Source of the DNA: a virus
Lineage: Duplodnaviria; Heunggongvirae; Uroviricota; Caudoviricetes
Reading direction: 5' to 3' (one strand)
Virus record (IMG/VR): IMGVR_UViG_2563366881_000002
Location: 1 to 43,852 of that record
Length of the DNA stretch: 43,852 bases
How positions within the stretch are numbered: the stretch's first letter is position 1; each line of letters starts with the position of its first letter. Of this stretch, positions 1 through 43,852 are shown piece by piece. The translations under genes were made by a program, and so were the position numbers. The notes beneath the pieces are model-generated. The model had not been told where the DNA came from. It saw only the letters and a program-made list of their open reading frames with translations, and did no database searches.

Positions 1-1164
1 TTACGCCTTCTTTATATCCTCCATAATTCCACAGTGGGACATATTTGGGACATTATCACCAAAAATGTCGTCTATTTTCCTTGCATGCTCTGTCAAATGA
101 TTAGGCGCAAGGTGAGCATACCTACGAACCATTTCTATGGACTCCCATCCGCCCATTTCCTGAAGCACAGATAATGGGACGCCTGACTGGATCAGCCAGC
201 TTGCCCAGGTGTGTCTGAGGTCATGGAAACGGAAATCTTCAATTCCTGCACGACGACAAGCTGATAGCCATGATGTCTTGCTGTCGATGCGCATCTTCCT
301 GACCGCAGGCGTTGATGTTCCATCTGCTCGCTTAGCCGCCTTGGTATGTACAAACACCCATTTGTGATGCTTGCCTATTTGATCACGCAACACTTTACAG
401 GCGGTATCGTTCAGCGCCACACCAATGGCGCGGTTTGATTTGCTCTCTTCTGGATTCACCCAGGCAACTCGTCGCTGCATGTCGATTTGTTGCCATTCCA
501 GATTTATGATGTTCGACTTTCTCAGACCAGTTGCCAGCGCAAACTTGACGACAGATTTCAGTGGTTCGGGGCACTCATCAATAAGGCGTTTTGCTTCCTC
601 CTTTTCCAGCCATCTGACTCGCTTGTTTCTGACCGCTGGTATCTTGATGACAGGCGCTTTTTCCAGCCACTTCCAGTCGCGTTCTGCAGCACGGAGAATG
701 GCCTTTATCATGGCAAGATGCTTTGCCTTTGTCTGAGTTGATACTGGCTTTGGTTCATAAACAGGCGGTTCTTTACCTTTCCTGATGGCGGCCTGAACTT
801 TCTGTTTCCATATTTCTTTCGTCTTTCTGTTATGCATTCTGCTTACAGCAGAGTAAATCTTTGCCTCCGAGATATCTTTAAGCCTTATACCCTCAAAATG
901 TTCAAGCCAGAACTCAATCCGGCTTTTATCTGAATCGAGAGATTTTTTATCAGCTTTTTCCTCAAGCCATCTTAGGCAGGCCTCTTCAAAAGTGACATCA
1001 GGTAAATCCCCTAGCTTTTCTACTCGCCAGAGTTCTGCTTTTCGCTTGTCGTGCAACTCCTGAGCTTGCCGCTTGTCCTTTGTGCCAAGAGATTCCTTAA
1101 TTCGTTTCCCGCCCGGGAGCGAATACGAGGCATACCATATTTCATTTCTGCGGAAGAGTGACAT
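1..1164 (-). CDS. int: phage tyrosine integrase (site-specific recombinase)
   Basis: 387-aa ORF; C-terminal tyrosine-recombinase signature (..[20 protein letters not shown]..); SD AGAGGAAAG 5 nt before ATG; first gene of prophage followed by excisionase. Confidence 0.9.
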
Positions 1165-1391
1165 TTTCTTTCCTCTGTTATGCCATCACCTGCGCTCACC
1201 TGGACAGTATGCAGCGGAGACTGAAGCGCCGCAATGCAAGCTTGCCGTGTTGTGAGGTAAGGAGATTTTGGCTTGGTTGGATCTTTACGTGTTGCCTGTA
1301 GGCGGCCTGTTCGTATCCAGTTGGTGGCGGTTGGTCTGGATATCTTAAGAAACTGACAGGCCTCATCGAGTGTGAGGCTGTATGGCTCCAT
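1020..1391 (-). CDS. xis: excisionase-family DNA-binding protein (HTH_17-like), overlaps int start
   Basis: Internal ATG giving [31 protein letters not shown]..., a typical excisionase/AlpA-type HTH; immediately upstream of int on same strand. Exact extent uncertain. Confidence 0.55.
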
Positions 1392-1696
1392 TATTTCACC
1401 TCTTGCTGTGTCATTGTTGAAAAATGGATACCAGCTCGTTGCTGCCAGACGATCCAACCGAGAGTCATATCCCATGCCATGTATTCGTTATCGCCGTTTT
1501 TTACTCTCCGACGATCTACTAAGTCACCGAAACGCTTTTCCATGAATAATTCATAGGCTTCGCGTTCATCTGGCTCTACTTCCAGAGATACGAGTGCGAT
1601 TTCATAAGCACGGCGCTCAATATCGTCTCGAACCTCTAGGCTGCTGATTCGTTCTTTGATTTCTTTAATCAGTTCTTTATTGGTAAATGTGGTCAT
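1391..1696 (-). CDS. yfdT: hypothetical early protein (YfdT-like, 101 aa)
   Basis: Compact 101-aa ORF, start overlaps stop of upstream gene (ATAATG coupling); same length and position as yfdT in CPS-53-type early operon (recalled, not searched). Confidence 0.45.
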   Translation of the reverse strand: MTTFTNKELIKEIKERISSLEVRDDIERRAYEIALVSLEVEPDEREAYELFMEKRFGDLVDRRRVKNGDNEYMAWDMTLGWIVWQQRAGIHFSTMTQQEVK

Positions 1697-2058
1697 TATG
1701 CTCCAGCCTCCGGTGCTTTTGGCATTACTGCCCAGTGAGTGATATTGACGTTTTCAAGGTCCCCGACCTGAAATGTCCACTGCCATTCTCCGGTTTCTTT
1801 TTGTCCCCAGGTGTACCAGAGAGAACGCCAGCCAATCAGCCAGCCTTCTCCATTAGCATCAAATAACAGAACACTTTCATTTGCTGGTGGCAGTTCAGCT
1901 GACACTGGTATTATTTTGTTTTCCAGTGCCGCACATTTAGCTTCAAGCGCGTCGAATTTACGTAACAGGTACTCAGCATTTGTTTCATTCACTTTCAGAT
2001 CTCGCGGTACACATTTCCCGCGAAGAAACCCTTCCATTTCGAAAACATTCATGCGCAT
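1696..2058 (-). CDS. yfdS: hypothetical early protein (YfdS-like, 120 aa)
   Basis: 120-aa ORF translationally coupled to neighbours; length and position match yfdS of CPS-53-like prophages (recalled). Confidence 0.45.
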   Translation of the reverse strand: MRMNVFEMEGFLRGKCVPRDLKVNETNAEYLLRKFDALEAKCAALENKIIPVSAELPPANESVLLFDANGEGWLIGWRSLWYTWGQKETGEWQWTFQVGDLENVNITHWAVMPKAPEAGA

Positions 2059-2585
2059 TTGCGTAACTCCGATAAATCGTTAAAACGTTCCATAAACATC
2101 CCGTAGACATGACCCGGTGCCAGTGGAATCACGTTGAACATCTCTGTTGCCGGGATGCCTTCCAGTACAGGCCAGAAAGAGCCATCATCAAGCCCGAGAT
2201 CGCGGCGTTCGGTTGCCAGCATGATGAGATCGGCATATTTCACGGGTGTACTCATAACTGGGGGTAACCCGTATTTCTCACGGATTACGGCGTCTATTTT
2301 TTCTTCCATCCGTTTATAGTCAGGAAGAAGGCGTTTCAGCGGCGCGGGGATGTCCTGGCAATACGCTTCTGTTGCATCATGCATTAACGCTTCAAAAGCA
2401 AATTCCTGCGGCACCAGCTGGCTGCAAAGCACCGCATGTTGGGCGACACTGTAGAAGTGTGAAAGATGACCGGCAAAGCGACAGATATTTGAAAGGGAAA
2501 CCGCGATATCGTTAATCACGATGTCGTCTTTATTTATCCTGTCATAATAAAAATGCTTCCCGGAAAAAGTTTTAATAAATGACAT
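2049..2585 (-). CDS. yfdR: HD-domain phosphohydrolase (YfdR-like 5'-deoxynucleotidase), 178 aa
   Basis: Start MSFIKTF with SD GGAGAA; contains HD motif (..ALMHDATEAY..); 178 aa as in YfdR. Confidence 0.7.
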   Translation of the reverse strand: MSFIKTFSGKHFYYDRINKDDIVINDIAVSLSNICRFAGHLSHFYSVAQHAVLCSQLVPQEFAFEALMHDATEAYCQDIPAPLKRLLPDYKRMEEKIDAVIREKYGLPPVMSTPVKYADLIMLATERRDLGLDDGSFWPVLEGIPATEMFNVIPLAPGHVYGMFMERFNDLSELRKCA

Positions 2586-2712
2586 TTTGTTCTCCGCGTA
2601 TATGTGCTGCACCACGCTGAATTCTGGTAAAAGGAAGCCCTCACCATCCGGCGATTATTGAGTCAATTACGTTTCCATAAATGCCCCCGCAGGGGCATTT
2701 GCAGTAATGAAA

Positions 2713-3537
2713 TCAGGCGGTGAAAGTACCAATAAAGGTTTCTACTTTGCTGTCTTTGAATTTCTCAACAAGCAGATCACGAAATTCGTTAGCCATTTCT
2801 TCCTGCACCGCCTCCAGCTGAATAATGCGCAGAACCAGTACAGGACGATCGCCAGTGATAATGCTGAGGCGTAATTTAAATGGACGTTCTTTCAGACCTT
2901 CAAACGGAACGCATTTAAATTCAAATGCCACTGGCATAATATCTTTGGTTTTCGCTTCGACAGACTCCATCAGGGAGCGTTTGCCGCTGAAGTCATTATC
3001 TTCAAAATCAGCGGTCTGGTTTGCTTCAATCGTGATTTTACGGACAGCCGCAGCCGCTTTTGTTGCCTGAATAGCGTCACCATTAGCATCAAAGCCCACA
3101 AGGTAGTCGGCCCAGTCTTCAATCCATTCTGCCAGTGACTTCTGGGAATGACGCTCGCCATTAACAGACAACAGAGCAGAGAACGGTGCTGTCTTTTTCA
3201 GTTTGAGAGTGGAGGTGTTATCTGCGTGACCTGGTTCATCAATAGTACCCAGGTTAAGCACACTGACGGCACGCATATTATCGGCATCGATAAAGCAGCG
3301 GGTGCCTTCATCTGCAAGATCTTTAGAATAACGGGTAAAATCATCGATGCTGGCAGTGGAAAGTGCACCACGGAAACGGAAGCGATTTAAATTAAATTTT
3401 TCCAGATCATGAATGCGGAAATTCTCAGGCAATGCCACAGCATCGGCACCAATCTTACTGATAATTTCATTAACACCCTGAGCAGAAATAAGGGCATGGA
3501 TTTGATTAATTGCGGTTGCGTCTAAGTTCTGAGACAT
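2713..3537 (-). CDS. yfdQ: DUF2303-family phage protein (YfdQ-like), 274 aa
   Basis: 274-aa ORF with SD GAGGA 7 nt upstream; length and neighbourhood match YfdQ (recalled). Confidence 0.6.
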
Positions 3538-3602
3538 AATAAGTCCTCACTATATAAAGATATTCAGTGATGAGATAAATAATCAGTTTATTACGAACGA
3601 TA

Positions 3603-3965
3603 TTAACGACCTGCTGCGCGGAGTTTTCCGTCAGGTTCACCGGCAAGAGTCAGTAATTGTCCCTGGTCTTCCTGCAGAATAGTCAGGCGACCACCGCGAT
3701 TGACATACATCGGCGTTTCGGTGGTGTCTTCTTCGGAAATTTTCCCGCGGTTAGTTGGGCGAACATATGAGAGTTTGTGTTTGATTTTCACACGGTTCTC
3801 ATCAAACGGTTCGATTTCCAGATTGAGTGAGACCTTCCCTTTGGTTTTCGTGTTCATCACACCGGAAGCGACCTCACTGAGAACTGCGCCGATTTTGGTT
3901 TCAAATACGCCGCCGTCCAGCTCCCCGATAAATGCCTGCACATCAGTACTGCGTTCGCTAGCCAT
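3603..3965 (-). CDS. yfdP: hypothetical early protein (YfdP-like), 120 aa
   Basis: Internal ATG at 3965 (MASERSTDVQAF...) preceded by SD GAGGAGCAG; upstream part of the longer ORF-track frame has no coding character. Confidence 0.5.
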   Translation of the reverse strand: MASERSTDVQAFIGELDGGVFETKIGAVLSEVASGVMNTKTKGKVSLNLEIEPFDENRVKIKHKLSYVRPTNRGKISEEDTTETPMYVNRGGRLTILQEDQGQLLTLAGEPDGKLRAAGR

Positions 3966-4459
3966 TTTGCTGCTCCTCATCATATCGACCCTGCAAGGTC
4001 GGTTGGTTTCTCCACAAAACAGAGAAGAACACCTGCGGTGGCAGCCGCCCGGATGGATTGGGTTATGAGCCCGTCGTCCGGTGATGCTCTTCTCTGTTTT
4101 GCAAAAAAGGACGGTACCAGCCGGAAGCAAGGGTACAAACTGGTACCGCCAGGACTACACACAGCATAAAGTTGTGGTGCCGGGTGCCTCCCGGTGCCTG
4201 GCGAAGGTTGCACACCAGGCGGGTGGGTATCCACAGAAGGTCGACTGTCAGCCTCAACCTTAACCCGCGTGCGCTGAGCCGCATTCACCACAACGCTAAG
4301 GATTCTCTCTGGTTGAAAATACTTAGCTGTTATGTGCCTGCTTTTAGCCACATCAGGCGAGGTGGACCTGGTTATTCCCCAACAACAAGGATTCGGTTAA
4401 TCTGGATATCCCCAACAACAATAAGAGTATTCAATGTGATCGCTGAATTAACGGCAGCA

Positions 4460-4951
4460 ATGACGGCTATTCGTGAAACAGCCCAGATTGCAAAACTAAT
4501 GAACGAGGCAAAAACTCAAGCTGAAGTAAATGCGGCTATTGGTGAGCTGAACTCAAAGCTTGCGTCTATTCAGCGCGAATGCGTGTCTCTCGTTGAACTG
4601 GTGGGCTCTTATCAAGAAATAAATGCTTCTCTCAAAGCTAAAATTGCAGAATTCGAAAACTTTGAGGCTCAGACGGAAGGCTATATCCTTAACCAACTTG
4701 AGTCGGGTACTTTTGTATACTCGAAGGAGGTAATCGTGAACGGTGGCAGCATAACCATGCATCTTTGCCCAAAATGTTTTGGACAAAAGATAGTATCGAT
4801 ACTTCAACCATTCCCGGTTAGCGAAGATGAGCTTTTTCATAAAAGCAGGTGCCTCCACTGTGAAAATAAGTTTCTGATGAATAAAAATCCGGATTACGTA
4901 TCGCCTCCATCCATTGAGGAGTTGTCCAGAAAACTTAACGGCAATCTGTAG
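4460..4951 (+). CDS. hypothetical coiled-coil protein with C-terminal C4 zinc ribbon (AT-rich cargo gene)
   Basis: 163 aa from ATG 4460 (alternative GTG 4436); N-terminal heptad-like region, C-terminal CPKC...x34...CLHC; AT-rich codon usage unlike flanking genes; followed by intrinsic terminator. Confidence 0.5.
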   Translation: MTAIRETAQIAKLMNEAKTQAEVNAAIGELNSKLASIQRECVSLVELVGSYQEINASLKAKIAEFENFEAQTEGYILNQLESGTFVYSKEVIVNGGSITMHLCPKCFGQKIVSILQPFPVSEDELFHKSRCLHCENKFLMNKNPDYVSPPSIEELSRKLNGNL

Positions 4952-4984
4952 ATTACTACTGTTGTGGATATCCAGATTGTTAAA

Positions 4985-5016
4985 GAGCTAAGCGTCCTGT
5001 AGGGCGCTTTTTTGTT
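4985..5016 (+). terminator. rho-independent terminator downstream of zinc-ribbon ORF
   Basis: Stem AAGCG..CGCTT followed by TTTTTTGTTG. Confidence 0.4.
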
Positions 5017-5100
5017 GCTAACGAATCATCCGGTCATTCATACGCCACCGGCGGCTACTTCGTGGGCGTCCTGCCTGTCCGTGATAGCTTACATTATGTT

Positions 5101-5150
5101 GCTACTTAAAGTAGCAAAAATCAACAACAAAAAGTAGATATTTGTTGTTG
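5101..5150. promoter_or_regulatory. operator-like palindromes (candidate OL/pL region)
   Basis: Palindrome GCTACTT-A-AAGTAGC (5101-5115) shares half-site AAGTAG with the two repeats in the cI/cro intergenic region; second inverted repeat CAACAACAAA..TTTGTTGTTG (5122-5150). Confidence 0.4.
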
Positions 5151-5335
5151 TCTATGATTTTTCTATAATTAATTGAAAGTTAAATGTTTTTGCTGATTTA
5201 CTATGCTGTAAACTGAAAATATCGCACGAAGTTGGAGTAGGTATTGAGCATAGTGAATTATGAGGAGGGAGTTTTTTATGAGATTAATCAGGGAGAAAGA
5301 AGAGTAAAGCCCGGTTATGCGGCCGGGCACATGCA

Positions 5336-6412
5336 TTACTTTGTAAGTTCTAGAACTCGTTGAGCCAGCCCTTTAAATTGTTCGTTAAAGGCGTCTCTGC
5401 TTGATTTCATTGTATTTAAGGCATGCCCAAATTGCCCTGAATCGCGAATTTGCTGATCACTGATGGAGAAAACAGGTGTCGCTAGTTGTTGGCTTATTGC
5501 GATTAATGAGTTGAAATCGGAAATATGCGCAAGATCATAGGCTGATAAATCTCCACTGACTGTTGTTTTGTTAATTGCATGTTGCACTTTATCTCGTGGA
5601 ATTATGCAGGTAATTTTTTCTAGATTTGGCACTAAGATCGAATCAACAGCATCACGGATAGCTGCCATCCATTTTTCGAAAGATTTTACAGGTGCTCCTT
5701 TACGCGGCCTGTATCTCTGCTGAATCATACCTAGAAACTGCGGTGCATTTTTAATTGATTGTGAAGAGTTACCATCATTATTTTCTTTAAATAATGCTAA
5801 TTCTTTGTGCCAGCGAGGTATATTTTTTGAGAGAGAGCGAATTGCTTGCCAGCAAAAAAAGTCTGGAGCTACAGGTACGATAAAATAGTCACTTGACATG
5901 AGAACTACTTCATTTAAACCTCCAACATTAGGGCTGAGATCATAAAGAATGTAATCAATATTATTCTTCATGGCGATTAGCTGTAATATTTTTGGCAGGT
6001 TCCCTGGTATATTTCTTGTAGCAGGAATACCAGCAGCAATTTTTAGAGAAACACTTATCTGTGAATCTAAGTCCGAAACATCTAAATGTCCGGGAAGAAG
6101 CAGAAGGTTTTCATGCAGTGTAGGGTGTAATTTTCCCGTTTCTTTTTCAAGGTATGCTTCAGGTTGTCCGCCATTAATCAAATATTCTACAATAGGTCCA
6201 AGAGTTAAGTTATCTCTGCTAGAATAAAAAGAATCTAAACCCTCATCAATCTTTTCATAGCCAAGAACCATTCCTGTTAGATTACATTGCGAATCAAGGT
6301 CAACCATCAATACTTTCTTGCCTTCATCCGCAAGTGCCCATCCAAGATTGAAGGTTGTTGTGGTTTTACTTACCCCACCTTTATGATTAAAAAAACAAAT
6401 TGATTTTGTCAT
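5336..6412 (-). CDS. ParA/MinD-family P-loop ATPase with extended C-terminal region (358 aa), rex-position cargo
   Basis: Deviant Walker A ..NHKGGVSKTTTTFNLG.. and ParA-type motif ..VLMVDLDSQCN..; SD AGGA upstream; AT-rich; sits immediately downstream of cI on same strand with own AT-rich upstream region. Confidence 0.8.
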   Translation of the reverse strand: MTKSICFFNHKGGVSKTTTTFNLGWALADEGKKVLMVDLDSQCNLTGMVLGYEKIDEGLDSFYSSRDNLTLGPIVEYLINGGQPEAYLEKETGKLHPTLHENLLLLPGHLDVSDLDSQISVSLKIAAGIPATRNIPGNLPKILQLIAMKNNIDYILYDLSPNVGGLNEVVLMSSDYFIVPVAPDFFCWQAIRSLSKNIPRWHKELALFKENNDGNSSQSIKNAPQFLGMIQQRYRPRKGAPVKSFEKWMAAIRDAVDSILVPNLEKITCIIPRDKVQHAINKTTVSGDLSAYDLAHISDFNSLIAISQQLATPVFSISDQQIRDSGQFGHALNTMKSSRDAFNEQFKGLAQRVLELTK

Positions 6413-6582
6413 ATTTCTCTATCCTTTCGACCCCCAGCATATTGTAATTTACGCTGGGTGATTATTTTATATTGTTAATGATAATGTTTAATAAAAATAA
6501 GAGAGTAAAACAACTATTAGTAATAGCACTTGCTTGATAAATATTATTTTTTCACCTTTAGTTCTATAGTCTAAACGAAGAA

Positions 6583-7344
6583 CTAAAGCCGGTTGTATTT
6601 AATTGATTCGTGTATCAATGCTTTGCCCATAACATAAAGTTGATCTTGGGACTTCTCATCAATGTACCATTTCTCATAGGCTGGATTATCCGAAAGAACG
6701 GCGAGTTTGTTGCCTTGCATTTGTAGACGTTTAACGTGGAACGTCTTACCATAAACGAAAGAGTAAACACCATCAGTTTGGAAGTTGCGAACAGAAATGT
6801 CGACAAACAGTCGATCTCCGGAAACTAGAGTAGGGGACATGCTGTCGCCATTTACAGTCATAACTTTAATATCATCTTGAGAACGATTACCGAAAAGAGA
6901 ACGGGCATGCTCTGTTGTGAACTCAATGGCGTAGAGCACATCAACATAGTCTGAAAGCATATAGGTTCCAGGTCCTGCGCTAACGCTAAGATCCAAAACT
7001 TCTATCCTGTATACATCGGGTTTTGTTGGATTGGGGATGCTTGCCATTTCCTTACATCCTTCTCTCTCGCCAACACCATATTCTAAATATGAAGCTGATA
7101 CCCCCAGAGCCAATGCAAGTTTATTCATGACAGAGGCACGAGGCTTCGCAGCGCCGATTGTGTATCGCCGCGCCATTTCATATGTAACGCCCACAAGACT
7201 TTTGAGTTGGGTGACAGAAATTCCCTTGTTTGTCATTAGCTCGTTTAGTCTCTTGGCGAAATCTGGATACTTCTGTTCTTCTACCATAGGTAGAAGGTTA
7301 CTCGCATCACATACGCTAGTCATTTCTATTTTAAGTAGTTGCAT
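6583..7344 (-). CDS. cI: CI-like prophage repressor (N-terminal HTH_XRE, C-terminal S24 LexA-like peptidase domain)
   Basis: HTH (..ISVTQLKSLVGVTYEMARRY..), S24 catalytic Ser in ..NGDSMSPT.. and Lys in ..HVKRLQ..; divergent from cro-like gene. True start may be internal (ATG at 7323 or 7287); no SD at any candidate, so possibly leaderless. Confidence 0.85.
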   Translation of the reverse strand: MQLLKIEMTSVCDASNLLPMVEEQKYPDFAKRLNELMTNKGISVTQLKSLVGVTYEMARRYTIGAAKPRASVMNKLALALGVSASYLEYGVGEREGCKEMASIPNPTKPDVYRIEVLDLSVSAGPGTYMLSDYVDVLYAIEFTTEHARSLFGNRSQDDIKVMTVNGDSMSPTLVSGDRLFVDISVRNFQTDGVYSFVYGKTFHVKRLQMQGNKLAVLSDNPAYEKWYIDEKSQDQLYVMGKALIHESIKYNRL

Positions 7345-7361
7345 TCTGCTATTTTAAGTAG
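7326..7361. promoter_or_regulatory. OR-type operators: two direct copies of CTATTTTAAGTAG in cI/cro divergent promoter region
   Basis: Identical 13-mers at 7326-7338 and 7349-7361 (23-bp centre spacing), each an imperfect palindrome CTAyTT-N-AAGTAG; same motif at 5102-5114. Confidence 0.5.
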
Positions 7362-7393
7362 CATCATCCCTCTGAATTTCAGAGGAGAAAGGT

Positions 7394-7657
7394 ATGTCAT
7401 CTCAAAACTACACAGAGAAAGCAGTAAAAGCTGCGGGAAAATCTTTATCTGAAGTAGCCCGTCACTTTGGTTTTAAGTCCACTCAATCCGTCGCTAATTG
7501 GGTAATTAACAATCAAGTCCCGTCAGAACGGGTTTTACAACTTTGTGAGTTGGGAAACTGGTCCGTGACCCCTCATGAACTGCGTCCTGATATTTACCCC
7601 AATCCAAATGATGGATTACCTGAGTGCTATTCAAAAGTTAGCGGTTCAGCTGCGTAA
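7394..7657 (+). CDS. Cro-like / YdaS-family HTH regulator
   Basis: 87-aa ORF with SD GAGGAG; divergent from repressor; HTH-like segment ..LSEVARHFGFKSTQSVANWV.. Confidence 0.7.
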   Translation: MSSQNYTEKAVKAAGKSLSEVARHFGFKSTQSVANWVINNQVPSERVLQLCELGNWSVTPHELRPDIYPNPNDGLPECYSKVSGSAA

Positions 7658-7685
7658 ACGTAACCACAGAAACGAGGAGTTAACC

Positions 7686-8243
7686 GTGGGTAAGCATCAC
7701 TGGAAAATAGAAAAACAGCCTGAGTGGTACGTGAAAGCTGTCAGAAAAACTATCGCAGCGTTGCCGGGGGGGTACGCTGAAGCTGCTGACTGGCTGGACG
7801 TAACAGAGAACGCATTATTTAACCGCCTTCGTGCCGATGGCGATCAGATTTTCCCGCTGGGATGGGCAATGGTTTTACAGCGTGCTGGTGGCACTCACTT
7901 CATTGCTGATGCTGTGGCGCAGTCTGCAAATGGCGTATTTGTGTCTCTTCCTGACGTCGAGGATGTGGACAACGCCGATATTAACCAGCGTCTGCTGGAA
8001 GTCATTGAACAGATCGGCAGTTATTCAAAACAGATTCGTTCAGCAATCGAAGACGGTGTAGTGGAACCGCATGAGAAGACAGCAATTAACGACGAGCTGT
8101 ACCTCTCAATTTCGAAGCTGCAGGAGCATGCAGCACTGGTCTACAAAATCTTTTGTGTTTCAGAAAGTAATGACGCCCGCGAGTGTGCAGCTCCGGGCGT
8201 CGTGGCGTCGATTGCTTCTGGTTGTGGAGAAACTAACGCATGA
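7686..8243 (+). CDS. YdaT-like regulatory protein (CII-position)
   Basis: GTG start with SD GAGGAG 7 nt upstream, directly after cro-like gene; 185 aa. Family assignment from recall of ydaS/ydaT pairs in lambdoid prophages. Confidence 0.5.
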
Positions 8244-8578
8244 ACAGTTTAACAACACACTACCGTCGCTCGCAACTGATTGCGCTTCCTGTACCGGGTG
8301 GAAAAGCGAAGGTGGAATATTGCTATGCAGTGAATGTACCAGGTGACAGGGAAATTGTAACCCACAGCTTTGCTGAGTGGGCTGTGGGTGATTTCAACCG
8401 GCAGAAGGAGACAGTCCTTTGCGACAAGTTAACCGCTGGTTCAAAGATCACTACGGAGTGCCCGTCAGAGTCATTCGTTGGGAACCGGAAACACAACGTG
8501 TTATCTACCTCCGCGAAGGCTATGAGCATGAGTGCTTCAGCCCGCTCGAACAGTTTCGTCGTAAATTCAGGGAAATAG
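8240..8578 (+). CDS. hypothetical protein, possibly frameshifted (see findings)
   Basis: ATG overlaps YdaT-like stop (ATGA coupling); N-terminal ~60 aa look protein-like, the C-terminal part is low-complexity while the +2 frame (8419-8598) encodes a clean 59-aa peptide. Confidence 0.35.
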
Positions 8579-8587
8579 AGGTCGGTC

Positions 8588-9529
8588 ATGAGCACTAAAT
8601 TAACCGGCTATGTATGGGATGGTTGCGCTGCATCAGGCATGAAATTATCCAGCGTGGCAATTATGGCCCGCCTGGCTGATTTCAGTAATGACGAAGGTGT
8701 GTGCTGGCCATCAATTGAAACCATTGCCCGCCAGATTGGCGCGGGGATGAGTACCGTCAGAACGGCTATCGCACGGCTGGAAGCAGAAGGCTGGTTAACG
8801 CGTAGGGCGCGTCGCCAGGGTAACCGCAATGCGTCGAATGTTTATCAGCTTAACGTTGCGAAGCTTCAGGCAGCGGCATTTTCTCAACTGTCAGATTCTG
8901 ACCCGTCAAAATCTGACGCATCAAAATCTGACCCGTCAAAATTTGATGCGTCGAAATCTGGCAAAAAAGCGGGTTTTCACCCGTCAGAATCTGGTGGGGA
9001 TCCGTCAGTAAAATCAAAACATGATCCGTCAGATAAAAAAACTTCTCGTCCGGACGCTTCGCAACCGGACACGCAGACGGCTGAACAGGATTTTTTAACT
9101 CGCCATCCTGATGCGGTTGTATTCAGCCCTAAAAAGCGCCAGTGGGGGACGCAGGATGATTTGACCTGCGCACAGTGGCTCTGGAAAAAAATCATCGCCC
9201 TGTACGAGCATGCCGCCGAATGTGACGGCGAGGTGGTTCGTCCCAAAGAACCGAACTGGACAGCATGGGCAAACGAAATTCGCCTGATGTGTGTGCAGGA
9301 TGGTCGTACTCATAAACAAATCTGCGAGATGTACAGCCGCGTCAGTCGCGATCCGTTCTGGTGCCGTAACGTGCTCAGCCCGTCGAAGCTGCGGGAAAAA
9401 TGGGATGAGCTTTCCCTGCGCTTATCGCCGTCCGTCAGCACGTACACCGAAAAACGCGAAGACCCGTACTTCAAAGCCAGTTACGACAACGTGGACTACA
9501 GCCAGATCCCGGCAGGATTCAGGGGGTGA
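8588..9529 (+). CDS. replication initiation protein (lambda O-like; N-terminal HTH, internal iteron origin)
   Basis: N-terminal winged-helix (..SIETIARQIGAGMSTVRTAIARLEAEGWL..); tandem 15-bp repeats inside the gene encode an SDxSK linker, as in lambda O/ori. Confidence 0.7.
   Translation: MSTKLTGYVWDGCAASGMKLSSVAIMARLADFSNDEGVCWPSIETIARQIGAGMSTVRTAIARLEAEGWLTRRARRQGNRNASNVYQLNVAKLQAAAFSQLSDSDPSKSDASKSDPSKFDASKSGKKAGFHPSESGGDPSVKSKHDPSDKKTSRPDASQPDTQTAEQDFLTRHPDAVVFSPKKRQWGTQDDLTCAQWLWKKIIALYEHAAECDGEVVRPKEPNWTAWANEIRLMCVQDGRTHKQICEMYSRVSRDPFWCRNVLSPSKLREKWDELSLRLSPSVSTYTEKREDPYFKASYDNVDYSQIPAGFRG
8893..9038. repeat. iterons (candidate origin of replication) inside initiator gene
   Basis: At least five tandem ~15-bp units ACCCGTCAAAATCTG / ACGCATCAAAATCTG / ... 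plus degenerate copies and flanking A-tracts. Confidence 0.6.
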
Positions 9530-9531
9530 TC

Positions 9532-10020
9532 ATGAGTCTTTTGAATGACGTTCAGAAATTCATTGAAGCCCATCCGGGGTGTACTTCCGGAGACATTGCG
9601 GATGCTTTTGCAGGTTACTCACGACAGCGCGTTCTGCAGTCAGCAAGCAAGTTACGTCAGAGTGGGCGTGTGGCTCACCGTTGTGAAGGGGATACACGCA
9701 GACATTTCCCGCGGCTGACTGAGATACCGCAGGAGCCGGAACCGCAACCAGTTCGTGAATCCAGACCTGTGCGCAATTTCTATGTCGGCACTAACGATCC
9801 CCGGGTGATTTTGTGCCTGACCCGCCAGGCGGAAGAACTGGAGTCCAGGGGCTTATACCGTCGTGCTGCAACGGTGTGGATGGCGGCATTCCGTGAAAGC
9901 CACTCCCAGCAAGAGCGAAACAATTTTCTTGCGCGTCGTGAGCGGTGTTTACGGAAAAGCAGCAAGCGCGCTGTATCGGGTGAAGAGTGGTATCTGTCAG
10001 GGAATTACGTGGGGGCTTAA
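9532..10020 (+). CDS. hypothetical protein (replication/nin region; possible winged-helix regulator)
   Basis: ATG 9532 with SD AGGGGG 6 nt upstream; 162 aa; Arg-rich C-terminus. Confidence 0.5.
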   Translation: MSLLNDVQKFIEAHPGCTSGDIADAFAGYSRQRVLQSASKLRQSGRVAHRCEGDTRRHFPRLTEIPQEPEPQPVRESRPVRNFYVGTNDPRVILCLTRQAEELESRGLYRRAATVWMAAFRESHSQQERNNFLARRERCLRKSSKRAVSGEEWYLSGNYVGA

Positions 10021-10346
10021 TGACGACGTTAACTCAATGCCAGCAGCAGGTGCTGGATATGCTGATTTCTTACCAGAAAGAACGTGGCTTCCCGCCAACC
10101 AATCAGGAGGTGGCTACCATGCTGGGATACCGTTCAGTGAATGCAGCGGTGGAGCATCTTCGCGCACTGGAGAAAAAAGGCGTCATCACGATAAAGCGTG
10201 GCGTGGCCCGGGGCATCACGCTTCATACCGCGGTGAAGGACGACGACAGCGAGGTGGCCGGGATTATCCGCGCACTGCTTGCTGGTGAGGAAAACGCCAG
10301 GCTGCGTGCAGCCCACTGGTTACATGAGAGGGGGCTGAAAGTATGA
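10020..10346 (+). CDS. LexA N-terminal DNA-binding-domain-like protein, no S24 protease domain
   Basis: MTTLTQCQQQVLDMLISYQKERGFPPTNQEVATMLGYRSVNAAVEHLRALEKKGVI closely parallels E. coli LexA residues ~1-65 (recalled); ORF ends after ~108 aa. Confidence 0.55.
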   Translation: MTTLTQCQQQVLDMLISYQKERGFPPTNQEVATMLGYRSVNAAVEHLRALEKKGVITIKRGVARGITLHTAVKDDDSEVAGIIRALLAGEENARLRAAHWLHERGLKV

Positions 10347-10732
10347 AGCTGATTCTGCCTTTTCCACCCAGCGTGAACACCTACTGGCGACACCCCAACA
10401 AAGGGGCATTTGCTGGTAAGAGCCTGATAAGCGCGGCGGGGCGAAAATTCCAGAGTGCGGCGTGCACAGCAATAGTTGAGCAGTTACGTCGTCTGCCGAA
10501 ACCAACGTCGGCACCTGCTTCAGTGGAGATCGTGTTGTTTCCTCCGGATAACCGGATCCGCGATCTGGACAACTATAACAAGGCGCTGTTTGACGCCCTG
10601 ACCCACGCGGGTGTGTGGGAAGACGACAGCCAGGTGAAAAGAATGCTGGTGGAGTGGGGACCGGTTATCCCGGAAGGGAAGGTCGAGATCACTATCAGTA
10701 AGTACGAGAAAACGGCGGGTGCAGCCGCCTGA
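10343..10732 (+). CDS. rusA: RusA-family Holliday junction resolvase
   Basis: ..LPFPPSVNTYWRH....RDLDNYNKALFDALTHAGVWEDDSQV.. matches RusA catalytic core; ATGA-coupled to upstream gene. Confidence 0.85.
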   Translation: MKLILPFPPSVNTYWRHPNKGAFAGKSLISAAGRKFQSAACTAIVEQLRRLPKPTSAPASVEIVLFPPDNRIRDLDNYNKALFDALTHAGVWEDDSQVKRMLVEWGPVIPEGKVEITISKYEKTAGAAA

Positions 10733-10751
10733 TCAAGAGGAGAAACGAAGT

Positions 10752-11594
10752 ATGAATAATCTGATGGTCATTGATGGTATTGAAGTTCGTCGTGATGCTT
10801 ATGGGCGTTACAGCCTGAACGATCTGCATCGGGCTGCTGTTGCATCTGGTGCAAATGCCAGAACTAAGGAGCCGGGAAAGTTTCTTTCCAGCCAACAGAT
10901 TACTGAGCTGGTTCAAGAATTGATCGATACCCAAAATTTGGGTGTCGGTTCATTCAATGAAACTACCCAAAATTTGGGTAGTAAACCAGTAAGTAAAATA
11001 GAAGGGCGGAATGGAGGAACGTATGTCTGCAAGGAACTGGTGTATGCCTATGCAATGTGGATCAGCCCGTCATTCCATCTGAAGGTGATCCGTACTTTCG
11101 ATATGGTAACCAGCACACCGGAAAAATTATCCGGGCAGGCTGCTGACAAGATGCAGGCTGGCGTGATCCTGCTGGACTTTATGCGCAGGGAATTAAACCT
11201 GTCTAACTCATCAGTGCTTGGAGCCTGTCAGAAGCTTCAGGAGGCTGTTGGCTTACCGAATCTGGCACCGCGCTATGCCATTGATGCTCCTGCTGACGCG
11301 CCTGATGGCTCAAGTCGCCCCACGCTGTCGCTGAGTGCACTGCTGAAACAGTATGGTATCCGCCTGACGGCTAATCAGGCATATCACCAGATGGTGAAGC
11401 TGGGGATCGTTGAACAACGCGAACGATACAGCCGTACCGCGATTAACAACATCAAAAAATTCTGGTCGCTGACGGCGAAAGGCTGCATGTTCGGCAAGAA
11501 CATCACCAGTCCTGCAAATCCGCGCGAGACGCAGCCGCATTTCTTCGAATCCCGATTCCCTGAGCTGTTAAAGCTGCTCGATACCGTTCATTGA
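10752..11594 (+). CDS. KilA-N domain protein (antirepressor-like)
   Basis: Start MNNLMVIDGIEVRRDAYGRYSLNDLHRAA.. is a typical KilA-N N-terminus; SD GAGGAG upstream. Confidence 0.65.
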   Translation: MNNLMVIDGIEVRRDAYGRYSLNDLHRAAVASGANARTKEPGKFLSSQQITELVQELIDTQNLGVGSFNETTQNLGSKPVSKIEGRNGGTYVCKELVYAYAMWISPSFHLKVIRTFDMVTSTPEKLSGQAADKMQAGVILLDFMRRELNLSNSSVLGACQKLQEAVGLPNLAPRYAIDAPADAPDGSSRPTLSLSALLKQYGIRLTANQAYHQMVKLGIVEQRERYSRTAINNIKKFWSLTAKGCMFGKNITSPANPRETQPHFFESRFPELLKLLDTVH

Positions 11595-11595
11595 G

Positions 11596-12591
11596 GTGAC
11601 CGTGAGAGCACTACTGACCCCTGAAATTGCCCCGCGTATGGGGATCGTATTGTTCAGGCCAGGTTCAGAGCTGATGCCCCTGTTTATGCAGGGGCGTGTC
11701 CTGCTGGAGCCTGAGCCGGAACGTTATTCATCTTTCGCCAGTGGTGCCGTTCCGGCGGCATCACAACCGCTGGCGGATGATCCTGCCGTTCGGGCCGTGT
11801 TCCGCAATGAGGCAGTGATCCGTCGTGCTGGTGGCGTGGAATGTCTTGAAAGCTGGTTACTTCGTGAAAAGGGCTGTCAGTGGCCTCATTCCGACTGGCA
11901 CAGCGAGAACATGACCACAATGCGACACGCGCCGGGCGCAATCCGTCTGTGTTGGCACTGCGATAACCAGTTGCGTGATCAGTTCACGGAACGGCTGGAA
12001 TCAATGGCAACGGATAACTGTGCCCACTGGGTGTTATCTGTCGTGCGTCGGGATCTCGGTTTTGATGACAGTCACGTAGTGACAATGCCGGAACTGTGCT
12101 GGTGGCTGGTTCGTAATGACCTGGCGGATGCCTTACCGGAAAGTGCAGCCCGTAAGGCACTGAGATTACCGAAGCCGGTTGTGCCGTCTGTCACCCGGGA
12201 GAGTGACCTTGTTCCTTCGGTTCCTGCCACCAGCATTATCCAGGATAAAGCGAAAAAGGTGCTGGCGCTGAAAGTGGATCCAGAGTCGCCGGAGTCTTTT
12301 ATGTTACGCCCAAAACGTCGCCGCTGGGTTAATGAAAAGTACACGCGCTGGGTTAAGACACAGCCGTGTGCATGTTGTGGAAAGCCTGCTGATGATCCCC
12401 ACCACCTGATAGGCCATGGTCAGGGTGGAATGGGTACAAAAGCGCATGACCTCTTTGTGTTGCCTTTGTGCAGAAAGCATCACGACGAGCTGCATGCGGA
12501 TACCGTGGCATTTGAAGAGATGTATGGCTCCCAGCTGGAGCTGATATTTCGTTTTATCGATCATGCGCTGGCAATAGGCGTACTGGCGTAA
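11596..12591 (+). CDS. DUF968-family protein (YdfU-like) with C-terminal HNH-like Cys/His motif
   Basis: C-terminal ..CACCGKPADDPHHLIGHGQGGMGTKAHDLFVLPLCRKHHDELH..; sits immediately upstream of Q as ydfU does in Qin (recalled). Confidence 0.6.
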   Translation: MTVRALLTPEIAPRMGIVLFRPGSELMPLFMQGRVLLEPEPERYSSFASGAVPAASQPLADDPAVRAVFRNEAVIRRAGGVECLESWLLREKGCQWPHSDWHSENMTTMRHAPGAIRLCWHCDNQLRDQFTERLESMATDNCAHWVLSVVRRDLGFDDSHVVTMPELCWWLVRNDLADALPESAARKALRLPKPVVPSVTRESDLVPSVPATSIIQDKAKKVLALKVDPESPESFMLRPKRRRWVNEKYTRWVKTQPCACCGKPADDPHHLIGHGQGGMGTKAHDLFVLPLCRKHHDELHADTVAFEEMYGSQLELIFRFIDHALAIGVLA

Positions 12592-12604
12592 GTGGAGAAC
12601 GAGC

Positions 12605-13357
12605 ATGAACCTTGAAGCCTTACCAAAATATTACTCCCCAAAATCTCCAAAATTGAGCGATGACGCACCGGCGACAGGCTCAGGTGGTTTAACGATTACG
12701 GATGTGATGGCTGCGCAGGGGATGGTGCAGTCGAAAGCACCGCTTGGGTTTGCCTTATTCCTGGCAAAAGTTGGTGTTCAGGATCCTCAGTTTGCGATTG
12801 AAGGTCTGCTCAATTACGCGATGGCAATGGATAACCCGACATTGAACAAATTGAGTGAAGAAACCCGGTTACAGATCATCCCTTACCTTGTGAGTTTTGC
12901 CTTTGCTGATTATTCCAGGTCTGCGGCAAGTAAGGCTCGCTGTGAGCATTGTGCTGGTACTGGATTTCATAGTGTATTGCGCGAAGTGGTGAAACACTCC
13001 AGAAGCGGGGAATCTGTTATCAAGGAAGAGTGGGTGAAGGAATTATGTCAGCATTGCCATGGTAAGGGAGAAGTCAGCACGGCTTGCAGAGGGTGTAAGG
13101 GTAAAGGCATTGTCCTGGATGAAAAAAGAACCCGGCTTCATGGCACACCTGTTTATAAGATTTGTGGGCGTTGCAATGGAAACCGGTTTAGTCGTTTACC
13201 GACCACACTGGCACGACGTCATGTCCAGAAGCTGGTACCAGACCTGACTGATTATCAGTGGTACAAAGGATATGCAGACGTCATTGATAAACTGGTAACA
13301 AAGTGCTGGCAGGAAGAAGCATTCGCTGAAGCACAATTGAGAAAGGTGACGAGATAA
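12605..13357 (+). CDS. Q: late-gene antitermination protein Q (QuuQ/Q82-like, zinc-binding)
   Basis: 250 aa; CxxC pairs (CEHCAGTG, CQHCHGKG, CRGCKGKG, CGRCNG); followed by candidate pR' and terminator; position between nin-like genes and lysis cassette. Confidence 0.7.
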   Translation: MNLEALPKYYSPKSPKLSDDAPATGSGGLTITDVMAAQGMVQSKAPLGFALFLAKVGVQDPQFAIEGLLNYAMAMDNPTLNKLSEETRLQIIPYLVSFAFADYSRSAASKARCEHCAGTGFHSVLREVVKHSRSGESVIKEEWVKELCQHCHGKGEVSTACRGCKGKGIVLDEKRTRLHGTPVYKICGRCNGNRFSRLPTTLARRHVQKLVPDLTDYQWYKGYADVIDKLVTKCWQEEAFAEAQLRKVTR

Positions 13358-13388
13358 GTGATTTTCACCGAAGATGGCGACATGATGC

Positions 13389-13417
13389 TTGCATTTCTCA
13401 AAAAATATGGATAAGAT
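13389..13417 (+). promoter_or_regulatory. candidate late promoter pR' (TTGCAT-N17-TAAGAT)
   Basis: Sigma70-like -35 TTGCAT (13389-13394) and -10 TAAGAT (13412-13417) with 17-nt spacer, ~30 bp after Q stop. Confidence 0.35.
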
Positions 13418-13462
13418 TTTCCCAACGATGGGCTTTGTATGTCTACCGTTGATGAGTCCAAG

Positions 13463-13494
13463 AACCCGCCGCCGAGCGGGTTAAATTATTTTTT
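13463..13494 (+). terminator. intrinsic terminator (tR'-like) downstream of candidate pR'
   Basis: Stem AACCCGC/GCGGGTT with 6-nt loop followed by AAATTATTTTTTC. Confidence 0.4.
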
Positions 13495-13511
13495 CTTACA
13501 CGGGGATATGG

Positions 13512-14042
13512 ATGTTATACCGAGATCTTTTGCCTATTTTCTCAGAAAGACCCATATTTAAAGCTCCTGAGGCTGAAAGAATACTTCGTGAGCAATATTC
13601 TATCGCCGCCCCCACTCCTGTAATTCAGGAGATTTATTATGGATTGGCAGGTTATGACAGATTTCAGGAGCTTTATGGGGATCTTAATATTGACCAAATC
13701 GAATGGAAATTGATTGAACTTCCCACTAAAAATTTTTTAACTATCGGGGATAATGCTACTTACCCTGATTTTTTGCATGAGGTCGTTGAAGATTTCACAA
13801 CCCGTAAAGGCGATGTATTTATGGATGATGAAATAAAAGCGCATTGGTGTAATTTTGGCACATGGTGTGAACCTCCATTTTTTATAGATCGAGCTTTGCT
13901 GAAAAGTAATACAACAGGGCTTCATTTAATGGAAGGGCATACAAGAGTTGGAACCCTGTTAGGGGCAGTTAAGTATAACTTCGTTAAGCTTGCTAATACT
14001 CATAAAATTTATTATGCGCAAGCAAAAGAATGTATTAAATAA
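13512..14042 (+). CDS. hypothetical protein, AT-rich cargo (176 aa)
   Basis: Clean ORF followed by a strong intrinsic terminator; AT-rich codon usage; no family recognised by eye. Confidence 0.55.
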   Translation: MLYRDLLPIFSERPIFKAPEAERILREQYSIAAPTPVIQEIYYGLAGYDRFQELYGDLNIDQIEWKLIELPTKNFLTIGDNATYPDFLHEVVEDFTTRKGDVFMDDEIKAHWCNFGTWCEPPFFIDRALLKSNTTGLHLMEGHTRVGTLLGAVKYNFVKLANTHKIYYAQAKECIK

Positions 14043-14078
14043 GTTGAGTGAAATTACTGTTTTTTTTTAACAATACTT

Positions 14079-14101
14079 ACCGCGTTCTCGCGGTTTTTTT
14101 A
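14079..14101 (+). terminator. rho-independent terminator
   Basis: ACCGCG-TTCT-CGCGGT hairpin followed by T7. Confidence 0.6.
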
Positions 14102-14223
14102 TAAATTAAACATTGGTGCAGTACGGTAAACACGCTGGTGGTCGTGAATACTGACTTTTTATCTTGCTGGCTTTTTAGACAAGAGTTATTGGTATGTCAT
14201 GTTAACCATGAAGGTAAAAAGAC

Positions 14224-14418
14224 ATGCTAAAACAGCAAGATATGACAGAAACGGCGAAAGTTGTTTTTAATGAATTAAACGGCAAACCGGCAACAGTCGG
14301 GGAGATAGCACAAAACACATACCTTTCACGCGAACGCTGTCAGTTAATACTGACCCAGCTGGTTATGGCGGGGCTGGCAGATTACCAGTTCGGCTGTTAC
14401 AGACGCCTTCAGCAATGA
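14224..14418 (+). CDS. small hypothetical protein (64 aa), possible winged-helix DNA-binding protein
   Basis: Short ORF upstream of methyltransferase; helix-turn-helix-like ..ATVGEIAQNTYLSRERCQLILTQL.. Confidence 0.4.
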   Translation: MLKQQDMTETAKVVFNELNGKPATVGEIAQNTYLSRERCQLILTQLVMAGLADYQFGCYRRLQQ

Positions 14419-14567
14419 AGGGCTTTTAATTTGTGAAAATGGGCGGCTGGTGGGTGTTGGTAGCACCTGCCAGCCATTCGCTCATGCTTACTGGTCACAA
14501 GCGAACCATGGCCCACTGCTTTAGCGCAAAAGCAGAGTGAGCCTACCAGAGTTACGCTTACTGATCC

Positions 14568-15629
14568 ATGAAAAACACTGTAAAAATAAACAGTATTGAT
14601 TTAATCAACGCTGATTGCCTGCATTTTATTCAGTCCCTGCCTGATGATTCCATTGACCTGATTGTTACCGATCCGCCTTACTTCAAGGTGAAACCCAACG
14701 GTTGGGACAATCAGTGGAAAGGGGACGAAGATTACCTTAAGTGGCTGGACCACTGTCTGGCCCAGTTCTGGCGGGTGTTGAAACCTGCCGGAAGCCTTTA
14801 CCTGTTCTGTGGGCATCGCCTGGCATCTGATATTGAGATCATGATGCGTGAACGTTTCAACGTGCTTAACCATATCATCTGGGCGAAGCCGTCCGGACGT
14901 TGGAATGGGTGTAATAAAGAAAGTCTGCGCGCATATTTTCCTGCCACAGAGCGCGTTCTGTTTGCTGAACATTACCGGGGGCCATATCGCGGCAAAAGTG
15001 ACGGCTATGTGGCAAAAGAAAGGGAACTCAAACAGCACATAATGGCACCGCTGATATCGTATTTCAGGGATGCTCGTGCCGAACTGGGTATAACGGCAAA
15101 ACAAATTGCCGAAGCCACAGGTAAGAAAAATATGGTTTCCCACTGGTTTGGTGCCAGTCAGTGGCAGTTGCCGAATGAGGCTGACTACCGGAAGTTACAG
15201 GCACTGTTTTCCCGTATAGCGGCAGAGAAGTTTCAGGAACAACAACTGGAACAACCACACCACCAGTTGGTGGCATCTTATGATTCACTGAATCGCAAAT
15301 ATTCTGAATTGCTGGATGAGTTTAAATCTCTCCGGCGCTATTTCTCCGTATCAGTCTCCGTGCCTTATACCGATGTCTGGATGCATAAACCCGTTCAGTT
15401 CTACCCGGGTAAACATCCGTGTGAGAAACCGGCGGATATGCTCAGGCAAATAATCAATGCCAGTAGTCGACCCGGCGATCTGGTTGCTGATTTCTTTATG
15501 GGATCCGGTTCCACAATAAAAGCAGCAATGGCGCTGGGGCGTCGGGCGTTAGGTGTTGAGCTTGAGACAGAGCGGTTTAATCAGACCATCCAGGAAATCA
15601 GTATGTTATCAGCAAATACAATTTTGTGA
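14568..15629 (+). CDS. DNA methyltransferase, beta-class amino-MTase (N6-adenine or N4-cytosine), orphan
   Basis: Motif IV DPPY (..LIVTDPPYF..) near N-terminus and motif I FxGxG (..FFMGSGST..) near C-terminus; no adjacent restriction endonuclease recognised. Confidence 0.85.
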   Translation: MKNTVKINSIDLINADCLHFIQSLPDDSIDLIVTDPPYFKVKPNGWDNQWKGDEDYLKWLDHCLAQFWRVLKPAGSLYLFCGHRLASDIEIMMRERFNVLNHIIWAKPSGRWNGCNKESLRAYFPATERVLFAEHYRGPYRGKSDGYVAKERELKQHIMAPLISYFRDARAELGITAKQIAEATGKKNMVSHWFGASQWQLPNEADYRKLQALFSRIAAEKFQEQQLEQPHHQLVASYDSLNRKYSELLDEFKSLRRYFSVSVSVPYTDVWMHKPVQFYPGKHPCEKPADMLRQIINASSRPGDLVADFFMGSGSTIKAAMALGRRALGVELETERFNQTIQEISMLSANTIL

Positions 15630-15870
15630 ATTAATTCAATTATTGGTGGGATGTCTGTGCCGTATAATGATTACAGATACAGTGTATCCTGCAATGCAGC
15701 AGGGCTGATGTGGTGGGTTGTACATAGCCTGCAAAGGATTGGCTTCATTAATTCATCGTTGATACAAGCGAGTCACGGTTGACCACGCCAACGGCTCATC
15801 GGTAAAAATCCGACACCGTGTCTTCTTAACTCACTTATTGTTTCCACCCATGTTTTTGGATACCTGCTGT

Positions 15871-15910
15871 AGCTGTCAGATTAGCGCGATAATCTGACAG
15901 CTTTTTTTTT
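15871..15910 (+). terminator. rho-independent terminator
   Basis: 12-bp stem AGCTGTCAGATT...AATCTGACAGCT followed by T9. Confidence 0.55.
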
Positions 15911-16201
15911 ACAACGAATCCTTCTGATCTGCTTTTGCGGGGCTTTTTTGTATCCGCTCCATGCCCGGCGTATAAGCGGAGGTTGGTCAGTTTTCTAAAA
16001 ATTGAAATACCTCACAATTCAGCCAGTTAATGGTTGTTTGTCTGGCGAAGAGTTTGTAAATAAAAAAACGCATGGTGAATCCCCCTAAGCGGCGGGGCGA
16101 ATCAGCAGTCAGTTCTGGGATAATCGCGGGTTCGTATGCTGATGCCGGACTCACCGGGAGGCACCCGGCACCATGCATCATGGTCATCCCCTTGTATGAT
16201 A

Positions 16202-16226
16202 CCCCTCTCCGGAGGGGTATTTTTTG
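16202..16226 (+). terminator. rho-independent terminator
   Basis: CCCCTC-TCCG-GAGGGG hairpin followed by TATTTTTT. Confidence 0.55.
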
Positions 16227-16658
16227 GATAAAAAAGCCCGCGCTGGGAGGCACGGGCGGCAAGGAATAAAACGTGAAGAAATTTTCACAGGCGCATAATA
16301 ATCCGATGTTGCCAGATTTTGCAACTGCATCATCTGGTTATTATGTGAGCTGGAAAATCAGATTCTGTATGGACTGAAGCCATGCTGTTATTTAGGGCCA
16401 AAGAGCTGGCTTTTTCCCGCCTTCTCTCCAGTAACGATTAATGAGAAAAGAATGAAATGCTTTTCCTGGGGAGGAGGGCAGTAGAAAAAAGAACCCGCCA
16501 GCAAAAATATGGGGGATGAACAGCTTTTGCTACTCAGGTTGCTGGCGGGTATGGTTCTTCATGAAATAAGAATGTTACGCGGTATTTTTAATGAAAATGA
16601 TAATTATTGTCAATTGGTTGTGCGTATTTTTTCATACATGACTGGTAAAGGTGATTCA

Positions 16659-16692
16659 GGCCATCAGAGTTTTGCTGATGGCCTTTTTTCTT
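16659..16692 (+). terminator. rho-independent terminator immediately upstream of holin
   Basis: GGCCATCAG-AGTTTTG-CTGATGGCC followed by TTTTTTC. Confidence 0.55.
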
Positions 16693-16722
16693 TCCGGTAG
16701 CACAGGTCTGTTGGGGCGGGAT

Positions 16723-16938
16723 ATGTATCAGATGGAAAAAATATCAACAGGCATTGCCTACGGCACCTCCGCAGGCAGTGCTGGCTACTGGTTTTTACAA
16801 TGGCTTGATCAGGTTAGTCCGTCTCAGTGGGCTGCGATTGGTGTACTGGGAAGTCTGGTTCTGGGCTTTCTGACTTATCTGACGAATCTGTACTTCAAAA
16901 TCAGAGAAGACAGAAGAAAGGCTGCGAGAGGAGAGTAA
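16723..16938 (+). CDS. holin, phage-21 S21 / EssQ-type pinholin with dual start (71/68 aa)
   Basis: [71 protein letters not shown] closely matches recalled S21; two in-frame ATGs (16723, 16732) give the holin/antiholin dual-start motif. Confidence 0.85.
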
Positions 16939-16942
16939 TATA

Positions 16943-17287
16943 ATGGTCCAAAACTATGAAATGATTGTGAAAGGGATCCGCAATTTTGAGAATAAAGTTA
17001 CGGTAACTTTAGCATTACAGGACAAAGAACGCTTTGACGGTGAAATTTTTGACCTGGACATCTCGCTGGACCGTGTTGAAGGTGCCGCGCTGGAGTTTTA
17101 TGAGGCAGCAGCCAGAAGGAGCATCAGACAGGTCTTCCTGGATGTTGCTGCCGGGTTATGTGGAGGGGATGAGCAGTCGCCGGAAAAGCGCCCCATAATT
17201 TTAGAGGCGCAGAGTGTGTGGATAACCTACAAAGGAAAACTGCCGGGAAGAATTACTGGTTCACTGAAGACTCCGCCGAAATGGTAA
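16943..17287 (+). CDS. hypothetical protein between holin and endolysin (YdfR/DUF1327-like by position)
   Basis: 114-aa ORF starting 5 nt after holin stop; Qin has ydfR in the same slot (recalled, sequence not verified). Confidence 0.45.
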   Translation: MVQNYEMIVKGIRNFENKVTVTLALQDKERFDGEIFDLDISLDRVEGAALEFYEAAARRSIRQVFLDVAAGLCGGDEQSPEKRPIILEAQSVWITYKGKLPGRITGSLKTPPKW

Positions 17288-17525
17288 TTTCACCAGCATA
17301 TTTTTCTTCCAGTAATACCGCCAGCCACTTGAAAGAATTTTGTTGTTGCTGGGACCATTTGGGGTTGAGTGATTCAAGCTGGAGCGATGCCAGTGTTGGT
17401 TGCATTTGTTCCTTGGGAATTGAGAATGCCAGATATGAAAATGCGACAGTAAGGGCATTTACATCATCCCGAAGCCTGGAAATGCAGTCGAGCAACTCCT
17501 GTAGAGAAATGGTGCTATTGTCCAT
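17253..17525 (-). CDS. hypothetical small protein (90 aa) on opposite strand inside lysis cassette
   Basis: ATG at 17525 preceded by strong SD GAGAGGA (6-nt spacing); protein-like composition; 3' end overlaps the upstream plus-strand ORF by ~35 nt. Confidence 0.35.
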   Translation of the reverse strand: MDNSTISLQELLDCISRLRDDVNALTVAFSYLAFSIPKEQMQPTLASLQLESLNPKWSQQQQNSFKWLAVLLEEKYAGEITISAESSVNQ

Positions 17526-17630
17526 AAACAATCCTCTCTATTGTATTTAACTATTCCTTGCCTGATTCAACAGGCCGGGACAGATAAACATATCCAGGGT
17601 TCAGAAACCGATAAATCCTGATAAATATCC

Positions 17631-18164
17631 ATGAACGCAAAAATCAGATACAGCCTGTCGGCTACTGTACTAGTGCTGATTGGTGCAGGCGCGTCTGCTC
17701 CTCAAATACTTGACCAGTTTCTGGACGAAAAAGAAGGTAACCACACAACGGCATACCGTGATGGTTCCGGCATCTGGACCATCTGTCGGGGTGCCACGAT
17801 GGTGGATGGAAAACCCGTTTTTCCCGGTATGAAACTGTCGAAGGAAAAATGCGACCAGGTTAACGCCATCGAACGTGATAAGGCGCTGGCATGGGTGGAA
17901 CGTAATATTAAAGTACCACTGACCGAACCACAAAAAGCGGGTATCGCGTCATTTTGCCCCTATAACATTGGCCCCGGTAAGTGTTTCCCGTCGACGTTTT
18001 ATAAGCGGCTTAATGCCGGTGATCGTAAAGGTGCCTGTGAGTCGATTCGCTGGTGGATTAAGGACGGTGGGCGTGATTGCCGCACACGTTCAAATAACTG
18101 CTACGGACAGGTTATTCGTCGTGACCAGGAAAGCGCATTAGCCTGTTGGGGGATAGATCAGTGA
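17631..18164 (+). CDS. SAR endolysin (T4-lysozyme-like, RrrQ/R21-type)
   Basis: N-terminal Gly/Ala-rich weakly hydrophobic SAR segment (..[16 protein letters not shown]..); catalytic E-x8-D-x5-T (..[16 protein letters not shown]..); 177 aa. Confidence 0.85.
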
Positions 18165-18622
18165 GAAGAGTAGCCGCGATTATCTCCGCTCTGGTTATCT
18201 GCATCATCGTCTGCCTGTCTTGGGCTGTTAATCATTACCGTGATAACGCCATTACCTACAAAGCCCTGCGCGACAAAAATGCCAGAGAACTGAAGCTGGC
18301 GAACGCGGCAATTACTGACATGCAGATGCGTCAGCGTGATGTTGCTGCGCTCGATGCAAAATACACGAAGGAGTTAGCTGATGCGAAAGCTGAAAATGAT
18401 GCTCTGCGTGATGATGTTGCCGCTGGTCGTCGTCGGTTGCACATCAAAGCAGTCTGTCAGTCAGTGCGTGAAGCCACCACCGCCTCCGGCGTGGATAATG
18501 CAGCCTCCCCCCGACTGGCAGACACCGCTGAACGGGATTATTTCACCCTCAGAGAGAGGCTGATCACTATGCAAAAACAACTGGAAGGAACCCAGAAGTA
18601 TATTAATGAGCAGTGCAGATAG
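18161..18622 (+). CDS. Rz: Rz i-spanin
   Basis: 153 aa, N-terminal TM segment then coiled-coil; overlaps endolysin stop; start GTG 18161 with GGGGGA upstream; resembles lambda Rz. Confidence 0.75.
18381..18563 (+). CDS. Rz1: Rz1 o-spanin lipoprotein (embedded in Rz, +1 frame)
   Basis: 60 aa; lipobox ..VVVGC.., proline-rich (..[19 protein letters not shown]..); fully embedded in Rz. Confidence 0.8.
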
Positions 18623-18653
18623 AGTTGCTCATATCGATGGGCAACTCATGCAA

Positions 18654-18947
18654 TTATTTTGAGCAATACACCCGCGCTTCCAGCGGAGTATAAATGCCAA
18701 AAGTGATGAAACCGAGCAATCCATTTACGAATGTTTGCTGGGTTTCTGTTTTAACCACATTTTCTGCACCACCACAAATTTTTGCTGCATCGACAGTTTT
18801 CTTCTGCCCAATTCCCGAAACGAAGAAATGATGGGTGATGGTTTCCTTTGGTGTTACTGCTGTCGGTTTGTTTCCAACAGTAAACGTCTGTTGAGCACAT
18901 CCTGTAATAAGCATTGCCAGAGCGGCAGAAAACAACATTTTTTTCAT
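18654..18947 (-). CDS. bor: Bor lipoprotein (serum-resistance family)
   Basis: MKKMLFSAALAMLITGCAQQTFTV...TPLEARVYCSK near-identical to recalled lambda Bor; 97 aa; lipobox LITGC. Confidence 0.85.
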   Translation of the reverse strand: MKKMLFSAALAMLITGCAQQTFTVGNKPTAVTPKETITHHFFVSGIGQKKTVDAAKICGGAENVVKTETQQTFVNGLLGFITFGIYTPLEARVYCSK

Positions 18948-19427
18948 CTTATTATCCTGCATTGTTAAAAACGGCAGAATCCTATGTGACAACAATTAAA
19001 CGATAGTTAAATGGATTGATGAAAATTAAAACTACACAGGTGAGCTCAGACGATTGGAGGGAGTTGGGGACACTCAGAATCCTGTAGAATGAAATAAACC
19101 GGTCTATCCGTCCATTACCCTTTTAGCTGCGCTGTATCGTCGCCGTATTCCCGCATTAACCATGACCGTAGCCCGACGGGGAATTCCTTCTGCGTGAGTG
19201 TGCGGGAATAATTAAAAACGATGCACACCGGGTTTTTACCGCGTTAATGATTCGCGGATTTATCCCGGTGCGATGGTGGAAGAAACCGGAAGCTGTATTA
19301 CAGAAAGTGCTACTACTGTATCCCGATGCGATGTATGTAATGTGAGTCAGATAATGGCACAGGATGTGGTGATGTGGCAGTCTGGAACACAGGATATATT
19401 GTCAGAATAAGACCCGTAGGAATAAAA

Positions 19428-19754
19428 ATGAAAAGACGCCTTTTACTACTTTTTCTGTTATCTGTCCTAGCAGTGGGATGCTCGCAGCAAAAAGCTGATG
19501 AGCCCCGGCAATTAGTGACGGTGTATCCACGATATCCGGAATATGCTGCAGCAAATTATATCAAGGGGCTGGTTGAGGTTAAGTTCGATATTGGTGCTGA
19601 TGGGACTGTGACACGGATCGTTTTTCTCCGCTCAGAGCCTCATAATTTGTTTCGTGATGAAGTGGTGAAGGCCATGGCGAAATGGCGATTTGAAAAGAAT
19701 CGTCCCTGTCAGGGAGTGAAGAGACAATTTATCTTTACGCCGTCACGTCCCTGA
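19428..19754 (+). CDS. lipoprotein with TonB C-terminal-domain-like fold
   Basis: MKRRLLLLFLLSVLAVGC lipobox; ..YPRYPEYAAANYIKGLVEVKFDIGADGTV..AMAKWRFEK.. resembles the TonB C-terminal domain; SD AGGA upstream. Confidence 0.55.
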   Translation: MKRRLLLLFLLSVLAVGCSQQKADEPRQLVTVYPRYPEYAAANYIKGLVEVKFDIGADGTVTRIVFLRSEPHNLFRDEVVKAMAKWRFEKNRPCQGVKRQFIFTPSRP

Positions 19755-19876
19755 TGCTTCCAGGTAGAGAGGGGCTGGAAGCAGGAGAAAAATGAAAGAG
19801 CCAGCGGTTATATTTTTGTCATGGCTGACGAGGAATGATGGAAGAAGGCGTTGTATGCCACACAACGCCTCACTGT

Positions 19877-20056
19877 TCATTTCTTCTTTTTCTCTAGTGG
19901 AACCCGATGAATAAGAGTTGCACTGGTTTCCGATGAGATGGCGATATACTCGGGCAAAGTATGCTGGCAGTTTTCCAACTGGTCAAAAATACCTGCTCTC
20001 GTCTGTTGCAATGCCTGCAGCATGCGGCGGCAATGCGCCTTGCTTTTGCTAACCAT
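19877..20056 (-). CDS. small hypothetical protein (59 aa)
   Basis: ATG 20056 with strong SD GAGGAAGGA; short basic/helical peptide ending KKKK. Confidence 0.3.
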   Translation of the reverse strand: MVSKSKAHCRRMLQALQQTRAGIFDQLENCQHTLPEYIAISSETSATLIHRVPLEKKKK

Positions 20057-20117
20057 CTTTCCTTCCTCTATCAGTCGCTGCGTGAACTCATCATGGAATA
20101 CCAGGTAAATGCGGATG

Positions 20118-20369
20118 TTATCGGTTTTGGCTACGCAGCATAGTACAAAACGGACAGGTGCATCCCGGGACGGGGGAGGCGTCACATGTCCCTGTGATGG
20201 TTGTTCCGGGTAATGCACTGTGTGGGGCATAAAAATGTCCGATAATTTTACTTTCTACCGCAGTTAGTTGATTCGTTGGTCCTGGTAGCACATTGGGCGA
20301 GGATTTAAATGCCAGGCAACTGAAGGATGATGTTGCAAGGGAGATAGCGAGAATATTTCTGATTTTCAT
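20118..20369 (-). CDS. small secreted Cys-rich protein (83 aa)
   Basis: Signal-peptide-like MKIRNILAISLATSSFSCLA; SD GAGG upstream; Cys-rich C-terminus. Confidence 0.4.
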   Translation of the reverse strand: MKIRNILAISLATSSFSCLAFKSSPNVLPGPTNQLTAVESKIIGHFYAPHSALPGTTITGTCDASPVPGCTCPFCTMLRSQNR

Positions 20370-20518
20370 TTGATGATGCCTCTGTGTGAAATGACGGTAA
20401 ACGACGCACTTGTGCCGGCACATAATAGCAAGCACCATAATAGATCAGATTCGATTCTTGCTGTAAGTGATAATTATTCTCGTTTTTCGGGTCCTTTCCG
20501 GCGATCCAACAGGCTACG

Positions 20519-20530
20519 GGGCGGCGACCT
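20519..20530. other. cos: cosN cohesive-end site (lambda 12-nt overhang GGGCGGCGACCT), cosB follows toward Nu1
   Basis: Exact lambda left-end sequence GGGCGGCGACCTCGCGGGTTTTCGCTATTTATGAAAATTTTCCGG... ~190 bp upstream of Nu1. Confidence 0.85.
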
Positions 20531-20707
20531 CGCGGGTTTTCGCTATTTATGAAAATTTTCCGGTTTAAGGCGTTTCCGTTCTTCTTCGTCATAACTTAAT
20601 GTTTTTATTTAAAATACCCTCTGAAAAGAAAGGAAACGACAGGTGCTGAAAGCGAGCTTTTTGGCCTCTGTCGTTTCCTTTCTCTGTTTTTGTCCGTGGA
20701 ATGAACA

Positions 20708-21227
20708 ATGGAAGTCAACAAAAAGCAGCTGGCTGACATTTTCGGTGCGAGTATCCGTACCATTCAGAACTGGCAGGAACAGGGAATGCCCGTTCTGCGA
20801 GGCGGTGGCAAGGGTAATGAGGTGCTTTATGATTCTGCCGCCGTCATAAAATGGTATGCCGAAAGGGATGCTGAAATTGAGAACGAAAAGCTGCGCCGGG
20901 AAGTTGAAGAACTGCGGCAGGCCAGCGAGACAGATCTCCAGCCAGGGACTATTGAGTACGAACGCCATCGACTTACGCGTGCGCAGGCCGACGCACAGGA
21001 GCTGAAAAATGCCAGAGACTCCGCTGAAGTGGTGGAAACCGCATTCTGTACTTTCGTGCTGTCGCGGATCGCAGGTGAAATTGCCAGTATTCTCGACGGG
21101 ATCCCCCTGTCGGTGCAGCGGCGTTTTCCGGAACTGGAAAACCGACATGTTGATTTCCTGAAACGGGATATCATCAAAGCCATGAACAAAGCAGCCGCGC
21201 TGGATGAACTGATACCGGGGTTGCTGA

Positions 21228-21253
<26 letters not shown>
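20708..21253 (+). CDS. nu1: terminase small subunit Nu1
   Basis: MEVNKKQLADIFGASIRTIQNWQEQGMPVLRGGGKGNEVLYD... matches recalled lambda Nu1 over full length. Confidence 0.95.
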
Positions 21254-24934
<3,681 letters not shown>

Positions 24935-24954
<20 letters not shown>

Positions 24955-26254
24955 TCTCCCGCATATTGCCAGCATGGCCTTTAATGAGCCGCTGATGCTT
25001 GAACCCGCCTATGCGCGGGTTTTCTTTTGTGCGCTTGCAGGCCAGCTTGGGATCAGCCGCCTGACGGATGCGGTGTCCGGCGACAGCCTGACTGCCCAGG
25101 AGGCACTCGCGACGCTGGCATTATCCGGTGATGATGACGGACCACGACAGGCCCGCAGTTATCAGGTCATGAACGGCATCGCCGTGCTGCCGGTGTCCGG
25201 CACGCTGGTCAGCCGGACGCGGGCGCTGCAGCCGTACTCGGGGATGACCGGTTACAACGGCATTATCGCCCGTCTGCAACAGGCTGCCAGCGATCCGATG
25301 GTGGACGGCATTCTGCTCGATATGGACACGCCCGGCGGGATGGTGGCGGGGGCATTTGACTGCGCTGACATCATCGCCCGTGTGCGTGACATAAAACCGG
25401 TATGGGCGCTTGCCAACGACATGAACTGCAGTGCAGGTCAGTTGCTTGCCAGTGCCGCCTCCCGGCGTCTGGTCACGCAGACCGCCCGGACAGGCTCCAT
25501 CGGCGTCATGATGGCTCACAGTAATTACGGTGCTGCGCTGGAGAAACAGGGTGTGGAAATCACGCTGATTTACAGCGGCAGCCATAAGGTGGATGGCAAC
25601 CCCTACAGCCATCTTCCGGATGACGTCCGGGAGACACTGCAGTACCGGATGGACGCAATCCGCCAGATGTTTGCGCAGAAGGTGTCGGCATATACCGGCC
25701 TGTCCGTGCAGGCTGTGCTGGATACCGAGGCTGCAGTGTACAGCGGTCAGGAGGCCATTGATGCCGGACTGGCTGATGAACTTGTTAACAGCACCGATGC
25801 GATCACCGTCATGCGTGATGCACTGGATGCACGTAAATCCCGTCTCTCAGGAGGGCGAATGACCAAAGAGACTCAATCAACAACTGTTTCAGCCACTGCT
25901 TCGCAGGCTGACGTTACTGACGTGGTGCCAGCGACGGAGGGCGAAAACGCCAGTGCGGCGCAGCCGGACGTGAACGCGCAGATCACCGCAGCGGTTGCGG
26001 CAGAAAACAGCCGCATTATGGGGATCCTCAACTGTGAGGAGGCTCACGGACGCGAAGAACAGGCACGCGTGCTGGCAGAAACCCCCGGTATGACCGTGGA
26101 AACGGCCCGCCGCATTCTGGCCGCAGCACCACAGAGTGCACAGGCGCGCAGTGACACTGCGCTGGATCGTCTGATGCAGGGGGCACCGGCACCGCTGGCT
26201 GCAGGTAACCCGGCATCTGATGCCGTTAACGATTTGCTGAACACACCAGTGTAA
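24935..26254 (+). CDS. C: head maturation protease / scaffold C
   Basis: GTG start with SD GAGGAGGAG; product begins (M)TAELRNLPHIASMAFNEPLMLEP as lambda gpC; 439 aa. Confidence 0.9.
25649..26254 (+). CDS. nu3: scaffolding protein Nu3 (in-frame internal start within C)
   Basis: In-frame ATG at 25649 (MDAIRQMF..) corresponds to the lambda nu3 coordinates as recalled; another in-frame ATG at 25859 is an alternative. Confidence 0.55.
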   Translation: MDAIRQMFAQKVSAYTGLSVQAVLDTEAAVYSGQEAIDAGLADELVNSTDAITVMRDALDARKSRLSGGRMTKETQSTTVSATASQADVTDVVPATEGENASAAQPDVNAQITAAVAAENSRIMGILNCEEAHGREEQARVLAETPGMTVETARRILAAAPQSAQARSDTALDRLMQGAPAPLAAGNPASDAVNDLLNTPV

Positions 26255-26263
26255 GGGATGTTT

Positions 26264-26596
26264 ATGACGAGCAAAGAAACCTTTACCCATTACCAGCCGC
26301 TGGGCAACAGTGACCCGGCTCATACCGCAACCGCGCCCGGCGGATTGAGTGCGAAAGCGCCTGCAATGACCCCGCTGATGCTGGACACCTCCACCCGTAA
26401 GCTGGTTGCGTGGGATGGCACCACCGACGGTGCTGCCGTTGGCATTCTTGCGGTTGCTGCTGACCAGACCAGCACCACGCTGACGTTCTACAAGTCCGGC
26501 ACGTTCCGTTATGAGGATGTGCTCTGGCCGGAGGCTGCCAGCGATGAGACGAAAAAACGGACCGCGTTTGCCGGAACGGCAATCAGCATCGTTTAA
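26264..26596 (+). CDS. D: head decoration protein D
   Basis: [27 protein letters not shown]... = lambda gpD; 110 aa. Confidence 0.9.
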
Positions 26597-26651
26597 CCTT
26601 ACCCTTCATCACTAAAGGCCGCCTGTGCGGCTTTTTTTACGGGATTTTTTT

Positions 26652-27677
26652 ATGTCGATGTACACAACCGCCCAGCTGCTGGCGGCAAATGAGCAGAAAT
26701 TTAAGTTTGATCCGCTGTTTCTGCGTCTCTTTTTCCGTGAGAGCTATCCCTTCACCACGGAGAAAGTCTATCTCTCACAAATTCCGGGACTGGTAAACAT
26801 GGCGCTGTACGTTTCGCCGATTGTTTCCGGTGAGGTTATCCGTTCCCGTGGCGGATCCACCTCTGAATTTACACCGGGATATGTCAAGCCCAAGCATGAG
26901 GTGAATCCGCAGATGACCCTGCGTCGCCTGCCGGATGAAGATCCGCAGAATCTGGCGGACCCGGCTTACCGCCGCCGTCGCATCATCATGCAGAACATGC
27001 GTGACGAAGAGCTGGCCATTGCTCAGGTCGAAGAGATGCAGGCCGTTTCTGCCGTGCTCAAGGGCAAATACACCATGACCGGTGAAGCCTTCGATCCGGT
27101 TGAGGTGGATATGGGCCGCAGTGCGGCGAACAACATCACGCAGTCCGGCAGCACGGAGTGGAGCAAGCGTGACAAGTCCACGTATGACCCGACCGACGAT
27201 ATCGAAGCCTACGCGCTGAACGCCAGCGGCGTGGTGAATATCATCGTGTTTGATCCGAAAGGCTGGGCGCTGTTCCGTTCCTTCAAAGCCGTCAAGGAGA
27301 AGCTGGATACCCGTCGCGGCTCTAATTCCGAGCTGGAGACAGCGGTAAAAGACCTGGGCGAAGCGGTGTCCTATAAGGGGATGTATGGCGATACGGCGAT
27401 CGTCGTGTATTCCGGACAGTACGTGGAAAACGACGTCAAAAAGAACTTCCTGCCGGACAACACGATGGTGCTGGGGAACACTCAGGCACGCGGTCTGCGC
27501 ACCTATGGCTGCATTCAGGATGCGGACGCACAGCGCGAAGGTATTAACGCCTCTGCCCGCTACCCGAAAAACTGGGTGACCACCGGCGATCCGGCGCGTG
27601 AGTTCACCATGATTCAGTCAGCACCGCTGATGTTGCTGGCTGATCCTGATGCGTTCGTGTCCGTACAACTGGCGTAA
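26652..27677 (+). CDS. E: major capsid protein E
   Basis: MSMYTTAQLLAANEQKFKFDPLFLRLFFRESYPF... = lambda gpE; 341 aa. Confidence 0.95.
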   Translation: MSMYTTAQLLAANEQKFKFDPLFLRLFFRESYPFTTEKVYLSQIPGLVNMALYVSPIVSGEVIRSRGGSTSEFTPGYVKPKHEVNPQMTLRRLPDEDPQNLADPAYRRRRIIMQNMRDEELAIAQVEEMQAVSAVLKGKYTMTGEAFDPVEVDMGRSAANNITQSGSTEWSKRDKSTYDPTDDIEAYALNASGVVNIIVFDPKGWALFRSFKAVKEKLDTRRGSNSELETAVKDLGEAVSYKGMYGDTAIVVYSGQYVENDVKKNFLPDNTMVLGNTQARGLRTYGCIQDADAQREGINASARYPKNWVTTGDPAREFTMIQSAPLMLLADPDAFVSVQLA

Positions 27678-27718
27678 TCATGGCCCTTCGGGGCCATTTT
27701 CTCTCTGTGGAGGAGTCC

Positions 27719-28114
27719 ATGACGAAAGATGAACTGATTGCCCGTCTTCAGGTGCTGGGTGAGCAACTGAACCGTGATGTCAGCCTGACGGGGACGAAAG
27801 AAGAACTGGTGCTCCGTGTGGCAGAGCTGGAAGAGGAGCTTGATGACACGGATGACGCTGCCGGTCAGGACACATCTGTCAGCCCGGAAAATGCGCTGAC
27901 CGGACATGAAAATGAGGTGGTATCAGCGCAGCCGGATACCGTGATTGATACGGCTGCTCTGGTCACGGTCGTGGCACTGGTGACGCTGCATACTGATGCA
28001 CTTCACGCCACGCGGGATGAGCCTGTGGCATTTGTGCTGCCGGGAACGGCGTTTCGTGTCTCTGCCGGTGTGGCAGCCGAAATGACAGAACATGGCCTGG
28101 CCAGAATGCAATAA
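27719..28114 (+). CDS. FI: DNA-packaging/head assembly protein FI
   Basis: MTKDELIARLQVLGEQLNRDVSLTGTKEEL.. as lambda FI. Confidence 0.85.
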   Translation: MTKDELIARLQVLGEQLNRDVSLTGTKEELVLRVAELEEELDDTDDAAGQDTSVSPENALTGHENEVVSAQPDTVIDTAALVTVVALVTLHTDALHATRDEPVAFVLPGTAFRVSAGVAAEMTEHGLARMQ

Positions 28115-28125
28115 CGGGAGGCGCT

Positions 28126-28479
28126 GTGGCTGATTCCGATAACCTGTTCGATGCTGCCATTGCCCGCGCCGATGAAACGATACGCGGGTACATGGGAACG
28201 TCAGCCACCATGACATCCGGTGAGCTGTCCGGTGCTGTGATACGTGGTGTTTTTGATGACCCTGAAAATATCAGCTATGCCGGACAGGGGGTGCGCGTTG
28301 AAGGCTCCAGCCCGTCCCTGTTTGTCCGGACTGATGATGTGCGGCAGCTGCGGCGTGGAGACACACTGACCATCGGCGAGGAAAACTTCTGGGTGGACCG
28401 GATTTCGCCGGATGATGGCGGAAGCTGTCATCTCTGGCTTGGGCGGGGCGTACCGCCTGCCGTTAACCGTCGCCGCTGA
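28126..28479 (+). CDS. FII: head-tail connector FII
   Basis: GTG start; (M)ADSDNLFDAAIARADETIRGYMG.. as lambda FII. Confidence 0.9.
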   Translation: MADSDNLFDAAIARADETIRGYMGTSATMTSGELSGAVIRGVFDDPENISYAGQGVRVEGSSPSLFVRTDDVRQLRRGDTLTIGEENFWVDRISPDDGGSCHLWLGRGVPPAVNRRR

Positions 28480-28490
28480 AAGGGGGATGT

Positions 28491-29069
28491 ATGGCCATAA
28501 AAGGTCTTGAGCAGGCCGTTGAAAACCTCAGCCGTATCAGCAGAACGGCGGTGCCCGGTGCCGCCGCAATGGCCATTAACCGCGTTGCTTCATCCGCGAT
28601 ATCGCAGTCGGCGTCACAGGTTGCCCGTGAGACAAAGGTACGCCGGAAACTGGTAAAGGAAAGGGCCAGGCTGAAAAGGGCCACGGTCAAAAATCCGCAG
28701 GCCAGAATCAGGGTTAACCGGGGGGATTTGCCCGTAATAAAGCTGGGTAACGCGCGGATTGTCCTGTCCCGACGCAGGCGTCGTAAAAAGGGGCAGCGTT
28801 CAGCCCTGAAAGGTGGCGGCAGCGTGCTTGTGGTGGGAAACCGTCGTATTCCCGGCGCGTTTATTCAGCAACTGAAAAATGGCCGCTGGCATGTCATGCA
28901 GCGTGTGGCCGGGAAAAACCGTTACCCCATTGATGTGGTGAAAATCCCGATGGCGGTGCCGCTGACCACGGCGTTTAAACAGAATATTGAGCGGATACGG
29001 CGTGAGCGTCTTCCGAAAGAGCTGGGCTATGCGCTGCAGCATCAACTGAGGATGGTAATAAAGCGATGA
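28491..29069 (+). CDS. Z: tail completion protein Z
   Basis: 192 aa, lambda Z position and sequence. Confidence 0.9.
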   Translation: MAIKGLEQAVENLSRISRTAVPGAAAMAINRVASSAISQSASQVARETKVRRKLVKERARLKRATVKNPQARIRVNRGDLPVIKLGNARIVLSRRRRRKKGQRSALKGGGSVLVVGNRRIPGAFIQQLKNGRWHVMQRVAGKNRYPIDVVKIPMAVPLTTAFKQNIERIRRERLPKELGYALQHQLRMVIKR

Positions 29070-29461
29070 AACATACTGAACTCCGTGCAGCCGTACTGGA
29101 TGCACTGGCGAAGCATGACACCGGGGCGACGTTTTTTGATGGTCGCCCCGCTGTTTTTGATGAGGCGGATTTTCCGGCAGTTGCCGTTTATCTCACCGGC
29201 GCTGAATACACGGGCGAAGAGCTGGACAGCGATACCTGGCAGGCGGAGCTGCATATCGAAGTTTTCCTGCCTGCTCAGGTGCCGGATTCAGAGCTGGATG
29301 CGTGGATGGAGTCCCGGATTTATCCGGTGATGAGCGATATCCCGGCACTGTCAGATTTGATCACCAGTATGGTGGCCAGTGGCTATGACTACCGGCGCGA
29401 CGATGATGCGGGCCTGTGGAGTTCAGCCGATCTGACTTATGTCATTACCTATGAAATGTGA
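29066..29461 (+). CDS. U: tail terminator protein U
   Basis: 131 aa, lambda U position and sequence. Confidence 0.9.
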
Positions 29462-29468
29462 GGACGAT

Positions 29469-30209
29469 ATGCCTGTACCAAATCCAGCAATACCGGTGAA
29501 AGGTGCCGGAACCACCCTGTGGGTTTATAACGGGAGCGGCGACCCTTATGCGAACCCGCTTTCAGACGTTGACTGGTCGCGTCTGGCTAAAGTTAAAGAC
29601 CTGACGCCCGGCGAACTGACCGCTGAGTCCTATGACGACAGTTATCTCGATGATGAAGATGCGGACTGGACCGCGACCGGGCAGGGGCAGAAATCTGCCG
29701 GAGATACCAGCTTCACGCTGGCGTGGATGCCCGGAGAGCAGGGGCAGCAGGCGCTGCTGGCGTGGTTTAATGAAGGCGATACCCGTGCCTATAAAATCCG
29801 CTTCCCGAACGGCACGGTCGATGTGTTCCGTGGCTGGGTCAGCAGTATCGGTAAGGCGGTGACGGCGAAGGAAGTGATCACCCGCACGGTGAAAGTCACC
29901 AATGTGGGACGTCCGTCGATGGCAGAAGATCGCAGCACGGTAACAGCGGCAACCGGTATGACCGTGACGCCAGCCAGCGCTTCCGTAGTGAAAGGGAAGA
30001 GCACCACGCTGACCGTGGCATTCCAGCCGGAAGGCGCAACCGACAAGAGCTTCCGTGCGGTGTCAGCGGATAAAACAAAAGCCACCGTGTCGGTCAGTGG
30101 TATGACCATCACCGTGAATGGCGTTGCTGCAGGTAAGGTCAACATTCCGGTCGTATCCGGTAATGGTGAGTTTGCTGCGGTTGCAGAAATCACCGTCACC
30201 GCCAGTTAA
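29469..30209 (+). CDS. V: major tail tube protein V
   Basis: [36 protein letters not shown].. = lambda gpV incl. C-terminal Ig-like domain. Confidence 0.9.
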
Positions 30210-30224
30210 TCCGGAGAGTCAGAG

Positions 30225-30647
30225 ATGTTCCTGAAAACCGAATCATTTGAACATAACGGCGTGACCGTCACGCTTTCTGAACTGTCAGCCCTGCAGCGTA
30301 TTGAGCATCTCGCCCTGATGAAACGGCAGGCAGAACAGGCGGAGTCAGACAGCAACCGGCAGGTTACTGTGGAAGACGTCATCAGAACCGGTGCTTGTGT
30401 GGTGGCGATGTCCCTGTGGCATAACCATCCGAAGAAGACGCAGATGCCGTCCATGAATGAAGCCGTTAAACAGATTGAACAGGAAGTGCTTACCACCTGG
30501 CCCACAGAGGCAATTTCTCATGCTGAAAACGTGGTGTACCGGCTGTCCGGAATGTATGAGTTTGTTGTGAATAATACCCCTGAACAGACAGAGGACGCCG
30601 GGCCTGCAGAGCCTGTTTCTGCGGGAAAGTGTTCGACGGTGAGCTGA
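30225..30647 (+). CDS. G: tail assembly chaperone G
   Basis: 140 aa, lambda G; ends just after slippery heptamer. Confidence 0.9.
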   Translation: MFLKTESFEHNGVTVTLSELSALQRIEHLALMKRQAEQAESDSNRQVTVEDVIRTGACVVAMSLWHNHPKKTQMPSMNEAVKQIEQEVLTTWPTEAISHAENVVYRLSGMYEFVVNNTPEQTEDAGPAEPVSAGKCSTVS

Positions 30648-31063
30648 GTTTTGCCCTGAAACTGGCGCGTGAGATGGGGCGACCCGACTGGCGTGCCATG
30701 CTTGCCGGGATGTCATCCACGGAGTATGCCGACTGGCACCGCTTTTACAGTACCCATTATTTTCATGATGTTCTGCTGGATATGCACTTTTCCGGGCTGA
30801 CGTACACCGTGCTCAGCCTGTTTTTCAGCGATCCGGATATGCATCCGCTGGATTTCAGTTTGCTGAACCGGCGTGAGGCTGACGAAGAGCCTGAAGATGA
30901 TGTGCTGATGCAGAAAGCGGCAGGGCTTGCCGGAGGCGTCCGTTTTGGCCCGGACGGGAATGAAGTTATCCCCGCTTCCCCGGATGTGGCGGACATGACG
31001 GAGGATGACGTAATGCTGATGACAGTATCAGAAGGGATCGCAGGAGGAGTCCGGTATGGCTGA
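30225..31063 (+). CDS. T: tail assembly chaperone G-T fusion via -1 frameshift (T frame 30629-31063)
   Basis: T reading frame (..FDGELSFALKLAREMGRPDWRAMLAGMSSTEY..) continues in -1 frame from slippery site, as in lambda. Confidence 0.85.
30623..30629 (+). promoter_or_regulatory. -1 programmed ribosomal frameshift slippery site G GGA AAG (G to G-T)
   Basis: Heptamer GGGAAAG in X XXY YYZ register of G, 18 nt before G stop; T frame opens in -1 frame. Confidence 0.8.
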
Positions 31064-33635
31064 ACCGGTAGGCGATCTGGTCGTTGATTTAAGTCTGGAT
31101 GCGGCCAGATTTGACGAGCAGATGGCCAGAGTCAGGCGTCATTTTTCCGGTACGGAAACTGATGCGAAAAAAACAGCGGCAGTCGTTGAACAGTCGCTGA
31201 GCCGACAGGCGCTGGCTGCACAGAAAGCGGGGATTTCCGTCGGGCAGTATAAAGCCGCCATGCGTATGCTGCCTGCACAGTTCACCGACGTGGCCACGCA
31301 GCTTGCAGGCGGGCAAAGTCCGTGGCTGATCCTGCTGCAACAGGGTGGTCAGGTTAAGGACTCCTTCGGCGGGATGATCCCCATGTTCAGGGGGCTTGCC
31401 GGTGCGATCACCCTGCCGATGGTGGGGGCCACCTCGCTGGCGGTGGCGACCGGTGCGCTGGCGTATGCCTGGTATCAGGGCAACTCAACCCTGTCCGATT
31501 TCAACAAAACGCTGGTCCTTTCCGGCAATCAGGCGGGACTGACGGCAGATCGTATGCTGGTCCTGTCCAGAGCCGGGCAGGCGGCAGGGCTGACGTTTAA
31601 CCAGACCAGCGAGTCACTCAGCGCACTGGTTAAGGCGGGGGTAAGCGGTGAGGCTCAGATTGCGTCCATCAGCCAGAGTGTGGCGCGTTTCTCCTCTGCA
31701 TCCGGCGTGGAGGTGGACAAGGTCGCTGAAGCCTTCGGGAAGCTGACCACTGACCCGACGTCTGGGTTGACGGCGATGGCGCGCCAGTTCCATAACGTGA
31801 CGGCGGAGCAGATTGCGTATGTTGCTCAGTTGCAGCGTTCCGGAGATGAAGCCGGGGCATTGCAGGCGGCGAACGAGGCCGCAACGAAAGGGTTTGATGA
31901 CCAGACCCGCCGCCTGAAAGATAACATGGGCACGCTGGAGACCTGGGCAGACAGGACTGCACGGGCATTCAAATCCATGTGGGATGCGGTGCTGGATATT
32001 GGTCGCCCGGACTCCTCTGCAGATATGCTCGCCAAAGCTGAAAAGGCTTTTGATGAGGCGGACAAAAAATGGCAGTGGTATCAGAGCCGGAGCCACCGGC
32101 GCGGTAAAACGTCAGCATTTCTTGCCAATCTCCGGGGGGCATGGGAGGAGAGAGAGAATGCGCAACTTGGGCTTTCAGCCGCCACGTTGCAGGCCGATCT
32201 TGAAAAGGCCAGAGAGATGGCAGCAAAGGACTGGGCCGAGTCTGAGGCATCACGGCTGAAATATACCGAAGAGGCGCAGAAGGCTTACGAACGCCTGCAG
32301 ACGCCGCTGGAGAAATATACCGCCCGTCAGGAGGAACTGAATAAGGCACTGAAAGACGGAAAAATCCTGCAGGCAGATTACAACACGCTGATGGCGGCGG
32401 CGAAAAAGGACTATGAAGCGACGCTGAAAAAGCCGAAGCAGTCCGGCGTGAAAGTGTCTGCGGGCGATCGTCAGGAAGACAGTGCTCATGCTGCCCTGCT
32501 GACGCTTCAGGCTGAACTCCGGACGCTGGAGAAGCATGCCGGAGCAAATGAGAAAATCAGCCAGCAGCGCCGGGATTTGTGGAAGGCGGAGAGTCAGTTC
32601 GCGGTACTGGAGGAGGCGGCGCAACGTCGCCAGCTGTCCGCACAGGAGAAATCCCTGCTGGCGCATAAAGATGAGACGCTGGAGTACAAACGCCAGCTGG
32701 CTGCACTTGGCGACAAGGTTACGTATCAGGAGCGCCTGAACGCGCTGGCGCAGCAGGCGGATAAATTCGCACAGCAGCAACGGGCAAAACGGGCCGCCAT
32801 TGATGCGAAAAGCCGGGGGCTGACTGACCGGCAGGCAGCGCGGGAAGCCACGGAACAGCGCCTGAAGGAACAGTATGGCGATAATCCGCTGGCGCTGAAT
32901 AACGTCATGTCAGAGCAGAAAAAGACCTGGGCGGCTGAAGACCAGCTTCGCGGGAGCTGGATGGCAGGCCTGACGTCCGGCTGGAGTGAGTGGGAAGAGA
33001 GCGCCACGGACAGTATGTCGCAGGTAAAAAGTGCAGCCACGCAGACCTTTGATGGTATTGCACAGAATATGGCGGCGATGCTGACCGGCAGTGAGCAGAA
33101 CTGGCGCAGCTTCACCCGTTCCGTGCTGTCCATGATGACAGAAATTCTGCTTAAGCAGGCAATGGTGGGGATTGTCGGGAGTATCGGCAGCGCCATTGGC
33201 GGGGCTGTTGGTGGCGGCGCATCCGCGTCAGGCGGTACAGCCATTCAGGCCGCTGCGGCGAAATTCCATTTTGCAACCGGAGGATTTACGGGAACCGGCG
33301 GCAAATATGAGCCAGCGGGGATTGTTCACCGTGGTGAATTTGTCTTCACAAAGGAGGCAACCAGCCGGATTGGCGTGGGGAATCTCTACCGGCTGATGCG
33401 CGGCTATGCCACCGGTGGTTATGTCGGTACACCGGGCAGTCTGGCTGACAGCCGATCGCAGGCGTCCGGGACGTTTGAGCAGAATAACCATGTGGTGATT
33501 AACAACGACGGCACGAACGGGCAGATAGGTCCGGCTGCTCTGAAGGCGGTGTATGACATGGCCCGCAAGGGTGCCCGTGATGAAATTCAGACACAGATGC
33601 GTGATGGTGGACTGTTCTCCGGAGGTGGACGATGA
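31056..33635 (+). CDS. H: tail tape measure protein H
   Basis: 859 aa, lambda gpH-like (6 aa longer than lambda H by recalled length). Confidence 0.95.
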   Translation: MAEPVGDLVVDLSLDAARFDEQMARVRRHFSGTETDAKKTAAVVEQSLSRQALAAQKAGISVGQYKAAMRMLPAQFTDVATQLAGGQSPWLILLQQGGQVKDSFGGMIPMFRGLAGAITLPMVGATSLAVATGALAYAWYQGNSTLSDFNKTLVLSGNQAGLTADRMLVLSRAGQAAGLTFNQTSESLSALVKAGVSGEAQIASISQSVARFSSASGVEVDKVAEAFGKLTTDPTSGLTAMARQFHNVTAEQIAYVAQLQRSGDEAGALQAANEAATKGFDDQTRRLKDNMGTLETWADRTARAFKSMWDAVLDIGRPDSSADMLAKAEKAFDEADKKWQWYQSRSHRRGKTSAFLANLRGAWEERENAQLGLSAATLQADLEKAREMAAKDWAESEASRLKYTEEAQKAYERLQTPLEKYTARQEELNKALKDGKILQADYNTLMAAAKKDYEATLKKPKQSGVKVSAGDRQEDSAHAALLTLQAELRTLEKHAGANEKISQQRRDLWKAESQFAVLEEAAQRRQLSAQEKSLLAHKDETLEYKRQLAALGDKVTYQERLNALAQQADKFAQQQRAKRAAIDAKSRGLTDRQAAREATEQRLKEQYGDNPLALNNVMSEQKKTWAAEDQLRGSWMAGLTSGWSEWEESATDSMSQVKSAATQTFDGIAQNMAAMLTGSEQNWRSFTRSVLSMMTEILLKQAMVGIVGSIGSAIGGAVGGGASASGGTAIQAAAAKFHFATGGFTGTGGKYEPAGIVHRGEFVFTKEATSRIGVGNLYRLMRGYATGGYVGTPGSLADSRSQASGTFEQNNHVVINNDGTNGQIGPAALKAVYDMARKGARDEIQTQMRDGGLFSGGGR

Positions 33636-33961
33636 AAACCTTCCGCTGGAAAGTGAAACCCGGTATGGATGTGGCTTCGGCCCCTTCTGTAAGAAAGGTG
33701 CGCTTTGGTGATGGCTATTCCCAGCGAGCGCCTGCCGGGCTGAATGCCAACCTGAAAACGTACAGCGTGACGCTTTCTGTCCCCCGTTGGGAGGCCACGG
33801 CGCTGGAGTCGTTTCTGGAAGAGCACGGGGGCTGGAAAGCCTTTCTGTGGACGCCGCCTTATGAGTGGCGGCAGATAAAGGTGACTTGCGCAAAATGGTC
33901 GTCGCGGGTCAGTATGCTGCGTGTTGAGTTCAGCGCAGAGTTTGAACAGGTGGTGAACTGA
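33632..33961 (+). CDS. M: tail tip protein M
   Basis: 109 aa, lambda M. Confidence 0.9.
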   Translation: MKTFRWKVKPGMDVASAPSVRKVRFGDGYSQRAPAGLNANLKTYSVTLSVPRWEATALESFLEEHGGWKAFLWTPPYEWRQIKVTCAKWSSRVSMLRVEFSAEFEQVVN

Positions 33962-34659
33962 TGCAGGATATCCGACAGGAAACACTGAATGAATGCACCC
34001 GTGCGGAGCAGTCGGCCAGCGTGGTGCTCTGGGAAATCGACCTGACAGAGGTCGGTGGAGAACGTTATTTTTTCTGTAATGAGCAGAACGATAAAGGTGA
34101 GCCGGTCACCTGGCAGGGGCGACAGTATCAGGCGTATCCCATTCAGGGGACGGGATTTGAACTGAACGGCAAAGGCAGTGCTGCCCGTCCGACACTGACG
34201 GTTTCTAACCTGCACGGCATGGTCACCGGGATGGCGGAAGATCTGCAGAGTCTGGTCGGCGGAACGGTGGTCCGGCGTAAGGTTTACGCCCGTTTTCTGG
34301 ATGCGGTGAACTTCGTCAACGGAAACAGTGACGCCGATCCGGAGCAGGAGGTGATCAGCCGCTGGCGCATTGAGCAGTGCAGCGAACTGAGCGCGGTGAG
34401 TGCCTCTTTTGTACTGTCCACGCCGACGGAAACGGACGGCGCTGTTTTTCCGGGACGTATCATGCTGGCCAACACCTGCACCTGGACCTATCGCGGCGAT
34501 GAGTGCGGTTATCACGGTCCGGCGGTCGCGGATGAATATGACCAGCCAACGTTCGATATCACGAAGGATAAATGCAGCAAATGCCTGAGTGGCTGTAAGT
34601 TTCGCAATAACGTCGGCAACTTTGGCGGCTTCCTTTCCATTAACAAACTTTCGCAGTAA
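33961..34659 (+). CDS. L: tail tip protein L
   Basis: 232 aa, lambda L (C-terminal Cys cluster CSKCLSGC). Confidence 0.9.
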   Translation: MQDIRQETLNECTRAEQSASVVLWEIDLTEVGGERYFFCNEQNDKGEPVTWQGRQYQAYPIQGTGFELNGKGSAARPTLTVSNLHGMVTGMAEDLQSLVGGTVVRRKVYARFLDAVNFVNGNSDADPEQEVISRWRIEQCSELSAVSASFVLSTPTETDGAVFPGRIMLANTCTWTYRGDECGYHGPAVADEYDQPTFDITKDKCSKCLSGCKFRNNVGNFGGFLSINKLSQ

Positions 34660-34807
34660 TCCCATGACAGAGACAGAATCAGCGATTCTGGCGCACGCCC
34701 GGCGATGTGCGCCAGCGGAGTCGTGCGGCTTCGTGGTGAGAACGCCGGAGGGGGAAAGATATTTTCCCTGCGTGAATATTTCCGGTGAGCCGGAGGATTA
34801 TTTCCGG

Positions 34808-35407
34808 ATGGCTCCGGAGGACTGGCTGCAGGCAGAAATGCAGGGTGAGATTGTGGCGCTGGTCCACAGCCACCCCGGTGGTCTGCCCTGGCTGAGTGAG
34901 GCCGACCGGCGGCTGCAGGTGCAGAGTGATTTGCCGTGGTGGCTGGTCTGCCGGGGGACGATTCATAAGTTCCGCTGTGTGCCGCATCTCACCGGGCGGC
35001 GCTTTGAGCACGGGGTGACGGACTGTTACACGCTGTTCCGGGATGCTTATCATCTGGCGGGGATTGAGATGCCGGACTTTCATCGTGAGGATGACTGGTG
35101 GCGTAACGGCCAGAATCTCTATCTGGATAATCTGGAGGCCACAGGGCTGTATCAGGTGCCGTTGTCATCAGCACAACCGGGCGATGTGCTGCTGTGCTGT
35201 TTTGGTTCATCGGTGCCGAATCATGCCGCCATTTACTGTGGTGATGGCGAGCTGCTGCACCATATTCCTGAACAACTGAGCAAACGAGAGAGGTATACCG
35301 ACAAATGGCAGCGACGCACACACTCCCTCTGGCGTCACCGGGCATGGCGCGCATCTGCCTTTACGGGGATTTGCAACGATTTGGCCGCCGCATCGACCTT
35401 CGTGTGA
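34808..35407 (+). CDS. K: tail tip assembly protein K (JAB/MPN + NlpC/P60-like)
   Basis: Start chosen to match lambda K (199 aa; SD GGAGGA); HSHPGG...S..D JAMM-like motif. The ORF is open in frame upstream to an ATG at 34664 (MTETES...), so true start may be earlier. Confidence 0.85.
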   Translation: MAPEDWLQAEMQGEIVALVHSHPGGLPWLSEADRRLQVQSDLPWWLVCRGTIHKFRCVPHLTGRRFEHGVTDCYTLFRDAYHLAGIEMPDFHREDDWWRNGQNLYLDNLEATGLYQVPLSSAQPGDVLLCCFGSSVPNHAAIYCGDGELLHHIPEQLSKRERYTDKWQRRTHSLWRHRAWRASAFTGICNDLAAASTFV

Positions 35408-35976
35408 AAACGGGGGCTGAAGCCATCCGCGCACTGGCCACACAGCTCCCGGCGTTTCGTCAGAAACTGAGCGACGGCTGGTATCAGGTACGGATTGCCG
35501 GGCGGGACGTCAGCACGTCCGGGTTAACGGCGCAGTTACATGAGACTCTGCCTGATGGCGCTGTGATTCATATTGTTCCCAGAGTCGCCGGGGCCAAGTC
35601 AGGTGGCGTATTCCAGATTGTCCTGGGGGCTGCCGCCATTGCCGGATCATTCTTTACCGCCGGAGCCACCCTTGCAGCATGGGGGGCAGCCATTGGGGCC
35701 GGTGGTATGACCGGCATCCTGTTTTCTCTCGGTGCCAGTATGGTGCTCGGTGGTGTGGCGCAGATGCTGGCACCGAAAGCCAGAACTCCCCGTACACAGA
35801 CAACGGATAACGGCAAACAGAACACCTATTTCTCCTCACTGGATAACATGGTTGCCCAGGGCAATGTTCTGCCGGTTCTGTACGGTGAAATGCGCGTGGG
35901 GTCACGCGTGGTTTCTCAGGAAATCAGCACGGCAGACGAAGGGGATGGTGGGCAGGTTGTGGTGATTGGTCGCTGA
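35305..35976 (+). CDS. I: tail tip assembly protein I
   Basis: 223 aa, overlaps K 3' end as in lambda. Confidence 0.9.
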   Translation: MAATHTLPLASPGMARICLYGDLQRFGRRIDLRVKTGAEAIRALATQLPAFRQKLSDGWYQVRIAGRDVSTSGLTAQLHETLPDGAVIHIVPRVAGAKSGGVFQIVLGAAAIAGSFFTAGATLAAWGAAIGAGGMTGILFSLGASMVLGGVAQMLAPKARTPRTQTTDNGKQNTYFSSLDNMVAQGNVLPVLYGEMRVGSRVVSQEISTADEGDGGQVVVIGR

Positions 35977-36036
35977 TGCAAAATGTTTTATGTGAAACCG
36001 CCTCCGGGCGGTTTTATCGTTTATGGAGCATGACGA

Positions 36037-39000
36037 ATGGGTAAAGGCAGCAGTAAGGGGCATACCCCGCGCGAAGCGAAGGACAACCTGAAATCATCCC
36101 AGATGCTGAGCGTGATAGACGCCATCAGTGAAGGGCCGGTTGAAGGTCCGGTGGACGGATTAAAAAGTGTGCTGCTGAACAGTACGCCGGTGCTGGACAG
36201 TGAGGGGAATACCAATATCTCCGGTGTCACGGTGGTTTTCCGGGCAGGTGAGCAGGAGCAGACACCGCCGGAGGGATTTGAATCCTCCGGCTCCGAGACG
36301 GTGCTGGGTACGGAAGTGAAGTACGACACGCCGATTACCCGGACCATCACGTCGGCAAACATCGACCGTCTGCGCTTTACCTTCGGTGTGCAGGCACTGG
36401 TGGAAACCACCTCAAAGGGTGACCGGAATCCGTCGGAAGTCCGCCTGCTGGTTCAGATACAGCGTAATGGTGGCTGGGTGACGGAAAAAGATATCACCAT
36501 TAAAGGCAAAACCACCTCGCAGTATCTGGCCTCGGTGGTGGTGGATAACCTGCCGCCGCGCCCGTTTAATATCCGGATGCGCAGGATGACGCCGGACAGC
36601 ACCACAGACCAGCTGCAGAACAAAACGCTCTGGTCGTCATACACCGAAATCATCGATGTGAAACAGTGCTACCCGAACACGGCACTGGTCGGCGTGCAGG
36701 TGGATTCGGAGCAGTTCGGCAGCCAGCAGGTGAGCCGTAATTATCATCTGCGCGGGCGTATTCTGCAGGTGCCGTCGAATTATAACCCGCAGACGCGGCA
36801 ATACAGCGGTATCTGGGACGGAACGTTTAAACCGGCATACAGCAACAACATGGCCTGGTGTCTGTGGGATATGCTGACCCACCCGCGCTACGGCATGGGG
36901 AAACGTCTTGGTGCGGCAGATGTGGATAAATGGGCGCTGTATGTCATCGGCCAGAATTGCGACCAGTCGGTGCCGGACGGCTTTGGCGGCACGGAGCCGC
37001 GCATCGCCTGTAATGCGTACCTGACCACACAGCGCAAGGCCTGGGATGTGCTCAGTGATTTCTGCTCGGCGATGCGCTGTATGCCGGTATGGAACGGGCA
37101 GACGCTGACGTTCGTGCAGGACCGACCGTCGGATAAGGTGTGGACCTATAACCGCAGTAATGTGGTGATGCCGGATGATGGCGCGCCGTTCCGCTACAGC
37201 TTCAGCGCCCTGAAGGACCGCCATAATGCCGTTGAGGTGAACTGGATTGACCCGGATAACGGCTGGGAGACGGCGACAGAGCTTGTGGAGGACACGCAGG
37301 CCATTGCCCGTTACGGTCGTAACGTCACGAAGATGGATGCCTTTGGCTGTACCAGTCGGGGGCAGGCACACCGCGCCGGGCTGTGGCTGATTAAAACAGA
37401 ACTGCTGGAAACGCAGACCGTGGATTTCAGCGTCGGCGCAGAAGGGCTTCGCCATGTACCGGGCGATGTCATTGAAATCTGCGATGATGACTATGCCGGT
37501 ATCAGCACCGGCGGGCGCGTGCTGGCGGTAAACAGCCAGACCCGGACGCTGACGCTCGACCGTGAAATCACGCTGCCATCCTCCGGTACCACGCTGATAA
37601 GCCTGGTTGACGGAAGTGGCAATCCGGTCAGCGTGGAGGTTCAGTCCGTCACCGACGGCGTGAAGGTGAAAGTGAGCCGTGTTCCTGACGGTGTTGCTGA
37701 ATACAGCGTGTGGGGGCTGAAGCTGCCGACGTTGCGCCAGCGCCTGTTCCGCTGCGTGAGTATCCGTGAGAACGACGGCGGCACGTATGCCATCACCGCC
37801 GTGCAGCATGTACCGGAAAAAGAAGCCATCGTGGATAACGGGGCGCACTTTGACGGCGACCTGAGCGGCACGGTGAATGGCGTCACGCCGCCCGCGGTGC
37901 AGCACCTGACCGCAGAAGTCACCGCAGACAGTGGGGAGTATCAGGTACTGGCGCGCTGGGACACGCCGAAGGTGGTGAAGGGGGTGAGCTTTATGCTTCG
38001 CCTGACCGTGGCAGCGGATGACGGCAGTGAGCGGCTGGTCAGCACGGCCCGGACGACGGAAACCACATACCGCTTCACGCAACTGGCGCTGGGGCGGTAC
38101 ACGCTGACAGTCCGGGCGGTAAATGCGTGGGGACAGCAGGGCGATCCGGCGTCGGTATCGTTCCGGATTGCCGCACCGGTAGCACCGTCGCGGATTGAGC
38201 TGACGCCGGGGTATTTTCAGATAACCGCCACGCCGCATCTTGCCGTTTATGACCCGACGGTACAGTTTGAGTTCTGGTTTTCGGAAAAGCGGATTACCGA
38301 TATCAGGCAGGTTGAAACCACAGCGCGCTACCTTGGCACGGGGCTGTACTGGATAGCCGCCAGTATCAATATCAAACCGGGCCATGATTATTACTTTTAT
38401 ATCCGCAGTGTGAACACCGTTGGCAAATCGGCATTCGTGGAGGCCGTCGGTCGGGCGAGCGATGATGCGGAAGGTTACCTGGATTTTTTCAAAGGCGAGA
38501 TAGGGAAAACCCATCTGGCTCAGGAGCTGTGGACGCAGATTGATAACGGTCAGCTTGCGCCTGACCTGGCTGAAATCAGGACGTCCATTACGAATGTCAG
38601 CAATGAAATCACGCAGACCGTCAATAAAAAACTGGAAGACCAGAGTGCGGCAATCCAGCAGATACAGAAAGTTCAGGTTGATACAAATAATAACCTGAAC
38701 AGCATGTGGGCCGTGAAACTGCAGCAGATGAAGGACGGACGCCTTTATATTGCGGGTATCGGAGCCGGTATTGAGAATACGCCAGCAGGTATGCAGAGTC
38801 AGGTGCTTCTGGCTGCTGACCGGATTGCGATGATTAATCCTGCGAATGGCAACACAAAGCCGATGTTTGTTGGTCAGGGCGATCAGATATTCATGAACGA
38901 CGTGTTCCTGAAACGCCTGACGGCTCCGACCATTACCAGCGGCGGTAATCCTCCGGCATTTTCCCTGACACCGGACGGGCGGCTGACGGCGAAAAATGCC

Positions 39001-39516
39001 GATATCAGCGGTAACGTGAATGCGAACTCCGGGACGCTCAACAACGTCACGATTAACGAGAACTGTCGGGTTCTGGGAAAATTGTCCGCCAACCAGATTG
39101 AAGGCGATCTCGTTAAAACAGTGGGCAAAGCTTTCCCCCGGGACTCCCGTGCACCGGAACGGTGGCCATCAGGGACCATCACCGTCAGGGTTTATGACGA
39201 TCAGCCGTTTGACCGGCAGATTGTTATTCCGGCGGTGGCATTCAGCGGCGCTAAACATGAGCGGGAGAATAACGATATTTATTCGTCATGCCGCCTGATA
39301 GTACGGAAAAACGGTGCTGAAATTTATAACCGTACCGCGCTGGATAATACGCTGATTTACAGTGGTGTTATTGATATGCCAGCTGGTCGCGGCCACATGA
39401 CGCTGGAGTTTTCGGTGTCATCATGGCTGGTAAATGACTGGTATCCCACAGCAAGTATCAGCGATTTGCTGGTTGTGGTGATGAAGAAAGCCACCGCAGG
39501 CATCAGTATTCGTTGA
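36037..39516 (+). CDS. J: central tail fibre / host specificity protein J
   Basis: 1159 aa, lambda gpJ-like throughout (27 aa longer than recalled lambda J). Confidence 0.95.
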
Positions 39517-39536
39517 AATTGTTATAACCCATATAA

Positions 39537-39562
39537 GGGCGCCAGAAATGGCGCCTTTTTTA
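39537..39562 (+). terminator. rho-independent terminator after J
   Basis: GGGCGCC-AGAAAT-GGCGCC hairpin followed by TTTTTTATT. Confidence 0.6.
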
Positions 39563-39585
39563 TTGCAGAAAAGCGAGAGGTAATT

Positions 39586-40185
39586 ATGCGTAAAGTTTGT
39601 GCAGCCATTTTGTCCGCAGCCATCTGTCTGGCCGTATCCGGTGCGCCTGCATGGGCGTCTGAGCAGCAGGCCACGCTGAGCGCAGGGTATCTTCATGCCC
39701 GTACGAACGCTTCCGGCAGCGATAATCTGAACGGGATTAACGTGAAATACCGTTATGAGTTTACGGACACGCTGGGGCTGATTACGTCATTCAGTTATGC
39801 CAACGCTGAAGATGAGCAAAAAACGCATTACAGCGATACCCGCTGGCATGAGGATTCCGTGCGTAATCGCTGGTTCAGCGTGATGGCGGGGCCGTCTGTG
39901 CGCGTGAATGAATGGTTCAGCGCGTATGCGATGGCGGGTATGGCTTACAGCCGTGTTTCGACTTTCTCCGGGGATTATATCCGCGTAACTGACAACAAGG
40001 GGAAAACGCACGATGTGCTGACCGGAAGTGATGACGGTCGCCACAGCAACACGTCTCTGGCGTGGGGAGCTGGCGTGCAGTTTAACCCGACCGAATCCGT
40101 GGCCGTTGACGTCGCTTATGAAGGCTCCGGCAGCGGTGACTGGCGTACCAACAGTTTCATCGTGGGTGTCGGTTATAAATTCTGA
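39586..40185 (+). CDS. lom: Lom outer-membrane protein (Ail/Lom family beta-barrel)
   Basis: Signal peptide MRKVCAAILSAAICLAVSGAPAWA; C-terminal ..FIVGVGYKF; lambda lom position. Confidence 0.9.
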   Translation: MRKVCAAILSAAICLAVSGAPAWASEQQATLSAGYLHARTNASGSDNLNGINVKYRYEFTDTLGLITSFSYANAEDEQKTHYSDTRWHEDSVRNRWFSVMAGPSVRVNEWFSAYAMAGMAYSRVSTFSGDYIRVTDNKGKTHDVLTGSDDGRHSNTSLAWGAGVQFNPTESVAVDVAYEGSGSGDWRTNSFIVGVGYKF

Positions 40186-40211
40186 TTAGCCAGGTAACAC
40201 AGTGTTATGAC

Positions 40212-40238
40212 AGCCCGCCGGTTCAGGCGGGCTTTTTT
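40212..40238 (+). terminator. rho-independent terminator after lom
   Basis: AGCCCGCC-GGTTCA-GGCGGGCT hairpin followed by TTTTTTG. Confidence 0.6.
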
Positions 40239-40249
40239 GTGGGGTGAAT

Positions 40250-43200
40250 ATGGCAGTAAAGATTTCAGGTGTACTGAAAGACGGCACAGGAAAACCGGTA
40301 CAGAACTGCACAATCCAGCTGAAAGCAAAACGTAACAGCACCACGGTGGTGGTGAACACGGTGGCATCTGAAAATCCGGATGAAGCAGGGCGTTACAGCA
40401 TGGACGTTGAGCACGGCCAGTACAGCGTTATTCTGTTGGTGGAGGGATTCCCGCCGTCACATGCCGGGACCATCACCGTGTATGAAGATTCTCAACCCGG
40501 TACGCTGAATGATTTTCTCGGTGTCATGACGGAGGATGATGCCCGTCCGGAGGCACTGCGCCGTTTTGAACTGATGGTGGAAGAGGTGGCGCGTAACGCG
40601 TCCGCAGTGGCACAGGACACGGCAGCCGCGAAGAAGTCAGCCGGCGATGCCAGCACATCAGCCCGTGAGGCGGCAACCCATGCGACTGATGCTGCAGGCT
40701 CAGCACGCGCAGCCAGCACGTCAGCCGGACAGGCCGCGTCGTCGGCTCAGTCAGCGTCTTCCAGCGCAGGAACGGCATCAACAAAGGCCACTGAAGCATT
40801 AAAAAGTGCTGCCGCAGCAGAGTCCTCAAAAAGCGCGGCAGCCACCAGTGCCGGTGCGGCGAAAACGTCAGAAACGAATGCTGCAGCATCACAACAATCA
40901 GCAGCCACTTCTGCATCCACCGCGACCACGAAAGCGTCAGAAGCTGCCACCTCAGCCCGGGATGCGTCGGCTTCAAAAGAGGCGGCAAAATCATCAGAAA
41001 CGAGCGCTGCCTCGAGCGCCAGCAGTGCCGCTTCCTCGGCAACGGCGGCAGGAAATTCCGCGAAGGCCGCAAAAACGTCTGAGACGAATGCGGATAACAG
41101 CGCACAGGCGGCAGCAGACTCACAAACTGCATCGGCAAACTCCGCGACAGCAGCCAAAAAATCAGAAACCAACGCGAAAAATAGCGAGGCAGCAGCAAAG
41201 AGCAGCGAAACCAACGCTAAAGCCAGCGAAACTAATGCTAAATCCAGTGAAACAAACGCGGCGAAATCTGCGGCGGACGCACTTAATTATCGCAACCAGG
41301 CCCAGGGTATTGTTGGTACTAACATCGGTTTGGGATCATCACCGCGTGGTTGCTCTGACATCTCAGGAAATCCATCAGGTTATATTGGCTTTATGCGCAT
41401 CATGGCTGATGCAACAGGTTTCCCGTCTATTGCATCCGGTGAAAGCAGTCTTACGGGGTTTATTAGTCAGGTAGATGGAACTCCAGCGTATACAGGTGTA
41501 TTTCAGGGATGGACTACTCGCTCGCTTTATACCTATCGCTGGAGTCCGACAACAGGCCCGCAATGGACACGCCACGCTCGCAAAAATGAAGTGGACCGTC
41601 TTGACCAATGGAATAGCGAAACATGGTTATATAACCATGATAAATCCATGCGCCTGGGGTTAACCGGATCAACATGGGGGTGTTACAGCGACACACAAAA
41701 AAAATGGATACCACTTGATGTTTCTCATGGTGGCACTGGCGCAAATAGCCTTGATGACGCCAAAACTAATTTGCAAATCCCTGAGGGTGGATTAACAAAA
41801 GCGATGACCCTTAATGCCCCTGGTGGTGCAGTGGATGGCAAATACTACCCTGTCATAATAGACACATCCGCAATGAATGGGAGCGGTGCCATGTTATGTC
41901 CTGTTGAAATAAAAACAGCAGGAGGTCCGGCATCAAATCCGCTTAATAGTAACTCATTTTTTGGGTTCATTCGATGTGGTGGCTGGAGTGACGTTCGCGA
42001 TGTGGCTTACGGGTCATTTGTTTGCTATGAAAAAAATGAACTCGGGATACTTTGCATTAAAGCGTCGCAAAGAGATTATGCGCAGCATGTAGCTTTCTAC
42101 ATCCATAAAAGCGCTTTTCCTGTCGTTGTGCAAACTGGCTACAAGGCAAAAGTTAAGGTTCCAACAGAAGACTACGTAATTGGTGACAACGGGGTTAGAT
42201 ATAAGTTTGGTGTATCAACGTCAACGGAGGATAACGACAAGAACTTTGTTAAAAATGTTCTTGACTTCACTGGCGGTGAACATGGCTTCTACAGCAACCT
42301 TCCGTTCAGACAAGGGGTGTCAGAAAGGATTGCATTAACAAATGGCCTGAGTTTTGACAAAAATTTTACCGTCACTATTCCTATATTTGTAAACAATGGT
42401 CAGATTAAAGCAACACAATCTTTCACCGCGTACGGTACGGACGCTTCAAACAGAACATTTGTTTCTCAAAGATTACAATCCGAAGGAGGTCCGGTTGTCG
42501 ATCAAACTGAACTAAGGGCCGCTAACGCTTCTGGTGAAATTGTTGTCAGGGACATAAATAATTCAGGGAACAGTAAGTTCTTTAATTTTAACCTTGATGG
42601 TACCTTCAGTTCTTATCAGGGATTGGTTGTTCACACAGGGCAAAACTGGAGCACTCAACATACAGAGAATGTAAATAAGTTTAAGCCAATAGCAGGGAGC
42701 GCAGGCGGTCCTGACGGAACAATGGTTGTTGGCGGATTCCATGCTCAATTTAGCGGTAATTACGTCACACAATTCGCCGGTCGCAACTCCAAATTTTGGG
42801 CAAGAAGCTTTGAGGCTGGGGTTGATAAGGGATGGAAACGACTATTAACAGTAGACGATCTCAATTCATCTACCGATCTTGCTGTCAGGTCATTAACCAC
42901 ATCTAACCCGGTAAAATCTGGCGGAGGGCGGATTGATGTCCTTGGAAGCACGTCAGACTATAGCAAAATGGATTGCTTTGTACGTGGGTTTGATAGCACC
43001 GGTAATTCTCTCGCGTGGGCGTTGGGTTCATCAGTCGGCGTAAGTAAGATGCTGTCGCTAAAAAATTTCTTTAGCGGAGCTGAGATACTGTTAAATGGTA
43101 ATGACGGCGCGGTTCAACTCAAAACAGGTGCTGTTAACGGGGCTAAAGCGCAGGCGCTCACTATCAACAAGGATGAGGTTAACTCAACTGTTGATTTAAC

Positions 43201-43852
43201 TCTTACAAAACAAACAGGGACTGGCAATCGTTTTGTTTTACAGAACTTAGGTAATACAGAACTATCATTTGCCGCAAAAGTATGGGGATCAAGTGATCGA
43301 CAAAACGTTTTTGAGGTTGGAACGTCTGCTGCGTATCTGTTTTATGCGCAAAAAACGTCAGCAGGCCAGTTGTTTGATGTAAATGGCGCTATTAATTGCA
43401 CAACGCTGAATCAGTCATCAGACCGCGACCTTAAAGACGATATTCTCGTTATCAGCGACGCGACGAAAGCAATCCGTAAAATGAACGGATACACCTACAC
43501 GCTCAGGGAAAACGGGATGCCTTATGCTGGCGTTATTGCACAGGAAGTAATGGAGGCGATACCAGAAGCTGTGGGATCGTTTACTCATTATGGTGAAGAG
43601 TTGCAAGGTCCGACCGTTGACGGCAACGAGCTACGCGAAGAAACGCGCTATCTTAATGTTGACTACGCCGCCGTGACGGGCTTACTTGTTCAGTTCGCCC
43701 GTGAAACAGATGATCGCGTTACCGCGCTGGAAGAGGAAAACACAACGCTACGTCAAAATCTGGCAACAGCAGACACCCGGATCAGCACTCTGGAAAATCA
43801 GGTAAGCGAACTGGTTGCACTTGTCCGGCAGTTAACAGGAAGCGAACATTGA
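40250..43852 (+). CDS. stf: side tail fibre Stf, long variant with Ala/Ser-rich repeat shaft and C-terminal S74 intramolecular-chaperone domain
   Basis: N-terminus MAVKISGVLKDGTGKPVQNCTIQLKA.. as lambda Stf; long ..SAAATSAGAAKTSETNA.. repeats; C-terminal ..SDRDLKDDILVISDATKAIRKMNGYTYTLRENGMPYAGVIAQEV.. typical of S74-type auto-cleaving chaperone domains. Confidence 0.85.
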   Translation: MAVKISGVLKDGTGKPVQNCTIQLKAKRNSTTVVVNTVASENPDEAGRYSMDVEHGQYSVILLVEGFPPSHAGTITVYEDSQPGTLNDFLGVMTEDDARPEALRRFELMVEEVARNASAVAQDTAAAKKSAGDASTSAREAATHATDAAGSARAASTSAGQAASSAQSASSSAGTASTKATEALKSAAAAESSKSAAATSAGAAKTSETNAAASQQSAATSASTATTKASEAATSARDASASKEAAKSSETSAASSASSAASSATAAGNSAKAAKTSETNADNSAQAAADSQTASANSATAAKKSETNAKNSEAAAKSSETNAKASETNAKSSETNAAKSAADALNYRNQAQGIVGTNIGLGSSPRGCSDISGNPSGYIGFMRIMADATGFPSIASGESSLTGFISQVDGTPAYTGVFQGWTTRSLYTYRWSPTTGPQWTRHARKNEVDRLDQWNSETWLYNHDKSMRLGLTGSTWGCYSDTQKKWIPLDVSHGGTGANSLDDAKTNLQIPEGGLTKAMTLNAPGGAVDGKYYPVIIDTSAMNGSGAMLCPVEIKTAGGPASNPLNSNSFFGFIRCGGWSDVRDVAYGSFVCYEKNELGILCIKASQRDYAQHVAFYIHKSAFPVVVQTGYKAKVKVPTEDYVIGDNGVRYKFGVSTSTEDNDKNFVKNVLDFTGGEHGFYSNLPFRQGVSERIALTNGLSFDKNFTVTIPIFVNNGQIKATQSFTAYGTDASNRTFVSQRLQSEGGPVVDQTELRAANASGEIVVRDINNSGNSKFFNFNLDGTFSSYQGLVVHTGQNWSTQHTENVNKFKPIAGSAGGPDGTMVVGGFHAQFSGNYVTQFAGRNSKFWARSFEAGVDKGWKRLLTVDDLNSSTDLAVRSLTTSNPVKSGGGRIDVLGSTSDYSKMDCFVRGFDSTGNSLAWALGSSVGVSKMLSLKNFFSGAEILLNGNDGAVQLKTGAVNGAKAQALTINKDEVNSTVDLTLTKQTGTGNRFVLQNLGNTELSFAAKVWGSSDRQNVFEVGTSAAYLFYAQKTSAGQLFDVNGAINCTTLNQSSDRDLKDDILVISDATKAIRKMNGYTYTLRENGMPYAGVIAQEVMEAIPEAVGSFTHYGEELQGPTVDGNELREETRYLNVDYAAVTGLLVQFARETDDRVTALEEENTTLRQNLATADTRISTLENQVSELVALVRQLTGSEH

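Follow-up and report, generated by a model that had tools for sequence, protein, structure and literature searches.

A terminator-tailed structured RNA related to STnc100/PasD in the early-left leader of a lambdoid prophage

What occupies the GC-rich interval between the first early-left gene and the AT-rich cargo of the Caudoviricetes record IMGVR_UViG_2563366881_000002, the 43,852 nucleotides of which constitute the window analysed here? A preliminary description placed positions 3966-4459 at the N/nutL position, regarded them as ORF-free, and considered RNA-based (put-like) antitermination or a decayed gene. We find that the segment is a non-coding leader of the early-left (pL) operon, read from the minus strand and carrying two conserved RNA modules. 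Module 1 (4327→4103) is a folded non-coding RNA of ~225 nt that belongs, as a diverged member, to the STnc100/PasD superfamily of structured lambdoid-prophage RNAs. Module 2, a three-way-junction hairpin, precedes the first early-left gene as part of its 5' UTR, and its homologue is the 5' domain of a second unit that is truncated.

The segment is both GC-rich (0.545-0.59 over 3901-4300, compared to 0.43-0.51 in the flanks) and structured, with minus-strand fold z-scores of -5.0 for 3966-4110 and -2.87 for 4100-4330, as had been proposed. The two inverted repeats reported previously are present, and both correspond to RNA stems kept in related prophages. The longer one (4015-4028, caaaacagagaaga, and 4088-4101, tcttctctgttttg) is complementary over all 14 bp with no mismatch, and a repeat search extended its arms to 24 nt at 83% (4015-4038 / 4078-4101). 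By our own arithmetic, ~2e-4 perfect 14-bp inverted repeats are expected by chance within 100 nt in a 494-nt segment. The 9-bp inverted pair recovered by the repeat search (4112-4120 / 4140-4148) is not significant by itself (~0.08 expected by chance), but gains weight because it is conserved and followed by a U-tract. The structures had been described without a strand; we assign them to the minus strand because the G.U pairs, the U-tract and the Rfam match all fit it. The features of the leader are collected in Table 1.

Table 1. Features of the early-left leader and of the late-region paralogue, in window coordinates
Feature	Position	Strand	Sequence or basis
Putative early-left transcript start	5050..5117	-	Operator TTGCTACTTTAAGTAGCAA (5099-5117), -10-like CATAAT (5098→5093), leader GGCAGGACGCCCACGAAGUAGCCGCC (5075→5050)
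Hairpin and boxA	4977..5009	-	Hairpin AAGCGCCCUACAGGACGCUU (5009→4990), exact rrn-type boxA GCUCUUUAACAA (4988→4977)
3' remnant of upstream unit	4329..4365	-	Hairpin CCACCUCGCCUGAUGUGG (4365→4348), then GGCACAUAAC (4338→4329)
5' hairpin domain (Module 1)	4295..4327	-	GCUAAG-UAUUUUC...GAGAAUC-CUUAGC, MFE fold
Multi-helix core (Module 1)	4171..4294	-	Closing helix GUUGUGGUG (4294→4286) / CACCACAAC (4179→4171), four to five hairpins inside
22-nt block CACCGGGAGGCACCCGGCACCA	4175..4196	-	Terminal hairpin CCGGG-AGGCA-CCCGG (4194→4180)
Unpaired linker UUUAUGCUGUGUGUAGUCCU	4151..4170	-	Fold and comparison
Intrinsic terminator	4103..4150	-	Stem GGCGGUACCAG (4150→4140) / CUGGUACCGUC (4120→4110), C, U6 (4108→4103)
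Module 2, three-way junction	4015..4101	-	Fold and covariation
Initiator-type anticodon arm GGGCUCAUAACCC	4060..4072	-	Tip of a Module 2 arm
5' UTR of first early-left gene	3963..4015	-	GUGGAGAAACC (4015→4005, invariant), hairpin CGACCUUGCAGGGUCG (4001→3986)
True STnc100 copy, Module 1 paralogue	16041..16229	+	114.5 bits; own terminator 16198-16221

Module 1 opens with a 5' hairpin. A 9-bp helix then closes a junction of four to five hairpins, and a conserved unpaired stretch leads to an intrinsic terminator. The 5' hairpin is a reduced form of the three-way-junction domain GGUAAGAGCA...UGCUCUUUCC in other family members, in which the stem of the full domain covaries (AAUGACA/UGUCAUU at locus L120, GAGGGCA/UGCUCUC in mEp460). 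In the core, 97.4% of the alignment cells are paired and three pairs have changed on both sides, while slid controls for the two modules gave 36-51%. Covariation among close homologues is modest, most pairs being invariant; across 28 distinct cores the closing helix is kept around wholly different inserts. The core scores 72.4 bits with R1, our own covariance model, built solely from pL-leader cores. Within the 22-nt block, CA precedes the terminal hairpin, and the CACCA that follows it is the start of the closing-helix 3' strand. A near-invariant scaffold combined with a hypervariable insert points to a specific partner, for instance RNA polymerase or a protein. The remnant just upstream of Module 1 contains CAUAAC, which is able to pair with GUUGUG at 4294→4289; it is common to SfV and e14, and its layout is like the 'hairpin + CACACAAC' found before other units.

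The terminator has a GC-rich stem followed by a U-run on the transcribed strand, its stem being the 9-bp repeat extended to 11 bp. The pyrimidine-rich loop of 19 nt is longer than typical and lies outside the limit of our consensus terminator scan, which allowed loops of ≤8. A hairpin with a T-run occurs within 170 nt in 49 of 60 family units, with four different, covarying stem types. The motif GCUGUGUGUAG(U/A)CUUGGCGG stands just before the terminator in four subfamilies (the window type, ST64B, L039 and L084).

Both a covariance-model search and a comparison of related prophages had been suggested in the preliminary description; the former identified an RNA family, and the latter showed stems that are kept, with some compensatory changes. 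The Rfam model STnc100 (RF02076) matches 4101-4324 on the minus strand over model positions 1-206 with 40.3 bits (E 6e-7 locally, 1.9e-5 over the whole window), which is below the gathering threshold of 47 bits; the homologues in SfV, ST64B and e14 score 39.5, 35.1 and 29.2. The STnc100 architecture is present: the closing helix, a first hairpin after GGUGAAU, the terminal CCGGGAGGCACCCGG hairpin and the terminator. The window also contains a true STnc100 copy, located upstream of holin, lysozyme and Rz, which R1 finds reciprocally at 16067-16179 (18 bits, E 0.011). The 22-nt block is identical to 16152-16173 (+) in this late copy and is the sole match of Module 1 to the rest of the window above shuffled controls, while three consecutive pairs of the closing helix show compensatory changes between the two copies (GUUGUGGUG/CACCACAAC versus GCAUGGUG/CACCAUGC in the late copy). 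An antisense role of the P4 CI or P1 C4 type was considered and rejected: excepting the 22-nt paralogue block, the longest match of 4103-4330 to the rest of the window, whether complementary or repeated, is 12 nt, within the shuffled range.

Several members of this family have been described. In strain EDL933, eleven STnc100 copies are transcribed, one of them confirmed by Northern blot (PMC5331693); the promoter regions of the Salmonella LT2 copies were examined for RpoD and RpoN binding (PMC10794520); and PasD and STnc100 are reported to be Hfq-associated sRNAs and structural homologues (bioRxiv 10.64898/2026.05.13.724894). Rather than between Q and the lysis genes, Module 1 is located between pL and the yfdP-like gene. 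Literature searches on ymfH, put-like RNAs, e14/SfV and the motif sequences found nothing on this element, and both the early-left location and the wider family appear to be new for a known kind of RNA.

Module 2 fills the interval between the terminator and the ATG of the first early-left gene. Its basal stem comprises 18 bp, with the 14-bp repeat as its base, and carries the arm CCGGA..GGG-CUCAUAA-CCC..UCCGG and a small hairpin, GCGG-CUGCCA-CCGC. Here 95.7% of the cells are paired, three pairs show double changes, and the G.U/U.G pairs are valid on the minus strand only. The same architecture recurs with unrelated stems directly after tRNA-Arg at L076, and inside the 5' domain of L039, L096 and L114. 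The arm tip GGGCUCAUAACCC is identical to the anticodon stem-loop of the E. coli initiator tRNA-fMet, the sequence of which was confirmed (100% identity, four copies per genome, annotated tRNA-Met); its CUCAUAA loop varies to CUCAUUA in ST64B, CCCAUAA in the L039 type and UUAAUAA in e14. The gene downstream is YfdP-like (phrog_204), with the ribosome-binding site GAGGAG (3978→3973) and an ATG at 3965→3963.

Where transcription of this leader begins may be judged from the repressor operators at 5099-5117 and 7346-7364, the second lying between cI and cro, which place pL at ~5090. The leader sequence GGCAGGACGCCCACGAAGUAGCCGCC is common to SfV and ST64B, directly after their pL. Considered as a put-like fold, this conserved leader (5050-5075) was rejected as unstructured (z-score +0.52). 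On the minus strand, no promoter-like site was found between pL and the first gene, and no promoter of its own was predicted for Module 1 from 4325 to 5090. The boxA sequence GCTCTTTAACAA has one exact match in the window, at 4977-4988, outside the segment; inside the segment there is no boxA consensus (GCUCUUUAACAA or CGCUCUUA) with a hairpin. At least 17 loci keep the hairpin and boxA, which there precede the RNA by 694-944 nt, and 4977-5009 is the nutL-like site of the pL leader. The proposed N/nutL position of the segment is thus not supported, the putative pL lying ~0.9 kb upstream. Since boxA is absent from SfV, ST64B, mEp460 and L092, it is not a general route past the terminator. The 8-nt boxA core UGCUCUUU (as defined in PMC3177189) also occurs in the 3' strand of many class B 5' domains, but there the helix rather than the sequence is conserved (UGUCAUUU in L120, UGUUCUUC in L091), so that it is probably no NusB/E site. 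The order of the leader is pL, hairpin-boxA, cargo, structured RNA, terminator, three-way junction and genes.

Of 5426 complete E. coli genomes, 3008 contain the segment, which with few exceptions is flanked by the immunity region and the early-left genes; relatives were found in Enterobacterales phages. Among 56 units, 45 lie between the immunity region and YfdP/YfdR on the same strand, with YfdP starting 197-225 nt downstream. At L092 a TTGACA-18-TACATT promoter predicts a start ~4 nt ahead of the core. A contig scan with GTTGTGGTGAATGC was dominated by chance 14-mer matches and contained one true locus (L216). In e14, a single co-induced iModulon includes intE, xisE and ymfH as well as ymfJ, ymfT and ymfL (PMC12133099), which fits read-through of the terminator.

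We infer, with a probability of roughly 0.6, that the leader RNA with its two modules is an attenuator/insulator at the entrance of the early-left operon that doubles as an sRNA gene, yielding a terminated sRNA. On induction, polymerase starting from pL (~5090) would cross the hairpin-boxA site, which probably shields the ~1.1-kb untranslated leader from Rho, and would then transcribe Module 1. At the terminator a large share of the transcripts would stop, giving a stable, terminator-tailed RNA; this would measure ~200-230 nt, provided that its 5' end is processed just upstream of the 5' hairpin like that of the late-region relatives, or ~1 kb without processing. The remaining transcripts would read through into Module 2 and the yfdP/Q/R...xis/int genes. 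Such an element would resemble the short pR'-tR' transcripts of lambda and Stx phages. Repression of pL in lysogens may confine synthesis of the RNA to induction. A plain attenuator/sRNA model leaves the near-invariant scaffold around a hypervariable insert unexplained.

A protein gene in the segment, be it ymfH-like or decayed, or a small Arg-rich N-like peptide started from the AUG in GGUGAAUGCG (MRLSARGLRLRL...), is barely credible. Annotation speaks for it, as the segment is the CDS ymfH in e14 of E. coli K-12 and a PHROGs family of predicted ORFs (phrog_33599) covers Module 2; moreover, an overexpressed ymfH clone scored as a retron toxin trigger in a screen (bioRxiv 10.1101/2020.06.22.160242). 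Mechanical ORFs do exist, namely one of 123 aa at 3980..4351 on the minus strand and others of 73, 60 and 43 aa, so that 'ORF-free' is literally incorrect, but it holds in the sense that none of them is conserved among homologues, where they differ in frame and length. Substitutions by codon position (34/30/24 versus ST64B, 14/9/9 versus e14) show no codon periodicity, the alignments with these two prophages contain several 1-nt indels, PGAP calls the segment a 'frameshifted' pseudogene in a genome 100% identical over it, and no Pfam domain matches its translations. The stems covary, and in related prophages they fall within no conserved ORF, which argues against a decayed gene as well as against an intact one. 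The 73-aa ORF (4063..4284) starts with an Arg-rich stretch; however, it stops after 7 codons in ST64B and L023 (GGGUAA, by our own reading), compared to 42-104 aa elsewhere, and its AUG stands 2 nt after GGUGA, a spacing unusable for a Shine-Dalgarno sequence. The Arg-rich peptide was therefore rejected, and the earlier statement that no N-like Arg-rich protein is encoded here stands. Somewhat less remote, though still very unlikely, is that the conserved blocks are recombination 'linker' homology at the mosaic joint of immunity/cargo and early-left regions, without RNA function. The BLAST boundaries at module edges (query positions 1-186, 1-400 and 1-454) and the very different cargo on the upstream side are compatible with this; however, the two complementary strands of each helix are retained jointly although the inserts they surround are unrelated, there are compensatory changes and strand-specific G.U pairs, and the relatives are expressed RNAs.

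Two further alternatives accept the RNA and differ in what it does. That the units are tRNA-derived or tRNA-mimicking RNAs, serving as decoys for host enzymes that target tRNAs, such as anticodon nucleases, or as signals for RNase P/E processing, is in our judgement quite improbable, although several traits point that way. The topology is cloverleaf-like: the 9-bp closing helix is followed by a 3-nt linker, a first hairpin and a variable middle, and the last hairpin abuts the closing helix. In class B units, which match no Rfam family, the first and last loops are complementary (GCUGAU/AUCAGC), with one base fewer on each side in L099 (GCGAU/AUCGC), and L059 (954-1090) has a D-arm-like GCUC-AACGGC-GAGC and a T-arm-like GGUGG-UUCGACU-CCAC. 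Tandem units lie directly upstream of tRNA-Arg/Met/Thr/Ser in L035, L059 and L120, or after tRNA-Arg in L076, and Module 2 would present the anticodon arm of the initiator tRNA. However, neither ARAGORN nor the Rfam tRNA model RF00005 called any unit, the class A unit of the window has no visible loop-loop complementarity and no T-loop motif, and there is no free 3' CCA; the 13-nt identity to tRNA-fMet was noticed post hoc, and its CAU is lost in e14. Module 1 might instead be a cis-acting processive antiterminator, put-like in function, the nascent folded RNA binding its own polymerase in place of N and carrying it through its own terminator and later ones; we consider this unlikely. There is no N-like gene, a canonical terminator without a predicted internal promoter separates the RNA from every early-left gene, and phages lacking boxA still need read-through. 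In L092 and L104 the core lies within a few nt of the pL start, as putL does; a near-invariant scaffold with a free insert is expected if its surface docks on host machinery; and there is a second copy at the head of the late operon. On the other hand, the RNA differs from put in architecture and has no copy after pR. HK022 putL shows no sequence resemblance, and neither Rfam STnc100 nor R1 matched in HK022, so that homology to put was rejected and 'put-like' does not describe a kinship. The late copy coexists with a Q antiterminator (PF03589), and the late-type relatives accumulate as terminated sRNAs in lysogens (PMC5331693), where the terminator is evidently obeyed. Moreover, the terminator would serve no purpose, since every polymerase that arrives at it has just made the RNA.

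A broader interpretation, to which we likewise give little credence, is that the finding is one case of a large, mostly undescribed superfamily of modular tRNA-shaped lambdoid leader RNAs, of which STnc100/PasD would be the late-operon branch only, the unit either replacing N as a read-through device or mimicking tRNA. The near-invariant scaffold of each unit, in which the closing helix is joined by two hairpins contacting each other through their loops and by a three-way-junction 5' domain, would enclose a hypervariable insert and dock on a host machine; units would be single at pL and tandem beside phage tRNA genes; and a tRNA mimic including the initiator-tRNA anticodon arm would counter tRNA-directed host defences.

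In more than half of complete E. coli genomes the stretch is annotated inconsistently (ymfH, 'hypothetical protein', 'frameshifted pseudogene') and is best read as RNA, with consequences for annotation and for the interpretation of screens that pick out 'ymfH' clones. The range of the STnc100/PasD family is widened from the late region to the early-left leader, and the family is linked to a broader set of units outside every Rfam model. For SfV, e14, ST64B and similar phages, which have no N gene, the ordered leader makes the control of early-left transcription testable. If functional, the tRNA-like traits and the anticodon arm of the initiator-tRNA type would represent a new kind of phage RNA mimicry.

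The leader may be compared with several known systems. It shares with the boxA-boxB of rrn and lambda nut an exact GCUCUUUAACAA boxA after a hairpin in the same leader, but this site lies outside the segment, has the rrn order (hairpin, then boxA), is accompanied by no N gene, and is missing in several relatives that keep the RNA and terminator. Like HK022 put, Module 1 is a structured RNA from the pL of an N-less lambdoid phage, upstream of terminators, and the pL transcript of some relatives starts directly with it. In contrast, put RNA comprises two stem-loops of ~70 nt (PMC9378689), compared to the five-helix core of ~125 nt found here, and Module 1 carries its own terminator. The RNA lies ~770 nt from the putative pL in the window, being adjacent to pL only in relatives such as L092, and its second copy is located at the late leader, with none after pR between cro and the replication genes. 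The antisense RNAs P4 CI and P1/P7 C4 are likewise structured, tRNA-acceptor-like and situated in the leader of a phage early operon; unlike them, our RNA has no complementary target in the window and no Rfam C4 match, while C4 and isrK occur elsewhere in SfV, ST64B and mEp460.

The closest relatives are STnc100 and PasD, which have in common with Module 1 the 5' stem, the GGUG...CACC-closed junction, the first hairpin right after GAAU, the CCGGG-AGGCA-CCCGG hairpin and the Rho-independent terminator, and which are also prophage-borne at the head of an operon. All reported STnc100/PasD loci adjoin Q, holin or lysozyme, whereas Module 1 belongs to the pL leader, has no predicted promoter of its own and is followed by a second structured module. 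In function, the nearest parallels may be lambda 6S RNA (the pR'-tR' transcript) and StxS of Stx phages, which are short terminated leaders of lambdoid late promoters. Those RNAs are made at pR' and depend on Q, while the present one is early-left and no dedicated read-through factor was identified for it; in both cases a promoter-proximal RNA ends at a terminator that must be read through for the operon to be expressed, and the product can act as an sRNA.

Our analysis shows that the pL leader of this lambdoid prophage holds a conserved, non-coding structured RNA on the minus strand, with its own terminator and a second structured module. An Rfam search (E-value mode), as suggested in the preliminary description, matched the minus strand at 4101-4324 to STnc100 over the full model length; the score, 40.3 bits, falls short of the gathering score (47). 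When folded, the minus strand of 4100-4330 gives z = -2.87 (Table). A 9-bp stem (4112-4120 / 4140-4148), 11 bp long once extended, precedes C and U6 on the minus strand and is therefore an intrinsic terminator. On the plus strand, a true STnc100 scoring 114.5 bits occupies 16041-16229, a short way upstream of the lysis genes. This late copy has its own terminator and sits immediately ahead of the holin gene; the ~3.3 kb of cargo between the Q gene (PF03589) and the lysis genes (12605-16650) consists of a 176-aa ORF, a small ORF, a DNA methyltransferase (14568-15629) and strong terminators (15871-15902).

The early-left RNA (Module 1, 4327 to 4103) and the late copy are tied together by a 22-nt identical block (4175-4196 and 16152-16173), the sole above-chance match of Module 1 anywhere in the window, by three consecutive compensatory pairs at which their closing helices differ, and by R1, a covariance model trained on pL-side cores only (closing helix plus enclosed hairpins), which detects the late copy with E 0.011. 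No match to R1 was found in HK022. Across ten class-A homologues, Module 1 pairs in 97.4% of cells (slid controls, 36-43%), and three pairs carry changes on both sides, a count reached by only 3-6 of 500 shuffles. Module 1 is, as regards identity and strand alone, very probably an STnc100-related RNA. Its GUUGUG has two possible partners: upstream CA(C/U)AAC, in a helix that closes the 5' domain, or downstream CACCACAAC, in the helix that closes the core. This alternative pairing may be a co-transcriptional switch. The helix closing the 5' domain is supported by the upstream unit (one family RNA) in family locus L035, which has AACUAUC/GAUAGUU in place of CA(C/U)AAC/GUUGUG.

Module 2 (4101 to 4015, minus strand; fold z = -5.0) is a three-way junction in the 5' UTR, formed by an 18-bp stem and two arms. 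The 14-bp repeat noticed earlier (4015-4028 / 4088-4101) is the base of this stem, and at three positions G.U or U.G pairs can form on the minus strand only. One arm tip, GGGCUCAUAACCC (4072-4060, minus strand), matches exactly the anticodon stem-loop of E. coli initiator tRNA-fMet, whose sequence was checked, and its CAU is retained in four of five lineages. Since VapC toxins of Shigella and Salmonella cut tRNA-fMet within the anticodon loop, a role as a VapC decoy is conceivable. The junction architecture recurs with unrelated stems immediately after a late-region tRNA-Arg gene (L076) and inside the 5' domain of units L039, L096 and L114. Comparison of ACAGAGAAGAGCAU...GUUCUUCUCUGUUUUGUGG with ACAGGUAAGAGCAU...GUGCUCUUUCCGUUGUGG shows Module 2 to be the 5' domain of a second, truncated unit.

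The 494-base segment has matches in 3008 of the 5426 complete E. coli genomes, K-12 (e14) being one, and in 74 phage records that include SfV, SfII, SfIV, ST64B and mEp460. Scanning viral contigs yielded 28 distinct cores, all retaining GUUGUGGUGAAU...CACCACAAC around otherwise unrelated inserts of 30-130 nt. Class A (the window, SfV, e14, ST64B) has an STnc100-like CCGGG-AGGCA-CCCGG hairpin, and class B (mEp460 and many others) has GCGC-AGGCUGA-UGCGC and GCCGG-AGAUCAGCA-CCGGC, whose two loops are mutually complementary; L099 has lost one base from each side of the predicted loop-loop helix. Class B units matched no Rfam family. In class B units such as L035, L039 and L116, the 5' domain has AGUGCUCUUUCC as its 3' strand; this includes the complete 8-nt boxA core of E. 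coli, UGCUCUUU, which is predicted to be base-paired and is lost where the helix covaries. Most units (45/56) lie between the immunity region and YfdP/YfdR on the same strand, and a hairpin and T-run, of four covarying stem types, follow 49 of 60. L092 has a TTGACA-18-TACATT promoter whose end lies 10 nt ahead of the core. Tandem units adjoin phage tRNA-Arg(UCU), Met(CAU), Thr and Ser genes, directly upstream or directly after.

The segment had been assigned to the N/nutL position, but it lies downstream of the nut-like site, a hairpin with boxA. The repressor operator TTGCTACTTTAAGTAGCAA has one copy at oL (5099-5117) and a second, with mismatches at three positions, between cI and cro (7346-7364), from which we infer that pL lies at ~5090 (minus strand), ~1.5 kb from cI. 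The position of rex (rexAB) in lambda is here occupied by a ParA-like ATPase gene (5336-6412) with weak PADLOC PDC-M28B matches. The pL transcript begins with a leader (5075-5050) common to SfV and ST64B; from pL to the first early-left gene, no promoter was predicted. The exact boxA has a single match in the whole window; at least 17 related loci retain both hairpin and boxA, always ahead of variable cargo and 694-944 nt upstream of the RNA. The hairpin (4990-5009) doubles as the cargo gene's terminator when read on the plus strand. Because this gene is on the plus strand, the pL transcript runs untranslated for ~1.1 kb, and by analogy with rrn and CRISPR leaders a boxA there would fit protection from Rho. 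The cargo gene is flanked by 26-nt inverted repeats (4399-4424 / 4953-4978) and preceded by two direct repeats TCCCCAACAACAA (4376-4388, 4409-4421); CAACAACAA also occurs near oL (5122-5131, 5141-5150). These repeats may be regulator binding sites. An isrK and C4 antisense RNA pair (P1-type immI module) lies downstream of cII in SfV, ST64B and mEp460; neither was matched in the window.

Features discussed in the text (window coordinates unless a locus is named)
Feature	Position	Strand	Remark
Integrase, excisionase	left end	-	
YfdR-, YfdQ-, YfdP-like early-left genes	down from 3965	-	
5' hairpin	within 4100-4330	-	fold
Hairpin junction, closing helix GUUGUGGUG / CACCACAAC	4294-4286 / 4179-4171	-	fold
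Unpaired stretch between junction and terminator		-	fold
Alternative-pairing elements	4329-4338 / 4286-4294 / 4171-4179		pattern family-wide
Cargo gene	4436-4951	+	phrog_1244 (unknown function); coiled coil, two CxxC pairs
Hairpin and exact rrn-type boxA GCUCUUUAACAA	4977-5009; boxA 4988-4977	-	~100 nt into inferred pL transcript
cI-like repressor	6583-7344	-	
cro	7394	+	
Q antiterminator	12605-13357		PF03589
Holin, lysozyme, Rz	from 16651		
Tandem units near tRNA genes	L035 12860-13320; L059 795-1350; L120 4774-5245; L076 5721-6210		
isrK and C4	SfV (L002) 5974-6175; ST64B (L003) 5719-5920; mEp460 (L004) 5662-5863		
ymfH	K-12 e14 (L001) 3002-3313		

The segment is GC-rich as described (up to 0.59, flanks 0.43-0.51), and both inverted repeats were recovered, the 14-bp one extending to 24-nt arms (83%). 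Mechanical ORFs do occur, although none is conserved, so the description of the segment as lacking a convincing ORF stands in the latter sense. A genome identical over the segment carries a RefSeq 'frameshifted' pseudogene, and K-12 a CDS, ymfH. That the segment is, or was, a protein gene or encodes an Arg-rich peptide is nevertheless hardly credible: ORF frames and lengths differ between the window, e14, SfV, ST64B and others, several indels are of 1 nt, substitutions show no preference for a codon position (34/30/24 against ST64B, 14/9/9 against e14), Pfam gave no match to the segment, and the helices keep pairing. The stem conservation and compensatory changes sought in related prophages were seen in helices of both modules; this pairing and the strand-specific G.U pairs make it very unlikely that the conserved blocks are only a recombination linker.

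The suggestion of a put-like element, with the leader RNA antiterminating in cis, draws on the invariant scaffold, the RNA's place, in some phages, at the extreme 5' end of the pL transcript and the obligatory terminator downstream of it. Yet of the features that define put, none that could be tested holds here, and late-type relatives obey their own terminators, which leaves this function unlikely. Rather less probable still is that the units are tRNA mimics or processing signals; topology, the adjacent tRNA genes, the fMet anticodon arm of Module 2 and one unit with D-arm-like and T-arm-like sequences (L059 954-1090) point that way, but tRNA models recognise no unit.

We favour, with a probability of about 0.6, a structured RNA and terminator in the pL leader that give both an sRNA and read-through. 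Upon induction, pL transcripts would form the folded RNA; many would end at 4103-4108, releasing a terminator-tailed sRNA, and the remainder would continue past the terminator into Module 2 and the yfdP...xis/int genes. Late-region relatives accumulate as terminator-tailed sRNAs (PMC5331693; bioRxiv 10.64898/2026.05.13.724894), and read-through fits the co-induction of intE, xisE and ymfH with other e14 early genes (PMC12133099). In an overexpression screen, the retron-Sen2 toxin RcaT was triggered by a 'ymfH' clone (bioRxiv 10.1101/2020.06.22.160242); if ymfH is an RNA, the structured RNA may be the active agent there.

The literature searched makes no mention of an early-left-leader copy, its ymfH annotation, the attached three-way-junction module or class B relatives outside Rfam. 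The published STnc100 and PasD loci all adjoin Q, holin or lysozyme genes. The element described here, of putative function, extends this known STnc100/PasD kind and is not categorically new.

Follow-up and report, generated by a model that had tools for sequence, protein, structure and literature searches.

An orphan ParA-like ATPase gene in the immunity region of a lambdoid prophage as a candidate phage-defense gene

The immunity region of a lambdoid prophage carries an orphan gene for an ATPase of the ParA/MinD superfamily (5336..6412, minus strand, from the open reading frame call; 358 aa), and our analysis suggests that this is probably a defense gene, expressed in the lysogen and directed against heterologous phages. 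We favor this reading, in which the gene is a moron, because of its position, the interchange of its slot with a gene of validated function, the unrelated repressors beside its relatives, the occurrence of a relative in a defense island, the pairing of distant members with HEPN proteins, and a spread across phyla together with purifying selection. The window, meaning the whole 43,852-nucleotide stretch of DNA analyzed (IMG/VR record IMGVR_UViG_2563366881_000002), is 99.5% identical over 27.4 kb to a prophage of E. coli CFS3273. That prophage has a tyrosine integrase and lies at tRNA-Arg in its PGAP annotation, in agreement with the integration by a tyrosine integrase that had been claimed for the window.

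The original prediction, made from the letters alone, described an AT-rich gene for a 358-residue ParA-family ATPase with KGGVSKTT and DLDSQCN motifs, and each part of this description stands. The protein has the accession WP_000167381.1. Pfam AAA_31 covers residues 3-204 (2e-29), CbiA matches at 5e-14, the ParA and MinD-type families match more weakly, and PHROG 164, 'ParA-like partition protein', spans residues 1-356. The deviant Walker A sequence NHKGGVSKTT, with its signature lysine K11 and P-loop lysine K16, is invariant in a family alignment of 35 members, and so are switch I VDLDSQ (D38, D40) and Walker B YDLSP (D158), in 35/35. By the motif criteria of Walker A, switch I Asp and Walker B Asp, the sequence falls within the ParA/MinD superfamily. 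Mean column identity in the same alignment is 63%, C-terminal third included, and the family can be recognized by the signature motifs FNHKGGVSKTT, DLDSQCNLTG, IPATRNIPGNLP, QQRYRPR and DFNSLIAISQ. GC content is 0.377 in the gene (GC3 0.276) and 0.271 in the spacer that separates it from the repressor gene, against 0.516 for the whole window.

More specific names did not hold. NCBIfam partition and MinD equivalogs match only the first ~50 residues of the ATPase, far under their curated cut-offs, and these identities were dropped. PADLOC, which had been suggested as a check, was run on the ATPase and its neighbors, and its sole match was the candidate PDC-M28B over residues 3-40. We rejected PDC-M28B membership, as the match is a 38-residue stretch at the level of the Walker A motif. 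None of the PADLOC models of named defense systems, RexAB included, matched the ATPase.

A cI-type repressor gene (6583..7344, minus strand; HTH_3 and Peptidase_S24 by Pfam and PHROG, 'XRE family transcriptional regulator' in PGAP) precedes the ATPase gene on the same strand, with 170 bp between the two. A Cro-like regulator of the YdaS family, divergent from cI (7394..7657, plus strand), forms the right edge of the immunity module. Repeat and pattern searches found a 17-bp palindrome, TGCTAYTTWAAGTAGCA, that is perfect at two places only, 5100-5116 and 7347-7363, and has a degenerate copy at 7324-7340; the operator pattern search gave 5 matches where 0.25 were expected by chance. We read the perfect palindrome TGCTACTTAAAGTAGCA at 5100..5116 as the left operator (OL-type) and the copies in the cI/cro gap (7324..7363, perfect at 7347-7363 and degenerate at 7324-7340) as right operators (OR-type). 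Because the palindromes at 5100-5116 and 7347-7363 bracket both genes, the ATPase gene sits between cI and the left operator, where lambda carries rexAB. The original prediction had placed it directly after a cI-like repressor and in the rex position, and both placements hold.

A terminator-like hairpin, GCCCGG-N8-CCGGGC with a T-rich tail (5309..5328, minus strand, from a consensus scan and the sequence), starts 8 bp past the ATPase stop codon and is the predicted end of the cI-side transcription unit, before the left operator. On the other side of the gene is the AT-rich spacer (6413..6582, minus strand; 27% GC), in which the consensus scan found no intrinsic terminator. The spacer has a single promoter-like site, at 6490-6461, and a -10-like TATAAT/TAAAAT stands ~30-45 nt upstream of the ATPase start and recurs in homologous loci. 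Two hairpins can be drawn there, at ~6556-6588 (across the cI stop) and ~6431-6460. A structured RNA or terminator was considered for the spacer and rejected, as the fold z-score reaches only -2.3 and homologous loci do not keep the hairpins; an Rfam search of the spacer found nothing. We infer that the ATPase is expressed in the lysogen and that the spacer promoter may be used.

The ~150 extra C-terminal residues proposed originally turn out to be a misreading. In an AlphaFold model of the ATPase (pLDDT 81, pTM 0.86) the core strands run on past residue ~203, continuing at 225-234 and 293-299, and for this reason the model points to a whole ParA fold rather than a core with an appended domain. 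As modeled, the protein has the complete three-dimensional fold of the ParA/MinD superfamily; insertions within it add ~100 residues, and the sequence of its C-terminal half has diverged. When aligned to B. subtilis Soj, the family profile covers residues 1-202 only (E 4e-21), and residues ~203-358 cannot be aligned to Soj by sequence. Compared with canonical ParA proteins more broadly (Soj/ParA type Ib, McdA and pNOB8 ParA), the window ATPase has the ~100 extra residues as insertions, and its C-terminal half is likewise unalignable by sequence.

When residues 203-358 alone were used in a whole-library search, 146 cluster representatives matched at E <=0.001, and the full-length matches were nearly all proteins of ~320-380 aa, matched in their C-terminal part. 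Fold and motifs are closest to the DNA-binding ParA/Soj/McdA proteins. The invariant basic patch QQRYRPR occupies what we take to be the place where B. subtilis Soj carries its DNA-binding arginine, in a region that hhalign leaves unaligned. The best solved structure by sequence, for the window ATPase and for the GiPD474 type discussed below alike, is PDB 3pg5 (DIP2308 of Corynebacterium diphtheriae, an uncharacterized structural genomics target), at ~25% identity to the window ATPase.

A lone ParA-like ATPase acting as a defense gene in the repressor slot was already published in late 2025, for a family other than that of the window. Bosma, Noireaux & Bowden (AEM 2025, PMC12724215) described GiPD474, an AAA_31/ParA-like protein of 361 aa whose residues 29-34 read GGVGKT and whose gene belongs to the Gifsy-1 immunity region of S. 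Typhimurium 4/74. On its own it makes T4 and Alf5 plate ~5 logs less efficiently, and it also restricts FO1; the gene, which adjoins a cII/cro/repressor module, is strongly transcribed in the lysogen (PMC12724215).

The two types of ATPase interchange in one slot. Sister E. coli prophages, with a cI region 92% identical to that of the window, hold in the same place a ParA-like protein of 361 aa that also has GGVGKT at residues 29-34, and the 90% cluster of this protein includes S. Typhimurium sequences; it is by this length and P-loop position that we identified the GiPD474 sequence, indirectly. Among these sister prophages the slot carries the window-type ATPase in 109 genomes, the GiPD474 type in 71 complete genomes and, in others, two small ORFs. 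Salmonella P0010, 73% identical to the window ATPase, was also considered as GiPD474 and rejected, since neither its length nor its P-loop, in position and in sequence, fits the published description.

The two proteins are both single-gene ATPases of the ParA/AAA_31 type, ~360 aa long, AT-rich and immediately downstream of a repressor, and both occur in Salmonella Gifsy-type immunity regions. Sequence kinship is another matter. The window ATPase and the E. coli GiPD474-type protein are 23% identical by BLASTP and 20% identical by profile-profile comparison, far under the threshold of at least 70% identity and 70% coverage to WP_000368620.1 that the GiPD474 authors set for homologs (PMC12724215), and on this ground the window ATPase is not a member of the GiPD474 family. 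Full-length hhalign of the window family against the GiPD474 type gives E 9e-18 over 302 columns, the N-terminal halves E 3e-17 and the C-terminal halves E 0.05, and Soj scores no worse against the window family core (E 4e-21) than GiPD474 does (E 3e-17). The similarity is thus carried by the ATPase core, which argues against specific kinship, and we rejected a C-terminal module common specifically to the GiPD474 family. The P-loops also differ, KGGVGKT in GiPD474 and KGGVSKTT in the window ATPase, as do the conserved motifs outside the ATPase core. These comparisons suggest alternative ParA-superfamily cargos of one slot, not demonstrably sister families.

The view that no described defense family resembles this gene is therefore outdated as regards a ParA-type protein in the same slot, and holds as regards the family itself, at ~20-23% identity. 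The measured phage-plating phenotype is that of GiPD474. In the literature searched, which did not extend to Brenes & Laub 2025 on ECOR prophage defenses, we found no published phage-plating test of the window ATPase family.

Other defense cargo is known from the same place in other phages. The bstA gene of BTP1 lies between the repressor and the left operator (BstA paper). RexAB, P22-like BstA, Gifsy remAIN and the window ATPase follow one pattern: each is cargo that the lysogen carries, with the repressor gene on one side and the left operator or early-left genes on the other, and phages that are otherwise alike differ in it. In sequence and domains the window ATPase resembles none of the three. 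RexAB consists of a RexA sensor and the membrane protein RexB, while the window ATPase is single and soluble and has no membrane component; BstA has a KilA-N/DNA-binding domain, which the window ATPase lacks.

The positional argument extends well beyond this prophage, as relatives recur downstream of unrelated types of repressor. The same-strand upstream gene encodes a repressor in 7 of the 11 closest IMG/VR clusters. A relative directly follows a 155-aa CI_repr repressor in Salmonella Gifsy-like prophages, an S24 repressor in a Pseudomonas capeferrum prophage and an Arc-family repressor in an Acinetobacter prophage, and the P22-like phages ST160 and SE1 have the gene order c2 - DUF3024 - ParA - gp24. 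Elsewhere the surroundings are those of mobile islands: a 63%-identical homolog in Megalodesulfovibrio belongs to an integrative island of the P4 type, with HicAB, DarTG and type I RM after it, and a Mannheimia relative lies in a small ParE-bearing island. In some phages the relative is placed after the lysis genes, and many family members are found in contexts that hold no defense genes. When neighbors at 160 loci were clustered, no conserved neighbor emerged for the window's own clade.

The family is large and strongly constrained. The window ATPase has more than 5,000 homologs, and 145 viral stretches in IMG/VR encode relatives. Full-length homologs of ~357 aa with 60-65% identity occur across Proteobacteria, and sampling one genome per species adds Helicobacter, Akkermansia, Veillonella, cyanobacteria, Firmicutes, Bacteroidota and Planctomycetota, as well as a CPR (Parcubacteria) MAG and a Nitrososphaera MAG. 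One allele (>=99% identity) is found in 109 of 5,426 complete E. coli genomes, ~2%, all of which keep the full cI-ParA stretch at >=99% identity, and the family is common in Salmonella Gifsy-type prophages. Comparison with an allele of 95% identity gives pN 0.03 and pS 0.75, which indicates very strong purifying selection on the ATPase.

Among neighboring ORFs at the 160 loci only one partner recurs, a protein of ~200 aa encoded 0-25 bp downstream on the same strand at 21 of them. It is a HEPN-domain protein (Pfam HEPN_RiboL-PSP, up to 6e-14) with the motif RRNKIAHE. The ATPases of these dyads are true family members: in all 21 loci they are 35-39% identical to the window ATPase, over residues 1-357, and they have in common with the window family the motifs FNHKGGVSKTT, YRPRKG and DFNxLIA. 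One of them, at locus L172, is 39% identical over residues 1-356 (E 3e-81). Chitinophaga and Okeania are examples of genera with a dyad. Unlike these dyads, the window and all relatives at >=40% identity are free of an adjacent HEPN (Rx4-6H) partner; the window was translated in all six frames, and an HMM built from 20 partners found none there (best E 0.049). ParA/Soj-HEPN dyads have been predicted to be toxin-antitoxin or conflict modules, with the ATPase postulated as antitoxin (Anantharaman et al. 2013, PMC3710099). The HEPN partner in that work belongs to the MAE_18760 family, the one here matches HEPN_RiboL-PSP, and the two may be the same dyad or different ones.

We recognized no effector domain in the window ATPase. 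This is the main gap in the case for defense, and because of it other explanations keep some room. A bolder form of the defense reading is that the family shed an RNase and is now an effector-free immune protein that organizes incoming phage DNA spatially, in parallel to GiPD474. Deep-branching members would control a HEPN RNase, which the members in proteobacterial prophages would have lost; the ATP-bound dimer would then coat phage DNA or mis-position it on the nucleoid, or hijack a partition- or replication-like factor of the phage. We regard this scenario as unlikely, and were it true, it would be a form of defense that works without cleavage, NAD+/ATP depletion or membrane damage.

A first rival comes from the dyads. 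If the ATPase is the antitoxin in them, a solo ATPase need not be a defense effector, and might instead be an orphan antitoxin (an anti-addiction factor) or anti-defense factor that neutralizes toxins of the HEPN type, or effectors of abortive infection, encoded by the host or by competitors. The tight coupling of a downstream HEPN gene in 21/160 family loci, the postulate of Anantharaman et al. that the ParA/Soj-like ATPase is the dyad antitoxin (PMC3710099), and the full-length homology (39% identity) of the window ATPase to dyad ATPases in a window that has no HEPN partner are all consistent with such a role. Yet anti-defense genes are usually early lytic rather than placed in the immunity region, the slot is otherwise filled by host-protective cargo (GiPD474, remAIN, BstA and RexAB), and the antitoxin role in the dyads is itself a prediction. 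We accordingly give this explanation a low probability.

A conventional ParABS partition role is not supported. There is no ParB gene in the PGAP annotation of the 99.5%-identical CFS3273 prophage, and at 36 other loci the same-strand downstream neighbors are heterogeneous and include no ParB-type family. What follows the ATPase stop codon in the window is the terminator-like hairpin and then the operator, not an adaptor gene. Searches of 4900-7700 found no repeat arrays besides the cI operators, and tandem arrays occur in the window only in the replication gene, as iteron-like repeats, and in late genes, which hold three. All 110 copies of the ATPase in E. coli are chromosomal. As partner, centromere and an autonomously replicating, low-copy replicon are all missing, the partition role fails. 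In this the window ATPase differs from canonical partition ATPases: it has neither a ParB/adaptor gene nor a centromere, and it is carried by a chromosomally integrated prophage. The original prediction had noted the absence of ParB and of centromere repeats and considered partition unexpected, and on both counts the annotation, the repeat searches and the chromosomal location of every E. coli copy agree with it.

A looser version of this idea would have the ATPase position or partition the phage genome, or control lysogeny, with the repressor or another DNA-binding protein as its adaptor; an excised or episomal form might be stabilized, for example, or induction modulated. The ParA-like fold and motifs, closest to DNA-binding ParA/Soj/McdA, are what such a protein would have, the gene repeatedly adjoins repressor genes, a filamentous prophage of the Pf1 type has a 31%-identical homolog at its regulatory end, and old annotations name homologs 'regulatory protein'. 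Against this, the prophage and the 36 downstream neighborhoods examined are devoid of ParB-like genes, and centromere-like repeats are absent. A specific partnership with the repressor is disfavored because the adjacent repressors belong to unrelated families, and the gene is also found away from any repressor. Moreover, the close relative PhiR49_1 does not have the ATPase gene, and other sister prophages lack it or carry a replacement. We think it improbable that the ATPase serves the phage genome in this way. Least probable of all is a host-modulating switch like MinD, FlhG or BcsQ that benefits the lysogen through division-site placement, motility or exopolysaccharide secretion: those names rest on Walker-A-level similarity far below curated cut-offs, a reading of the sequence, which is not a formal test, reveals no MinD-type C-terminal membrane-targeting helix, and the spread across phyla on mobile elements and the HEPN pairing misfit a host-specific pathway.

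What our analysis shows directly is the anatomy of the gene, its conservation and position, the missing partition partner, and the surroundings of mobile elements and defense genes. Returning to defense of the lysogen, we propose a model that we infer throughout, from expression in the lysogen through DNA binding to the defense phenotype and everything downstream. The ATPase gene would be a moron of the immunity region that protects the lysogen from heterologous phages, expressed either by read-through from the repressor promoter or from a promoter of its own in the AT-rich spacer. The protein has all the residues for an ATP sandwich dimer and may work as a nucleotide-dependent switch. With ATP bound, the dimer would attach by the invariant basic patch QQRYRPR to a surface, of which DNA or the nucleoid is the likeliest, and once phage DNA has entered it would engage a component specific to the phage. 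The invader would then be kept from replicating or maturing, or abortive infection would be triggered.

If this is true, ParA-like ATPases in prophage immunity slots would be a recurrent class of single-gene defense and not one example from 2025. The window family has a much wider range than GiPD474, with members in Proteobacteria, Campylobacterota, Cyanobacteria, Firmicutes, Bacteroidota and an archaeal MAG, and it is systematically misfiled, because defense finders miss the ATPase and pipelines annotate it as a 'partition protein'. Found in ~2% of the complete genomes of E. coli, and commonly in Gifsy-type prophages of Salmonella, the ATPase may affect host ranges in phage therapy and biocontrol. 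Comparing the solo and HEPN-coupled forms could reveal the way in which a ParA switch detects infection, and whether an effector is needed.

Distant members of the ATPase family (35-39% identity) are followed, 0-25 bp downstream, by a HEPN_RiboL-PSP gene whose product of ~200 aa carries an RRNKIAHE motif. This two-gene arrangement occurs at L172:6001-7648, L153:6001-7642, L157:6001-7654, L104:5001-6671, L177:6001-7633 and 16 more homologous loci; it is seen in cyanobacteria, Chitinophaga, KSB1, CPR and an archaeal MAG. The module is absent from PADLOC. It is probably the ParA/Soj-HEPN dyad, for which a role as a TA system was predicted in 2013 (PMC3710099). Full-length homologues of the ATPase, 30-31% identical, are also housed in filamentous Pseudomonas prophages, where the gene occupies the regulatory end and is transcribed divergently from the structural genes. 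One of these, in the Pf1-type prophage AY324828, is Orf317 (L002:4079-5032), annotated as a 'putative regulatory protein'. Pseudomonas phage WX-TY likewise has a homologue.

Within the window, the ParA gene is convergent with a gene for a 171-aa protein (4436-4951, + strand; PHROG 1244), which is located in the interval from the left operator OL to the early-left genes yfdP-yfdT and is served by a strong terminator of its own (4990-5009). Its product combines a coiled coil at the N-terminus with a CxxC...CxxC motif at the C-terminus. Because the close relative PhiR49_1 contains this gene and lacks the ParA gene, we regard the 171-aa gene as a candidate moron independent of ParA. Unrelated to the ParA gene is the sole repeat array near the early region, a 15-bp unit (TCTGACCCGTCAAAA) present in 4.3 copies inside the O-like replication gene (8897-8960); the repeats look like iterons and the array is probably the phage origin. 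Elsewhere, downstream of the region with the antitermination (Q-like) gene, 16041-16229 (+ strand) matches the Rfam model of the gammaproteobacterial sRNA STnc100 (114.5 bits; gathering score 47).

The spacer between the repressor gene cI and ParA can form two hairpins on the - strand, one spanning the cI stop codon (about 6556-6588) without a U-tract, and the other, CCCAGC-N14-GCUGGG (6431-6460), directly upstream of the ParA ribosome-binding site. The fold z-score of the spacer is only -2.3, and homologous loci preserve neither hairpin.

Behind near-identical cI genes, the slot holds differing cargo, either a ParA of the type of GiPD474, a validated single-gene prophage defence (L018:3314-4399 and L024:3180-4265, both E. 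coli; present in 71 complete E. coli genomes), or two small overlapping ORFs of 114 aa and 125 aa (L022:3790-4489 and L023:3790-4489), the 114-aa ORF weakly matching a CpXC zinc ribbon. In two E. coli genomes, NZ_CP058223.1 (H66) and NZ_CP130667.1 (H81), the cI-ParA cassette is broken by an insertion sequence, the elements being an IS3-family member at the ParA gene's 3' end and an IS1A inside the cassette, which suggests that the cassette is occasionally inactivated.

Follow-up and report, generated by a model that had tools for sequence, protein, structure and literature searches.

The window, the whole stretch of 43,852 nt that was analysed, very probably carries a pair of genes overlapping out of frame in the early right operon of an e14/SfII-type lambdoid prophage: ymfM (ORF A, 8240-8578, + strand) and a DUF4222 gene (ORF B, 8419-8598, + strand). 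Programmed frameshift, sequence error and dead gene are all wrong labels for this locus, which is a conserved overlapping pair. Over the shared DNA, frame B is under purifying selection; frame A, as far as sequence alone can tell, is devoid of residue conservation and under strong selection against stop codons. A preliminary description had offered a frameshifted gene, a programmed frameshift or two small genes. The last option was essentially right, except that the upstream gene runs through the second one out of frame and that this arrangement is maintained by selection.

The gene order is cI / cro-ymfL-A-DUF4222-initiator. The gene upstream of ORF A (7686-8243, + strand) encodes a CII-like regulator of the Phage_CP76 type (Pfam PF06892, E 1.2e-13) and is labelled 'protein YmfL' by RefSeq at the 100%-identical APEC O18 locus; its earlier designation as YdaT-like has to be replaced by YmfL. 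ORF A encodes 112 aa, 108 of which are identical to K-12 YmfM. It consists of a conserved core (8240-8422, + strand; YmfM residues 1-61), which matches the 63-aa family phrog_20047, and a read-through tail (8423-8578, + strand; residues 62-112 plus TAG), which is the +1 frame of DUF4222. The coupling of the 8240 ORF to the upstream stop and its change from protein-like to low-complexity after about 60 codons, both described before, are present in the overlap of its ATG with the ymfL TGA (gcATGA) and in the S/T/A-rich composition of residues 62-112, with 11 Ser in 51 residues.

ORF B, previously noted as a 59-aa peptide in an alternative frame, starts with TTG at 8419. A Shine-Dalgarno sequence AAGGAG (8405-8410, + strand) lies 8 nt upstream, within the coding sequence of ORF A. 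The protein matched Pfam DUF4222 (PF13973) with 67.3 bits (cut-off 27, E 8.6e-19), residues 2-53 aligning to model positions 3-52 of 53, and exactly this ORF is annotated by PGAP (WP_001250269.1). NCBIfam gave no match for either ORF. Frame B is closed on its 5' side by a TGA at 8389-8391, and the third frame contains ten stops over the same stretch. The downstream gene (8588-9529, + strand) encodes an O-like replication initiator (Pfam HTH_36, E 4e-11), which phage records name either 'DNA replication protein O' or 'primosomal protein'.

Change of the constrained frame at 8419

Polymorphism was assessed in 158 close homologues (95 unique), which were near-identical E. coli sequences from two IMG/VR scans. 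Between 8240 and 8418, the 95 unique sequences held 26 variants, 19 synonymous and 7 non-synonymous in frame A. All four variants in the linker 8392-8418 were synonymous in A, and one of them creates a TAA in frame B. From 8419 to 8578, 20 variants were found, 15 synonymous and 5 non-synonymous in B; read in frame A, the same variants comprised 2 synonymous and 18 non-synonymous changes. Selection follows frame A as far as 8418 and frame B from position 8419 onwards. This two-frame signal exceeds chance, given the Pfam match of DUF4222, the frame switch at 8419 and the ten stops of the third frame.

The proteins reflected the same division. The B protein occurred in 7 variants, one of them shared by 147 of 159 sequences, and the A protein in 34; most of the variation in A, including every common variant, fell after residue 61. 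Within the ymfM frame, purifying selection is confined to residues 1-61. Across divergent YmfM-type lineages, core identity was 61-79%, and tail identity between lineages was 12-53%. The preliminary description had considered a conserved 8240 frame with an unconserved peptide; the comparison gave the reverse, a conserved peptide and an open, unconserved C-terminus of the 8240 frame.

The start of DUF4222 is conserved as well. In ten divergent lineages the B start codon occupied the same position (ATG in five, GTG in four and TTG in one), with a GGAG-type motif upstream at the same place in all ten, and AAGGAG at 8405-8410 showed no variation across the 95 unique sequences of the close homologues. 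The 120 DUF4222 homologues listed were mostly 59-70 aa long (range 43-102) and started with M(R/A)E(V/L)(N/D)R; the family members of 59-70 aa are standalone proteins and all begin at the point equivalent to 8419. DUF4222 is thus predicted to be translated independently, from its own Shine-Dalgarno sequence and TTG at 8419. A hairpin masking this Shine-Dalgarno sequence was considered and discarded, as the fold of 8375-8470 was not significant (z = -1.3).

A programmed -1 frameshift near 8392-8420 would fuse the A core to DUF4222 in a product of about 119 aa. As in dnaX-type and phage tail-chaperone (G/GT) frameshifting, the second frame lies at -1 to the first, and the junction has an SD-like element nearby, here AAGGAG. 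Unlike these systems, the locus has no slippery site: an X XXY YYZ heptamer was absent from 8390-8423, and the junction sequence differed in every lineage, whereas the start codon and Shine-Dalgarno sequence of the downstream ORF were conserved in all of them. Frame-B stops adjoin the junction, not only the TGA at 8389 but also stops one and five codons directly before the DUF4222 start in both L173 and L176. The linker evolves as frame A. A P-site slip on T-TTC at 8392-8395 was rejected, because the natural variant 8395 C>T, carried by four unique sequences, places a frame-B TAA at 8395-8397. In-frame fusions of A with DUF4222 do exist (P0030, P0052, P0059, P0065), but they are rare in a database of 5.8 billion proteins, and no two of the four share a breakpoint, a pattern suggestive of scattered indels. 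A programmed frameshift is therefore very improbable and was largely refuted.

The raw look of two protein-like frames placed end to end could also have arisen from a frameshift mutation or assembly error in a single ancestral gene. The probability of this explanation is negligible. Of 5426 complete E. coli genomes, 2685 contained DNA 80-100% identical to the locus, and the identical sequence was found in at least 30 complete genomes among the matches listed. No indel occurred at 8240-8598 in the 95 unique homologues (158 in all), including the region near 8390-8420 where one had been proposed. The layout persists in other genera and at protein identities as low as about 45%, with the two frames recognizable in relatives at 43-63% identity. 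In the lineage comparison the A and B modules moreover recombined independently, as separate modules, and retained their frame relation.

Openness of the ymfM frame across DUF4222

Lineage diversity was drawn from contigs encoding homologues and from a further IMG/VR scan seeded with divergent DUF4222; a profile search of genome contigs with the YmfM alignment returned six loci. Ten divergent lineages had an A frame that was open over 52-55 codons, as did all 78 unique sequences from a second clade; altogether, no stop was found in about 90 distinct sequences from about eight lineages. The other frame across DUF4222 met a stop after 5-11 nt. Given the B protein, the probability of an open A frame is 0.05-0.13 per lineage. 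Synonymous sites are only 40-55% identical between the major lineages, so that some eight lineages can be treated as nearly independent, with a joint probability of about 1e-9. Because the lineages share descent, this value should be read in the manner of an upper bound on the significance.

Codon usage pointed in the same direction. Synonymous codons that would create a stop in the A frame were used at none of 365 at-risk positions (0/250 and 0/115), compared with 1596 of 3024 (53%) and 354 of 3257 (11%) in the flanking genes. At-risk Val and Leu codons alternated between GTT and GTC and between CTT and CTC, and were never GTG, GTA or CTG.

That the two genes are genuine but the tail is open by accident, through common descent and codon bias, is accordingly improbable. 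The chance of openness in a single lineage is not tiny, the lineages do share ancestry, and the Yersinia phage YeP1, in which A stops earlier, nevertheless has an open +1 frame across DUF4222. Against this stand the absence of stop-making codons at near-saturated synonymous sites, the free exchange of the allowed synonyms, and the recurrence of the A stop at the same spot, where different lineages form it by means of a rare ATA or a rare TTA codon. Furthermore, all four DUF4222 genes that lack a ymfM-type upstream gene carried stops in the frame equivalent to A, one to three each. Selection on A within the overlap goes no further than keeping stops out.

The residues of the tail themselves appear to be unconstrained, its frame being merely kept free of stops, because the density of B-synonymous variants over the tail (0.29 per codon) was close to that in the A core (0.32) and because the tail is predicted to be disordered. 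AF2 assigned pLDDT values of 65-78 to residues 10-66 of A and below 50 to residues 68-112. A Foldseek search with the ORF A model found no match (best E 1.5).

The alternative that YmfM functions as a whole 112-aa protein would assign the tail a role at the level of composition, as a disordered S/T-rich linker or as a degron in an unstable division inhibitor, and would thereby explain the open frame while DUF4222 is encoded in the other. It accords with the selection that keeps frame A open, with the constantly S/T/A-rich and predicted disordered tail, and with a published phenotype that was obtained from the full ORF. In mEp460 the A frame even runs on into real domains, Ash and Rha, which hints that a read-through product can matter as protein. 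However, an S/T/A-rich peptide is the automatic outcome when DUF4222 is read in its +1 frame. The B-synonymous sites, which are second codon positions of A, vary like ordinary synonymous sites, and natural A proteins of 53-78 aa stand alone without any tail (L169, L170, L264 and P0235-P0248). We therefore consider a functional whole YmfM unlikely, and two genes of which only the downstream one is conserved in residues over the overlap remain the preferred reading. Read-through is not obligatory, since the A module of YeP1 ends before DUF4222.

An embedded out-of-frame gene pair is known from phage lambda, where Rz and Rz1 are both translated from their own starts and both possess functional conserved residues. 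The present locus resembles that pair in its lambdoid setting, in having one gene inside another frame of a second gene and in the use of separate starts, the latter being read here from the sequence only. It differs in that only one frame is conserved and the other merely kept open, and in that the inner gene extends past the stop of the outer one.

Junction with the replication initiator

The TAA of ORF B (8596-8598) lies over the start of the initiator gene at ATG 8588 (ATGAGCACTAA), an 11-nt overlap that ends 8 nt past the ATG. The TAG of ORF A falls within the Shine-Dalgarno region of the initiator (ATAGAGG), 9 nt before its ATG. The initiator ATG was located by script in 10 of 12 lineages, the search giving none for L168 and L176; in every one of the ten the A stop lay between -13 and +10 nt from this ATG. 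These include L169 and L170, which have no DUF4222 and whose A stop is still near the initiator ATG; an ATGA overlap links A to the initiator gene in L170. Except in YeP1 and mEp460, both ORFs end at most about 13 nt from the initiator ATG, and the 70-aa form of DUF4222 ends up to about 30 nt from it.

Stop/start overlaps, either as ATGA or with a stop inside the next Shine-Dalgarno sequence, couple translation in the trp operon and in many phage operons. The ATGA between ymfL and A, the A stop in the initiator Shine-Dalgarno region and the B stop 8 nt past the ATG are of this kind, and both ORFs may be translationally coupled to the initiator. In contrast to usual coupling, this one would span a whole embedded gene by means of an arbitrary tail of 51 codons.

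In the mechanism that we propose, gene A would start on the ymfL stop (ATGA) and make its conserved core of about 61 aa. Ribosomes on A would then continue for another 51 codons, which lie at +1 to DUF4222, and terminate at the TAG inside the ribosome-binding region of the initiator. DUF4222 would be translated from its own Shine-Dalgarno sequence and the TTG at 8419, with termination past the initiator ATG. Ribosomes that had translated ymfL and A would thus be brought to the start of the initiator gene by read-through, and the tail of A would be a by-product with no sequence-specific role. Coupling via A seems redundant, because translation of DUF4222 would already bring ribosomes to the initiator start. 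The coupling purpose of read-through is deduced solely from the geometry of the junction.

DUF4222 may be an accessory protein of the replication module. In four of five distant loci it was located immediately 5' of an O-like replication initiator; the fifth, L265, had no identified downstream gene. The 59-aa ORF matches DUF4222 (PF13973)/phrog_1343 over its full length with a high score and adjoins an O-like initiator like the distant members. It is covered by the upstream reading frame except for its last 20 nt, unlike the DUF4222 genes of Serratia BZS1, Klebsiella KpnBHU6, SaltyDalty and LMessi, which are not covered by an upstream frame. The AF2 model (pLDDT 83) predicts a small SH3/KOW-like beta-barrel. 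Foldseek comparison of this model with PDB and BFVD retrieved generic small beta-barrels (Spt5 KOW, E 0.02; viral DUF1653, E about 4e-3), from which no function was drawn.

YmfM and the assignment of SfiC

The K-12 e14 gene ymfM (b1148) is described as 'cell division inhibitor YmfM' or SfiC and is associated with the SOS response (Ansari et al., bioRxiv 10.1101/2020.11.19.390815). Expression of the K-12 ORF from pBAD24 blocked Z-ring formation and caused filamentation (bioRxiv 10.1101/2020.11.19.390815). The gene at the present locus is the same, with 5 nt differences in 400 nt, and has the same neighbours: a ymfK-like cI, a ymfT-like cro, ymfL and an oweE/ymfN-like initiator. Both the K-12 annotation and the published study treat the 339-nt ORF as an ordinary gene, whereas its 3' half is here DUF4222 read out of frame. 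Annotations are in conflict over the locus. K-12/EcoCyc-style records contain ymfM and no DUF4222 feature; genomes annotated by PGAP contain DUF4222 and no ymfM, leaving 8244-8418 unannotated. Literature searches on DUF4222, sfiC and ymfM ribosome profiling yielded no paper that addresses the two frames, and no ribosome profiling or proteomics of e14 was found in the searchable literature.

Judged from its coordinates, the pBAD24 ymfM clone should carry the Shine-Dalgarno sequence, the TTG and 53 of the 59 codons of DUF4222. In the one functional study devoted to ymfM, the coding sequence of DUF4222 was part of the clone as well as of the deletion, so that either product may be the FtsZ-ring inhibitor. 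The filamentation activity of SfiC most likely resides in the fast-evolving core of A rather than in DUF4222, with the balance clearly but not overwhelmingly on the side of the core. It is possible, and we put it forward tentatively, that ymfM/sfiC has been mis-assigned and that the Z-ring block is due to DUF4222 or needs it; separately, the 51-codon tail may serve as a 'translational bridge' to the initiator start. The identity of SfiC is a question of 35 years' standing, and with two overlapping frames either protein may be responsible for the division block.

The module is present in about half of the complete E. coli genomes. It constitutes a clean natural case of out-of-frame overlap in which conservation concerns the residues of one frame and solely the openness of the other, and the locus is useful for testing translational coupling and the origin of overlapping genes.

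Gene order and annotation around ymfM

In this e14/SfII-type lambdoid prophage of E. coli, a cI-like repressor gene on the minus strand (6583-7344) is followed on the plus strand by a cro/YdaS-like gene (7394-7657), ymfL (7686-8243; Phage_CP76, CII-like), ORF A (8240-8578, 112 aa), ORF B (8419-8598, 59 aa) and an O-like replication initiator gene (8588-9529), an order supported by Pfam and annotation. The stretch 8100-8700 was 100% identical to APEC O18, IHE3034 and PMV-1, and a search of 5426 complete E. coli genomes found similar DNA in 2685. ORF A overlaps ymfL in an ATGA junction. The TTG start of ORF B lies 8 nt downstream of the Shine-Dalgarno (SD) motif AAGGAG (8405-8410), its frame is shut upstream by a TGA (8389-8391), and its TAA overlaps the initiator ATG (ATGAGCACTAA). 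All details of the two frames given in the preliminary description were recovered; the upstream gene, described there as YdaT-like, is ymfL.

Near its 3' end, ymfL carries a 6-bp in-frame indel polymorphism (8209-8214), which 55 of 95 unique sequences among the close homologues lack. Within the initiator gene, a 15-bp unit (TCTGACCCGTCAAAA) is repeated 4.3 times in tandem (8897-8960) and encodes a repeated 'SKSDPSK' stretch. These units look like origin iterons embedded in an initiator gene, an arrangement likewise found in lambda O/ori.

ORF A is ymfM, differing at 5 of 400 nt from ymfM of K-12 e14 (b1148, annotated 'cell division inhibitor YmfM'). It had no match in Pfam or NCBIfam and matched phrog_1170 (112 aa), its first 61 residues, here termed the core, matching phrog_20047 (63 aa). 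ORF B is a full-length DUF4222 gene (PF13973, 67.3 bits at a cut-off of 27; also phrog_1343). PGAP genomes have DUF4222 as a feature and nothing over the conserved YmfM core (8244-8418); in the K-12 record and in some phage entries it is ymfM that is annotated, without DUF4222; this conflict between RefSeq/PGAP and K-12 annotation over 8244-8418 is systematic.

AlphaFold predicted a beta-beta-beta-alpha-alpha arrangement with moderate confidence for YmfM residues 10-66, and a confident small beta-barrel for DUF4222 (pLDDT 83). The latter model is a generic SH3/KOW-like barrel, for which a structural search gave no significant neighbour. In an exhaustive HMMER search, core residues 19-50 matched repeated segments of large surface proteins, namely DUF7507 or Listeria-Bacteroides repeats (e.g. 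database protein P0230, 'LPVGGGDVTYCYAVDNTGD' four times, E 4e-7). This may be similarity at the level of a beta-hairpin motif, which does not necessarily imply homology.

Selection in two frames and an independent DUF4222 start

A set of 158 close IMG/VR homologues gave 95 unique sequences, in which every variant was classified per frame. None of the homologues carried an indel in 8240-8598, the sole common indel being that in ymfL, so the two-frame layout is neither a mutation nor an artefact, and the suggestion of a frameshifted, inactivated gene was abandoned. Across the 95 unique sequences, the segment 8240-8418 held 19 synonymous and 7 non-synonymous variants in frame A, with every common allele synonymous. 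In 8419-8578, 2 were synonymous and 18 non-synonymous in frame A, against 15 and 5 in frame B. All four variants of the linker 8392-8418 were synonymous in A, and one of them introduces a TAA into frame B. The same B protein was encoded by 147 of 159 sequences; the A protein had 34 variants, with most of the variation and all common variants beyond residue 61. By these counts, selection changes frame at 8419, from A to B. The density of B-synonymous variants in the overlap (0.29 per codon) is on a par with synonymous densities in the YmfM core (0.32) and the initiator (0.21), which indicates that the tail of YmfM (residues 62-112) imposes no detectable constraint on residues. The low pLDDT (<50) of residues 68-112 agrees with an unconstrained tail.

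Among divergent homologues of YmfM, 112-117 aa long and 43-63% identical, with DNA taken from Phytobacter and metagenomic Enterobacteriaceae contigs, conservation was confined to residues 1-62. All their loci showed the order cI, cro, CP76, A, initiator, with the DUF4222 gene in frame A+2. In 10/10 lineages the B start codon (five ATG, four GTG, one TTG) occupied the same position, three codons before a conserved (V/L/I)(N/D)R motif, and was preceded by a GGAG-type motif. Two loci, L173 and L176, have frame-B stops one and five codons ahead of this start, and across Enterobacteriaceae DUF4222 proteins are standalone, 59-70 aa long and begin at this position. A programmed frameshift, the second reading proposed earlier, would join A and B into one product; the A/B junction contains no slippery heptamer and is not conserved between lineages. 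Together with the conserved start and SD, the upstream stops and the standalone proteins, this rules out such a frameshift for practical purposes. In-frame A-DUF4222 fusions were few in a database of 5.8 billion proteins, with four differing breakpoints (P0030, P0052, P0059, P0065), and probably represent scattered indels, sequencing errors or rare mutants, though P0065 has several members. The latter (119 aa, 14 member sequences) owes its fusion to a single added G in the G-run that corresponds to 8386-8390. The remaining proposal, two small genes, was retained in modified form: there are two genes, but ORF A runs on through B out of frame.

The open tail of ymfM

A stop-free +1 frame over 52-55 codons had a probability of 0.05-0.13 per lineage when calculated from that lineage's own DUF4222 protein and the codon usage around it. 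The A frame was nevertheless open through DUF4222 in 10/10 divergent lineages, and in 78/78 unique sequences from a second clade of DUF4222 (Enterobacter/Klebsiella-type phages), in which the remaining frame is closed after 5-11 nt. Since the major lineages agree at only 40-55% of synonymous third positions, about eight lineages count as nearly independent, and the joint probability of openness is near 1e-9. At codons at risk of creating a stop (those for Val, Leu or Ile with A or G as the first base of the next codon), allowed synonyms interchange (GTT/GTC, CTT/CTC). The stop-making synonyms (GTG, GTA, CTG, NTA) were used in 0/250 and 0/115 cases, while the genes on either side at these loci used them in 1596/3024 and 354/3257. 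All four control DUF4222 genes with an upstream neighbour not of the YmfM type (Serratia phage BZS1, Klebsiella KpnBHU6, SaltyDalty, LMessi) have that frame interrupted by 1-3 stops, so an open frame is a property of the YmfM-DUF4222 arrangement and does not come with the DUF4222 coding sequence itself. The codon pattern argues that the tail is selected only for openness.

In most lineages a rare codon within DUF4222, ATA or TTA, supplies the A stop (GAA-ATA-GAG in window-like lineages, GAT-TTA-GCG in L176, GAG-TTA-AAG in the second clade). The stop lies 9-10 nt ahead of the initiator ATG, in the initiator's SD region, in window-like lineages and apparently also in the second clade. In loci L178 and L179 the roles are swapped, with B ending on ATGA and A stopping 8 nt later. 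L169 (Entomohabitans) and L170 (Atlantibacter) lack DUF4222, and their A proteins of 75-78 aa still end on the initiator start; standalone core proteins of 53-68 aa are common in more distant relatives. These short proteins and end points identify the core as the functional unit of A, and an A ORF ending at the initiator start as the constant feature. From this geometry we infer that read-through would keep the initiator translationally coupled to ymfL by way of A, across the embedded DUF4222 gene. Against such a role, translation of DUF4222 itself should already bring ribosomes to the initiator start, and the A module of Yersinia phage YeP1 stops ahead of DUF4222.

In YeP1 (L264, MK733259.1), a standalone 53-aa A-type gene (1010-1171) ends before DUF4222 (1201-1365); the +1 frame is nonetheless open across DUF4222 and extends into the initiator gene. 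In L242 (IMGVR_UViG_3300001784_000053, 1201-1305) DUF4222 is prematurely stopped (34 aa), and the overlapping upstream frame is open to its usual stop. In phage mEp460 (L262, NC_019716.1) an A-type ORF (1352-2503) passes through an intact GTG-started DUF4222 (1501-1680) and continues in frame into Phage_ASH (aa 117-213) and Phage_pRha (aa 223-308). The annotation treats all 383 aa as one 'transcriptional regulator/antirepressor'; it may be either a real fusion protein or an ORF with an internal start for Ash/Rha. SfV orf37, cdtI and Stx2c phages show this arrangement too.

Separate modules and the SfiC assignment

L173 and L176 share 98% identity in the core and 29% in DUF4222, whereas the window and L182 share 20% and 83%; the two modules thus recombine independently. 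At least three divergent core classes, all starting MNS(L/V), traverse DUF4222 in the same frame. In 4/5 loci examined for more distant DUF4222 members, the gene immediately downstream was an O-like initiator, which suggests that DUF4222 belongs to the replication module.

The division inhibitor SfiC of e14 was equated with ymfM after 'the open reading frame', cloned in pBAD24, caused filaments without Z-rings (Ansari et al., bioRxiv 10.1101/2020.11.19.390815). By its coordinates, this insert also holds the SD and TTG start of DUF4222 and 53 of its 59 codons, which cover the entire Pfam-matched domain. The ΔymfM allele takes out both genes and earlier screen clones likewise carried both, so published work leaves the inhibitor as either polypeptide; we found no paper in the literature mentioning a second frame within ymfM. 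In our judgement the core is the likelier inhibitor, since it is translated from the vector ribosome-binding site in the clone and is fast-evolving, as other phage division inhibitors are, and since DUF4222 is linked to genes of replication.

Gene overlaps in phages and translational coupling are of kinds already known. The searchable literature yielded no named E. coli gene whose 3' half doubles as a second gene in another frame and is, in its own frame, apparently selected only for openness. This two-gene architecture of ymfM has a direct experimental consequence for the assignment of the division inhibitor.

Follow-up and report, generated by a model that had tools for sequence, protein, structure and literature searches.

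A 108-aa protein encoded in the nin-like block of a lambdoid prophage (the window, by which we mean the whole stretch of 43,852 nt that was analysed) combines a LexA-type DNA-binding domain (LexA-DBD) with a conserved C-terminal tail of two helices and has no S24 protease domain. We propose that it acts as a RecA-insensitive surrogate of LexA that would damp SOS output in lytic growth, a reading that we hold to be about evenly balanced between right and wrong.

[quoted passage not shown] Residues 1–65 matched the full 65-position profile of LexA_DNA_bind (Pfam PF01726) with an E-value of 2.9e-19 and a score of 69 bits (cut-off 23.7), and three helices (residues 6–22, 28–35 and 40–52) and a two-strand wing (56–58 and 66–68) lie within residues 1–68. 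In the pairwise comparison with E. coli LexA, run by BLASTP, 35 of 68 residues (51%) were identical in an ungapped alignment of residues 1–68 (E-value 2e-21). A phmmer search against PDB sequences returned LexA chains only (1lea, 1jhh, 3jso and others, E-value ∼1e-15).

The catalytic half of LexA was sought as well. Pfam gave no match to the S24 domain (PF00717) in the 108-aa protein, which ends at residue 108; the Ser119/Lys156 dyad of the S24 peptidase/dimerisation domain of LexA is missing, and no loop is homologous to the one with the Ala84-Gly85-type cleavage site. The score against the NCBIfam lexA equivalog TIGR00498 was 67.4 bits, below the cut-off of 110.95. The original prediction, made from the letters alone, of a LexA DNA-binding domain without the protease domain is thus borne out; viewing the protein as a bare domain, it had overlooked the conserved two-helix tail at residues 75–108.

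Some records of family members carry the label Rrf2. We rejected this identity, as the scores were under the thresholds of both Pfam (PF02082, 18 bits with a cut-off of 30) and NCBIfam (TIGR00738, 18.8 bits for a relative with a cut-off of 73.3). A search for defence systems with PADLOC gave a marginal match only, which was judged meaningless.

Table 1. Features of the window discussed in the text (positions are counted from the first nucleotide of the window)
Feature	Position	Strand	Basis or remark
Integrase	1–1164	−	
S24-type CI repressor	6583–7344	−	
O-like replication gene	8588–9529		
PerC-like gene, upstream neighbour	9526–10020	+	Pfam PerC, E-value 9.2e-10; PHROG 1324
GGGGG run resembling a ribosome-binding site	10011–10015	+	4 nt 5′ of the ATG; read from the sequence
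LexA-DBD gene, 108-aa product	10020–10346	+	ORF list; TGA stop at 10344–10346 included
Winged helix-turn-helix LexA DNA-binding domain, residues 1–68	10020–10223	+	
Recognition helix SVNAAVEHLRALEK, residues 39–52	10134–10175	+	Alignments, per-position counts
Family-specific tail, residues 75–108	10242–10343	+	Two helices, 75–87 and 93–103; AlphaFold2 secondary structure
rusA (Holliday junction resolvase), downstream neighbour	10343–10732	+	Pfam RusA PF05866, E-value 7.4e-15
Q	12605–13357		
SOS box CACTGTAAAAATAAACAGTA	14576–14595	.	Exact CTGT-N8-ACAG; the only strong site in the 43.9-kb window

Judged by gene content, the whole window is a lambdoid prophage (Table 1). A cII-like gene comes after the CI repressor; the nin-like block then runs in the order O-like gene, PerC-like gene, LexA-DBD gene, RusA, KilA-N, DUF968 (HNH) and Q, and the late region after Q has genes of a DNA methyltransferase, holin, lysozyme, terminase and tail proteins. 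The location next to rusA in a nin-like region, also foreseen in the original prediction, was confirmed: RusA (PF05866) is encoded directly 3′ of the LexA-DBD gene within this block. The rusA neighbour is kept in nearly all contexts examined, and the PerC-like neighbour is also found in relatives.

The LexA-DBD ORF starts with ATG (position 10020). Its start overlaps the stop codon of the PerC-like gene in the sequence TAATG (10018–10022), and its own stop codon overlaps the rusA start in the sequence ATGA (10343–10346). The TAATG overlap indicates translational coupling, and the PerC-like and LexA-DBD genes are probably co-transcribed. A plus-strand promoter-like site was searched for between the immunity region (PR) and Q and none was found; this result, along with the overlaps with both neighbours, places the gene in the early rightward (PR) operon. 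Expression early in lytic growth is therefore to be expected.

The tail is the feature that sets the protein apart from a truncated LexA. An AlphaFold2 monomer model of the 108-aa protein had a mean pLDDT of 81 and a pTM of 0.55; pLDDT was ∼86 in the tail and fell below 50 at residues 71–75, with a low-confidence linker at 69–74. A search with the model for a structural neighbour covering the tail found none. The tail is kept in relatives across genera, down to ∼40% identity, with a recognizable pattern (…LLRAL… in the first helix, then …ARERA..FL..G). Residues A97 and L101 are nearly invariant in an alignment of 26 family members, and a hydrophobic stripe is formed by residues 79, 82, 83, 86, 87 and 100.

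We searched for traces of LexA in the tail with an HMM derived from 80 proteobacterial LexA sequences. Full-length LexA sequences for this HMM were reused from a scan of the genome collection with the recognition-helix pattern; the 12 loci translated in that scan proved to be ordinary full-length host LexA and were of no use for the analysis of context. Tail-only searches against the LexA HMM did not exceed 2.3 bits, less than the 7.2 bits reached by shuffled tails; with this HMM, no homology of the tail to the hinge, cleavage loop, linker or C-terminal domain of LexA was detectable. Resemblance to any RecA-binding element was not found either. In some of the MAFFT and LexA-HMM alignments, the tail segment …IIRALLAGEE… was placed opposite the hinge and cleavage loop of LexA (…LVGRVAAGEP…). 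A pseudo- or trans-cleavable site at this place was rejected on the same tail-only scores, and the A88–G89 pair was rejected as a cleavage site since other members of the family do not keep it and it lies in a segment predicted to be helical.

LexA dimerises through its C-terminal domain, which could be held against DNA binding by a protein that lacks it. The most likely reply to this objection lies in the tail: our guess is that it may be a dimerisation element that replaces the missing S24 domain. The association of a LexA-DBD with a conserved tail of non-LexA type defines a discrete family of proteins of 105–135 aa.

The family corresponds to PHROG 362 (‘transcriptional repressor’); residues 1–108 of the window protein matched positions 1–106 of the profile with an E-value of 7e-58. 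The window protein has the family architecture, a PF01726 domain followed by the two-helix tail with no other domains, and its gene has the family location, in a lambdoid nin-like block and 5′ of RusA and/or DUF968 and of Q. Annotated genes with 94–100% identity are present in phages SfV, SfII and mEp460, in Stx2 phages and in E. coli genomes. At the nucleotide level, genes with 95–98% identity occur in ∼50 phage records, which include SfV (orf42), SfII, SfIV, mEp460, cdtI and 2H10 and Stx2a, Stx2c and Stx2k phages; among complete E. coli genomes, 2233 out of 5426 (41%) carry the gene, in up to four copies per genome. More distant members were found in Salmonella, Citrobacter, Cronobacter, Klebsiella, Enterobacter, Atlantibacter, Kosakonia and Hafnia.

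The family is therefore very widespread and already annotated, and the feature as such is not new. The E. coli copies are named ‘LexA family transcriptional regulator’ by PGAP; the same name is given to pham 237 (pfam01726), described in 15 Stx phages (PMC8136144). A full-text literature search found the family mentioned in catalogues only and found no functional study. The mechanism discussed below is so far a proposal drawn from comparative data.

Pairwise dN/dS values of the gene versus its relatives were between 0.16 and 0.40, values from which we conclude that it is under purifying selection. These figures bear on the simplest explanation of such a gene, namely that a captured lexA has left behind an inert remnant with no present function. 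It does resemble a truncated host gene, and the region is rich in accessory genes of the ‘moron’ type. Against a remnant speak the dN/dS values, the conservation of both length and tail over at least 10 enterobacterial genera, the occurrence in 41% of complete E. coli genomes, the translational coupling within the operon and a tail that is not derived from LexA. On the strength of the sequence conservation we regard this explanation as effectively refuted and its chance of being correct as minute.

If the protein is functional, the question is what DNA it reads. [quoted passage not shown] In the 3JSO complex the principal contacts to CTGT are made by S39, N41, A42 and E45, with R28 on the backbone (PMC11442139), and the same four contacts are given in another account (bioRxiv 2020.07.14.201889); E44 is also counted as a contact in an older list based on NMR (PMC3091678). 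All four residues S39, N41, A42 and E45 of E. coli LexA are identical in the window protein, which has V at position 44 (E44 in LexA) and N at position 28 (R28 in LexA).

Conservation was assessed in a set of 26 family members from different genera, with identity down to ∼40%. The recognition helix leads all segments both in conservation (mean majority fraction 0.77 among the 26 members) and in likeness to LexA (63% identity to E. coli LexA). S39 is present in all 26 members, N41 in 25 and A42 in 23. Position 45 holds E or D in 19 members and L, T or G in the other seven; the Klebsiella group, located downstream of a perfect SOS box, is among these seven. E44, a residue conserved in proteobacterial LexA, is kept in none of the 26. 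The rigid operator spacing of LexA has been attributed to wing contacts of the DNA-binding domain (PMC8565304). The wing residues that set this spacing are largely kept in the family protein (G54, I56, G61, R64, G65 and I66).

That the residues which set specificity have been kept while the family diverged speaks for one target that all members share and that does not change, most obviously the host SOS box. If each phage had its own operator, the recognition helix would instead be expected to vary. Loss of E44 throughout the family and variability at position 45 make the argument for a shared SOS-box target not conclusive. Given the residues kept, it is plausible that the window protein binds SOS boxes of the CTGT-N8-ACAG type and that it is uncleavable by the RecA route.

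The same residues can be read in another way. The LexA fold might now serve an operator that belongs to the phage, where the protein would activate or repress a phage promoter, for example to time nin/Q or late-region genes, and would leave the host SOS regulon at large unaffected. A precedent exists in gp6 of phage GIL01, a truncated LexA homologue that has its own operator and works as an activator (PMC6182141), and stand-alone LexA-DBD proteins are frequent in unrelated phages too. Absence of E44 in all members, variation at R28 and E45 and the strict synteny just upstream of RusA-DUF968-Q fit such a local regulator. The behaviour of the recognition helix does not: a switch of specificity predicts that this helix should be the most variable segment, and it is the most conserved and LexA-like. 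Operator space is also lacking around the gene: between 8588 and 13357 each gene touches or overlaps the next, with no intergenic interval left in the nin block. Finally, neither PR′ nor the stretch from Q to holin yielded a recurrent palindrome of a non-SOS type, the one large palindrome there being a terminator, though an unrecognised site may exist. Taken together, these observations make re-targeting rather unlikely in our judgement.

Host-type SOS boxes were sought in the window with a symmetrised positional weight matrix based on 20 E. coli SOS boxes. The box CACTGTAAAAATAAACAGTA scored 22.9 bits; the next best site had 10.0 bits, and the maximum for shuffled sequence was 17.2 bits. The box is situated 8 nt inside the ORF of the late-region N6_N4 DNA methyltransferase (14568–15629), and it is found at the same place in SfV, phiP27, Kp4866-6 and phiNP at ∼80% nucleotide identity. 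By its score and conservation, this box is a genuine LexA operator.

For the LexA-DBD protein itself the box is a candidate binding site within the phage. Phages phiP27 and phiNP have this box and lack the LexA-like gene. Occurrence of the box in phages without the gene means that host LexA alone can explain it; the box is not evidence for the target of the protein, and we dropped the link between the two. A further palindrome of the CTGT…ACAG form, at 15871–15902, was rejected as an operator: with its 16-bp stem followed by T9 it is a terminator.

Genomic context divides the family into a short and a long subfamily. The window gene belongs to the short one (105–112 aa), whose contexts were compared in the window, SfV and mEp390 and in loci of Salmonella, Cronobacter, Kosakonia, Atlantibacter and Citrobacter. 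Gene order in all of these but mEp390 is O-like gene, PerC, optional methyltransferases, LexA-DBD, RusA, optional KilA-N or ANT, DUF968 and Q; the optional methyltransferases between PerC and LexA-DBD are one or two in number and belong to varying families. In mEp390 a replication-type gene is directly 5′ of the LexA-DBD gene, and PerC and methyltransferase genes are absent between them. No SOS box was found near the gene in any of the short-subfamily contexts examined.

Members of the long subfamily (130–135 aa) have an N-terminal extension, and their genes are always flanked by a small gene, orfX, upstream and by orf66/67 downstream. In all five contexts the head of the operon carries a canonical SOS box of 20.6–27 bits at a sigma-70-like promoter; in the 310 kb of prophage sequences examined, boxes of 18 bits or more had a background frequency of one per 22 kb. 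The SOS-box promoters are located at 6336–6404 in L081 and at 5531–5579 in L089. The SOS box is followed by dinI, orfX and the LexA-DBD gene in Klebsiella (L081), by phage recA, orfX and the LexA-DBD gene in K. michiganensis (L097) and in a metagenome (L096), and by orfX and the LexA-DBD gene in Enterobacter (L089) and in another metagenomic context (L099/L100). Thus phage dinI or recA is present in three of the five contexts; these five are not independent and fall into three types of arrangement.

A gene for a LexA-like protein that stands under LexA repression and shares a transcript with dinI or recA suggests a role related to the SOS response. The simplest circuit to which this arrangement points would be a RecA-independent negative feedback on SOS operators, operating in the long subfamily.

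The same neighbourhoods may be taken to favour a role in protein contacts, with the tail or a surface of the DNA-binding domain binding a host or phage partner (RecA filaments, LexA, PerC-like proteins or the products of orfX and orf67 come to mind) and with DNA binding reduced to a tether or lost. The tail is, after all, a conserved family-specific module, the long-subfamily gene always lies between orfX and orf66/67, often beside DinI or RecA, and a small phage protein that acts by binding LexA has been described in gp7 of GIL01 (PMC6182141). Purifying selection on the four base-contact residues and on the wing would be pointless if reading of DNA were dispensable. Moreover, the tail is unlike the LexA cleavage region or any RecA-binding element, and orfX and orf67 are missing from the short subfamily. 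We consider a role of this kind improbable.

Our preferred reading, the LexA surrogate, can be laid out as a series of steps. The LexA-type winged helix would still read CTGT half-sites, and the two-helix tail would take over the dimerisation role of the absent S24 domain. The protein would be made from the early PR operon upon prophage induction or infection or, in the long subfamily, from an SOS promoter; its production would thus coincide with cleavage of host LexA, either completed or ongoing. It would then occupy CTGT-N8-ACAG sites at host SOS promoters and possibly the box at the phage methyltransferase gene. These promoters would stay repressed whatever the state of activated RecA (RecA*), because the cleavage site, the catalytic domain and the RecA-binding surface are all absent. 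The expected result is an SOS output that is damped or shortened during lytic growth, with presumed benefit to the phage. Among the functions affected would be recA, sulA, the error-prone polymerases, the colicins and whatever LexA controls in other prophages of the same cell.

A broader version of this proposal states that prophage-borne, uncleavable LexA surrogates re-impose repression at SOS operators after the loss of host LexA and so determine how strong the host SOS response becomes during induction and how long it lasts, and that the long subfamily closes a negative, RecA-independent feedback loop on its SOS-controlled dinI/recA-Q operon. We put the chances of this version somewhat below even.

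If SOS boxes are indeed bound, many strains of E. coli, Shigella, Salmonella and Klebsiella carry at least one prophage-encoded SOS repressor that is proof against RecA. Such a repressor would bear on the strength and duration of expression of SOS genes (mutagenic polymerases, sulA, recA) in lysogens stressed by antibiotics or DNA damage, on competition or synchrony among prophages in polylysogens, and on the coupling of induction to toxin in Stx phages, which are among the carriers of the gene. Prophages would then have a hand in how much mutagenesis and colicin release takes place, in whether co-resident prophages induce one another and, possibly, in the output of Shiga toxin. The protein would also illustrate a natural design in which the dimerisation/cleavage domain of LexA is swapped for a helical module of 35 residues. 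Should the protein have its own operator, as gp6 does, it would be another phage regulator, of local interest only.

Among characterised proteins, the closest relative is gp6 of GIL01, a tectivirus of Bacillus thuringiensis, which is the only phage protein of the LexA-DBD-only type that has been characterised. This truncated LexA homologue was studied by Fornelos et al. in 2018; it binds the site GaCACAn nTGTGaC at −43.5, overlapping the −35 element of the late promoter P3, and activates P3 (PMC6182141). Both gp6 and the window protein are phage-encoded LexA winged helices without S24. Expression from an early operon is common to both (expected, in the case of the window protein), and both come from phages with a life cycle linked to the SOS response. 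The differences are equally clear. While gp6 consists of little beyond the domain, the window protein adds the conserved two-helix tail; the recognition helix of gp6 has diverged (with K38 critical), whereas the window protein keeps S39, N41, A42 and E45; and gp6 uses its own palindrome as a late activator, whereas the window protein occurs in lambdoid enterobacterial phages in which late genes are controlled by Q.

Another useful comparison is with the N-terminal fragment of LexA (residues 1–84) released by RecA*-stimulated autocleavage, which has the same fold and is 51% identical to the window protein. The isolated LexA N-terminal domain retains some operator (SOS-box) binding and repression, the RecA pathway is unable to cleave it again, and its removal by ClpXP is needed for full SOS induction (PMC10584840). 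Degradation of the host fragment, which exposes a ClpX signal, lets SOS turn on, while the phage protein has a different end, …ERGLKV; the fragment has no dimerisation element, while the phage protein has a conserved helical tail of its own.

With full-length LexA (TIGR00498) the window protein shares the DNA-binding domain and, if the surrogate reading holds, the operator. Full-length LexA differs from it in possession of the S24 domain, the Ser/Lys dyad and the cleavage loop, none of which the window protein has. Under the same reading, the expected phenotype would be similar to that of dominant LexA(Ind−) alleles such as S119A.

The proposed outcome, in which a mobile element adjusts the SOS response of its host, is also that of DinI and PsiB of phages and plasmids and of gp7 of GIL01. 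These proteins act on the RecA or LexA protein, whereas the window protein would act on operators. As an additional observation, the DinI gene is an operon partner of the LexA-DBD gene in Klebsiella prophages.

A canonical SOS box overlapping the promoter was found at the head of the operon that carries the gene for a 130–135-aa stand-alone LexA DNA-binding-domain (LexA-DBD) protein, i.e. the long subfamily, in all five contexts examined (from Klebsiella, Enterobacter and metagenomes). The order of elements is SOS box, then dinI, phage recA or nothing, then orfX, LexA-DBD, orf66/67, optionally RusA, DUF968 and Q (orfX and orf66/67 are small flanking ORFs). Judged from sequence, expression of Q would be directly gated by host LexA in these five prophage contexts.

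Coordinates of operons and other features (SOS-box scores come from a symmetrised matrix of 20 E. coli boxes)
Feature	Locus	Position	Strand	Remarks
Long-subfamily operon	L081 (Klebsiella)	6336-7393		
Long-subfamily operon	L089 (Enterobacter)	5531-6408		
Long-subfamily operon	L096 (metagenome)	2893-4784		
Long-subfamily operon	L097 (K. michiganensis)	3536-5393		
Long-subfamily operon	L099 (metagenome)	4564-5408		
SOS box	window	14576-14595		CACTGTAAAAATAAACAGTA; 22.9 bits
N6_N4 DNA methyltransferase ORF	window	14568-15629		late region
Near-perfect palindrome	window	15871-15911		16+16 nt, AGCTGTCAGATTAGCG/CGATAATCTGACAGCT, then T9
ParA/MinD-like AAA_31 ATPase gene	window	5336-6412	-	immediately left of CI repressor gene

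The Enterobacter prophage L089 has further elements. An RNase_A_bac/CdiI-like toxin-immunity cassette (3863-5232) is inserted upstream of its SOS-controlled operon, and a second strong SOS box (10164-10183, 25.1 bits) adjoins a reverse-oriented 202-aa gene past the lysozyme gene.

The sole strong SOS box of the window lies 8 nt inside the N6_N4 methyltransferase gene, with Q/tR' on one side and the holin gene on the other. SfV, phiP27, Kp4866-6 and phiNP have kept the box in the corresponding place, so LexA appears to control the late-region methyltransferase directly. The palindrome that follows the methyltransferase gene is, by its sequence, a predicted strong intrinsic terminator; it sits in a stretch of ∼1 kb ahead of the holin gene, in which no convincing ORF or tRNA was found.

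Adjacency of LexA-DBD genes to methyltransferase genes is recurrent. In most of the relatives compared (loci L084, L085, L091, L092 and L101 were among those compared) a PerC-like gene is followed by one or two DNA methyltransferase genes and then by the LexA-DBD gene; the intervening enzymes belong to different families (Dam PF05869, D12 PF02086 and C5 PF00145). The methyltransferase insert, of ∼650 bp, is missing from the window (junction 10018-10022), from Stx2c phages and from the 2H10 phage.

In database entries P0001, P0121, P0252, P0253 and P0098 the LexA-DBD ORF runs together with neighbouring genes for the HTH_36 replication protein, Dam or RusA. Because stop and start codons of adjacent genes overlap, these entries are probably artefacts of gene calling or frameshifts rather than real fusions. 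Eight other proteins (P0129, P0130, P0146, P0150, P0152, P0153, P0158 and P0160) have a tandem pair of LexA DNA-binding domains, again without S24; such proteins would act as single-chain pseudo-dimers, which would be an alternative answer to the absent dimerisation domain.

The ATPase gene beside the CI repressor gene weakly matches the candidate defence component PDC-M28B in PADLOC. This gene could be a moron or serve defence or partition, with expression in the lysogen.

Follow-up and report, generated by a model that had tools for sequence, protein, structure and literature searches.

The ParB/Srx fold is already known, and so are stand-alone ParB-fold proteins on mobile elements, including Srx, Osa, ToxB, and the short phage proteins surveyed in PMC12704722. 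Sulfiredoxin (Srx; PDB 1yzs, 6ky4), a redox enzyme of eukaryotes and cyanobacteria, is a minimal enzyme of this fold. Osa (PDB 4ovb), the fertility inhibition protein of plasmid pSa, acts on transferred DNA, and DNase activity has been reported for both Osa and Arabidopsis Srx (PMC4619093). ToxB, a CdiA-CT toxin, is an ATPase with a minimal ParB fold that lacks a DNA-binding domain and shows GxxR-dependent toxicity in a conflict context (bioRxiv 10.64898/2026.05.05.722872). The DUF262/GmrS domains of BrxU, SspE, and GmrSD, as well as DndB, are fused to an HNH/DUF1524 nuclease or to other effectors and are recognized by Pfam. The GxxR signature of the fold appears as GERR in ParB, FGGCHR in Srx, DGQQR in GmrS, and DGQHR in DndB, and its arginine is needed for NTP binding or hydrolysis (PMC12704722; PMC4619093; bioRxiv 10.64898/2026.05.05.722872).

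The DNA analyzed in this study (the window, 43,852 nucleotides) is a lambdoid prophage of E. coli, and several complete genomes are 100% identical to it. Lambdoid late operons have an arrangement of pR', a short leader RNA, and tR', as in lambda, and the interval from Q to the lysis genes is where lambdoid phages carry toxins, as in the Stx phages. Lambdoid morons, such as stx and the gtgA/pipA-family genes of Gifsy-type prophages, are discrete AT-rich insertions with a terminator in a cargo hotspot, and the same is true of the gene considered here, ORF176. Unlike these morons, ORF176 has no detected promoter of its own and would thus depend on pR', and its product is not any known virulence or defence protein. 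The reading that we favor by a small degree over its negation is that ORF176 is a pR'-driven solo cassette whose ParB/Srx-fold product acts as an NTP switch or hydrolase in conflict and needs no partner. The features of the locus are listed in Table 1.

Table 1. Features of the Q-to-lysis region, with coordinates in the window; promoter assignment and structural elements are predictions.
Feature	Position	Strand	Details
Antiterminator Q gene	12605-13357	+	PF03589, E 1.4e-53; phrog_127; directly upstream of ORF176
Candidate pR'-like late promoter	13389-13417	+	TTGCAT-17 nt-TAAGAT; putative, read from sequence
tR'-like hairpin	13463-13482	+	AACCCGC-CGCCGA-GCGGGTT; terminator scan; -11.7 kcal/mol; left cassette junction
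Inserted cassette (ORF176 and terminator)	13483-14095		~610 bp; 36.5% GC; absent at empty site
ORF176	13512-14042	+	176 aa; phrog_8867 (unannotated family); predicted core with ParB/Srx fold
N-terminal four-helix region (aa 1-55)	13512-13676	+	family-specific; helices 3-9, 15-29, 35-43, 49-55 (AF2)
ParB/Srx-like core (aa 58-172)	13683-14027	+	
T117-W118-x-x-P121-P122	13860-13877	+	directly before strand 123-126; putative ParB Box I position
E141-G142-H143-T144-R145	13932-13946	+	junction of strand 137-141 and helix 143-155; GxxR P-motif (Box II)
Intrinsic terminator of cassette	14079-14101	+	ACCGCG-TTCT-CGCGGT + T7; hairpin 14079-14094, -9.7 kcal/mol; right junction
ORF64 (64 aa)	14224-14418		phrog_331; weak wHTH-like Pfam hits
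N6/N4 DNA methyltransferase	14568-15629		PF01555
P21-type holin	16651-16938		downstream of ORF176
Lysozyme	17631-18164		downstream of holin

The ATG of ORF176 is preceded by a Shine-Dalgarno sequence, GGGGA, at 13502-13506, and the start codon can be regarded as fixed because all of the 16 closest homologs share M1, Y3, and L6. The dN/dS ratio against natural E. coli variants of 94-99% identity was 0.26-0.37 (small counts). These data show a real gene under purifying selection and agree with the initial annotation, which had described a well-formed, AT-rich reading frame; the GC content of ORF176 is 36.9% (GC3 28%) against 51.6% for the whole window. The product is a soluble, mildly acidic protein of ~20 kDa that contains no signal peptide or delivery domain. 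Of 5426 complete E. coli genomes, 90 contain the full gene, invariably under the label of a hypothetical protein, and E. coli and Salmonella are each represented by on the order of a thousand contigs with its exact or near-exact sequence.

The comparison of E. coli prophages revealed three states of one site. When the segment 13300-14250 was compared with other E. coli genomes by megablast, the matches ended at 13482 (query 183), which is the end of the tR' stem, and resumed at ~14090 (query 791-793). In a three-way alignment, strain 23CRST010 represents the empty site, where the hairpin with an intact T6 is followed directly by the sequence upstream of ORF64, and strain Esc16 carries a different gene of 141 aa at the same junction, between two copies of the tR' hairpin. 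The window represents the third state, with ORF176 together with a different terminator. Since the empty-site and different-cassette prophages share this junction, ORF176 is a discrete insertion, namely, a self-contained single-gene cargo cassette, and its earlier description as cargo in the Q-to-lysis hotspot is confirmed. The two hairpin copies in Esc16 suggest that such cassettes may be exchanged by recombination at the terminator. In addition to being a discrete insertion relative to related phages, the cassette has the atypical GC content (36.5% vs. 51.6%) and the terminator of its own that are typical of morons, the terminator having been recognized in the initial annotation as well.

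Several other cargo genes were observed at related positions. The alternative cassette of Esc16 (locus L050, 1541-2530, compared with window positions 13455-14110) encodes the hypothetical protein WP_000217632.1, the N-terminus of which resembles a lipoprotein signal, and its two tR' hairpin copies are near-identical (AACCCGCCACTGAGCGGGTTTTTT). In the Gifsy-2-like Salmonella prophage, a PipA/GtgA-family gene shares the Q-to-lysis interval with the ORF176 homolog, and sodC lies further downstream; in Salmonella phage ZC-S1_prp (L002), this gene is located at 7394-8080 on the minus strand (PF07108, E 3e-130). The window itself contains a second cargo gene of the same prophage, iss (increased serum survival lipoprotein, according to RefSeq), at 18654-18995 on the minus strand, just past Rz.

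Concerning the expression of ORF176, the candidate pR' begins 32 bases past the stop codon of Q and matches 7 of 12 consensus positions. Its stretch is conserved in the aligned empty-site and alternative-cassette prophages, and the tR'-like hairpin follows ~45 nt beyond it, so the layout 3' of Q would correspond to the lambdoid arrangement of promoter, leader, and terminator. A simple promoter scan of 13200-16800 returned no plus-strand site and thus did not flag this candidate; neither did it return a promoter of the kind by which a moron is expressed in the lysogen. Because the ATG lies only 29 nt after the hairpin, ORF176 has no room for its own promoter. The gene is presumably expressed from pR': because the cassette sits immediately after the tR' hairpin, ORF176 would be transcribed as the first late gene, in keeping with the earlier view of it as the first gene after Q, and such transcription would make its expression Q-dependent in lytic growth. 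In the window, the hairpin is followed by AAATTATTTTTT (also given as AAAUUAUUUUUU) and not by the contiguous T6 of the empty site, and the U6 after the hairpin is kept both at the empty site and at the Klebsiella homolog locus. As the insertion replaced the T-tract of the hairpin, the altered tR' is possibly weaker, which might allow some Q-independent read-through from pR' in the lysogen.

This arrangement bears on the possibility that ORF176 acts as an intrinsically harmful ATPase, either a toxin of the ToxB kind or a factor for host takeover, which would need no immunity gene because tR' and Q would confine its expression to the terminal lytic phase. Such a protein could compact or disrupt the host nucleoid, drain NTPs, or be released on lysis like Stx. 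ORF176 is located directly behind tR' without its own promoter, at the toxin site of lambdoid phages, and it shares the minimal layout and the invariant GxxR with ToxB. However, ToxB is the C-terminal domain of the secreted CdiA with a cognate immunity gene, whereas ORF176 is free-standing and cytoplasmic, with no conserved neighbor and no signal peptide or delivery domain. In addition, ORF176 shows no similarity to PF02195-type domains, the group in which ToxB was found. As relatives of ORF176 occur alone in integrons, plasmids, and chromosomes, without an adjacent conserved immunity gene or Q-type control, constitutive toxicity is argued against. We consider the toxin reading unlikely, and the same grade applies to the modes of action listed for it.

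Downstream of ORF176, the gene order is ORF64, methyltransferase, holin, a DUF1327/YdfR-like gene, lysozyme, and Rz. The stretch of ~1 kb between the methyltransferase and the holin (15630-16650) lacks long ORFs (none >91 aa), and within it, the Rfam sRNA family STnc100 (RF02076; 114.5 bits vs. a gathering score of 47) matched over its full length at positions 16041-16229 (plus strand). Strong terminator-like hairpins were present on both strands of this stretch, such as those at 15871-15902 (13 pairs) and 16198-16221. Over 13200-16800, 18 terminator-like sites were observed vs. 3.7 expected from shuffles.

The methyltransferase gene had led to the proposal of an R-M-like pairing with ORF176, to be checked by co-occurrence, and the two genes turned out to be inherited independently. 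The ORF64-methyltransferase module is present without ORF176 in the empty-site prophage, and the flanks of the cassette match ~1600 E. coli genomes, only 90 of which carry ORF176. Conversely, no methyltransferase was found near the ORF176 homologs of the Salmonella (Gifsy-2-like) and Klebsiella prophage sets or of all the distant loci, the Klebsiella order being Q, ORF176 homolog, and holin. A PF01555 methyltransferase lies ~1.1-1.9 kb downstream (start to start) in E. coli and Hafnia. A type II R-M pair is rejected on these grounds. ORF64 and the methyltransferase form a module of their own that is kept in empty-site E. coli prophages; their Hafnia counterparts show 51% and 73% identity, respectively, and no restriction gene was found near the module.

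The same data weigh on another reading, in which ORF176 is a detached ParB-like accessory subunit that loads or regulates the downstream N6/N4 methyltransferase, as a split form of a ParB-methyltransferase fusion. Fusions of ParB with N6_N4 methyltransferases are common in prophages, and the spacing in E. coli and Hafnia would be in line with such a split pair. Nevertheless, in the window the two genes have a terminator and ORF64 between them, no match was obtained between the protein and the N-terminal portion of phrog_67, the profile of the fusion, and the gene co-occurrence described above speaks for rejection. An accessory role of this kind is very improbable.

The initial annotation had further pointed to a PD-(D/E)xK-like spacing. 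The protein does contain both strings, YPDF at aa 84-87 and DDEIK at aa 105-109, with suitable spacing, yet D86 is kept in only 11/52 homologs, E107 in 22/52, and K109 in 4/52 (3 of the 16 closest homologs). In the AF2 model, these segments lie in predicted helices or a variable loop and not on strands. The fold check on an AlphaFold model that had been suggested did recover a fold, ParB/Srx, whereas no restriction-endonuclease-like nuclease fold was present among the structural hits. The spacing of the strings and the methyltransferase downstream are what spoke for a PD-(D/E)xK-type nuclease in an R-M-like pair; with non-conserved residues, a different fold, and independent inheritance of the two genes, we give this combination a negligible probability and conclude that ORF176 is not a nuclease of the PD-(D/E)xK type and does not serve the methyltransferase as a restriction partner. 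Because some ParB/Srx-fold proteins have been reported as DNases, ORF176 may have a nuclease activity of another kind.

The absence of a recognized family, as stated in the initial annotation, held in all libraries searched. ORF176 had no match in Pfam or NCBIfam and no hit at E<=1 in PADLOC-DB v2 (library of 2023), that is, no described defence protein was matched, and PHROGs returned phrog_8867 alone, which was matched by 52/52 sampled members. Searches of PDB sequences with the single protein and two family profiles retrieved no ParB/Srx chain, and the literature, searched by protein accession and by Gifsy-2 locus tag, yielded no report. Neither a Pfam scan of the 52 members at E<=1 nor a PHROGs scan at the same threshold provided a bridging family to PF02195 or its clan, and none of the 74 hits of a profile search with precomputed Pfam tables had a core Pfam domain. 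As PF02195 does not recognize ORF176, the PF02195-based fold survey (PMC12704722) would have missed it. By these searches, the ORF176 sequence family appears new, outside PF02195 and every curated library tried.

A word-indexed homology search revealed relatives of ~50% identity in Salmonella, Klebsiella, Enterobacter, Citrobacter, Kluyvera, and Hafnia, and an exhaustive HMM search of 1.8 billion cluster representatives retrieved 286 proteins at E<=1e-3, including 138 at E<=1e-10. Most family proteins are 165-185 aa long. The family signature is HWxxxxTWxxPP...LHLVEGHTRxGxLxGL...HxVWxG, in which W118, P122, E141, G142, and R145 are conserved in 52/52 sampled homologs, W112, T117, L149, and H164 in 51/52, and H143 and T144 in 48/52; in the N-terminal region, P34 and Y55 are conserved. 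The EGHTR signature, the N-terminal helices, and the solitary cassette in prophage, integron, or plasmid are distinctive of this family. Separately, about one-third of the sampled distant homologs (P0028, P0061, P0072, P0105, and others; L016, 5914-6729) have a conserved helical C-terminal extension of ~85 aa (W..V...PF..WL...), with weak, non-significant similarity to YozE/SAM-like proteins (PDB 2o6k, E 0.29; PF06855, E 0.21).

The AlphaFold2 model of ORF176, built with the 52-sequence alignment, reached a pLDDT of 94 and a pTM of 0.89. Its core consists of strand 63-71, helices 85-97 and 106-115, strands 123-126 and 137-141, helix 143-155, and strand 163-171, and shows the ParB/Srx order of strand, helix, strand, strand, helix, and strand. 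The GxxR motif is represented by G142 and R145, both invariant (52/52), at a strand-helix junction placed from the predicted model. In fold searches, the model scored 6.2 with PadC, 5.6 with pNOB8 ParB-N, 5.2 with Arabidopsis Srx, 5.1 with human Srx, 4.6 with SbnI, 4.3 each with KorB and the free serine kinase (SerK), 4.2 with the DUF262 domain of BrxU, and 3.9 with Osa. Based on the model, ORF176 very likely has the ParB/Srx fold.

At the sequence level, no similarity to PF02195 or other clan families was detected among the 52 members, the 74 hits, and the PDB profiles. The hhalign comparison of the family profile with human Srx and a 120-sequence Srx alignment gave a probability of <1%, the Srx set being vertebrate-only and narrow (Neff ~2), and the one local match, which was not significant, pairs the TWxxPP segment with "VPPI" of Srx. 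Because the fold scores are moderate, the model is a prediction, and the sequence-level tests are negative or uninformative, homology to the fold superfamily is regarded as probable, and we assign ORF176 to a new sequence family with a predicted ParB/Srx fold.

Compared with the described members of the fold, ORF176 differs in several respects. In Srx, the signature is FGGCHR, whereas ORF176 has EGHTR; the catalytic Cys of the F(G/S)GCHR motif is missing, with His at the equivalent position in 48/52 homologs, and sulfinic-acid reduction is therefore excluded. ORF176 also has an extra N-terminal four-helix region and no detectable sequence similarity to Srx, and it is cargo of prokaryotic mobile elements, in contrast to the eukaryotic and cyanobacterial enzyme. 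Relative to PadC and pNOB8 ParB-N (PDB 6ryk, 5k5d) and to the canonical CTPase domains of ParB, KorB, and Spo0J, it lacks an HTH, a dimerization domain, a ParA partner, and Box III (ENxxR). ORF176 is thus not a canonical ParB: it ends after the last core strand, has no HTH or ParB Pfam hits, and has no parA nearby. Osa, which is plasmid-borne, is a weak structural match without sequence similarity. Unlike the DUF262/GmrS proteins and DndB, it has neither an effector domain nor a Pfam hit.

Regarding the possible function, we consider it fairly probable from the model that ORF176 binds an NTP. The nucleotide, most likely ATP, would be bound via G142 and R145 with the help of E141, H143, and T144, and T117, W118, and P122 might line the base pocket. 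The protein would then work as an NTP-dependent switch or hydrolase. Its role may lie in conflict between mobile elements or between element and host, most likely in excluding competing phages or elements, although we hold this conflict role only tentatively, at slightly less than an even chance.

The genomic contexts of the family bear on this proposed role. Q is located directly upstream of the ORF176 homolog in 33/33 enterobacterial loci examined, with the exception of one Enterobacter set in a degraded prophage without Q, and belongs to two unrelated families, PF03589 in the window and PF06323 in Klebsiella, Hafnia, and Salmonella. As the site is a proven insertion hotspot, the adjacency to Q is a property of the hotspot and not of function; a functional link was set aside in view of this, the two unrelated Q families, and the distant relatives without Q. 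Outside the Enterobacterales, no conserved neighbor was found among 16 loci. Neighbors at the distant loci include IS elements and DDE transposases, a STAND/mad8-like NTPase, LmuB, a GajB-like UvrD helicase, PDC-S39, and a DUF5906 primase. Homologs also occur in an integrative element together with ParDE, IS110, and integrase genes, in a Stenotrophomonas island that also encodes an integrase, Rhs, and a protease of caspase-like type, at a Streptomyces locus that contains transposase and NACHT protein genes, and in an AlpA/small-terminase element with Abi_C.

Plasmid-borne homologs were found on 29 plasmids, 20 of them from Streptomyces and others from Rhodococcus, Bacillus, and Vibrio. The Vibrio parahaemolyticus homolog has the full TWxxPP...LVEGHSR motif and is a single-gene cassette between integron-attC-like repeats, inside a cassette array. 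On this plasmid, pVPTW011 (L062, 1-10486), attC-like repeats of ~120-140 nt (TAACAAA...GGCGTTA) separate single-gene cassettes. Besides the ORF176 homolog, these cassettes carry ASCH, PLD-like, GNAT, NUDIX, DUF5677, and Phd/RelE genes, and DUF5677 is likewise encoded next to the Thalassomonas homolog (L010). Phage-defence genes have been reported to be abundant among integron cassettes (bioRxiv 10.64898/2026.03.17.712381). Integron cassettes, plasmids, integrative elements, and prophages thus all serve as vehicles by which relatives of ORF176 travel alone, and the family needs no partner gene.

The contexts are ordinary at two loci: one homolog lies beside alaE, and another immediately follows a RibD-like gene in the midst of translation genes. 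Because of these, the association with defence genes is regarded as suggestive but anecdotal. At the latter locus (L059), the homolog (7001-7516) begins 4 nt past the RibD-like deaminase gene, with infB, rbfA, rimP, efp, serA, and rpsA as neighbors, and this housekeeping context is at odds with the mobile-element pattern.

The distribution of the family is also informative about an anti-defence role, in which ORF176 would bind or destroy a nucleotide signal or neutralize an NTP-dependent effector of host immunity. In favor of such a role, ORF176 is a small, single-gene, variable cargo borne by a phage, a nucleotide-binding fold could sequester signaling nucleotides, and the ParB-fold survey speculates on roles of this type for prophage ParB-fold proteins (PMC12704722). 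On the other hand, ORF176 is located in the late operon and not among the early genes, many relatives reside in bacterial islands and integron arrays beside defence-like genes rather than in phages, and a homolog was present in only 1 record of 50,697 phage genomes. We regard an anti-defence function as quite unlikely.

A broader form of the reading that we favor is that ORF176 is the founding member of a sequence-orphan branch of ParB/Srx NTPases and a one-protein weapon in mobile-element conflict, used either in anti-phage defence or exclusion or as a late ToxB-like toxin, and carried across phyla along three single-gene routes, that is, the pR'-proximal hotspot, integron cassettes, and plasmid or island cargo. 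Taken in full, this form is speculative and rather doubtful.

The ParB-CTPase/Srx fold has recently been seen as a versatile NTP switch that is reused far beyond chromosome segregation. The ORF176 family, with its invariant EGHTR across many phyla, would extend the known sequence space of this fold, and as a compact (~175 aa), partner-free family it would be a test case for the bare ParB/Srx domain. If ORF176 is inert, it is one more hypothetical moron. The late-operon hotspot occupied by ORF176 is the one where other lambdoid phages have Shiga toxin, and if a defence, exclusion, or toxic activity proves true, it would be relevant to how prophages compete in clinical and poultry isolates.

Follow-up and report, generated by a model that had tools for sequence, protein, structure and literature searches.

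Taken together, our results make it likely that the 353-aa protein encoded late in this phage genome is an orphan DNA methyltransferase of the M.EcoGII type, expressed from a Q-dependent late operon and serving anti-restriction, with a leader RNA as a probable post-transcriptional layer of control and a small upstream ORF as an accessory gene. The window (the whole stretch of DNA that was analysed, 43,852 nt) is a lambdoid prophage, and many E. coli chromosomes carry prophages 100% identical to it. Both ORFs described in an earlier note on this DNA, of 64 and 353 aa on the plus strand, are real, with exactly the ends listed in Table 1.

The 353-aa protein matches the Pfam family PF01555 (N6_N4_Mtase) with an E-value of 4.6e-42 and a score of 144.9 bits (cutoff 26.7) over residues 29-340, and the PADLOC model MTase_II with E=8e-151. 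Motif IV, TDPPYF (residues 34-39, nt ~14667-14684, with DPPY at residues 35-38), lies N-terminal to motif I, FFMGSGST (residues 309-316, nt ~15492-15515, with FxGxG at residues 310-314), and a target-recognition insert of ~170 aa, which contains a helix-turn-helix (HTH), separates the two. This is the beta-class order, as the earlier note had claimed. Both motifs are invariant in seven homologues with identity down to 42%. The nearest solved structures in the PDB are beta-class enzymes as well (M.BceJIV-like chains, M.RsrI and M.MboIIA, with E-values from 1e-24 to 1e-16); their alignments cover only both halves of the catalytic core, leaving the central ~170 residues unaligned.

M.EcoGII is a 349-aa beta-class enzyme from a prophage of E. 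coli O104:H4 that methylates adenine at N6 non-specifically, whatever the context, stays silent in the lysogen, and does harm once it is expressed, slowing growth (PMC5778455). The enzyme also methylates RNA in vitro (PMC5778455, PMC11551740). The window methyltransferase is identical to M.EcoGII at 280 of 348 positions (80%) over the full length, including the target-recognition region, with two 1-residue gaps, where the M.EcoGII sequence comes from a machine-read supplementary table (PMC11551740) and a few of its letters may be OCR errors. We cross-checked this sequence against the methyltransferase of phage 1720a-02, which is 93% identical to M.EcoGII; this phage has been named as the source of an enzyme very like M.EcoGII (PMC5778455). 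Identity of the window enzyme to orf48 of phage SfV is 97%, and to the methyltransferases of phages cdtI and mEp460 it is ~98%. The arrangement of DPPY, a four-helix HTH target-recognition region and FxGxG is shared with M.EcoGII and M.EcoGI from the O104:H4 C227-11 prophages (PMC5778455) and with Anc291 and SUPREM, two engineered relatives of M.EcoGII. The window enzyme also resembles M.EcoGII in its length of ~350 aa and in being encoded by a lambdoid prophage, but the last ~6 residues differ. Judged by its sequence, it is an orphan member of the M.EcoGII family, and the same lack of specificity may be expected of it.

Table 1. Features of the methyltransferase locus, with positions in the window.
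Feature	Position	Strand	Basis or detail
DUF968/HNH-like gene	11596-12591	+	
Antiterminator Q, 250 aa, marking the start of the late operon	12605..13357	+	PF03589 Antiterm, E=1.4e-53; RefSeq 'antitermination protein'
tR'-like intrinsic terminator just 3' of Q	13463..13495 (hairpin 13463-13482)	+	Terminator scan; AACCCGCCGCCGAGCGGGTT, then T-rich tail
176-aa ORF, phrog_8867, function not assigned, independent moron cassette	13512..14042	+	
Terminator-like hairpin and T-run closing the 176-aa cassette	14079..14101 (hairpin 14079-14094)	+	Terminator scan
64-aa ORF, phrog_331, probably winged-helix	14224..14418	+	phrog_331, E=5.8e-35; weak winged-HTH (wHTH) matches
Hairpin over the stop codon of the small ORF	14406..14431	+	Terminator scan; CCTTCAgcaaTGAAGG, then U-rich stretch
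Leader RNA of the methyltransferase, conserved and structured	14435..14567	+	Fold, covariation, covariance model
Leader P1	14440-14444 x 14511-14515		UGGGC x GCCCA
Leader P2, 12-bp hairpin	14445-14456 x 14464-14475		
Leader P3	14477-14482 x 14500-14505		UUCGCU x AGCGAA
Leader P4 hairpin	14516-14522 x 14529-14535		CUGCUUU x AAAGCAG
Leader alternative helix P5	14493-14506 x 14551-14566		Takes in the 17 nt that precede the ATG (nt -17 to -2)
353-aa beta-class N6-adenine DNA methyltransferase, M.EcoGII family	14568..15629	+	PF01555, motif order, homology
Strong terminator-like hairpin 3' of the methyltransferase	15871..15911 (hairpin 15871-15902)	+	Terminator scan; 13-bp stem and T9

Position in the late operon

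The surroundings of the gene agree with the late-operon placement proposed earlier, with DUF968 and Q upstream and holin and lysozyme genes downstream. The hairpin just 3' of Q probably acts as tR'. Its start is homologous to that of the SfV terminator annotated between Q and orf47, and the match breaks inside the hairpin. SfV also has an annotated terminator, after orf48, at the position equivalent to the strong hairpin 3' of the methyltransferase. This hairpin is followed in the window by ~0.7 kb of non-coding DNA with a match to the STnc100 sRNA, and then by the holin, lysozyme and Rz genes. A crude sigma-70 scan of positions 13200-16800, which leaves room for an internal promoter, returned no promoter on the plus strand. 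By our own reading TTGCAT-17-TAAGAT at ~13389-13417, under the threshold of the scan, is a candidate pR'. In Shiga-toxin phages, the slot between Q and the lysis cassette holds stx, and Stx phages carry tRNAs there; ARAGORN found no tRNA genes in the entire window.

For comparison we used 80 loci, one per species-level genome, encoding relatives 61-92% identical to the methyltransferase, together with the phage records SfV, mEp460, Morganella IME1369_02 and Hafnia yong2. The order DUF968, Q, variable genes, small ORF (where present), leader, methyltransferase, variable genes, holin and lysozyme recurs across genera of Enterobacterales and their phages, and more than 80 related loci have the methyltransferase between Q and the lysis genes. 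A search with three Q queries revealed a Q homologue 5' of the methyltransferase in all four enterobacterial phage loci and in ~35 of the 80 species-level loci, and most of the remaining species-level loci show DUF968, the usual neighbor of Q. Phage 1720a-02 shares with the window the order Q, small ORF, leader and methyltransferase, the last being directly upstream of stx2A. The gene, together with its leader, is present in 1238 of 5426 complete E. coli genomes (~23%). Papers that deal with the pR' region or with the co-transfer of lambdoid genes make no mention of this methyltransferase. Published work on M.EcoGII and SUPREM describes neither the slot between Q and lysis genes, nor the small upstream ORF, nor the leader.

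A place downstream of Q and of a tR'-like terminator explains why M.EcoGII has been found silent in lysogens, and it suggests that the window enzyme is expressed only late. Because the gene occupies the position between Q and the lysis genes in so many loci, the role best supported for it is late, Q-dependent methylation for self-protection.

The leader RNA and the small upstream ORF

The small ORF and the methyltransferase are separated by 149 nt in the window (14419-14567) and by 147-154 nt across the loci that have the small ORF. This near-constant spacing reflects a conserved non-coding element, the leader, which reaches the ATG of the methyltransferase; no Shine-Dalgarno sequence precedes this ATG. 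The region folds with a minimum free energy (MFE) of -69.5 kcal/mol (positions 14400-14600, z=-3.85). Covariation was tested with a hand-built structure of helices P1-P4 on an alignment of 59 distinct leaders. In these helices 83% of alignment cells are paired, and double-sided changes occur at 16 pairs compared with 7.5 in column shuffles, none of 500 shuffles reaching the observed value. When the partners are slid by one to three columns, only 27-53% of cells remain paired. Pairs in the leader take up to four pair types (columns 71:97, for example, are CG in 29, AU in 10, UA in 8 and UG in 4), and RNAalifold independently recovers P1, P2 and P4. The alternative helix P5 is part of the MFE fold and is 79% paired over the 59 leaders, with 4 covarying pairs, a weaker signal than that of P1-P4. 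P5 and P3 are mutually exclusive, P3 being the better supported, and neither P5 nor P1/P3 dominates single-sequence ensembles, in which the mean pairing probability of P5 is 0.30.

A covariance model derived from the leader alignment gave 57 matches in 673 kb of species-level loci, every one ending at the start of a methyltransferase, and none elsewhere in the same 673 kb. Two of these matches, and a further one in phage 1720a-02, come from loci outside the model-building set. The model also matches Aeromonas phage PhAER-2 with 35 bits, and P2 is kept there with an entirely different sequence. In this phage an unannotated ORF with a zinc ribbon of the Mu Com type (PF10122, E=2.1e-8) begins where the AUG of the model aligns; it lies between the leader copy and the methyltransferase and overlaps the start of the latter. 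Rfam 15 has no match to positions 14419-14567 at E<=1; its matches in 13200-17000 are limited to STnc100 and a weak SgrS-like match, both outside the leader. A literature search of incomplete coverage found no description of this element.

The sequence data indicate that the leader is conserved and covarying, and they suggest that it regulates translation of the methyltransferase. Its structure, together with an ATG that has no Shine-Dalgarno sequence, makes it a promising candidate for a second gate, at the level of translation. The leader, with its variable small upstream ORFs, is the only element of the locus that may be new.

The leader is preceded by a hairpin over the stop codon of the small ORF (Table 1). 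Most Enterobacteriaceae loci have a corresponding GC-rich hairpin, followed by a U-rich tail, 5' of the leader, regardless of the upstream gene, and in several of them (e.g. L015, L021, L040, L057 and L074) it is a canonical terminator. These hairpins were judged by eye, as the automated terminator test (6 of 59) was confounded by extra MFE pairings. The hairpin in the window may likewise serve as a terminator.

The 64-aa protein had been described as winged-helix-like, and this description is plausible. The members of phrog_331 form ~320 protein clusters from Enterobacterales and are often named 'TrmB family transcriptional regulator'. The window protein itself matches TrmB, MarR_2 and DprA_WH below the Pfam cutoffs (E 0.007-0.04), and among 32 diverse homologues DprA_WH is matched by 17 (best E 3.7e-6) and TrmB by 14, nearly all of the other weak matches being to winged-helix families. 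The homologues share an N-terminal MLKQxDMTxxA, a variable middle part and an almost invariant helix, RCQLxLTQLxxAGL, as expected for the recognition helix of a wHTH. On the other side, the structure offers no such match: the AF2 model is weak (pLDDT 72, pTM 0.49), and structure searches with it returned no wHTH, the best matches being carrier-protein-like helical bundles.

Of the 78 species-level loci with enough flanking sequence, 56 have the small ORF immediately 5' of the methyltransferase, and it is also found there in distant phages. In the other 22 loci (28%) its place is taken by other genes or by Q itself, and the full leader and the methyltransferase are kept. Conversely, the methyltransferase has been lost or replaced in ~12 of 115 informative viral contigs that retain the start of the leader. 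These viral loci, with a 5' stub of the leader, mostly keep the small ORF, which is present in 109 of 120 viral loci overall. The two genes also differ in their relatedness to the window: in mEp460 the methyltransferase is 98% identical and the small ORF 52%, while in Stx2a phages the values are 80% and 92%. These comparisons indicate that the small ORF and the methyltransferase diverge and recombine independently and that each is dispensable to the other. The leader is intact in loci without the small ORF and is a more constant partner of the methyltransferase than the small ORF is. Similarity among leaders is 0.79 both within and between loci with and without the small ORF, and no leader column is associated with presence of the ORF after multiple testing; the comparison thus offers no link between the small protein and the leader.

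Host-toxic, broad-spectrum DNA modification in temperate phages is under tight and often post-transcriptional control; mom of phage Mu, for example, requires Com, a zinc-finger translational activator. The window locus resembles com-mom in combining a broad-spectrum, host-toxic, late DNA modification with a small upstream ORF and RNA structure near the start codon. It departs from it in several respects. The window enzyme belongs to the beta class and is neither Mom nor one of the alpha-class enzymes of Mu-like phages, and its small ORF ends ~150 nt before the methyltransferase, where the two genes of Mu overlap. The small protein, unlike Com, has weak winged-helix matches, lacks a PF10122 match and the paired CxxC motifs of a zinc ribbon, and is dispensable in many loci.

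A wider proposal, to which we give only a small share of our confidence, is that the leader represents an undescribed family of cis-regulatory RNAs that gate the translation of host-toxic adenine methyltransferases without sequence specificity by a switch between a P1/P3 form and a P5 form in which the start is occluded, and that respond to small proteins encoded upstream, of unrelated folds, as interchangeable trans-activators. Its scope would be temperate phages of Enterobacterales and Aeromonas, with the 64-aa winged-helix protein as activator here and the Com zinc ribbon in Aeromonas. It is unlikely that the 64-aa protein is itself an analogue of Mu Com, a trans-acting activator that binds the leader and frees the start codon from an inhibitory helix, such that the toxic enzyme would be made only after the small protein has accumulated. 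The regular placement of the small ORF at 147-154 nt in 56 of 78 loci, the covarying helices and the possible pairing, in P5, of the 17 nt in front of a start codon that has no Shine-Dalgarno sequence are all compatible with this, as is the genuine Com-type ORF between leader and methyltransferase in PhAER-2. Com homologues are also paired with non-specific alpha-class adenine methyltransferases, which they precede, in Mu-like prophages (Hin1523, Hia5 and Nma1821; PMC3299994). An obligatory activator is, however, difficult to reconcile with the 22 loci that keep leader and methyltransferase without the small ORF, with leaders that are equally similar in both classes of loci and have no associated column, with the independent recombination seen in mEp460 and the Stx2a phages, or with the 12 viral loci that mostly retain the small ORF after losing the methyltransferase. 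Cloned M.EcoGII, moreover, is active without the small protein (PMC5778455).

Specificity and possible partners of the enzyme

Identity of the window methyltransferase is 88% to Anc291, a reconstructed ancestor, and 69% to SUPREM; both of these are reported to be non-site-specific (PMC11551740). With the 80% identity to M.EcoGII, these values suggest that the window enzyme is bracketed by tested non-specific members of its family. A 20% divergence from M.EcoGII could in principle alter specificity, and the target-recognition region differs from that of M.EcoGII at roughly one fifth of positions. Even so, we regard it as quite improbable that the window enzyme is sequence-specific in the manner of Dam-type phage methyltransferases, with a role in phage gene regulation or packaging, given that experimentally non-specific proteins seem, by identity, to lie on either side of it and that all family members reported so far behave non-specifically (PMC11551740). 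With CcrM and YhdJ it shares orphan status and a beta-class core, but the corresponding NCBIfam matches are far below cutoff. Enzymes of the CcrM and YhdJ type recognize specific sites and are either chromosomal or under cell-cycle control, whereas the window enzyme is phage-borne, encoded in a late operon and equipped with a different target-recognition region.

It is more improbable still that the small protein serves the methyltransferase as a subunit for specificity or targeting and steers it to particular DNA or RNA substrates. A precedent exists in an MT-A70 methyltransferase of Stx phages, which needs PNB-2, encoded upstream of it, to methylate 16S rRNA (PMC10810198), and the adjacency of the two genes and the RNA methylation by M.EcoGII in vitro would fit such a role. 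The precedent nevertheless concerns another family (MT-A70, DPPW) in another region of the genome and is an analogy only. M.EcoGII alone is fully active and non-specific, and the small ORF is absent from 28% of loci, with the divergence of the two genes decoupled.

The catalytic core of the window enzyme resembles, in fold and motifs, those of the beta-class methyltransferases of type II restriction-modification (R-M) systems (M.RsrI, M.MboIIA, M.PvuII). It differs from these systems in that the endonuclease gene is absent and the enzyme is predicted to have no sequence specificity; the small upstream ORF matches winged-helix families, as opposed to the Xre-type HTH of R-M C proteins. The earlier note had seen no recognizable cognate endonuclease, and this holds for the neighborhood, in which Pfam, NCBIfam, PHROGs and PADLOC reveal no nuclease family among the ORFs next to the methyltransferase, the 176-aa ORF included. 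The 176-aa protein carries a conserved motif, GTWxEPPxFIxR...GLHLxEGHTRxGxLLG, and is weakly ParB/Srx-like. Its gene is missing from SfV, where homology to the window breaks at ~13472 and resumes at ~14090, so that it behaves as a cassette inserted between terminator-like hairpins. Homologues with 47-59% identity are always found directly after Q: in Hafnia the methyltransferase follows further downstream, and in prophages of the Klebsiella oxytoca type the holin comes directly after the homologue and the methyltransferase is absent. The 176-aa ORF occurs in none of the 80 species-level methyltransferase loci and in 90 of the 5426 complete E. coli genomes, compared with 1238 for the methyltransferase and leader. 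It is a moron unrelated to the methyltransferase, and this distribution, with the lack of any nuclease match, leaves a negligible chance that the two form an R-M-like module with the methyltransferase as M subunit and the 176-aa protein as nuclease. We conclude that the locus most probably encodes an ordinary anti-restriction enzyme of the M.EcoGII type in a lambdoid prophage and hides no restriction-modification system.

Proposed function and significance

Of the two interpretations put forward earlier for the methyltransferase, the R-M module is contradicted, while a late self-protective methylase is what gene position and membership in the M.EcoGII family point to. In the lysogen, the tR'-like terminator would block transcription before it reaches the methyltransferase; upon induction, RNA polymerase modified by Q would read through. 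The enzyme, having little or no sequence specificity, would then methylate phage DNA as it replicates, a short time before packaging, and the progeny would probably enter the next host with DNA that withstands many of the restriction systems sensitive to adenine methylation. Since blanket adenine methylation harms the host, expression would have to be tight, and we envisage two layers of control, one transcriptional, by gene position, and the other probably post-transcriptional, by the leader of ~150 nt. The 64-aa protein, a probable winged-helix protein, would be the product of a late accessory gene, in most cases carried along with the cassette but not needed by it. Late self-protection is essentially the published view of the M.EcoGII family, and the leader leaves this classification of the locus unchanged.

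The M.EcoGII family is already well known, both as a laboratory tool (M.EcoGII and SUPREM) and as an anti-restriction device of phages, and the window gene itself therefore adds little. What the comparison does fix is the home of the family, a slot for morons that lies after Q and before the lysis cassette and is shared with stx. The covarying leader is a testable candidate for the restraint of a cell-toxic enzyme, and it could also explain the reported difficulty in expressing the native gene. As ~23% of complete E. coli genomes carry the gene, the DNA of induced lambdoid phages may often be heavily adenine-methylated, which, if frequent, bears on phage host range, on transduction and on the interpretation of methylomes.

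Leader variants at the methyltransferase start

The Dam site (GATC) directly 5' of the methyltransferase start codon is nearly invariant (TGATCYATG) among the 59 aligned leaders, the leader being the conserved structured RNA immediately upstream of the gene. In the window the proposed helix P5, an alternative pairing that takes in the 17 nt before the start codon, has this site as its 3' end.

Loci from Xenorhabdus and Photorhabdus (L060-L086) carry a shorter leader variant, ~100 nt upstream of the methyltransferase, in which a P2-like hairpin is retained and P3 and P4 are absent. Several of them have ATG-GAA-TAG, a two-codon mini-ORF, where the usual ATG stands; the apparent start codon of the methyltransferase is then a GTG located a few codons further on.

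The leader homologue of Aeromonas phage PhAER-2 (L004) is followed by an unannotated ORF with a zinc ribbon of the type found in Com, the translational activator of mom in phage Mu, and then by an M.EcoGII-like methyltransferase whose start the Com-type ORF overlaps.

Features in the window and in two related loci
Feature	Sequence	Positions	Strand	Remarks
DUF968 gene	window	11596-12591	+	PF06147, E=1.5e-80; weak HNHc_6 match just below cutoff
GATC (Dam site)	window	14563-14566		-5 to -2 relative to methyltransferase ATG
STnc100 RNA	window	16041-16229	+	RF02076 (Rfam), full-length, 114.5 bits vs gathering score 47, E=1.6e-25
Terminator-like hairpin	window	16198-16221		3' end of STnc100 match
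Leader homologue	L004	2716-2876
Com-type ORF	L004	2862-3050	+	PF10122, E=2.1e-8
M.EcoGII-like methyltransferase	L004	3001-4056
823-aa protein	L051	1207-3678	+	NPPY motif

Loss of the methyltransferase and the downstream STnc100 RNA

Methyltransferase deletion or replacement variants form two groups among the IMG/VR contigs. In the first (L097, L125, L137, L155, L160, L169, L173 and L183) the gene is gone and ~21 nt of the leader 5' end are left, with the small ORF, the 64-aa probable winged-helix ORF, still present in most loci. In the second (L112, L141, L166 and L178) the leader is kept as far as the P2 hairpin, after which comes a 237-aa ORF unrelated to the methyltransferase.

The window's STnc100 match lies within the non-coding stretch separating the methyltransferase from the holin; in viral contigs devoid of the methyltransferase, a leader stub is fused to sequence visibly similar to this stretch.

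Neighbouring genes around Q and the lysis genes

A DUF968 gene is located directly 5' of the antiterminator gene Q in the window and in most related loci. It is a conserved gene of the nin region rather than a restriction partner of the methyltransferase.

In Rosenbergiella collisarenosi (L051), the slot upstream of the leader is occupied by an 823-aa protein resembling a large enzyme in which methyltransferase and restriction-type parts are fused. The M.EcoGII-type gene can thus have another modification or restriction gene beside it in the slot between Q and the lysis genes.

Follow-up and report, generated by a model that had tools for sequence, protein, structure and literature searches.

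In a lambdoid prophage located at argU in ExPEC/APEC-type E. coli, the roughly 1.1 kb gene-free stretch between a methyltransferase gene and the holin and lysis genes (15630-16720 of the window, i.e., of the whole 43,852-nucleotide stretch of DNA analysed) is very probably a cluster of small regulatory RNA (sRNA) genes, mostly of known prophage families, and we infer that these are expressed. Its position, downstream of the antiterminator gene Q, is that of the late-operon "moron" slot, and the same ExPEC/APEC prophage carries iss. As judged from homology and predicted structure, the slot holds at least two sRNA genes of known families (units B and C), and there may be as many as four or five in all; the place is blank in RefSeq (no ncRNA annotation in IHE3034). 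The convergent arrangement of units B and C is of a type already known from EHEC and EPEC prophages; what would be new are two candidates, unit A and module D with its predicted Fur box. In the proposed mechanism the moron slot is filled with autonomous small-RNA genes in place of protein cargo. Each unit would carry a promoter and an intrinsic terminator of its own and could therefore be expressed in a lysogen whose late operon is silent. The sRNAs of these prophage families reshape core regulatory circuits of pathogenic E. coli, with PapR acting on P-fimbriae and PasD having an interactome that includes T3SS and bfp genes. The features of the locus are as follows, in window positions.

12605..13357, plus strand: antiterminator Q gene (PF03589, E = 1.4e-53; 'antitermination protein' in RefSeq for IHE3034)
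13391..13495, plus strand: candidate pR' and tR' (promoter TTGCAT-17-TAAGAT at 13391-13419; terminator stem 13463-13482, then a T-run)
15621..15668, plus strand: promoter region of unit A (perfect -10 TATAAT at 15663-15668; 5' boundary of the module at about 15621)
15675..15910, plus strand: unit A, candidate sRNA of about 235 nt, divergent STnc100 relative
15871..15910 (stem 15871-15902), plus strand: intrinsic terminator of unit A (13-bp stem, then T9; consensus scan)
15914..15975, plus strand: scar of a tRNA-cluster 3' flank (ileZ-argN-argO type), about 60 nt, with a weak terminator inside (15928-15950)
16070..16229, plus strand: unit B, sRNA gene of the STnc100/PasD family (Rfam match over 16041-16229; terminator stem of 10 bp at 16198-16221)
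16230..16288, minus strand: unit C, short sRNA of about 59 nt, PapR/EcOnc08-21-42 type (strong terminator at 16257..16236)
16295..16324, minus strand: promoter of unit C (TTGCAA-18-TATTAT; consensus scan)
16326..16693, no strand assigned: module D, non-coding, with counterparts on ColV-type plasmids and in ExPEC pathogenicity islands
16483..16576, minus strand: D-minus, candidate sRNA of about 94 nt (12-bp stem 16550-16539/16504-16493, then UCUUUUUUCU)
16584..16613, minus strand: promoter-like site of D-minus (perfect TTGACA at 16613..16608, spacer of 17-18 nt, TAAAAAT)
16593..16611, no strand assigned: predicted Fur box, GAAAATGATAATTATTGTC, overlapping both candidate promoters of module D
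16612..16692, plus strand: D-plus, candidate RNA of about 80 nt (-10 GATAAT at 16599-16604; terminator 16658-16684 followed by U6)
16658-16684, plus strand: last terminator before the holin (10-bp stem, T-run to 16690; scan)
16723..16938, plus strand: class II (P21-type) holin gene, the first lysis gene (PF04971, E = 1.2e-35; RefSeq agrees)

The whole 1.1 kb is found with at least 99% identity in 122 complete genomes, and mosaic joints lie near 15910, 16012 and 16326. A consensus scan of 13000-18000 finds 19 terminator-like sites against 5.2 +/- 2.2 in shuffled sequences, i.e., an enrichment, and it recovers the three strong terminator hairpins pointed out in a preliminary description of this DNA (15871-15902, 16198-16221 and 16658-16684). 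The promoter-like elements seen in that description stand in part: the same scan gives 7 such sites against 8.3 expected and thus no overall enrichment, but individual ones are conserved in homologues. The minus-strand genes and the terminator at 16257..16236, the Fur box and the homology to plasmids and islands had been missed. In K-12 DLP12, a prophage at the same attachment site, the region upstream of the essD gene is unrelated.

The initial impression that 15630-16720 holds no convincing ORF is sound, the longest one being 91 aa and antisense to the STnc100 gene of unit B. RefSeq lists no ORF here in IHE3034 and inconsistent hypothetical proteins of 63-64 aa elsewhere. It is highly improbable that the stretch encodes small proteins, as could be read from these ORFs, which are called by PGAP in some genomes (WP_000502162.1 at 16509-16700 on the plus strand and WP_000972071.1 at 15987-16181 on the minus strand). 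Other assemblies carry the identical sequence without those annotations, the 64-aa ORF is antisense and lies inside the STnc100 gene, and the 63-aa ORF (16509-16700) has no Pfam match, its plasmid and island copies having lost the ATG and acquired a frameshift through a 1-nt indel. Likewise, a 43-aa ORF in unit A has lost its ATG in the homologue L011. A pseudogenised protein gene lacking any sRNA, the outcome named beforehand as contrary to the small-RNA idea, was not found in the stretch.

That idea, offered as a guess, is borne out by the STnc100/PasD-family gene of unit B and the convergent PapR/EcOnc-type gene of unit C, with A and D as further candidates. The tRNA and Rfam search proposed at the outset yields 0 tRNAs in the stretch (ARAGORN) and, at unit B, an end-to-end match of 114.5 bits to the STnc100 model (RF02076, gathering score 47). 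A custom covariance model (R1), built on the 5' domain of STnc100/PasD, scores 92 bits on unit B. The 5' domain of unit B has the closing helix GCAUGGUG/CACCAUGC around two hairpins, CCCCC/GGGGG and CCGGG/CCCGG, as expected of a family member, and it begins with the same 13 nt, GCATGGTGAATCC, as PasD1/PasD2, whose 5' end has been mapped (positions as in table S6 of PMC8550237). The -35 element reads GTTAAT in unit B and TTGACA in the homologues. In EPEC, PasD is expressed and Hfq-associated, and its interactions have been recorded by RIL-seq (PMC8550237). By its sequence, unit B is a bona fide STnc100/PasD-family sRNA gene that is presumably expressed in this prophage as well. It would supply a structured sRNA of the Hfq-binding type on the late strand.

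Unit C is encoded on the opposite strand. It aligns with phage and prophage homologues, among which the TATTAT of its promoter is conserved (alignment A1), and its predicted fold has z = -4.8. Over 86 nt it is 81% identical (E = 1.8e-14) to nt 97-181 of E2348C_1409.1408.IGR, an EPEC sRNA known from RIL-seq whose family is matched by the PapR cloning primers. The homology to PapR ends at 16306, so the full-length form of about 180 nt, which starts CGGGCUGAAGUCCGG, is not encoded here. As the 5' half of PapR is missing, only a short form of about 59 nt would be possible, made from the internal TTGCAA/TATTAT promoter. PapR targets papI through a pairing region about 74-96 nt into the papI ORF. 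The best in silico duplex of unit C with papI reaches -37.7 kcal/mol at papI nt 61-90 (complementarity about 61-100) and involves the terminator stem; the corresponding values for homologues are -36.5 (E2348/69 PP6) and -36.9 (a Stx2a-phage copy). Unit C was also considered as AsxR (RF02703) or AgvB (RF02702). Neither Rfam model finds a match at E <= 10 in 16200-16720, and both detect the Sakai Sp5 genes used as positive control (88.1 and 40.9 bits), so an anti-sRNA (sponge) function of unit C is not implied.

Unit B ends at about 16229 and unit C at 16230, tail to tail and with their terminators back to back. Convergent sRNA pairs of this kind, located 3' of pR' in the moron site, have been described for Sp3-Sp17 by Tree et al. 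2014 (PMC4104026). STnc100 and AsxR are arranged tail to tail in the Sakai Sp5 control locus. B and C correspond to this known type of pair, and the PapR-type RNA retains its papI-pairing sequence.

Upstream of the convergent pair, unit A may be a second, divergent STnc100-like unit. Its structured 5' domain (15677-15821) is followed by a single-stranded tail and the terminator. The TATAAT of the unit does not vary among three homologues, and in one of them (L012) the upstream methyltransferase is lacking. The Rfam STnc100 model gives 17.6 bits at 15655-15862, which against the gathering score of 47 does not make unit A an STnc100 member by that measure. Model R1 gives 12.4 bits for the window copy (E = 0.34, third best hit) and reaches significance only in the homologues L017 (27.8 bits, E = 1.4e-4) and L011 (24.2 bits, E = 1e-3). 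RNAalifold returns the STnc100 architecture of closing helix and hairpins with compensatory changes in 8 pairs. The helices have an altered sequence, ACACGGUG/CACCGUGU in the closing helix and CCUGC/GCAGG and UCGG/CCGA in the hairpins, and the inner stem of the terminator is compensatorily changed in L011 (ATTA/TAAT to ACGAT/ATCGT). The closing helix has an A-C mismatch in the window, whose copy of unit A may be decaying. Tandem STnc100 genes are common in lambdoid contigs of IMG/VR. A third STnc100-type copy occurs in the window at 4293..4172 and, like unit A, has the 5'-domain architecture of the family.

Between units A and B lies the scar. It aligns to the sequence that directly follows tRNA-Arg(tct) in two elements, a Stx2a phage (L002) and a prophage without Stx (L013), and in related phages this sequence stands ahead of stx or other cargo. 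The whole window contains 0 tRNA genes according to ARAGORN and none according to Rfam. Since the flank of the tRNA cluster is kept and the tRNAs are gone, the slot can be regarded as an emptied cargo site, and the scar would mark the loss of the tRNA cluster and cargo that related phages have at this place. The locus thus offers a view of the Stx/tRNA cargo slot in its emptied state. The earlier suggestion of a decayed cargo region therefore holds at least partly, as to the emptied cargo and its scar. In a stronger form of that suggestion, the hairpins and sRNA-like sequences would be relics of recombination that are no longer expressed or selected here. The scar without tRNAs or cargo, the mosaic joints, the degenerate closing helix and low covariance-model score of unit A, the weakened -35 of unit B and the shortness of unit C relative to PapR are all consistent with such decay. 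It is nevertheless quite unlikely, given the near identity of the 1.1 kb among the 122 genomes, the intact terminator of unit B and its score of over two times the Rfam gathering threshold, and the retention of promoter, seed and terminator in unit C. Moreover, RNAs of the same families are abundant and Hfq-bound in EPEC, EHEC and UPEC. Active sRNA genes remain the preferred reading.

The plus-strand terminators of the stretch also have to be considered together with Q. Four strong terminators and one weak one lie between the likely pR' and the holin, and three of the strong ones and the weak one fall within the stretch. The promoter was read from the sequence and tR' was taken from the consensus scan, their identities as pR' and tR' following from the position directly 3' of Q. 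The holin start at 16723 is 32 nt after the last T-run, in agreement with the spacing of about 30 nt noted before. A pre-holin terminator on the plus strand recurs in unrelated versions of the slot, i.e., in L011 and in E2348/69 PP2, where it is homologous and located about 50 nt before the holin. Q antitermination for lysis is standard in lambdoid phages. The claim that the lysis genes need antitermination gains from the terminators between pR' and the holin, and from a Q gene that is followed by a pR'/tR'-like promoter and terminator; the read-through of the downstream terminators by Q is what we infer from this arrangement. In the lysogen, the plus-strand terminators would stop transcription before the holin. 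After induction, Q-modified RNA polymerase would pass them, leading to expression of the lysis genes.

Insulation could even be the main function of the stretch, the plus-strand terminators silencing the lysis cassette in the absence of Q, the minus-strand terminators blocking antisense transcription from iss/bor and the RNAs having no role in trans. The number of plus-strand terminators, the closeness of the last one to the holin ATG and its recurrence in unrelated slot versions point in this direction. However, one terminator would suffice, the units have promoters of their own, and homologous RNAs have documented targets or interactomes in trans (papI for PapR, RIL-seq partners for PasD). 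As the main function, insulation is unlikely. An insulating role could, however, coexist with sRNA function.

Module D fills the remainder of the slot up to the holin. An unannotated segment with about 85% identity to it is present in 555 plasmid records and in 1,451 of 5,426 E. coli genomes. The plasmid copies lie between iroB and an Rz remnant/iss (on pS88 at about 111.74-112.10 kb) and the ST131 copy between iuc and pap. Sequenced phages lack the module save for the last 50 nt before the holin, an exact pattern search of GTDB species representatives did not find it, and its sequences have no matches in the literature. On hundreds of ColV plasmids and in ST131-type islands, the same unannotated 365 bp adjoins genes for iron uptake and serum survival; if an iron-responsive sRNA is made from it, this much-studied virulence region would gain a further regulator.

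The better candidate within the module appears to be the 94-nt RNA of the minus strand. Its hairpin (16550..16493) was spotted by eye and by folding, and the predicted fold has -31.2 kcal/mol and z = -6.4. D-minus is the best-conserved block of module D, with 91-93% identity and no indels, compared to 68-78% in the left and 77-85% in the right flank, both with indels. Its promoter-like site is the best in 13000-18000 (10/12 positions in the consensus scan). Every lineage has the same TTGACA. The -10 is weak and variable, its conserved final T being absent from the plasmid and island copies. A C-to-T change at 16542 in the ColV lineage produces a G-U pair on the plus strand and a C-A mismatch on the minus strand. 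The stem arms are otherwise invariant among the IMG/VR and metagenome copies compared, so there is no covariation. The plus-strand candidate, D-plus, has z = -2.8 and a poor -35. Its resemblance to SgrS (24.8 bits, below the gathering score of 37) is best regarded as chance or convergence in view of this score and of a seed that would pair poorly with ptsG, and the PrrF score (18.7 bits, E = 1) is at chance level. D-minus is not recognizably homologous to PasA/PasC, the best local alignment being equalled by 48 of 500 shuffles and BLAST giving chance matches only; similarity to PasA, PasB (which usually sits between the tail genes I and J) or PasC was not detected by BLAST anywhere in the window. 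Among the genes of the window, convincing targets of D and C were not found, a signal between D-minus and iss being a patchwork duplex.

The predicted Fur box matches the 19-bp consensus at 16/19 positions. It is the sole such match in the 43.8 kb window and none of 100 shuffles contains one. The plasmid and island copies also have 16/19, which equals the iroB and iucA boxes at the same loci, and lineage L164 has 14/19. In the same phage slot, the stx1 promoter is Fur-regulated. With a Fur box over two overlapping candidate promoters, module D would probably give rise to one or two iron-repressed sRNAs if these promoters are active. The full proposal, that module D encodes a Fur-repressed, Hfq-type sRNA on the minus and/or plus strand, is a tentative one. 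In ExPEC, such an sRNA would be carried by three vehicles: the argU prophage, ColV/ColBM virulence plasmids, where the module lies between iro and iss, and chromosomal islands, where it lies between iuc and pap. The RNA would then be an accessory riboregulator responding to iron, so far unannotated, that is spread horizontally in the company of siderophore and serum-resistance genes.

Alternatively, module D could be the relic pR'-qut-tR' of another lambdoid phage that travelled with a P21-type lysis cassette and is neither an sRNA gene nor regulated by Fur. Such an origin would account for the fact that the module always adjoins a lysis cassette or its remnant, and a late-strand -10 with a terminator about 80 nt downstream resembles a 6S-type pR'-tR' unit. 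It is very unlikely, though, because a better pR'/tR' candidate directly follows Q, no copy of module D was found beside a Q gene (E. coli genomes, sequenced phages, IMG/VR), the plus-strand -35 is poor, and in its consensus match the Fur box is on a par with the iroB and iucA boxes. A Fur-controlled sRNA module remains the working proposal for D.

Several of these units can be compared directly with known systems. Unit B resembles STnc100, PasD1-PasD2 and EcOnc13 in lying between Q and a P21-type holin and in ending at an intrinsic terminator, in line with the synteny of STnc100/PasD near Q and the holin/lysozyme operon (10.64898/2026.05.13.724894). It differs in its 3' tail, the part that holds the seed, which is unlike both the PasD and the Stx-phage copies. 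PapR of UPEC UTI89, E2348C_1409.1408.IGR of EPEC and EcOnc08/21/42 of EHEC are the same RNA, of which unit C keeps the 3' 85 nt at 81% identity, with the CCUUGCC motif and the terminator. Compared with PapR, 7 nt are deleted immediately 5' of the conserved motif and the 5' half (nt 1-96) is missing, in place of which module D begins at 16326. The pair as a whole has the same design as the moron-site pairs of the EHEC Sp prophages (PMC4104026), with an sRNA of 51-60 nt directed toward the 3' end of an STnc100-type RNA, 3' of pR' and cargo, but the sequences of AsxR and AgvB from the EHEC Sp prophages differ from that of unit C.

For module D the likenesses are those of layout. Like PasA/PasC (EcOnc51/52), D-minus would start about 150 nt before the holin and run in the direction leading away from it, with a terminator stem containing GCCAGC and with a plus-strand terminator between it and the holin; in contrast, PasA and PasC have no Fur box. 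A predicted Fur box over the promoter of a short, terminator-ended unit is reminiscent of the Fur-repressed sRNAs RyhB and PrrF, whereas module D has no sequence relationship to RyhB, for which Rfam gives no match.

The locus as a whole follows the lambda-type Q system, in which Q is succeeded by a promoter and a terminator, and it has autonomous promoter-gene-terminator units before the lysis genes in the manner of morons (Juhala et al. 2000). It departs from that model in that the cargo here would consist of RNA genes only.

The prophage is lambdoid and is inserted at tRNA-Arg beside fimZ, the DLP12 site. Of 5,426 complete E. coli genomes, 122 carry the 1.1 kb between its methyltransferase and holin genes (15630-16720) with at least 99% identity, among them IHE3034, APEC O78 and PMV-1. 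The late region and its promoters are as follows.

12605-13357: antiterminator Q (PF03589)
13391-13419, plus strand: pR' candidate, a good sigma-70 promoter (TTGCAT-17-TAAGAT) directly after Q
13463-13482, plus strand: terminator 3' of the pR' candidate, tR' candidate
Between Q and the methyltransferase: two small ORFs
14568-15629: N6/N4 DNA methyltransferase (PF01555)
15663-15668, plus strand: -10 of unit A, a perfect TATAAT
16324..16295, minus strand: promoter of unit C, TTGCAA-18-TATTAT (scan)
Module D, minus strand: candidate promoter, perfect invariant TTGACA, 17-18 nt spacer, TAAAAAT
Module D, plus strand: candidate promoter, GATAAT -10, poor -35
16723-16938: P21-type class II holin (PF04971)
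Downstream of the holin: YdfR-like gene, lysozyme and Rz
18654-18947, minus strand: iss (bor homologue), after Rz and on the opposite strand
19428-19754, plus strand: TonB-family gene, after iss

The promoter and terminator behind Q are read as pR' and tR' because of their position. A short transcript of ~70 nt, resembling lambda 6S or StxS, would come from the pair (13391-13495, plus strand), and after a 176-aa ORF there is another terminator (14079-14094). Terminator-like sites are enriched in 13000-18000 (19 versus 5.2 +/- 2.2 in shuffles). The three plus-strand terminators named in the preliminary description are real in a terminator scan (15871-15902, 16198-16221 and 16658-16684), and two on the minus strand had been missed, 16257..16236 (scan) and 16550..16493, a 12-bp stem followed by a T-run (folding z = -6.4). 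The stretch also contains no credible ORF, as had been noted, the longest (91 aa) being antisense to an RNA gene. A protein-coding reading is made very unlikely by the 63-aa ORF, which has no match in Pfam and is frameshifted, with its start codon lost, in plasmid and island copies, and by PGAP, which calls hypotheticals of 63-64 aa in some assemblies and omits them from others with identical sequence.

The stretch carries two convergent small RNA genes, units B and C, that are new alleles of known families. Unit B (16070-16229, plus strand) has an end-to-end match to Rfam STnc100 at 16041-16229 (114.5 bits, gathering score 47), and its first 13 nt from 16070 are those of the mapped 5' end of PasD1/PasD2 in EPEC E2348/69 (coordinates in table S6, PMC8550237). 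According to Zhu, Shabalina and Storz, PasD and STnc100 are a single prophage sRNA family; the majority of PasD matches are no more than 10 kb from antiterminator Q, and pasD1 adjoins a holin/lysozyme operon (bioRxiv 10.64898/2026.05.13.724894). Our own covariance model of the STnc100/PasD 5' domain, built on 17 diverse IMG/VR sequences, gives unit B 92 bits. Across IMG/VR the 5' domain of the family is conserved and its helices covary, and the 3' tails and terminators are interchangeable.

The minus-strand terminator 16257..16236 belongs to unit C (16288..16230), a short gene that ends back to back with unit B (16229/16230). Positions 16306..16230 are 81% identical to nt 97-181 of E2348C_1409.1408.IGR (E = 1.8e-14), a RIL-seq sRNA with the EHEC homologues EcOnc08/21/42 (PMC8550237). 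The cloning primers for PapR of UPEC UTI89 (PMC4546395) match both ends of this family, which makes PapR the long form (~180 nt) of this RNA; of it the window retains just the 3'-terminal 85 nt, shortened by a 7-nt deletion. Unit C retains a segment complementary to papI ~61-100 nt into the ORF (predicted, -37.7 kcal/mol), consistent with the site published for PapR, 74-96 nt. Its identification as AsxR or AgvB is ruled out, as neither model matches the window. In the Sakai Sp5 control, STnc100 (207.7 bits) and AsxR (88.1 bits) lie tail to tail 3' of stx2B. Upstream of that AsxR (3209-3300 of the Sp5 locus, L150) is the 5' half of a PapR-type transcript (AGCGGGCTGAAGTCCGGAAG...), so that AsxR/AgvB and PapR-type RNAs look like alternative 3' ends at a single locus.

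The suggestion that this is a decayed cargo region is borne out in part. ARAGORN finds no tRNA genes; 15914-15975 aligns with the sequence directly 3' of the third tRNA of a phage tRNA cluster, small terminator included, in a Stx2a phage and a non-Stx prophage. These relatives have the order tRNAs, flank, cargo (stx2AB or TerB/DUF3927), STnc100 and convergent sRNA. Since the window has neither the tRNAs nor the cargo, its slot is a cargo site that has been emptied and in which the tRNA-flank scar persists.

Unit A (15675-15910, plus strand) belongs to a discrete module that begins at ~15621 and ends at the stretch's strongest terminator. Copies of the module occur at three other loci (L011, L017 and L012), in L011 directly between methyltransferase and holin and in L012 with no prophage around it. 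All copies keep the TATAAT, and in L011 the terminator differs by compensatory changes. When the four copies are folded together with RNAalifold, a closing helix and inner hairpins result, a fold that mirrors the STnc100 5' domain although the sequences differ. Rfam STnc100 aligns to 15655-15862 with 17.6 bits, and our 5'-domain model scores the L017 and L011 homologues at 27.8 bits (E = 1.4e-4) and 24.2 bits (E = 1e-3) but the window's own copy at just 12.4 bits (E = 0.34), its third best match in the window. Judged by sequence and predicted fold, unit A is probably a divergent STnc100 relative, possibly one decaying in this lineage. Tandem STnc100-type genes 232-483 nt apart are common in IMG/VR lambdoid contigs (L034, L037, L049, L050, L058, L072, L098 and L104). 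The single-stranded tail of unit A (15822-15870, plus strand) contains AACUCAC, the complement of the PasD seed GUGAGUU, for which RIL-seq gives the target motif CUCACA; being only a 7-mer, the match may be due to chance. A third STnc100-like gene lies at 4293..4103 (minus strand), within the early-left (yfdP-yfdT-like) region, at a place that RefSeq annotates as a frameshifted hypothetical pseudogene. It consists of the 5' domain (46.5 bits with our model at 4293..4172, E = 2e-9), a tail and a GGTACCAG/CTGGTACC hairpin with T6, and is not reported by the full-length Rfam STnc100 model at its gathering threshold.

Module D (16326-16693), which adjoins the holin, has unannotated counterparts of ~85% identity in 555 plasmid records, for the most part of conjugative E. 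coli plasmids, and in 1,451 of the 5,426 genomes. Its neighbours on ColV-type plasmids, pS88 among them, are iroB on one side and an Rz remnant, with iss next, on the other; in ST131 it sits between the aerobactin and pap loci, again adjoining an Rz remnant. A search of sequenced phages did not find it, save for the last 50 nt before the holin. A lysis-remnant and iss block like that of the window is the carrier of D onto ColV plasmids. At the left edge (window 16326; ~5000 in both L009 and L010) homology ends at the identical nucleotide in the prophage, ColV-plasmid and ST131-island copies, with different left neighbours (sRNA promoter, IS remnant and ISL3 remnant), which points to the end of a discrete element or to a recombination hotspot. 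The annotation of pS88 has three small ORFs between iroB and iss (ORF130-132; L030 26683-27196); one of them, ORF131, is induced 9-14 fold in serum, in urine and in vivo, and just 2.4 fold in iron-depleted LB (PMC3438092), which may or may not reflect a D transcript.

The 19-bp Fur consensus has a single match in the window, 16/19 at positions 16593-16611 (0 of 100 shuffles match). The plasmid and island copies likewise score 16/19, on a par with the accepted iroB and iucA Fur boxes of those loci, and a fourth D lineage has 14/19. This predicted box overlies two candidate promoters, one per strand. The plus-strand promoter would give an 80-nt RNA ending at the terminator 16658-16690, and the minus-strand promoter a 94-nt RNA ending at the 12-bp-stem terminator. 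The latter RNA corresponds to the best-conserved, indel-free block of D (91-93% identity, against 68-78% in the left and 77-85% in the right flank) and has the same place and orientation beside the holin as PasA/PasC, to which it has no significant sequence similarity. Three points speak against this minus-strand candidate: its -10 is weak, one ColV substitution preserves a G-U pair on the plus strand only, and the D copies compared show no covariation in the hairpin. On the plus strand, 16593-16689 has a sub-threshold Rfam match to the 3' (seed and terminator) part of SgrS (24.8 bits versus a gathering score of 37; E = 5e-4 for 3.7 kb), with ACUGGUAAAGGUGAU in the window versus CUGAGUAUUGGUGUA in SgrS; its predicted pairing with ptsG looks poor. 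ManXYZ, which SgrS targets, is required for DNA entry by lambda-like phages, and an SgrS mimic would therefore be of interest.

In the lysogen, transcription of every unit would start at the unit's own promoter and halt at its own terminator, and the plus-strand terminators at 13463, 14079, 15871, 16198 and 16658, with a weak one at 15928, would stop pR' or unit transcription before the holin. After induction, by analogy with established lambda biology, Q-modified polymerase would pass them. A terminator just 5' of the holin is also found in unrelated versions of the slot and so looks like a general design feature. Two sequence-based predictions go beyond the literature searched: unit A as a methyltransferase-linked STnc100-like module, and a Fur-box module D common to ColV plasmids and ExPEC islands. 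Tree et al. (2014, PMC4104026) described convergent sRNA genes 3' of pR' at the moron site of Sp3, 4, 5, 9, 10, 11, 15 and 17. Units B and C are arranged exactly as described there, and the stretch overall is an ordinary example of that arrangement.
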